From Octopus vulgaris (Eukaryota): a stretch of 64,000 nucleotides of DNA. The translations under genes were made by a program, and so were the position numbers. Each line of letters opens with the position of its first letter. Position 1 is the first letter of the stretch. Positions 1 through 64,000 of this stretch are shown here, piece by piece. The notes under the pieces are model-generated. The model saw only the letters and a program-made list of their open reading frames with translations. It was not told the DNA's origin and made no database searches. The DNA lies in contig OX597822.1 in assembly GCA_951406725.2 (NCBI GenBank), positions 103,974,001 to 104,038,000 of the forward strand. Direction: 5' to 3'.

Positions 1-14960: not shown

Positions 14961-16051
14961 TTATAATAAAAAAAGTTTGAGATGTTATTAGCTTTGGACA
15001 TGATTAATTTTCTGCTTACGGAAGACCAATGTTTTCTGAGACTTCATTTTTTACGAGCATTCATATTTGAAACTTTCTACTGATATTTGGATGATCAGTT
15101 TTCTTTTGTAGCTTTAATGAAGGGTATATTTTCACTTTAAGTGTGTGTTTGAATGTTTCTCTTTTCTTCTGATTTCTCATTTTTGTGTTCATCAGTTCAG
15201 ATAATTTTCTGTTTCCTAAATATTATCTACTACGGCTAACGTATTATAGATTTATATCATTACATTTATGTCTCTTACGTTCGTCAATGACTGTTTTATG
15301 TTTTCATCTTATCTGGTACTTAGCAACTATAAAATGTTGCCTGCCATAATAACTAAAGTAATTTCAGATTTTGCCATTTTATTGCGCGCATGTCATACAA
15401 GAATTGTACCAGAAGTACGCAAAAGTGAACACAATGTTTTTTTTTATTAATTGTTACAGGTTGTTCAAATTGCACGTGTTGGTAGAGAAACTTATCTCCT
15501 AAACAAATATACTCAACATAGTGTCTTCTACAAGTCATGCGTTTGTGCCATCGTTGAAACCCAACTGAATCTTCAAAAACAATTCAGGTGTGCGCTGTCG
15601 TACTCACTTCTTCACAGCTACTTTCATCTCCGTGGCCCCGGGAACATGTGGGTGCAGGGGGCGGGGGGGGGAAGGGGGTAAGAGCTTCTCTTAAGTTTTT
15701 GGGATGTTGCAAAATAAAAATTTGCACCCTTACTTACTTTTCTTAGATTTAGAAAACTACGTAAAAAGTTGATCTGTAAAAAGTAGCCGAAAGTTTAGTT
15801 TTCTTCACAGAGAACGAAGAACAAGAATAAAGTATTAAAAAAAAAAAAGCAATAAGACATTGTTTGTAAAAGATTTTGAACCTTGGTTGAACCTTGGTTG
15901 AACCTTGGTTGAACCTCCTTAACAGATTTCGTTCTTGAGCTAGTGTTCATCTCGCCACATGAGTCACTAAATCATTGTCCTCGAAGACTGTTCTTCATTG
16001 GACCAAACAGCTGACAGATGGAAGGTACCAGATCGAGGCGGTATAGTAGTG

Positions 16052-16845
16052 AGTTACGTTCTGAGTTCAAATTCCGCCGAGGTCGACTTTGCCTTTCATC
16101 GTTTCGGGGTCGATAAATTAAGTACCAGTTACGCACTGGGGGTCAATGTAATCAACTTAATACCTATGTCTGTCCTTGTTTGTCCCCTCTGTGTTTAGCC
16201 CCTTGTGGGTAGTAAAGAAATAGGTATAGTAGATTGCGAGTAGGCGGCGAGCTGGCAGAAACGTTAGCACGACGGGCGAAATGCGTAGCCGTATTTCGTC
16301 CGCCGTTACGTTCTGAGTTCAAATTCCGCCGAGGTCGACTTTGCCTTTCATCCTTTCGGGGTCGATTAAATAAGTACCAGTTACGCACTGGGGTCGATAT
16401 AATCGACTTAATCCGTTTGTCTGTCCTTGTTTGTCCTCTCAGTGTTTAACCCCTTGTGGGTAGTAAAGAAACAGGTATTTCGTCTACCGCTACGTTCTGA
16501 GTTCAAATTCCGCCGAGGTCGACTTTGCCTTTCATCCTTTCGGGGTCGATAAATTAAGTGCCAGTTACGCACTGGGGTCGATATAATCGACTTAATCCGT
16601 TTGTCTGTCCTTGTTTGTCCTCTCTGTGTTTAACCCCTTGTGGGTAGTAAAGAAATAGGTATTTCGTCTGCCGCTACGTTCTGAGTTCAAATTCCACCGA
16701 GGTCGACTTTGCCTTTCATCCTTTCGGGGTCAGTTAAATAAGTACCAGTTACGCACTGGGGTCGATATAATCGACTTAATCCGTTCGTCTGTCCTTGTTT
16801 GTCCTCTCTGTGTTTAGCCCCTTGTGGGTAGTAAAGAAATAGGTA
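16052..16845 (+). mobile_element. SINE family C tandem array (one truncated unit, then head plus three ~184-bp units)
   Basis: Unit GTATTTCGTC..GGGTAGTAAAGAAA(T/C)AG repeats at ~16291, 16475 and 16659; flanks GGTATAGTAG / GGTACAGTAG. Confidence 0.92.
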
Positions 16846-17108
16846 CAGTAGACTGGGGACCACTGAACAACCTAATTTGCCGCTTGCCTGATTTGTTGCA
16901 AAAAGTATGTGTAGTGGTGCACTCTCATGGTGAGGTTGCAACGTTTTCAGATTCTTGTTCGGCCTCTTCCTTTTAATGCCTTTACTAAGCTTTATGAGTG
17001 TCTCATTACGCATCTTGTTCACTGTACAGTCACACACAATAGAATCTGTGAGATGGCGATATATACAATCCCTATGACTTTCTATGCTGATTACTTACTC
17101 TTGAATTT

Positions 17109-17498
17109 GTGGAGGCGCAATGGCCCAGTGGTTAGGGCAGCGGACTCGCGGTCATAGGATCGCGGTTTCGATTCCCAGACCGGGCGTTGTGAGTGTTTAT
17201 TGAGCGAAAACACCTAAAAGCTCCACGACGAGGCTCCGGCAGGGGATGGTGGTGATCCCTGCTGTACTCTTTCACCACAACTTTCTCTCACTCTTACTTT
17301 CTGTTTCTGTTGTACCTGTATTTCAAAAGGGCCGGCCTTGTCACTCTCTGTGTCACGCTGAATATCCCCGAGAACTACGTTAAGGGTGCACGTGTCTGTG
17401 GAGTGCTCAGCCACTTACACGTTAATTTCACGAGCAGGCTGTTCCGTTGATTCGGATCAACCGGAACCCTCATCGTCGTAACCGACTGAGTGCTTCCC
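17109..17498 (+). mobile_element. SINE family B (main form)
   Basis: Head plus tail ..GTCGTAACCGAC.GAGTGCTTCC; TSD ACTCTT(G/T)AATTTGT. Confidence 0.92.
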
Positions 17499-17519
17499 AC
17501 TCTTTAATTTGTTACAACT

Positions 17520-17990
17520 TGAAGAAGAGGTGTGACTATTTCATTGTCTGAACCTTCATTTTAAGGCCATAAAGATACGGTCACGTTCCTTTCTCACCAG
17601 ATCGAAAAATAGAAAACTTGTCTTCATTAACTTCAAACGCATATAACTCACCAAGGTAGACTTACACCTTCTCCTCTTAAAATCGGGTGTTAACTAACGA
17701 ATTACTAACGAGAATTACACACATCGTACATACTTTCTAATACCCAAAATTTTTCATCATCTTCTCTAATGCATTGTGGCCACAGTCTCCAGCTGTGCAG
17801 CTATCTCACAGATCCTTACTTATCTGCCTCTGCGAATCAGTTCGCCAATCTGTCTTATATCAGTGGTCTCAGTTGATGGCCTCCAACTGCGCGTTTGCCC
17901 TTACCTGCTGGTTCCTACCTTCTTTAAACTTCTTCAGCCATCAATAGCGTCATCTCAATAAACAACATGCTGGTGTCTGTAAATGTCAAA
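17520..17990 (-). mobile_element. Mariner transposase relic (HTH region)
   Basis: Broken minus frames W.KKFKEGR...RSWRPST..IGELIRR..ICEIAAQL..HNALEKMMKILGIRK. Confidence 0.55.
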
Positions 17991-18464
17991 AACAGCTTAC
18001 ACCCACCCCGTTATCCACAATTCAATATTAACATGCAGATTCTGCTTTGAAACCTACAAAATAAAAGAACAGAGAAAAGAGATATTGAGGATTTGAACGA
18101 TTTCTGTCTTTATCTTACTTTCAATAAAAACCTTAAATTTTTTCTTTAAGCGAAGATTTTTTTTTTGTTTGCCGATATCCAGATTTATCTGTATTTTCAT
18201 CTCTACTGGAAACTTGGTGTTCTAAAATATTTCTCTGCGGCTTTTATGCAAGTAATTTCTATTTTTCCTTTTTTTACTGTAAAAATATTTTTTTGCTGTG
18301 GTATTGTATTGCCATTAAATGGATTCTTGTTGTCATATTTTATCTAAGTTTATTTTTATGTATTTTTGTTCTTCTGTAAACTATACACCAAAACAATACA
18401 CTATGTATATATAACAAGTAATACACACATACACAAACACACACACACACACATACACAAGCAC

Positions 18465-18511
<47 letters not shown>

Positions 18512-18604
18512 TTTCATTCACTTGTACACTGAGTTCTATATTATGAATTCTAGAAAGGTTTCTTTTAAACTTGTCCTCCTTGAGACTACATATACATCCA
18601 TACT

Positions 18605-18678
<74 letters not shown>

Positions 18679-18694
18679 AATATATATATATAGT

Positions 18695-18726
<32 letters not shown>

Positions 18727-18765
18727 GGTGTATTGAGAAAAAGTTGGAAATGTGTCAATTTTGTG

Positions 18766-18842
<77 letters not shown>

Positions 18843-19194
18843 CTCAATAGATATGTAAAGGACATTATTACTCATGAGAGACAACAATGCTAGTGACTGC
18901 AAGCTGAAAACCCTATAGGCAAAATTAATATATATATATATATATATATATATGTATAAGAATTGTGTATAACAATGGTAATAAGAATCACCAGCTTCGT
19001 AGAAATAAGAGTCAAAATAATCCGAAACCACAAGAATTAACACCAGAGTTTCACAGGCATGGTTGGAAAAAAACTAAATGAATAAAGATTGCAACTTAAC
19101 TCTGCGAAATTGCAAGAAGGAATGGCAGTTGACCTGGTATCATGAATTCGAATTTAGTGCCGAGAAGCACTTGGTTTTCTTCAGCTAAGTCTAC

Positions 19195-19763
19195 TCATAA
19201 CAACACCTTTATTTCACTTCAACGAAGCCGCATTGAGAAAACGAACCGAGTAAATTTATAAATACATCAAGAACACTATTACTTATGAGAGATACCAGCA
19301 TTAGTGTTTGCGGCTGTGTGATAAGTACCCTGCATTTTTGTTCTACCAGGGTTTGCAGGACGTCCTCCTCGAGTTCTAGAGATCTTCTAGGACCAGGCTT
19401 GTCTTTAGGATGTAATTTCCAGCTCCGAATTTCTGGAACCACAGTTGAAACCGACTTATGCTTATTGCCCAATCCCCATCCATTACTGCATTAATATTCC
19501 TCGCACTTTCCGTTGCGATGTTGCCTTTACTGAACTCATAAAGAAAAATATGCCGAATATGCTCCTTTGTCACTTCCATTATAGCTTTGAAAAGATAACT
19601 GTTAAAATCGAACTGCATTTTTCAAAACTTGGACCAAGAATAAGGACATGGTAAAATTACTACCTGCTTTTATTGCAATTTGATGCAGGTAGTTTATCCT
19701 GTCCCGCTCCGACTTTTAGTTCATGCAATTGAAAAAACCGCATTACTTATGGGATGATCCAAT
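19195..19763 (-). mobile_element. Mariner element 5' part with TIR
   Basis: TA-TTGGATCATCCCATAAGTAATGCGGTTTTTTC TIR; MEVTKEHIRHIFLYEFSKGNIATESARNIN..WFQKFGAGN..DKPGPRRSLELEEDVLQTLVEQ. Confidence 0.85.
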
Positions 19764-19781
19764 ATATATATATATATATAT

Positions 19782-19943
19782 AGCAGGAGTGGCTGTGTGG
19801 TAAGTAACTTGCTAACCAACCACATGGTTGCGGGTTCAGTCCCACTGCGTGGCATCTTGGGCAAGTGTCTTCTGCTATAGCCCGGGCCGACCAATGCCTT
19901 GTGAGTGGATTTGGTAGACGGAAACTGAAAGAAACCTGTCGTA

Positions 19944-20028
<85 letters not shown>

Positions 20029-20181
20029 ATGTGTTGTGTGTCTGTGTTTGTCTCCCTAGCATTGCTTGACAACCGACGCTGGTGTGTTTATGTCCCCGTC
20101 ACTTAGCGGTTCGGCAAAAGAGACCGATAGAATAAGTACTTGGCTAACAAAGAATAAGTCCCAAGAGTAAAAGGGTAAAAG
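19782..20181 (+). mobile_element. SINE family A with tail deletion
   Basis: Head and core present; the GGCGGTGCTCCAGC tail block is missing. Confidence 0.9.
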
Positions 20182-20182
20182 C

Positions 20183-20241
<59 letters not shown>

Positions 20242-20280
20242 TACAAATACATATATATATATATACAAATACATACATAC

Positions 20281-20335
<55 letters not shown>

Positions 20336-20646
20336 CAAATACATATATAATATACACGCACATACATATATACGTATATAGAAATTACATCATTATAATT
20401 ACTTAGACACCAATCCATTGCAGCTGCCAAGCTGCGTTTATATACCTATAATGTTAATTTTTTTTTGTTGACTAAAATAACGCCTTGTAGCGACAGATTG
20501 CTTTATTAAGATGATTTTGTTTCTTTTCGCCATATGTCGTTTACGAATATTGTGCACAATGTTAATCATATTAGTTCATATATATATATATATTCTTCGT
20601 ATTGGTGCTAAATTTTCATCGGGCTGAAATCGGAAATGAAAAGAAA

Positions 20647-20694
<48 letters not shown>

Positions 20695-20953
20695 AACCAC
20701 GAATTCTAATTATGAGAGAAAATATCTTCTGCGCACGTTCTTCTAATAATCGTGGAGATGTAACGTAATCTACACTTGCAAAAATCGTAAGATTCAGGTG
20801 CTGGTGTATAACGGTAAGAAAAGTAATAGTATTTTAATAAATAATTAATCAGTTACCTCTCTCTCTTGGGCCTTGTGCCTAGAATAGAAAAATTACCTCT
20901 CTGTCTGTCTGTCTCTGTTTCTCTCTCTCTCTCTGTCTGTCTGTCTCTGTTTC

Positions 20954-20992
<39 letters not shown>

Positions 20993-21140
20993 TTCTTGCA
21001 TGCAATAATGCCTAGTGAATGATAAAACAAGACATTCAAATTGCTTATAATGTTGTGATGTTCTTCTCAAAGCAAATGTATTTACGGAGATGTACTTGCA
21101 TAGCGAGTGGCATGATCTGAGATCGTGTGCTGAAACGAAA

Positions 21141-21325
21141 ACAATTGCAGCGTGGAAGGTGTTTATAAGCCATTTGAGATGCAGCACGAAGTTTTGTCAG
21201 TGAACAGGTCGCGGTCTCAAAGCGACGAAAATATTTTGACAAATTAAATTTAAATGTTGAAGTGAATCTAACGGTTTTTGTGTGTTTCTTAAATGGCTTA
21301 TAAACACCTTCCACGCTGCAAATGT
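21141..21325. repeat. 39-bp inverted repeat (21141-21179 / 21287-21325) enclosing a hammerhead; PLE pLTR-like inversion
   Basis: ACAATTGCAGCGTGGAAGGTGTTTATAAGCCATTTGAGA versus its reverse complement with 2 mismatches; 13-bp direct repeat GCAAATGTATTTA at 21072 and 21318. Confidence 0.9.
21193..21243 (+). ncRNA. Hammerhead ribozyme variant with G3-C8 swapped core
   Basis: TTTGTCA-GTGAACA-G-GTCGC(9-nt loop)GCGAC-GAA-AATATT-T-TGACAAA: 7-bp stem I, 5-bp stem II, palindromic stem III. Confidence 0.7.
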
Positions 21326-22274
21326 ATTTAGCTATTTTGTTATTCAGTGAATTTTAGACATATGGAATAAAAATGGGCACTGTATCACGATCTTTCGCTT
21401 TTACGTTCTTAGAGGCAGTCTAGGTGAACTGGAATTTACTCAATATAAAAATCATGAATTAAGAGAAGAGCTAAGAAAACACTGTACTTGGGGGCATATA
21501 AGGTCCCCTGAGTGACTAGGGTAATGGCCAAATCAACTGTGACGTCGGTGGATAGCATATGTTAACATTTATGTAACTTTTTGTGTCACTCTTGTGACTA
21601 TAATGTTTGACTTTCAAATATTTCTGTTCACCTTGATCAAGGGTGTCCAATACGTCCATCGAGATCTACCGGTCGAACGCAAAGACAGTGTGGGTAGATC
21701 GCATGGCATTAAAAAAACACAGGCGTCAGCGTATCATCCATGACTATGAAATTTGACACTTGATTGAGATACAGGGCAGCCACTCTGACATCTGACCTTT
21801 TCTGACATGCGTCACCACGCATGCGCATACAACGGCGCTATGTGTTGCAAAACTCTCGCAAGCTGCCGAGTTAACTAGTTAGCCGCCAATTTATTTCTTC
21901 TAAACATAATAAAGGGTATAAAAGTGAGTGGGGAAGCTGGACCAAGTAAGAAACCAAAAATCTATCACTTCCATATTGAATAGGAGGACTTTTTTTTTTC
22001 TCACAATGTCATATTCGAAGTGAGTTTGCCTCATCGGCCAGTCTACCATCGCTATTCCGAAGAAAGGAAATGTGGAATGGCTTTTTCGGACTGTTCATAA
22101 AAACTATGACACTGACTTTTCTCCGAAAAGCGAGCTGAGAAAGAGAAAGGTGAACCAACTAAAATCGCCGTTGTCCAGACTGCAGTCAATTTTCACAAAA
22201 CTAACTTCAAAAGCAAAGGCAGCCACCGAAGCATCGTTCCGGGTGAGTCACTTCATCGTTAAGAACAAGAAATC

Positions 22275-22395
22275 CTCCGACTGCCCTGCTCCTGTCGGAG
22301 CGTAGGCAGCCAGCAGTCTGAAAGCACCGCCGTCACTACCGTCTACGTCGAGGACCACCAACTTACCTTCCGGATCCAGGAAGACTGTCCTTATT
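22275..22395 (-). mobile_element. L1/Tx1-type APE endonuclease fragment inserted in the hAT ORF
   Basis: Open frame IRTVFLDPEGKLVVLDVDGSDGGAFRLLAAYAPTGAGQSE (D.EGR...YAP motif). Confidence 0.7.
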
Positions 22396-22559
22396 TTCAA
22401 GATGGAGAGATGGTAAAAGAGGCATTCTTTGAAGTAGCTGACTCGTTGTTCTGAGACTTTAAAAACAAACCTGAAATACTATCTTCAACCGCAGCTCTCT
22501 AGCTATCAAGAAGTACGGTTACACGGCGCAGTGAAGCCATGGCCAGTAGATAATTTCGA

Positions 22560-22968
22560 CTTACTCTTTACTTGTTTCAGTCATTTGACTGCGGCCATGC
22601 TGGAGCACTGCCTTTAGTCGAGCAATTCGACCCCGGGACTTATTCTTTGTAAGCCCAGTACTTATTCTATCGGTCTCTTTTGTCGAACCGCTAAGTGACG
22701 GGGACGTAAACACACCAGCATCGGTTGCCAGGCAATGCTAGGGAGACAAACACAGACGCACAAACACATACACACACATACACATATATATATATACATA
22801 TATACGACAGGCTTCTTTCAGTTTCCGTCTACCAAATCCACTCACAAGGCATTGGTCGGCCCGGGGCTATAGCAGAAGACACTTGCCCAAGATGCCACGC
22901 AGTGGGACTGAACCCGGAACCATGTGGTTGGTTAGGAAGCTACTTACCACACAGCCACTCCTGCGCCT
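22560..22968 (-). mobile_element. SINE family A (inside hAT)
   Basis: Full head, core and tail. Confidence 0.92.
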
Positions 22969-23825
22969 ATATGGTCATTTTATAAGTATCTCGCATGCTG
23001 AAAAAGTGTGTGCAGCCCTTGATGAATGGAGATAAATCTAATTGCTTTTGGGTAGCACCAATTCTGCTGTAAAATTCAGCAGTTCGTTATTTTTACGAAC
23101 GAAAACCAAACCCTCCTGGTGTTTGCAAAAGAAAATGGCTCCGTGAAGTTGATTTGCTCTCAACTGAATATCAAAACATTTTGTGTGATAACGTATTCCA
23201 ATACGTTATTTCCATGTTATTTTATTCCGTCACGCAATTCTGATGACAAGTATTCAATAAACTTAGCCTGATTTATACACGCTCACGCACGCATGCGCAC
23301 ACGCACATACGCACGCATATACGCACGCACATATGAAAACACGCACACACACACAAGGACACAAAAGAGCACACAAATTTCTATTTTTAATTTTTAATCT
23401 TTAATGTTTAATTTTATTGTTTATTTTTGAAGGGATGTAAAATTACATTTATAATATTTTGAAAACCTTAAGATATGTTGGATTAATTGTAAATCAGATG
23501 TTTGCATATATGTATTTATATATGTATATATATATATATATAGGTATACAATTGTGTGTATGTACATATAACGTAATCTTCCAATACTGAAACACGTGTA
23601 GTTCGTTCATATTTAATTAATTTACTGTTAATTAAAGTAGGGGATAATTAAGGAAGTATGGTATATACCCTGCTGGTATAATGGTTACGTCCTTTAAGTA
23701 TTATTTCGTGATGTGAAAATGGATAACATGATTTTACTTTCAGATATACACATTAGGTTGTTGTTGTTTTTTTTGTATTATCTGAAACAGAATACCCGCA
23801 TATCTATTAATCCCCAAAACTGAAT

Positions 23826-23876
<51 letters not shown>

Positions 23877-23923
23877 GCACATACATGTATATATAGATTT
23901 ATATATGTATATATGTATGTATG

Positions 23924-23970
<47 letters not shown>

Positions 23971-23989
23971 ATATATATATATATGTGTG

Positions 23990-24033
<44 letters not shown>

Positions 24034-24049
24034 ATATAATATAATATAA

Positions 24050-24295
24050 TTAAATTATTGTATACAGTGCTCAGGTGCACCACAACTTGTCAAACAGTGC
24101 GTATAAAGTATATGCAGTAATGTACAAGTGTCTGGAAAGTGAACTGTGTATGAGTCAGATACATGCTTGCGTGTGTATGGAGGGGAGAAAATCAGGTGTA
24201 GTGTTGACGAATCTCAGGAAGCATGGAAGCTTTGAAGGATGCAAGTGCTCCGACAACTAACAACTGATGCCGGCAGTCTGTTCTATGCTTCAATG
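24050..24295 (-). mobile_element. CR1-type LINE 3' end
   Basis: [31 protein letters not shown] (WN.LP..VV...FK motif) followed by a 3' UTR. Confidence 0.7.
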
Positions 24296-24375
24296 TTCCA
24301 TTCCATGTTCCATACATATATGTATGTATGTATGTATATATATATATATATGTGTGTATATACATATATGTATGA

Positions 24376-24411
<36 letters not shown>

Positions 24412-24414
<3 letters not shown>

Positions 24415-24803
24415 CGTAGGAGTGGCTGTGTGGTAAGTAGCTTGTTTTTGGTTGCGAGCTCAGTCCCACTGCGTGGCACCTTGGGCAAGTGTCTTCTACT
24501 ATAGCCCCGGGTCGACCAAAGCCTTGTGAGTGGATTTGGTAGACGGAAACTGAAAGAAGCCCGTCGTATATATGCATATATATATATGTGAGTATATGTT
24601 TGTGTGTCTGTGTTTGTTCCCCCAACATCGCTTGACAACCGACACTGGTGTGTTTACGTCACCGTAACTTAGCGGTTCGGCAAAAGGGGTCGATAGAATA
24701 AGTACTAGGCTTACAAAGAATAAGTCCTGGAGTCGATTTGCTCGACTAAAGGGTGCCAAAGTCAAATGACTGAAACAAGTAAAAGAGTAAGAGGGTAAAG
24801 AGT
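24412..24803 (+). mobile_element. SINE family A
   Basis: Head, core and tail with small deletions. Confidence 0.9.
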
Positions 24804-25094
24804 ATATATACATGTATACTTCGTATTCGTTATCTATTCCTTCTGTTTTGCATGTGTGAATTACAGGGTCTGTCATGCCCGGAGTCCAACTTTGATAGAA
24901 ATAAGCATTCTTGACTGCCATTTCTATTTTTTAGTATGCGGTCAAGCAACCTGTTTTGCCTCCCTTTTTCTTATATACAATATATATTGAACTTTACAGA
25001 AGTTCCTGCCGGTAATCGTATATGAGTATACCGAATTCTACCAGTAAATGACTGGGGTTTTTTAAAAGCCTTTATAGAATCATTTACCGGGACC

Positions 25095-25162
<68 letters not shown>

Positions 25163-25552
25163 CATACTCACAACAGAAAAATGTTACAAAAAGAAAATAG
25201 AAACTACACGTGGAAATGTAAGGAGAAAGTAAAAAGAAAAATGAGCGAAAAGGCACATTGGAAATCAAAAAAAGTAAAGGCTTTTTTGATTTCCAACTAG
25301 AGCCTGTTGAGCTTATGTTTTTTATTTTATATTCCCTTCGAGATTTGTCCCTAATAGTGGTTTGGATTTTGGCTATTCCTTCTAGCGTACCAGGTGTCTT
25401 ATGATGGATACCTCTTACGTATTTAAACGTACACTGTATTTATATGAATAATATATAGTGTATTGACTAATTTTTCTACACGCTAGGCCCCTGGTAGTAA
25501 AAAATCCTAAAATTTTTCTTACCCTGACATTATTAATTATATATATATATAT

Positions 25553-25727
25553 ATTTTCTCTCCTTGTTTCTCTCCGTGTTTCTTTTCTGTGTATCTTTCT
25601 GTTGAAGAGCGTAGGCTCGAAACGTAAAAGACTTGTTTTATTTATATTCCTGAGCGCCATACTAATACAATTGTTTGTTTGTATTCCACCTGCCTTCGTC
25701 TTTTGTTTATTTTCATAAAGCTTCCCG

Positions 25728-25730
<3 letters not shown>
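25553..25730 (+). mobile_element. Short non-coding PLE pLTR-like repeat between (TA)n tracts
   Basis: Pyrimidine-rich ~180-bp unit carrying a hammerhead; diverged inverted copy at ~52205-52385. Confidence 0.6.
25594..25631 (+). ncRNA. Minimal hammerhead ribozyme, A6U core variant
   Basis: TCTTT-CTGTTGA-A-GAGC(GTAG)GCTC-GAA-ACGT-A-AAAGA; GUA site; palindromic stem III. Confidence 0.7.
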
Positions 25731-25769
<39 letters not shown>

Positions 25770-25782
25770 TTGTTACTATTGT

Positions 25783-25910
25783 CTTTAACCTTTTACATGT
25801 TTCAAACACTAGACTACGGCCATGCTGGAGCATCGACTTGAAGAATTTCAATCTGAACAATCGACCCAATTAATAATTTTAAAGCCTGCTACTTATTCTA
25901 TCGGCGTCTT
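25783..25910 (-). mobile_element. SINE family A 3' fragment (diverged)
   Basis: CGGCCATGCTGGAGCA..TACTTATTCTATCGG. Confidence 0.7.
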
Positions 25911-26384
25911 TTCAATATCAACATGATTATAGTGACTCTCCCTTTCAAAACATTAGTTAAATGTCAACCTGTGCCAAGCGGCTTTTCTCTGCGTGCTTTA
26001 GCTTCGTTGCTATAGCAACAGTGTGGATATTTATTGACCAGACCACGTATCCTCTTCTCAGTTTGACATGGCGTTATACACGCTTACAGTAATTAAATAA
26101 ATAAATTAATTAGTCAACTACGCTGCTAGCGGTATCACTTAAATAGAGATCGGAAATACTGTTTAAATGTCGTCACCAGAGGAGGTTCCCTCTTGACTAC
26201 TTTAAAACACACAAAATAAAACTCCAAAAGAATAGTAGCTGAAATTAATTCATAGCCAACAGAGTGTTCAGACAAAATTTGACCGGTTGCATAAACGGAT
26301 AAAAACACAATATCCCACACAAAAATAAAAGTATTTTTTAAAAACTAAAAAAAAACACAACTAGATTGACTGGGATATAACACT

Positions 26385-26900
26385 TTACTCAAAGTAGTCG
26401 CCCTCAGCTTCAAACATGGCCTCAAGACGATTCCCGAACCTGGCGCATTCGTTTCTCACTGCGTTCCTAAGAAGATCTTCAAGCACTTCCTTCATTTTGG
26501 TCACCTGCTCGGCTTTGGTGTTGCAAACAGAGCGGTTGGTGTCTTTCTCAACCGCACACCACACAAAGTAATCCATGGAATTACAATTGGTGAGGTGGGG
26601 GAGTTATGCCAAAAATTGAAGCTGGTGGAGTTGTAGAAATCCTCCGACAACCACTTCTGACTCTTTCCGGAGGTATGGCAAGGGACCAAATGCTGCTGCC
26701 ACTCCAGCCAGGGTTTGACCAGTCTCCAACAGCTCCACATAGCCATCTGAACTGAGTGTAAGTCCTCTGTTCAAAGATGTGATAAAGAATTATGACGTGA
26801 GGGCTCAGTCAGGATGCCTCCCATGTTCCTTCCTGCTGGTCAAGGCTTCGTAGTCCCCGTTGCAGCACTCCATACTGAACAATTCCTAAATTGTATAGAA
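26385..26900 (-). mobile_element. IS630-Tc1-mariner (maT/DD37D-like) transposase C-terminal relic
   Basis: DYFVWCAVEKDTNRSVCNTKAE..RNECARFGNRLEAMFEAEGDYFE*. Confidence 0.75.
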
Positions 26901-26929
26901 AAATATTTGTTATTTGCTTTAGAAATATA

Positions 26930-27337
26930 TACTCTTTACTCTTTACTCTTTTATTTGTTTCAGTGATTTGACTGCGGCCATGCTGGAGCACCGCCTTTAA
27001 TCGAGCAACTCGACCCCGGGATTTATTCTTTTGTAAGCCCAGTACTTATTCTATCGGTCTCTTTTGCCGAACTGCTAAGTAACAGGGGCATAAACACACA
27101 AGTGTCGGTTGTCAAGCAATGCTAGGGGGACAAACACACTCACACAAACACACACACGCATATATATATATACATATATACGACGGGCTTCTTTCAGTTT
27201 CCGTCTACCAAATCCACTCACAAGGCTTTGGTCGGCCCGAGGCTATAGTAGAAGACACCTGCCCAAGATGCCACGCAGTGGGACTGAACCCGGAACAATG
27301 TGGTTGGTAAACAAGCTACTTACCACACAGCCACTCC
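26930..27337 (-). mobile_element. SINE family A
   Basis: Head, core and tail. Confidence 0.9.
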
Positions 27338-27500
27338 TTAATTATCTTAAACGAATCTGTAATTTGGTTTTCTCGTGAGTGAAAATAAATCAATTTCAGA
27401 ACCGTTTCAGCAGCCTTTTACGTTTTTCCTTCCCCTTTTGCCGGTACAAGGCAAGGTTTTTGCATAAAAATTTGCTTCTATAATCTTGTTTGTGCATATA

Positions 27501-27885
27501 TGGAAGCACTCCGTCGGTTACGACGACGAGGGTTCCGGTTGATCCGAATCAACGGAACAGCCTGCTCGTGAAATTAACGTGTAAGTGGCTGAGCACTCCA
27601 CAGACACGTGTACCCTTAACGTAGTTCTCAGGGATATTCAGCGTGACACAGAGAGTGACAAGGCCGGCCCTTTGAAATACAGGTACAACAGAAACAGGAA
27701 GTAAGAGTGAGAGAAAGTTGTGGTGAAAGAGTACAGCAGGGATCACCACCACCCCCTGCCGGAGGCTCGTGGAGCTTTAGGTGTTTTTCGCTCAATAAAC
27801 ACTCACAACGCCCGGTCTGGGAATCGAAACCGCGATCCTATGACCGCGAGTCCGCTGCCCTAACCACTGGGCCATTGCGCCTCCA
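27501..27885 (-). mobile_element. SINE family B (main form)
   Basis: Full length; TSD TTGTGCATATA. Confidence 0.92.
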
Positions 27886-28316
27886 CACTTGTGCATATAA
27901 ACACCTGTATGTTATGAAAAACACACCTGAACACAAGTTAGTGTATATATATGATTGCGTGCTGTCGGAAAATTGTATATCGAACTTATTTGCTTCTAAA
28001 TTAATGTGCAAGTGGCTGCACATTCCACAGATACGTAGTTCTCAGGTAGTGTGGTACGGGCTTCAATACAGTTTTCACGAACCGAATATCACTGTCAAAC
28101 GTTGAGCCTATTGAAATTGACATTTGCCTTAGATATCACACGTAGGGAGCGAACCCTGGATCACTTGGTTGCAAAGCGGTCTTCTGAATTATTAGCCTAT
28201 AACACACCTACACACACACGCTCACACACACTCACACATACACAGAGCCACACATAAATATGTATAATACATATATATATATTATACATGTATACACATA
28301 TACATACATGCATACA

Positions 28317-28350
<34 letters not shown>

Positions 28351-28408
28351 CATACATACATACATACAGACAGACACACATACATACATACATACATACA
28401 TACATACA

Positions 28409-28440
<32 letters not shown>

Positions 28441-28472
28441 CATACATACATATACATACATACACACACACA

Positions 28473-29560
28473 GCGTCAAAACAAGAGAAGCAGAGAGAAG
28501 AGAGCTTCATTTGATCCGATGTGTTCATCAAGGTCAGATGACGAGATGGGAAGAACATGTTGAGAGGAAGATAAGTTTGGATGAGATGTGGAAGTGGACG
28601 ACATCTCGGCTGAGTTTCCTGATTCGTTCGTCTTATGATGTTTTGCCATCACCTACGACTCTAGTAAGATGGAACGTCTTAGAGAATGACATCTGCAAAT
28701 GTGGAAAGGTCGGTACACTAAAACATATTCTTTCCAACTGTTCATTAGCATTGAACAGGTACACATGGAGGCACAACTTGGTCCTTAAGGTTATCTTCAA
28801 TGCTATAAAGAACCAAATTCATCTCAACAACACTGAGGAAAAACCGTTAAAAGTACCATCAAGAGATTTCATTACCTTCGTGCGACCAGGTCAGCGGATC
28901 CGTTTCAAGAAGAAGATCAAGAAACTTCCTGAGAAAAATGAAAAGTGGAACGGCTATTGGGAGGTAACTGCAGATTTACCTGGGTGCCAGGTTTTCTTTC
29001 CCATCCCAGTTTCTAAAAAATACAGATATTTTGATGTGGTGTGAAAGAAAGAAAGTTGTAAATATAGTCTAGCTAACGGTTGCTCATGAAGATAATATGG
29101 ACACCGCTCGGGCTCGAAAATTGAACCGTTATGAAAACCTCCTCGAGGAATGTGAAGACGCAGGCGGGAAAGCGGAACATTTTCCTATCGAAGTCGGATG
29201 TAGAGGGTTTGTAGGACACAGCGTGAGACGACTGTTGTTATCGTTAGGCCTAACTCATCGTAAAGTCAATACCACCAATGACTGATATCCAATCTACAGT
29301 GGAGAAGGCTAGCCACTGGATTTGGTTAAAAAGAGACGATGAGCGATGGCTAGAAGTATATTGAGTTCTTCATAACCAGCTGATTTAGCAAGCGGGGCCT
29401 CATATCAGTGAGGGGGCCGGTGCACATTGATGCCGTTGAGAGGTAGGCCCCGAAACGGCGCGCATTCTCTCCTGATGACCCCATACACTTGCTAGCTTCC
29501 GGTATACGGAGCTTTTAACTGGTAGCACTTGCATGTGCAAATTGTTTGCAAGACATCTAG
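28473..29560 (+). mobile_element. 5'-truncated HERO-like RLE non-LTR retrotransposon (zinc knuckle, PD-(D/E)xK nuclease, 3' UTR)
   Basis: QGQMTRWEEHVERKIS..RLSFLIRSSYDVLPSP..CKCGKVGTLKHILSNC..RYTWRHNLVL; LTVAHEDNMDTARARKLNRY..PIEVGCRGF; EKASHWIWLKR; stop at 29362-29364. Confidence 0.85.
29386..29494 (+). ncRNA. Non-circularly permuted (pseudoknotted) hammerhead-like RNA in LINE 3' UTR
   Basis: Stem III TGCCGT(29431-36)/ACGGCG(29455-60); H17=U29437; stem I GAGAG(29438-42)/CTCTC(29467-71); GAAA 29452-55; CTGATGA 29472-78; stem II GGGGCCT(29394-400)/AGGCCCC(29445-51); closing helix TAGCAAG(29386-92)/CTTGCTA(29488-94). Confidence 0.7.
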
Positions 29561-29561
29561 G

Positions 29562-29608
<47 letters not shown>

Positions 29609-30171
29609 ATATGTATGTATGTATATATATATATAGGGAGAATTCAAAGTTGAAATAAGGTTAGAAAATAACTCAAATGAAGAATGAAATGAATTTAGGT
29701 GAATCAGTTGCAGTATGAAGTAGTGAATTACATACGCCAAAGATTATCGTTTAATTCAAATATCCTTCTTCATCTTCTTCATTGTAGAAAGGAAATAAAT
29801 TCCGAGTGGTAATTGTTAGCAACTCTAAACAAAGAAACAAAAATGAAGATAATTTAAAGAGATTCGGAATTAGTTTCACAAAAGTATCATACGTGCCTCG
29901 CGGAAAATTTCATATTGTTTTTTCTTAATAGGCAAATTCCGACTTCTACAACTATGTTTCGGTATTACTGGACCCCGTCAGCAAAGTACAGTTAAATTCG
30001 AATTCTCTTAATCAGTTGATAAAAGATTGTCTACATTCAGACAAATGCGTTACAGAGACTTTGTGGCCTATAATTATAATTATTCCTGTAATTAAAAATA
30101 AACATATGAAATGTAATGCAAATGAATCAGTTGTATGCATTAAGAAAAATTAATTAATGAAGGAATGTGGA

Positions 30172-30554
30172 TGGAAGCACTCCGTCGGTTACGACAACGA
30201 GGGTTCCGGTTGATCCGAATCAACGGAACAGTCTGCTCGTGAAATTAATGTGTAAGTGGCTGAGCACTCCACAGACACGTGTACCCTTAACGTAGTTCTC
30301 GGGGATATTCAGCGTGACACAGAGAATGACAAGGCCGGCCCTTTGAAATAGAGGCACAACAGAAACAGGAAGTAAGAGTGAGAGAAAGTTGTGGTGAAAG
30401 AGTACAGCAGGGATCACCACCATCCCCTGCCGGAGCCTCGTGGAGCTTTAGGTGTTTTCACTCAATAAACACTCACAACGCCCGGTCCGGGAATCGAAAC
30501 CGCGATCCTACGACCGCGAGTCCGCTGCCCTAACCACTGGGCCATTGCGCCTCC
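30172..30554 (-). mobile_element. SINE family B (main form)
   Basis: Full length; TSD TAATGAAGGAATGT. Confidence 0.92.
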
Positions 30555-31099
30555 TAATGAAGGAATGTACTGACCTGATGGACAGGGAAGCTGATGATTC
30601 ATTCCATTCCATAAATAGACAAGGTTTCACCAACGTAAAGAGCAGTAGGTGCGATCTCTCAGAGAATATACGGAAGTCCTGAAGCTGCGTCTGCTAAGCG
30701 TTAGAAACAGCCGATTCTTATTACTCAAAGCGAGGCATGTACCACGTATGTGGCAGGCGAAAAGAATAGTCGTTATGTTATAAGAGAGATTACGTACTCT
30801 AAACCTTTGCTCTGCAACCTATTTTCACTTGCGGTACACAAATATTTTTTTTCAAAATTCGGCGGAACACCTAAACTAGAAGTGTAACTAAAGGTAGAGG
30901 AGAAAACAATTATATTCAGGTTACACTGCGGCATACCTAGCATCGTCACGTGACGCATCAGTGTGCCACGGCCTACTTGTTGCGGAGCAATGATCTAAAC
31001 TATTGTGATGGCCACTGCGCAGCACCTTTTTACTGGTAGTTTTGGGATAAATCTGATGGTTTTTATGCCTCGTTTCTTCAGAAACGATTCTTTGTATTA

Positions 31100-31765
31100 G
31101 TGAACAGTCAGCAGCGTTGGTTAAAGTTGTGGTTGATAAAAAGGTAGCTGACATGGAGAGCTGGGAGCCATTTGAATATTGGAGAGTCGAACGGGGTATC
31201 ACAATGCTGACATCATGACAGCTGATCAATGCTCTGTGAACACTCTGAAGATTGTAAGACGTGACATGGACAGCTGCAACGGAGACTACGATGCCTTGGC
31301 CAGCAAGAAGGTACACAGCGGACATTCTGAATGCGTCCACACAGTAGAATTCGTTCCCACGTCTATGAACAAGGAGTTAGGTCTAATTCAGACCACTATG
31401 TGAAGCTGCTAGAAACTGGTCAAACCCTGACTGGAGTGAGTTGCGGCTGGAAGGCTATGTGCATGGTAGCAGCATTCGGTTCCTTGCTATACCTCCGAAA
31501 AGAGTCAGAAGTGGCTGTCAGATAATTTCTACAAATCCACCAGCTCAAATTTCTGGCCTGCTATTTTCTCCGAATGAATTACTGTGTGAAGTTCGGTTGA
31601 GAAAGACACCAAACGTTCTACTTGCAACACGAAACCCGAGCTGGTGACTAAGATGAAGGAAGTGTTCGAAGTCCTTTCCAAGGACACCGTGGGAAACGCA
31701 TGCGCCAGGTTCTGGATCCGTCTTGAAGCTGAAGTTGAATCTGAAGGTGGCTACTTTGACTAAAC
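31100..31765 (+). mobile_element. Tc1/maT-like transposase relic (same family as 26385-26900)
   Basis: Nucleotide similarity GGTTGAGAAAGACACCAA..CTTGCAACAC..GCGCCAGGTTC..GCTGAA..TACTTTGA. Confidence 0.7.
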
Positions 31766-32339
31766 TGTAATCTCTCAGCCATAATATAGTTGATATTTCT
31801 TGATTTTTTTCAAAAGCATACATTTGCTTTTGGATGTCATATTGCATGCATAGCAAAGTTCATGGTCAATCTTTGCGAAGCTTCTTTACTCTGCGTGCTT
31901 TAGCTTCATTTCTATTGCAACAGTCCAGATACTTATTGATCAGATATCGTATATTAACCCGTGTACAAAGAATAAACTAAAAATAGGCACAAAAACTAGA
32001 AAGAACAGAAAAGAAAAAAATGAAATACTGGTAACTTACCTTTTATATTTATCCTGTTAAATCGCTTTTGCCTCAGTGGCTTGGAAGATCTTATTTACGG
32101 TTGGTTGGTTCTTGAAAGGATATTGAACTTCCAGCTTTGGTAGAGTTGTTTCCTTCTGGTTGATAATGTTTGCAATGGAACAAACAATGTCATAAGGTTT
32201 CTGAATAGCCCTTCCAAGAGCATAAAGGTGATTCTATGCTGTTTGTGACAAAATATAGTTCAAAGAACATGATGCGTTCGAAACCATGGATGTCTTTGTT
32301 AATCTTTCTCAATGTCTGATACATTTTATTCGTTGATAT

Positions 32340-32923
32340 AATGTTTTCTACTCTAAGCACAAGGCCCGAAAATGTTGGTGGAGGGGGCCAGTCGATCAGA
32401 TCGACCCCAGTGCGTAACTGGTACTTAATTTATCGACCCCGAAAGGATGAAAAGCAAAGTCGACCTCGGCGGAATTTGAGCTCAGAACATAAAGACAGAC
32501 GAAATACCTAGTTTTTTATTACCCACAAGGGGCTAAACATAGAGGGGACAAACAAGGACAGACATAGGTATTAAGTCGATTACATCGACCCCAGTGCGTA
32601 ACTGGTACTTGATTTATCGACCCCGAAAGGATGAAAAGCAAAGTCGACCTCGGCGGAATTTGAGCTCAGAACATAAAGACAGACGAAATACCTAGTTTTT
32701 TATTGCCCACAAGGGGCTAAACATAGAGGGGACAAACAAGGACAGACATAGGTATTAAGTCGATTACATCGACCCCAGTGCGTAACTGGTACTTAATTTA
32801 TCGACCCCGAAAGGATGAAAGGCAAAGTCGACCTCGGCGGAATTTGAACTCACAACGTAACGCAGACGAAATACCACTAAGCATTTCGCCCGGAGTGCTA
32901 ACATTTCTGCCAGCTCGCCGCCT
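32340..32923 (-). mobile_element. SINE family C array: head, two new-tail units, one old-tail unit
   Basis: Repeated ~182-bp units; last unit ends ..GGGCCTTGTGCTTAGAGTAGAAAA. Confidence 0.92.
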
Positions 32924-33889
32924 TAACTCCTTGATACAATATCGTTGGTATACTATCTGGAAATTTTGGAGAAAAACCCATATTTTCCTGCTTCATGCTA
33001 CGGTGGAGTCTTCATGATACAGTGGAGTGCTCAGTTCTCTTTGTTCCTTGAATTTAATAGATATATCGGAACAGGCATACATTTTTTCTGCTATTTTTGT
33101 GTTAATTGTAGAAGCTCGCAGAAAGTATTTGCAGTGACACATACGTAAATTCTTTGATACCATATCTAGGAGTGTTATAGAGCTCTGCATATCACCGGTT
33201 TGGAAAAACAGGATTCCTTGTGTAGGTTAGTAGAAAAATTGAGATAATTAAAAGTTGAATGTTGGAGTGGCAGATACAGGGTTATGTGTTTTCGGTTTAT
33301 TGTGTTATCTGAAAAGTGATGTCAACGCAAGAATAGCTGACAATATCGTTATGAGTGTTAAAATGTTTATATTATCTGGTGAGAATCGTTGTTTTACGAT
33401 TGCTGAAGGATCGTGAATATAAATGTGATAACATCAAGCTAATATTGTGGACAAAACTAGTCTTCTTTCTCTTCATTTTCTCTGATATGAAGTTATTTTC
33501 CATGTATAAAAGATTTTCTCACTGAAGCCATTTCTAACTAACGCATCCTTATAGTAGTGGATTGTCTTGTCAATAATGACCTTACTTAAGAAAATGTGTT
33601 ACATATTCTAGATACATTCTTCCTCGTTAAGGCCAGTAATGCTCCGAATTTTGTGAATGTATATAATGCCATCGCTTGGCTTTCTCTGTGTATGTTGTTT
33701 GGCTGTGTTGCTTTATATTTATGCAGAAACTGGACAAAATAATGGAAACACCACTTTTTATTTATCTTTTCTGTTGGCAATGTTGGTGCCACCGCCGCCC
33801 TGCATAGACCTGCGTAACCTCTGAGTCTGTTAATATAACAATGACAAATAGGAAAAAAGAATAAAAACAATAATATCAGTGATATCAGT

Positions 33890-33890
33890 G

Positions 33891-33956
<66 letters not shown>

Positions 33957-34273
33957 TTATTTGACAGGCAAGAACTCTGGCGTTGAAGACAGTCAGCCAG
34001 CCAACCACCAAGCCAGCCAACCACCAAGCCAGCCAACCACCAAGCCAGCCAACCACCAAGCCAGCCAACGAGACAGACAAACACTACTGTGATGGTGATA
34101 ATGATAATGATAAAAAAACAAAAATAACAATAATAAGATACTGCTGTGACTACACATAAAACAATATCATTGATGATGATGATGATGATGGTGATGGTGA
34201 TGATGATAATGATGATGGTAATGGTGGTGATAATGATGATAGTGATAATAATGGTGATGATAATAACAATAAT
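33890..34273. repeat. (ATA)n, 16-bp minisatellite (CAGCCAACCACCAAGC)x~4 and (GAT/AAT)n tracts
   Basis: Direct inspection. Confidence 0.9.
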
Positions 34274-37200
34274 AAGCCGACTACGGCTGCTATAATGGTA
34301 CGATTATAATTGTAACGGCAATGATGGCCGTCTCCCCACGAGCCAATCAAAGCTCAAAAATGATAACATTATCGTAGCACCAAAATGTTTTTGAAAACTA
34401 AAAGGAAAACTAAATCAGTATACCAAATCGCTTGTCCTATGGTTAATCTGGAAGCGCGTCCCCCAGGGAAGAGCCAGCCTGGGATCGAAAAGTCATCAAC
34501 TGGCACAAACTCTTCTCCGAATACGGACATGGATGGTCACTTGAACGGGAAGTCCCCCAACTCGAGCCCTCCAAGTTCACCACCACAACCACCACAGAAA
34601 GAAAAATGTAAGCGGAACAAATGGACCCGAGAAGAGTATAAAGAAGTAATATACGCTTATTACTATGCATTAGGTAGGCCATCTCAAGAGAGACACACCG
34701 CAAACTCTTACAGTATATGGAGAATACGGAATCAAGACAGTAGGCCCTATTTGGACGAGAACAAATTAGCAAATGTGAGGAGGGATATCTTTAGAAATAA
34801 CAGACTTACAGACAGTGAAATAAGCGCGATCAAGCACGCAACGGAAAATGACATAAATATAAGACACAAAGGAAATGAAGAATCAGATGAACAGTATAGC
34901 CCGCCACGAGGCTTAATTGAAAGACTGCCATCTGACCAAAGTACGCAAAGGCCTGAAGATACAAGAAATTCTATTGTACCTGTTAAAGATAGCCAGGAAA
35001 ACGAAAAAACAACAGTAGCTGAAGATCTCGCATTTGCTGAAGAACACAGAGAGTCTATGGCAGAAATGAGGCAGAAAATCCTGAATACGCTTGAAGTTGT
35101 AAGACATACAAGTATGAATGATAGAGAACCGCTTCATAAACTCTCAAATACAAACCAAAATAAAAAACAAATCCAAATTGGCAACTATGTAACAAATGAA
35201 ATAATACGAGAATTAAAACCTGATTTTACTGAGTTAAATGAAATTATTTATGCTTCTGCTAGGGCAATTGAAACCAGCTGTATGCCCCCGAAAAAACAAA
35301 GAAAACAAAACCTGGGAAGAAATCAAACCTGGAGAAGTAAAATTGAAAAAGAGATTGAATTTATGAGAGGGTAAATATCAATATTAAATTAACTAATATG
35401 TGGAAATGATGTAAGATCCAGAACAGGAAGAAAGATGAAGAGAAAATTTGGATCCTCACCAAGAGAAGAACTGATATCTATAAAAGAAACGCTGAAACAA
35501 AAAGTCCAAGCAAAAGCCCAAAGAATACGAAGATTTGAGAAGAGAAACAAGTTTTACAAGCAAAATAAGCTGTTCACATCCAATGCCAAAAATTCTACAG
35601 AGAAATAGGGAAGGAGAAAGTAACCGTTAAAGACCCCCTCCCATGGAAGAAGTTCAAAACTTTTGGAAAAGGATTTGGAGTGACAAGAAGACGTACAACA
35701 TAAATGCAGACTGGATTATACAAACTGAAGGATCCTACCAAAATTTACAACAACAAGCATGGGAAGACATCACAATAGCAGACCTAAGAAAGGCACTCAC
35801 GAAGGCCCATAATTGGAAATCCCCGGTAAAGATAGGGTGCCGAATTTCTGGCTCGCATCGCTCCCGTGCGCACACGGTAAGCTAGTTCAGCTGCTCAATG
35901 GAATTATGAGAGACCCAAAGAAAACACCTGAATGGTTAGCAAGTGGCATTACTTACCTACTCCCAAAGAATAACGAAACCAACCTTCCAAAAAACTATCG
36001 GCCTATAACCTGTCTATCCACCACGTATAAAATCCTAACATCTATCCTGGCGGAGAAAACATATGCATTCATGGAGAAGAACGATATTTTCCCCATTGAA
36101 CAAAAAGGGTGCCGCCGAGGCTCTTACGGATGCAAAGATCAACTGCTAATCAATCGTATGATCCTTGAGAACTGTCACAACAAGCGCAGAAATCTCAGCA
36201 CCGCATGGATTGACTATAAAAAGGCCTTCGACAGTATACCGCATCCATGGATCTTGAGATCGCTGGACATCTTCAAAATTTCCCCTGTGATTTCAAACTT
36301 CCTGAAGCACAATATGTCGTTGTGGAATACGAATCTCCAATTATACCACTCTAATGGAGTACTTGCCTCAGAAAATATAAACATCAACTGTGGAATTTTT
36401 CAAGGTGACTCACTTTCACCTTTAATATTCTGCATAGCCCTAATACCCCTTACAAGTGAATTAAACAGAACAGGGTATGGGTATAAAATTGCCAATAAAA
36501 AAATAAGCCATCTATTTTATATGGATGACTTAAAACTTTATGGTAAAGACAATAATGAACTTGAAGGCCTATTGCGCACCGTGAAAGCATTCAGCGATGA
36601 CATCGGGATGGAGTTTGGACTTGAGAAGTGTGCCAAGGCCACTTTCCAGAAAGGGAAAGTGAAGACCACAAATTCAGTCGTGTTAGATGTTGACACAGTC
36701 ATAAGAGAGCTTGAGCAAGAACAAACATACAAATATTTAGGGATAAATGAAGGCTCTGGTATTCAGCATGCATGCATGAAAGAGAAGATCAGGAAGGAAT
36801 GTTATAGGAGAGTTCGTGCAGTCCTGAAATCTGAACTAAATGCACGTAACAAGGTGTTAGCTATAAATTCCTTAGCAGTTCCAGTTGTTACTTATAGCTA
36901 CAATGTGTTGAACTGGAATATGAGTGAAGTAAAGAATATAGATAGAAAAATACGCAAGCTGCTGAGTTGTAATAGGATGCACCACCCAAAGGCAGACGTA
37001 GATCGCCTTTACCTTCCCAGAGCCCAAGGAGGTCGAGGCCTGATCCAATTTGAACTAGCTTACAAAACAACCACAATTGGACTGGCCAAATATCTCGAAA
37101 TAACGAATGACTGGATGCTAAAGCTCGTGGAAAATCACGAGAGACGAAAGAAGCTTCCTTCTATCATAAAAGAAAGCAAAAAATTTGCTATTGATCTCGT

Positions 37201-38236
37201 GCAGGATACCCAAACTGAACAACCCGAGGGAAGTACGGCAACTATTGTTGCAAAGAAGGTGAAAAATGATGGCAATGAAAAAAGCGCACGAGCAACTGGC
37301 TGATAGGTGGGAGGAGAAACCTCTGCACGGCAAATATGTGACCCACAGCAAACAAGCTGATGTTGACCACAAGCAAACCCATCAGTGGCTACGGAGCTCA
37401 GGGCTAAAAGCAGAGAGCGAAGGTTTCATCCTGGCTGCTCAAGATCAAAGCCTATTAACCCGGAACTACCAGGCCAATGTGATGAAAAATGGAGCAGACC
37501 CAAAATGCCGATTCTGCAACGACATGATTGAAACAGTGGACCACCTAATCTCTGGATGTAAAGTCTTAGCACCAGTGGAGTATAAATTAAGACATGACAG
37601 AGTTGGCCAATATCTCCACTGGCTAATAAGTCGGCATTACAATATCAAAACTGCCGACAAGTGGTATAATCACCACCCTGAGGCTGTAACTGAAGGAGAA
37701 AATGTAACGATTCTGTGGGACTTTCCAGTACATACAGACCGAACCATCAAGGCCAATAAGCCAGATATTGTTGTGAAAGACCAAAACAATAAAGTTTGCT
37801 TATTGATCGACATGAGCAACCCTGTGATCATAATATCTCAGCGAAAGAGTTTGACAAGCTCAGAAAATATAAAGACCTACTCATTGAAATTGAGAAAATG
37901 TGGCATCTCAAGGCGGTTACAATACCAGTGATCGTAGGAGCACTAGGAATGATCAAGAAGGGAACCGAAAATTATATGAGAATGATCCCTGGCTTACCAT
38001 CCCTGCAAGAAGTGCAAAAGATTGTCTTAACTGGTACATCACACGTATTGAGAAGAGCATTGTCGATGTGAGAACTGTTGCTGCTCATGTATTTTAATTT
38101 AACTTAAAAAAAAAAATGAACGAACTATTGAGTTTGGTTTAATGGCCTACCAATGTATACTATGAGTTTCTTTGCCCTAGGAGTCGAGAAGACACTCGGC
38201 AAGAAATGGAAGCAAATTTGAAAGAAGAAAAAAAAG
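34274..38236 (+). mobile_element. Near-full-length R4/Dong-clade RLE non-LTR retrotransposon (single ORF broken by a few stops/frameshifts)
   Basis: ORF pieces 34385-38071: KWTREEYKEVIYAYY N-terminal motif; RT (YRPITCL, IDYKKAFDS, GIFQGDSLSPL, YMDDLKLY, YKYLG); CCHC (CRFC..ETVDHLISGC), RHDRV, KPDIVV..LLID; ends in (TAA)n. Confidence 0.95.
35813..37303 (+). pseudogene. Reverse transcriptase domain of the R4/Dong element
   Basis: 496-aa open frame containing the RT motifs above. Confidence 0.9.
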
Positions 38237-38325
38237 TAATAATAATAATAATAATAATAATAAAATGGCGGTGCCCCAGCATGGCCTCAGTTCGTGAGCT
38301 GAAACTAGTTAAAAATAAAAAAAAC

Positions 38326-38386
<61 letters not shown>

Positions 38387-38391
38387 TAATA

Positions 38392-39930
38392 ATGAAAGGA
38401 AGCAGGTGGAGCATCTCCATGTCCTGATTAATGATACATCTAGTGATTGTGTCACAACAAAAACACTGATAATTGCGCATCCTGATAATCGCTACCTCAT
38501 AGGAGTGACAATGAACAAACAAAATATTGTGAATAACGGTGGTAATGAAACTGAAGCCAATGATGGTGACAGTGTTACAACCTGGTAGACTCAGAGATTC
38601 TGGTCCGGCTCCAGCCTGTCGATATCCATAAAGGGACCATTCACACACGGTGTAGATGGAGCAATCAACTTAATGCTGTGGTCATGGAGTGTTACTACCT
38701 GAGCAACACAGTAGATGAAAATGGTGCTCAAATTAGGAGTTTACCGATAATGTATGTATGATCATTGGAGATGAAAGGGATTGTTTCAACTCACGGAACA
38801 GAGACTACGTGGTCAAGCTAGAGCAATAAGAAAAAATCGTTGGTTCACAGAAGTAGAGCTCGAAGCTATCAAAAGACGGGTCTTGGAAAATAGCATCAGA
38901 GATAGCGATGAAAATACAGTTCTTACTAATAAGTGTAATCTCATAGCACAGGAAAGGAGCAGTGGTAGTTTACTTGGTGAGACTATCTAACAGAACATAT
39001 AGATGATCTGAAATAAGATAGCAAAACTAATGGCGACATGACAGATGAACAAAAGGCAATCTACGCCAGAATAAAGGCAAGACTACAGGAGAACGATAGC
39101 GACATTATTGGCAACCTTAAAAGGGTTGATCGATGGAAATTGAACCAAGAAAAGAAAAGTGTCAATAAAATTCTGAAATACATCAGAACAAACAACATAC
39201 TATATGATCCCATACTCTTGGATAATGGGGTGTATTAACCTGTTTGGTATTGCATCGAATGTTGAGCGATTGCTTGGAAAAAGTATGGCGAATAGGAGGA
39301 CGGAGCTGACAGCATACGAAAGAAGTTTAGGGATAGTAGAAATCAAGAAGGGCATCTTCCAAGGGGACTGCCTGTCCCCACTGATCTTTGTACTGTGCTT
39401 GATACCACTAACACAGATACTGAGGAAAGCAAAAGCTGGGTATGTATCCAAAAGCCGCCAACAAAATGTCAACCATTTGTTATTCATGGATGAGCTCAAA
39501 ATTTATGGTAAAGATGAAGCCCAAGTCAGTTCCCTCGTTGACACGGTGTATACTTTCAGTGATGATATCAGAATGGAGTTCAGACTGAGAAAGTGTGGTG
39601 TGTTAGTCATGAAGAGAAGCAAAATCAAATGTATGGACGGGCTATCGATACCGTCGGGGAGGTTATGAAGCAGATAGAAGAGACAGGCTATAAGTACTTG
39701 GGGATTTTGGAAATTGATCAATTGATGGAAAAAGAAATGCCAGAAAACTTTAAGGTGGAATACTTGCGCAGAATGACACTGATTCTCATTAAGTCGAAAT
39801 TAAACGGACGGAATAAGATTGAAGCTATCAACACATAGGTGGTTTCACTCCTTAGATATGGAACAGGGCTAATCGCATGGACAGTAGACGAACTAAACAG
39901 CTTGGACAGAAAGACAAGGAAGTTTGTTCG
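38392..39930 (+). mobile_element. Second, degenerate R4/Dong element (N-terminus plus RT, internal deletion)
   Basis: VMECYYLS..LTEQRLRGQARAIRKNRWFTEVELEAI; GIFQGDCLSPL; LFMDELKIY; YKYLG. Confidence 0.85.
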
Positions 39931-52835: not shown

Positions 52836-53427
52836 TCCCCGACCCACGAGCATATGTTTCAAAATTGGTGCCTTTTCAAAAGTTTTTGCCATAACTCTTC
52901 AGTTCACATGTACGATAAAAGCTTTTATTTTTGATCGCATGACCTTGGATGAACTTTCTGGCGTCAATACTTTATTTGACCAGCCTTCCATGTTTTTGAA
53001 CTGTCTGCCCAATCTCCTATGACGTGTTGGTGGCCGCTGACATCTGAAGAAGCAAAACAAACCTTGACGATTCCATGAAATTTCATCTTTTTCACGTCGT
53101 ACATATATCAGTTGCTGTAAGTTTCATTCAAAATGTGTGTTACTGAAACATGAAATTAACGAATGTAGAATACAATATAATTAATGGAAAATTTGGTGTA
53201 ATATAAGAGAAATGAGTTGAAAATAGTTTGGTGTGTGTCACGGTGCCTTTTTCCTTATCCGCTCGCTCCCGCTAGCTTTAGAACCTGGCTACGCCTCTGT
53301 TCGGTGGGAGGATTCTAGCCTGAAGCATTTACATTTTATTACAAAACTATTCAATGGGGGTGGATGAAGAGGAGGAGGAGCAGAAGAAGAAGAAGAAGAA
53401 GAAGAAGAAGAAGAAGAAGAAGAAGAA

Positions 53428-53937
<510 letters not shown>

Positions 53938-54139
53938 AAGAAGAAGAAGAAGAAGAAGAAGAAGAAGGTACCGGTGGTCGTAGTAGCCAACCATATTGTA
54001 CTTTTTGAAATATGATCCAGGAAATATCTTTCATCTTCGAATGAAGATTAAAGAGAATGATGAATACAGTCCAAGGGGTAAATGAACTTGCTACTGGGAT
54101 TTGTCACACTACATACATACATACATACATACATACATA

Positions 54140-54495
54140 CATAAAATGTAATCATAATAGGCCTGACATAGTGATTTGGGACCAAGAAGAGAAACTGCAC
54201 AGTTGCGGAAATCAGTTGCCCAGAAGATGTTAATATAACGCTAAAGATCAGAGAAAAAGAAAATACTTGCGCTGAACTATTGAGAAAACTACAGTTACTG
54301 TATCCAGATTACAAGTTAAGGTTTATACCTGTAATTATCGGGACCCTAAGATATGTAAATCACACTGCCTAAATAACAATCTTGAGAAATTAGTCTTCTC
54401 AAAAGCAGAAAGGAGAAAGCTGATTCAAAGACTACACATCGAAGCTGTCACTGGAACTGCATAAATATGTAAAACTTTCGAAGACGGCGTATGAG
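54140..54495 (+). mobile_element. RLE LINE (R4/Dong-like) endonuclease fragment
   Basis: HNRPDIVIWDQEEK..EISCPEDVNITLKIREKEN..FIPVIIGTL. Confidence 0.75.
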
Positions 54496-54654
54496 TGTCT
54501 TTAGCTTTTGCCGAACGACCTACACAAATGGTTTATTTATAGTGATCAGATATATGTGCCATGCATTAGCTTACTCCCTCCATCAAATCAACGTTGTCAG
54601 AGCAAGTGCACCGTGTACCACGCGTCAGATGTCGAAGTGATCGCAGAGCAACAT

Positions 54655-55166
54655 GCGCGTAACTGGTCTTTAATTTATCGACCCCGAAAGGATGAAGGGC
54701 AAAGTCGACCTCGGTGGAATTTGAACTCAGAACGTATCGGCAGACAAAATACCTATTTCTTTACTACCCACAAGGGGCTAAACACAGAGAGGACAAACAA
54801 GGACACACAAACGGATTAAGTCGATTATACCAGTGATCGCAGAGCAACATGTGCGTAACTGGTACTTAATTTATCGACCCCGAAAGGATGAAAGGCAAAG
54901 TCGACCTCGGCGGAATTTGAACTCAGAACGTAGCGGCAGACGGAATACCTATTTCTTTACTGCCCACAAGGGGCTAAACAAGGACAGAGAAATGGATTAA
55001 GTCGATTACATTGACTCCAGTGCGTAACTGGTACTTATTTAATCGACCCCGAAAGGATGAAAGGCAAAGTCGACCTCGGCAGAATTTGAACTCAGAACGT
55101 AACGACAGACGAAATACGGCTACGCATTTCGCCCGGCGTGCTAACGGTTCCGCCAGCTCGCCGCCT
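54655..55166 (-). mobile_element. SINE family C array
   Basis: Head at 55166 and three repeated units. Confidence 0.9.
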
Positions 55167-55169
55167 CCA

Positions 55170-55800
55170 TTACAAGCTATTATGAATAAAGTGTTTTTGG
55201 CAGAAAAAAAAATCCAATTTTTAACAGCATCACACATTATTTTTGGAGAATATAGTATCAACAAAGATGGGTTCCTTATGTTCATATGACAATCTGGGTG
55301 GATCAAGCAGCTGTTTATGACAAAGATTCTGCAGAAAAAGAAATATCATTTACAGAAGAATATATTACTTACAGAATGTTATATTCAGTATATAGCTTGG
55401 CTTTTTACAATTTGGTCAGTAGTTTTCAAATACATTCATGCAGCAGAATTTATTAAAGAGGAAAAAATGTGGCAAAACATGTCGATTTAGCTTTCCTAGG
55501 GCTGAAAGAAGATTCAATTTCTTCATTGTTGCTGAAAATGGCAAGCTAAAAAGAAATGCAAAAGGTGTAAAGAAACTTCATCAACTTCAAAGAAAATCAA
55601 CTGAAAAAGTTATCCTTTACTGCTTTTAATATGGTAAGCAAATGTTGACTCTCAGCATATTGGAGGAAACAGAATGATATTTACCTGGTGTGTGACTTGC
55701 AATCAAACAAAAGCTGAGAAAAATGAAGCTGAAGGTGTTTGGGAAAATTTGGATGAAAATAAACGGCTGAAATTCTTCATCAAATAGTGTGTGCACTATC
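55170..55800 (+). mobile_element. Helentron/Helitron2 RepHel Rep (HUH) domain relic
   Basis: ITHYFWRI*YQQRWVPYVHMTIW (EYQ.RG.PH.H), CRFSFPR, W*ANVDSQHIG..TKAEK. Confidence 0.7.
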
Positions 55801-55811
55801 TTGCTTTTATA

Positions 55812-55977
55812 TTTACTCTTTTACTCTTTTCTCTTTTTACTCTTTTACTCGTTTCAGTCATTTGACTGCGGCCATGCTGGAGCACCGCCTTTAGTCGAGC
55901 AAATCGACCCCGGGACTTATTCTTTGTAAGCCCAGTACTTATTCTATCGGTCTCTTTTGCCGAACCGCTAAGTGACG
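55812..55977 (-). mobile_element. SINE family A 3' fragment
   Basis: Tail only. Confidence 0.85.
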
Positions 55978-56029
55978 CTATTTGTATGGCTTTTTATTGC
56001 AGATTTGAAAAAATTAAGTTAATATATAT

Positions 56030-56194
56030 ATTTATTTACTACCCACAAGGGGCTAAACATAGAGGGGATAATCAAGGACAGACAAAGGGATTAGGTCGAT
56101 TACATCGACCCAGTGCGAAACTGGTACTTTATTTATCGACCCCGAGAGGATGAAAGGCAAAGTCAACCTCGGCGGAATTTGAACTCAGAACGTA
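56030..56194 (-). mobile_element. SINE family C fragment
   Basis: One unit without head. Confidence 0.85.
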
Positions 56195-56605
56195 AGGCGT
56201 AGTAGTGTCTGTGTGGTAAGTAGCTTGCTGACGAACCACATGGTTCCAGGTTCAGTCCCACTGCGTGGCACCTTGAGCAAGCATCTTCTACTATAGCCCC
56301 GGGCCGACTAAAGCCTTGTGAGTGGATTTGGCAGACAGAAACTGAAAGAAGCCCGCCGTATATATGTATATGTATATATGTATGTGCGTGTATATATTTG
56401 TGTGTCTGTGTTTGTCCCCCCGCCCAACATCGCTTGACAACCGATGCTGGTGTATTTAAGTCCCCCGTAACTTAGCGGGTTCGGCAAAAGAGATCGATAG
56501 AATAAGTACTAGGTTTACAAAGAATAAGTCCTGGGGTCGATTTGCTCGACTTATGGCGGCGCTCCAGCATGGCCACAGTCACACGACTGAAACAATTAAA
56601 AGAGT
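56195..56605 (+). mobile_element. SINE family A
   Basis: Head, core and tail. Confidence 0.9.
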
Positions 56606-56730
56606 ATATCTGATTTGTAAATTTCCCTTTATTAAATTGAAGTATTTCTGTCTTATAACTAGAATGTAAAATATAAAGGTGAATATATTTAATTATAATA
56701 ATAGAAGTGATGCCTGGGAAGCAAAAGAGG

Positions 56731-58250
56731 ATTAAGATGAAAAATGCGGGCATGTGGGCGCAGAGCACTAGAATATTTTGTAAGTATTTAACACGGAAAA
56801 GTACAGGACAAGCAGTAATTCGGCCTTGAAAAGTATAAAACAAGAAGAAAAATATCTTAAAATATTCCCGTTGAACTTAAAAAACTAAAATAATAATAAA
56901 CACTATTTTTATATATTTCTAATATAAAAGTTTTAATTAAAGTACTCAACGAGCTATTTATTTTCAATTATTGTGAAAATACTAATTGCCTACACATCAA
57001 AAATTTAATATTATAACTTTAGTAAGGCGGCGAGTTGGCAGAAACGTTAGCACGTCGGGCGAAATGCTTAGCGGTATTTCGTCTGCCGTTACGTTCTGAG
57101 TTCAAATTCCGCCGAGGTTAACTTTGCTTTTCATCCTTTCGGGTCGATTAAATAAGTACCATTTACGCACTGGGGTCGATATAATCGACTTAAGCCGTTA
57201 GTTTGTCCTTGTTTGTCCTCTCTGTGTTTAGCCCCTTGTGGGCAGTAAAGAAATAGGTATTTCGTCTGCCGCTACGTTCTGAGTTCATATTCCGCCGAGG
57301 TCGACTTTGCCTTTCATCCTTTTGAGGTCAATTAAACAAGTACCAGTTGCTCAATGGGGTCGATATAATCGACTTGATCCGTTTGTCTGTCCTTTTTTCC
57401 CCTCTGTGTTTAGCCCCTTGTAGGCAGTAAAGAAATCGAAATAGGTATTTCGTCTGCCGTTACGTTCTGAGTTCAAATTCCGCCGAGGTCGACTTTGCCT
57501 TTCATCCTTTCGGAGTCGATAAATTAAGTACCAGTTTCGTACAGGGGTCTATCTAATTGACAGGCGTCCTTCCCCAAAATTTGGAGCCTAGTGTAGAAAA
57601 GAATATTACAAATTTAGTGCTTTATACATTAAAACAAACCACATTATAGAAATTTAATCAAAATTGACAATGTATTTTGACACTTAAGTTTTGTAAAGAA
57701 AGCTTGTCACATCTAGTTTTCATTCAATCTGTTCTTTAACTTTAATAATTTTAAATATTCTTCTTAAAGTAAATAGAGAATATTTTGTTATCTGGTAACG
57801 CAGACTTTAAAGAAATTAATTCTTCTGTTTCCTTAAAAAATTTTCTATTTTTACTTGCATTTTTAAATTACATATATTCCACATGGATTTAATGTAACAC
57901 AATGTCTGTGAATTAGAATTTTTGGATAATGAAAATTGTTAAGAAGATAGAATGTAATGAATAAGATAACACTAAAAGTAAGAGAGATGTTTAGCTTAAG
58001 ACAAAGAATTTTTAAAATCAACTTAATATAAACTAAAATTTTTAAAAAGTGCAAAAAGTGCAAAAGCAAAAAAAGAAGATAGAAAAGTGCACAAACTGTT
58101 TAATGAACAATTTTAGGAATTTCAAAGGGTAAATTTTAAAACTTTTTCTCCTGTACTTTTTCCGGGCTAAATTACTGCTTGCCTTGTAATTTTCCAGGTT
58201 CGATACTTAAGAATATTCTAGGAGTCTGCGCCTGCATTTTTCATTCTAAT
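56731..58250. repeat. Old ~110-bp inverted repeat pair (56731-56855 / 58141-58250), probable MITE or DNA-transposon relic
   Basis: ATGAAAAATGC..GGCGCAGA..CTAGAATATT..GGAAAA.TACA..CAAGCAGTAATT matches the reverse complement of 58141-58250. Confidence 0.6.
57024..57606 (+). mobile_element. SINE family C array: head, two new-tail units, one old-tail unit
   Basis: Periodic units; last ends ..CCCCAAAATTTGGAGCCTAGTGTAGAAAAGAATATT. Confidence 0.9.
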
Positions 58251-58689
58251 GAACGAATGTATGTCTGTTGATATTCATGTGACTATTTAAAGATTGCACA
58301 CATAAATTTGCGTATATCATTATCCCGTTCTTTCCCTTATCGGTGTCGAAACGACAATTTTGGACAGGTTTGAGCCTATAGGATCGATGTTGCTTGGGTC
58401 CATTTTAGGAGGCTTAATATCTTCAAATGAATATTGATATGACTAGACTTTAATAGAAGCACCAGTTACAACAAGAAAACTAGTTATACTGAGAGTTCTG
58501 GTAGAAAACTACGATAAAAGTAGTTGGCAGTTATAATGCGCATTTGTTCTTTCAAAAAGAAAAGGCATCGGAGAGGTGATGCCTACCTTGCGCGCAAATA
58601 ATTTTTTTCGCAAATTATAGTGTGGCTTAGAATGCGTTGCTTACCCACGCTTTTTAATTGAACTGAATTCTTTTTTTTTTTTTGTATCA

Positions 58690-59058
58690 CCATTATACTC
58701 CGATAGAATTAATAAATCAACTCGTAAATAAGCGAAACCCTCGAATCCACATATCTACGCGCATAGGTACACCATGATCTACACAGACGCAGATGAGGGG
58801 CGATTCATTTGAAAAAGAAAGTGAACAAAATAATATAGTAGGTAAATCGAAACTGTAGGAAATTTCTTAGAACATTAATTTATGAAAATATTTCCAGACA
58901 GTCAACCCTTTAATAATTGCTTTTTTTCTGTACTTGTTACATAATTAATAAGCAGCTTTCTCCATTATAGTATAGATTTATACTCCGTTGAAATTAAGAA
59001 ATTAAATCGTAAATAAACGAAACTCTCGATTCCATCACTGTACACACAGATACACGTG

Positions 59059-59103
<45 letters not shown>

Positions 59104-59443
59104 CACACACAGAGTCGCATGTATGTACGCACATGTGTTTACGCGCATAGGTACACCATTATCTATACACACGCAGATGAAGGTCGATTCATATGAAAAC
59201 GGAAAGTAAACAAAATAATATGACTATTTGATTGTCGGGATATTTGTAAGTTCGATCTTTTATTTTGTTTTAAATAACCAAACCAAATGTTCATCTTTTT
59301 GAGCCACTCATCTCATGAGCATTTCTCCCAAATGTGTGAAAATCCATTTAGTCGTTTTCCAACAATTTTGCGAGCACACAGACAAGCACACAAAGACGAG
59401 TGATTACAATACCCTGCTTTCGCTTACGCGTGCAGGGTAATAA
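58690..59443 (+). mobile_element. Helentron-associated (HINE/DINE-1-like) non-autonomous element with internal duplication
   Basis: 3' hairpin TACCCTGC..GCAGGGTA-ATAAT after ACAGACAAGCAC; duplicated block 58690-58840 / 58978-59222; 5' boundary uncertain. Confidence 0.45.
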
Positions 59444-59454
59444 TTAAAGTAATG

Positions 59455-59762
59455 TCTGGGTTCAAATTCCGCCGAGGTCGACTTTGCTTTTCATCTTTTC
59501 GGATCGATTAAATAAGTATCAGTTGCTCACTGGGGTCGATATAATCGACTTAAGCCGTTAGTCTGTCCTTGTTTGTCCTCTCTGTGTGTAGCCCCTTGTG
59601 GGTAGTAAAGAAATAGGTATTTCGTCTGCTGCTAGGTTCTGAGTTCATATTCCGCCGAGGTCGACTTTGCCTTTCATCCTTTTGAGATCAATTAAACAAG
59701 TACCAGCTGCTCACTGGGGTCGATATAATCGACTTGATCCGTTTGTCTGTCCTTTTTTTCCC
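59455..59762 (+). mobile_element. SINE family C, two partial units
   Basis: Closely resembles the units at 57100-57400. Confidence 0.85.
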
Positions 59763-60127
59763 TTTATATCTTAAGTCGCTTGTAAACTAATCATAAACAC
59801 AATAACAACATTATTTAATTATTGGCATTATATATGAAAAAAATCACTTGTTTTATTTAGTATCTTTAAAAAAGTAGAAGTACTTGGCTTAGTTTTTAGG
59901 ATGCTGGGATTAAGATCATAAAGTGGGGGGTGGGGTTACGAATATTGAATTTGATGACATGCTGTGTCCTTGAGCATTGCATTTCATTTCACGTTGCTCC
60001 AGTCAACTTAGCTGAATGGATTACAAACTGAGTGTTGGTGCAGCCCTTTCTTTCTCCAGCCGTCATATTCTAGATATCTCGCAATCTCAAGAGTAGGAGA
60101 GACGAGAGGGTACCTATGCTTTCATCT

Positions 60128-60510
60128 GTGGAGCGCAATGGCCTAGTGGTTAGCGCAGCGGACTCGCGGTCATAGGATCGCGGTTTCGATTCCCAGACCG
60201 GGCGTTGTGAGTGTTTATTGAGCGAAAACACCTAAAAGCACCACGAGGCTCCGGCAGGGGATGGTGGTGAACCCTCCTGTACTCTTTCACCACAACTTTC
60301 TCTCACTCTTACTTCCTGTTTCTGTTGTACCTGTACTTCAAATGACCGGCCTTGTCACTCTCTGTGTCACGCTGAATATCCCCGAGAACTACGTTAAGGG
60401 TACACGTGTCTGTGGAGTGCTCAGCCACTTACACGTTAATTTCACGAGCAGGCTGTTCCGTTGATTCGGATCAACCGGAACCCTCGTCGTCGTAACCGAC
60501 GGAGTGCTTC
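60128..60510 (+). mobile_element. SINE family B (main form)
   Basis: Full length; TSD-like CCTATG.TTTC.TCTGT. Confidence 0.92.
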
Positions 60511-60841
60511 CTCCTCCTATGTTTTCCTCTGTCTACGTAGTGACCTTGAACAGTTAATGAACTCATGGTAATGCAATAAACGTATCCTAAATTTCGAGTA
60601 ACTCCCAGACGTAATAAATTTGTCAAAGAACAAGAAAGAAGCAATAAAATCAGTCAAAAGCCGGTGAATTATTTCTTGCGACGCTTTTTTCTTCTATTCT
60701 TAATAGTTAGGAAACCAAGCAGCACTTGTTGTATATTATGAAACTGTTAATTCAAAGTTATCAATATATATTTCTATTAATGTGGTTCAAAGTTGTTAAT
60801 ACACATTAGTATATATTGAATCGTGTTGAACTGTTAACATA

Positions 60842-61255
60842 GGCGCAGGAGTGGCTGTGTGGTAAGTAGCTTGTTTACCAGCCACATGGTTCCGGGTTCA
60901 GTCCCACTGCGTGGCACCTTGGGCAAGTGTCTTCTACTATAGCATCGGGCCGACCAAAGCCCTGTAAGTGGATTTGGTAGACGGAAACTGAAAGAAGCCC
61001 GTCTTATATATGTATATATATATATGTATGCGTGTGTGTATGTGTGTGTGTGTCTGTGTTTGTCCCCCTAGCATTACTTGACAACCGATGCTGGTGTGTT
61101 TATGTCCCCGTTACTTAGCGGTTCGGCAAAACAGACCGATAGAATAAGTACTAGGCTTACAAAAGAATAAGTCCCGGGATCGAGTTGCTCGATTAAAGGC
61201 GGTGCTCCAGCACGGCCGCAGTCAAAATGACTGAAACAAGTAAAAGAGAAAGAGA
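60842..61255 (+). mobile_element. SINE family A with 81-bp flanking direct repeat
   Basis: 60763-60843 repeated at 61255-61335. Confidence 0.92.
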
Positions 61256-61384
61256 ATATATATTTCTATTAATGCGGTTCAAAGCTGTTAATACACATTA
61301 ATATATATTGAATCGTGTTGAACTGTTAACATAGGAAAATCAGCAGAGTGACTGACAAAATGACTTCTAATACTTAACTGCGTA

Positions 61385-61830
61385 AAGGTAGAGAGATGGT
61401 ACGCCGAGCAAAATGCTTAGCGGCATTTCGTCCGTCTCTACCTCCAGAATTCAAATTTCATCGGGTCAACTTTACCTTTCATTTTTTTCAGTGTCGATAA
61501 AATAAGTACCAGCAGGTCACTGGAGTCTATGTAATCGATGTAAGCCTTCTCTCGAAATTGCTGGCCCCTGTGACGAGATTTGAAACCAATATTCAGTTGC
61601 TTAAAGACGGCAAGCTGGCAGAATCCTTAACGCGCCGGGCAGAACGCAAGGCGTCTTTTCGTCTGTCTCTAAGATCAGAGTTCAAATTCCAACGAGGTCG
61701 ACTTTGTCTTTCATCCATTCGGCATCGATAAAACAAGTGATAGTTGAAAACTGAGGTCAATGTAATCGACTTTCGAAATTGCTTCTGTTAAATTGCTGGC
61801 CTTGTGCCACAAATTTGAAATCAATATCTT
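61385..61830 (+). mobile_element. Two old diverged family C SINEs (old-tail form)
   Basis: Degenerate core and CTTGTGCC..AATTTGAAA tails. Confidence 0.7.
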
Positions 61831-61974
61831 ATTTTTAACTACTTTATTTATCGTTGTCCCTCGTCTTTCCGGAGTTCAAAAGACAAGTACCTGCAGAATA
61901 TTAGCCTCCGCTAATACTTATTCTATCAACCATCTATATCCATCCATTAAAACTGAGCCCTACATTAATATCTC

Positions 61975-62193
61975 TCTCTTTTACTCTTTTACTTGTTTCA
62001 GTCATTTGACTGCGGCCATGCTGGAGCACCGCCTTTAGTCGAGCAAATCGACCCCGGGACTTATTCTTTGTAAGCCCAGTACTTATTCTATCGGTCTCTT
62101 TTGCCGAACCGCTAAGTGACGGGGACGTAAACACACCAGCATCGGTTGTCAAGCAATGCTAAGGAGACAAACACAGACACACAAACACACACA

Positions 62194-62230
<37 letters not shown>

Positions 62231-62394
62231 ACGACAGGCTTCTTTCATCAGTTTCCGTCTACCAAATCCACTCACAAGGCATTGGTCGGCCCGGGGCTAT
62301 AGCAGAAGGCACTTGCCCAAGATGCCACGCAGTGGGACTGAACCCGGAACCATGTGGTTGGTTAGCAAGCTACTTACCACACAGCCACTCCTGC
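61975..62394 (-). mobile_element. SINE family A
   Basis: Full head, core and tail. Confidence 0.92.
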
Positions 62395-62954
62395 GATTAT
62401 TAATGAAATATATAATAATGGCAGTCATTTTTTAATGAATGTTTTTTTTTCAGTTTTAATGCATAAATTTATCGATTTTCATCACATTGTTTTATTTTGG
62501 TGAATACTTCAATTATGTCTCCGATTTTATTCCGTAGTTGAGATTGAACGTATACTGTGGCAAGCAGAATAATGGTATGAATACTTAACCGCCTCTCTCG
62601 TTTGCATTTATTTTATTAGCCTCAGGTCGGCCCTGACCGAGTATAACTATAATTAAAGGTCTTCTGGCCAGTATACCAACGTCAAATGACATTTATACTA
62701 TAATTGCATATATACCGGCGTGTCCCTGATAGTAATTCATCACAGATTATGTCAAGCCTGTATAGGATCCCTAACAATTGCATAGCAAACTACAATAAAT
62801 TGCAAACTACACGGAAACATGCATTACGCATTATCACAAGCTGTACACCGACCACATGCACAAAGACACGAAAGTAGTAAAGGTGAAACATCAGGTCAAA
62901 ATGCAAACGGTATAGTTTTACCTTTTTTATCTTTTCATTTGTGACAGACATTAT

Positions 62955-63300
62955 ACGGCGGCCATACTGGTGCACCGCCTTGAAGAATTTTAGTCGAACG
63001 AATCGACCCCAGTACTTACGGTTTTAAGTCTGGTATTTATTCTGTTTTTTTTTTTACCGAACTGCTAAGCTATTGGGACGTAAACACACCAACACACACA
63101 CACACAAGCAAACACAATCGCACGTGCGCTCCTCACACACACATATATGACGAGCTTCCTTAAGTCTCCACTGCCAAATCCACTCACAAGGCTTTGGTCG
63201 GCTCGAGGCTGTTATAGGAGACCCTTGCCCAAGGTGCCACTCAGCGGGACTGAACGCGGAATCATGTGATTGGGAAGCATAGGTCTTATGACAGAGCCAA
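62955..63300 (-). mobile_element. Old SINE family A copy
   Basis: Diverged tail CGGCCATACTGGTGCACCGCC and core CCAAATCCACTCACAAGGCTTTGGTCGG. Confidence 0.75.
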
Positions 63301-64000
63301 CAAATTTCAACAGTCATAACATTTATCATAAAAATGAAAAGAAAAACAAAATCACAGACAAAATACAGAACACCCAGAGCATTAATACAGCAATATTCTG
63401 AAAGAACACTATCTTTTCCATTCAGTTCAGTCAATCATAAAACACACACATTCACACATTTACTTACAAATAGGCATCACATCAATAACCTTAAGCTGTT
63501 CCTCACCACTCCAAAGAAGATGTGCTGAGATATACGCTAACGATGAACGTTAGTATGTAAGGAATCAGCAACGTATTTTGCAATTGATCCAGTATACGAT
63601 TGGCATTTTTATTCGAAACGGGTGTAAAGTTCAAAGAAGCTACTTAGAATAAAAAAAAACTCGAAGATAAATATGATAATAAATGAACATCTAATCCGTA
63701 ACTGTTGGTTCGACAAAATATAGTTTGTCGAACGAAGAAATATGGATTAGGTATTTATTTATATTCGGACTGGTATGCTATTTGTCGACTCTGCAAGAGA
63801 TAGATGACAAACTGGGATTTGAACTCGGAGGTCAAGTAGTCAAAACGATTACCGTAAAGTAATCTATGTGATGCTCACCTCAAACTAATTCAACAATTGG
63901 TCTTACACACACACACACACACACATACACACACACACACACACACATACACACACACAAACACACAATGCGATAAAAACTATGAGGGAATCACTCATAT

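Follow-up and report, generated by a model that had tools for sequence, protein, structure and literature searches.

We propose, with moderate confidence, that the tail of a HERO-type LINE in the Octopus vulgaris genome holds a conserved split-core hammerhead ribozyme, which likely cuts after position 29437 of the window (the whole 64,000-nt stretch of DNA analysed here) and likely turns tandem transcripts into unit-length circles that serve for copying.

Results

A HERO-type element and its remnant in the window

The copy in the window is a dead fragment with a single site. Its parts, with helices placed by comparison across homologues, are as follows:

28470..29559, + strand: 5'-truncated copy of a HERO-type RLE LINE with broken frame; unit positions 2769-3738 followed by 1-122 of the 3,738-nt unit (alignment to the unit)
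28478..29364, + strand: remnant of the ORF end, with motifs that read as a CCHC knuckle and a restriction-like endonuclease region; frameshifts and stops; stop codon at 29362-64
29386..29397, + strand: predicted 5' strand of helix a, GGGG (29394-97), with the extension TAGCAAG (29386-92); placed by comparison across homologues
29398..29412, + strand: predicted hairpin h, which forms one of the junction's four arms; 5 G in the window copy against 6 in some copies, leaving one C unpaired
29413..29418, + strand: predicted stem II 5' strand GGGGCC, apart from CUGAUGA; its first G is the G10.1 equivalent and is G in 35 of 35 types
29419..29424, + strand: predicted 5' strand of the helix tying stems I and II, pairing with 29461-66; one G>A change in the window copy
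29431..29443, + strand: block S, with stem III 5' strand (29431-36), UH (29436-37) and stem I 5' strand (29438-42); predicted cut 29437/29438
29446..29460, + strand: block G, with stem II 3' strand, GAAA (29452-55) and stem III 3' strand (29455-60)
29461..29478, + strand: tying helix 3' strand (29461-66), stem I 3' strand (29467-71) and CUGAUGA (29472-78)
29479..29494, + strand: predicted helix a 3' strand CCCC (29479-82), directly after A9, with the extension CTTGCTA (29488-94)
29495..29559, + strand: remainder of the tail with a ragged element end without poly(A) and a putative zone of internal priming; the tail leads directly into the 5' UTR in long copies

The linker from stem I to stem II measures 2 nt in this copy. 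The letters and positions that a preliminary description had assigned to stems III and I, UH, GAAA, CUGAUGA and TAGCAAG/CTTGCTA are all in place, and the motif does start (29386) 21 nt past the stop codon at 29362-64. Besides, the suggestion that GUU at the site might be a decayed GUC proves correct, given that the 30 best copies carry UC in 27 cases, UU in 2 and UG in 1. Within the same genome, we found 42 matches at 96-100% among the 40 scored of 2,305 candidates, while a 17-nt anchor has 916 exact matches. In the window, the element lies between two copies of a SINE-like repeat of ~380 nt (27503-27885 and 30172-30555), which are nearly identical.

In a natural long copy, the unit measures 3,738 nt and contains 1,175 open codons as well as an RT domain (RVT_1, PF00078, E 7e-19). 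Motifs read from the translation give a single ORF with zinc finger, RT, CCHC and RLE. The nearest solved RTs are those of LINE-1 and R2, both of them distant; by eye, diagnostic stretches of the RT recur in HERO-1_BF and HEROTn, though not in R4-5_BX (PMC7650587 supplement), and close relatives occur in fish and lancelet. On such sequence features the element is called HERO-type here. The flanks are unrelated in the 100 listed of 387 3' ends, pointing to mostly non-site-specific insertion, as described for HERO (PMC4640811). A second family, F2, has 31-35% protein identity.

Two further observations concern long insertions. In their 5' UTR, GGAAAGAC recurs five times at intervals (L185:4453-4541, unit 154-242), several of these repeats being predicted as hairpin loops; GGAAAGAC repeats also stand after the tail in L066, L072, L095, L099 and L103 and are kept in distant families, and a protein-binding or translation element is a possible reading of them. 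Just upstream of one long HERO-type insertion lies another RT-bearing LINE with an intact 1,134-codon ORF (L131:981-4382).

A split hammerhead core conserved among relatives

From sequence and comparison, the layout runs a-h-II(5')-tie-S-G-tie-C-a. The strand after CUGAnGA pairs upstream, as helix a, and not as part of stem II; upstream, helix a is followed by hairpin h and then by the 5' strand of stem II. A four-way junction delivers the separate stem II strand to the core, and A9 exits into helix a.

Related metagenome loci (80) were obtained via protein alignment and read with a custom parser, which recovered the complete layout from 42 loci as well as from two families of the octopus genome itself; the 48 parsed rows reduce to 35 distinct types below 80% identity. 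Since this parser admits only sequences with GAAA and C[U/C]GAnGA, the test rests on frequency: 42 of 68 related 3' UTRs have the core on the sense strand and 0 of 68 on the antisense strand, well above what chance would give. GAAA is kept in the 35 types; CUGAnGA is exact in 34 of the 35 types and CCGAUGA in one, with all four bases occurring at N7. Position 17 is A in 16 types, C in 12, U in 7 and G in none, although the parser permitted G. Depending on the helix (a, h, II, III or I), 31-35 of the 35 types form its first four pairs, several pair types occurring per position, and four-of-four pairing falls from 0.80-0.97 to 0.07-0.14 when strands are swapped between types.

The four-way junction leaves no base unpaired in 28 of 35 types, and the closing pair of stem II is G-C in 33 and G-U in 2, with the G coming from the upstream strand in 35/35. 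In 26/35 types the base after A9 is unable to pair with 11.1, so that a classic stem II would have no closing pair; the classic SGC register was tested and rejected. Because the partners had been picked by the parser, the upstream segment was shuffled 100 times as a control: 28 of 35 types have a real junction that scores above every shuffle, and in 4 types it is weak. The tying helix has at least 5 pairs in 33 of 35. Stem II would stack on the core, because its G-C closing pair is conserved and the first pair of helix a is free. A k-turn signature between stem III and the tying helix is present in 17/35 types and absent from the window's family. In a quick protein tree, one branch comprises 42 motif rows out of 59 (9 are too short and 8 have no parse), and the other branch 1 weak motif row out of 22.

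The comparison bears out the central claim of the preliminary description: the 3' UTR of this HERO-type LINE holds a hammerhead core that is permuted in a non-circular way. The core has two pseudoknots, and its helices covary across homologues. Several details need amendment. The stem II 5' strand does lie upstream and split from CUGAUGA, but homologues place it at 29413-18 and not at 29394-400. The GGGGCCT chosen there is complementary to AGGCCCC, yet across homologues it represents the GGGG of helix a plus the 5' arm of the hairpin, and this register was likewise rejected in the 35-type comparison. The long-range helix TAGCAAG/CTTGCTA is present as well; its proposed role of bringing CUGAUGA next to stem II gives way to that of extending helix a of the four-way junction. 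The tying helix between stems I and II, 29419-24/29461-66, was overlooked altogether. As for known families, no hammerhead model matched in an Rfam scan of the motif in the window; the order S-G-C is that of the published type SGC.

Taken alone, the motif's stretch in the window is unremarkable (z = -1.05 in single-sequence folding). Its minimum-energy fold is not a hammerhead and buries CUGAUGA in another helix, the program being unable to model pseudoknots, which neither single-strand nor two-strand folding can show. The z-score and the missing Rfam match would suit a chance arrangement of short motifs in a GC-rich UTR. The sense and antisense counts (42/68 against 0/68) and the swap and shuffle controls refute this explanation, to which we assign hardly any probability, and on this comparative record we are practically certain that the split-core fold is real.

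Additional sequences resemble parts of the motif. In the outgroup branch, L104 and L110 have GAAA and CCGAUGA in the same order with a weak or absent parse, possibly a divergent form. Other repeats of the type GAAAC..CTGATGA (L035-38, L046-50) were tried and gave no parse to the split layout. Hairpin h (window 29398-29412 and homologues) contains GAUCA or AUC(A/G/U)G in 16/35 types; UGAUCA is a self-complementary sequence, and pairing of AUCAG with the core's CUGAU could act as an off-switch.

Genomic 5' junctions at the predicted cut site

A nick in the RNA at this site predicts that some insertions begin there. The junction sample consisted of all 79 copies with the 17-nt anchor that differ 18 nt upstream; 21 of these run on, 26 have internal indels and 32 show 5' junctions. 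Fourteen of the 32 junctions carry no element letter 5' of the site and two carry one letter, placing 16/32 at the site or one base off it, while the next peak, of 5, falls at an AT microhomology at -12. The peak at the site has a P of 6e-8 when counted strictly and of 7e-5 when CpG decay is allowed for, and the short copies that start there end at the normal 3' end. Among the first 100 of 118 copies in another sample, read by eye, 11 junctions lie at the site, and no other position from +11 to -4 has more than 2; these partly overlapping copies show no comparable peak downstream of the site. The two samples have 7 copies in common and are not independent. F2 shows the pattern more weakly: among 95 read by eye, 5 fall at the site and 4 stop one base short of it, while no other position, +7 with its 3 included, exceeds 3.

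T precedes the site in 13 of the 14 exact junctions, and T microhomology with a GUU source copy is a possible cause of these junctions; a GUU site occurs in only 5/100 copies (by eye). Target-site duplications were not clear in 17 of 20 short copies, and the other 3 lie in simple repeats. The junctions point indirectly to cutting, and we consider it very probable that the fold cuts RNA after 29437. Among the 916 anchored copies, 16 stop at the site, i.e. ~98% read through and ~2% are short, so cutting of the template is rare or repaired. The transcript processing suggested earlier, taken as simple processing of the 3' end, is unsupported because copies end ~116-132 nt past the predicted cut site and ~98% read through it. 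Fourteen contig sets presumed to derive from RNA contain the stretch; 4 of them, aligned to it, show neither an end nor a start signal, which assembled contigs cannot give.

Many copies, among them L223, L228, L231, L242, L243, L249, L261 and L268, have short internal deletions extending from immediately 5' of the site into hairpin h, which suggests template slips across folded RNA.

Layout of long copies and the case for a circular template

The 3' ends of copies are ragged and have no poly(A). At 20 tail-to-5'UTR junctions, the 3,738-nt unit is arranged head-to-tail with no fixed start: 16 of the 20 long insertions begin at varying positions up to 1,855 nt upstream of the site, 4 begin in the tail and 0/20 begin exactly at the site. 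The start of the 5' UTR has 29 matches, a sample that takes in nearly all copies and not truncated copies only, and 25 of these continue into the tail; the remaining 4 leave right after the 14-nt anchor and may be chance. Tandem copies carry one ribozyme motif per unit, and the ORF start comes after the tail in 5 of the 23 metagenome loci that are long enough to tell.

In long copies the motif adjoins the 5' UTR, just upstream of it. This position would fit an upstream copy that is cut to set the 5' end of a linear template, which is how R2 and L1Tc employ their ribozymes (PMC6765202). Such a role seems very unlikely here: none of the 20 long insertions begins at the upstream site, which 16 of them read through, and the downstream copy would also be cut.

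Repeat identity was assessed in 13 of the 20 long insertions, the other 7 having no usable second repeat (two of them are likely one duplicated locus). Non-CpG changes found in exactly two repeats fall into the same insertion in 14/32 cases vs 1.3 expected, and come from 6 of the 13 insertions. An insertion's own second repeat is closest or tied closest in only 3/13, and older insertions show no overall closeness. Tandem layout and shared private changes are what one would expect from more than one round on a single template molecule; gene conversion could be an alternative source of the shared changes.

Two loci deserve separate mention. At L194 (G000:C2:193235800-193245700), 4 of 6 private changes common to both repeats are A to G on the sense strand, no more than a hint at RNA editing of one template. 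L134 (G000:C29:27347353-27347883) and L188 have local tandem repeats of 157-160 nt over part of the ribozyme, whose break points do not lie at the cut site.

In the mechanism that we propose, a transcript through a more-than-unit copy would hold two ribozymes and be cut at both. The released 3,738-nt monomer would have half a ribozyme at each end, clamped by four helices (a, II, tie and III) that would keep the ends aligned; by our own count, ~29 pairs would hold these ends, where classic types leave one stem. The clamped ends could then be joined by the reverse reaction of the ribozyme or by a host ligase, and the element protein would prime reverse transcription at an internal position, ~116-132 nt past the site. 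On a circle, reverse transcription would pass the joint and its own start and yield long copies; on a still-nicked RNA, it would run off after ~120 nt and yield short copies (~2%). The HERO-type element is probably copied from circular RNA and not from a normal linear message, and a covalent circle is the template that we favour, albeit with reservations.

The main rivals to a sealed circle are a clamped nick that is jumped by the RT and a fold that is kept for protein binding. In the former case, the ribozyme would cut and the monomer would never be sealed; its ends would be base-paired and the RT would jump the nick as if on a circle. This would fit every genomic pattern, and the R2 reverse transcriptase is reportedly able to copy across non-continuous templates. 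However, template jumps usually leave scars, and the read-through junctions are clean: the first 100 copies, by eye, have no extra bases at the site, and a 1-nt insertion is present in one of the 79 selected copies. We consider a jumped nick improbable.

In the latter case, the fold would be kept mainly as a platform on which the element's protein binds and primes, with cutting as a rare by-product or with RT pauses in its stead, and long copies would be linear read-through of gene-converted tandem parents. This would accommodate the ~98% read-through, the competing fold predicted for the window copy and the k-turn signature in 17/35 types, which suggests protein binding, and it would match the finding that hammerhead cleavage is dispensable for in vitro insertion of a Penelope element (PMC11167929). 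Yet all catalytic letters and the exclusion of G from position 17 are kept in the 35 types, and the junction peak lies at the single predicted bond and not at a helix edge. Besides, linear templates would shorten over generations, but overhangs reach 1,855 nt. A platform without a circular template appears unlikely to us.

The same fold outside HERO

A high-copy T-rich repeat (L039, L041, L042, L273-L302; e.g. G000:C1:7029715-7030315), with 3,288 first-look candidates, has the same split-core layout, a perfect four-way junction and a GUU site. This non-coding repeat of the same genome gave no HERO protein match, and the fold is therefore not confined to HERO. Two copies of the T-rich repeat lie 882 nt apart in L303, like in a retrozyme. 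At 2 of 29 loci the repeat stands tail-to-tail with RT ORFs on the other strand, which are Penelope-like by their motifs and may hint at a link between the repeat and Penelope.

With less assurance than for the octopus element itself, we lean towards a wider reading in which an autonomous LINE clade uses self-made circular RNA by means of a seventh, split-core hammerhead topology that clamps its ends for ligation, while the fold would also drive non-HERO repeats and may rank among the most abundant unrecognised ribozymes of animals.

Discussion

Eckert et al. (2023) described hammerheads as six orders of three blocks, in which CUGAnGA is assumed to stand directly before its stem II strand (PMC10085705). 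The split core breaks this rule, and hammerhead searches based on the six permutations therefore miss it. The SGC RNAs of that study stem from metatranscriptomes and, in the available part of the paper, none comes from the genome of a known organism; a term search of its supplement text, as far as available, did not return 'HERO' (PMC10085705). As far as literature was found, the octopus motif is apparently the first non-circularly permuted hammerhead in animal genomes. A literature search covering few subscription journals, and without Repbase Reports, found no report of a split-core hammerhead and no ribozyme, tandem layout or circular template described for HERO.

Should the circle model be true, a LINE would be copied from circular RNA by internal priming and without poly(A). 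The annotation of HERO ends would then change, and RLE LINEs would be linked to Penelope and retrozyme biology. Besides, a ribozyme with clamped products is a candidate tool for making circular RNA.

Type-SGC hammerheads (HRIMA-1 and variants) have the block order S, G, C in common with the HERO fold (PMC10085705), and likewise a short stem I-to-II linker, a helix that connects stems I and II on their other sides, and two pseudoknots. Their block C is unbroken (PMC10085705), whereas in the HERO fold A9 and 10.1 are separated by a four-way junction, which amounts to an SGC cycle opened inside block C. As it departs from the rule of an unbroken block C, the HERO fold would work like SGC without being a member of this type.

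At the level of the element, the octopus LINE agrees with the HERO clade (HERO-1_BF, HEROTn) in its one ORF with N-terminal zinc finger, RT, CCHC and RLE, and in dispersed insertion (PMC7650587 supplement, PMC4640811). R2, from the RLE group, is a non-LTR retrotransposon with self-cleaving RNA (PMC6765202), as the octopus element probably is. However, the ribozymes of R2 and L1Tc belong to the HDV-like class, sit at the 5' end and define a linear 5' end (PMC6765202), whereas no long copy of the HERO element starts at its site (0/20).

Penelope-like elements and retrozymes share with the HERO element a terminal-repeat hammerhead, tandem or partial-tandem copies, internal priming and proposed or shown circular RNA (PMC6765202, PMC11167929, bioRxiv 10.64898/2026.07.22.740005). 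Specifically, circular RNA is known to accompany the hammerheads of retrozymes and has been proposed for those of Penelope elements (PMC6765202; bioRxiv 10.64898/2026.07.22.740005), and internal priming was shown for a Penelope element (PMC11167929). While these systems use type I or III hammerheads and a GIY-YIG protein or no protein (PMC6765202, PMC11167929, bioRxiv 10.64898/2026.07.22.740005), the HERO element belongs to the autonomous RLE LINEs; its core is reversed and split, and base pairing would hold the ends together after a cut.
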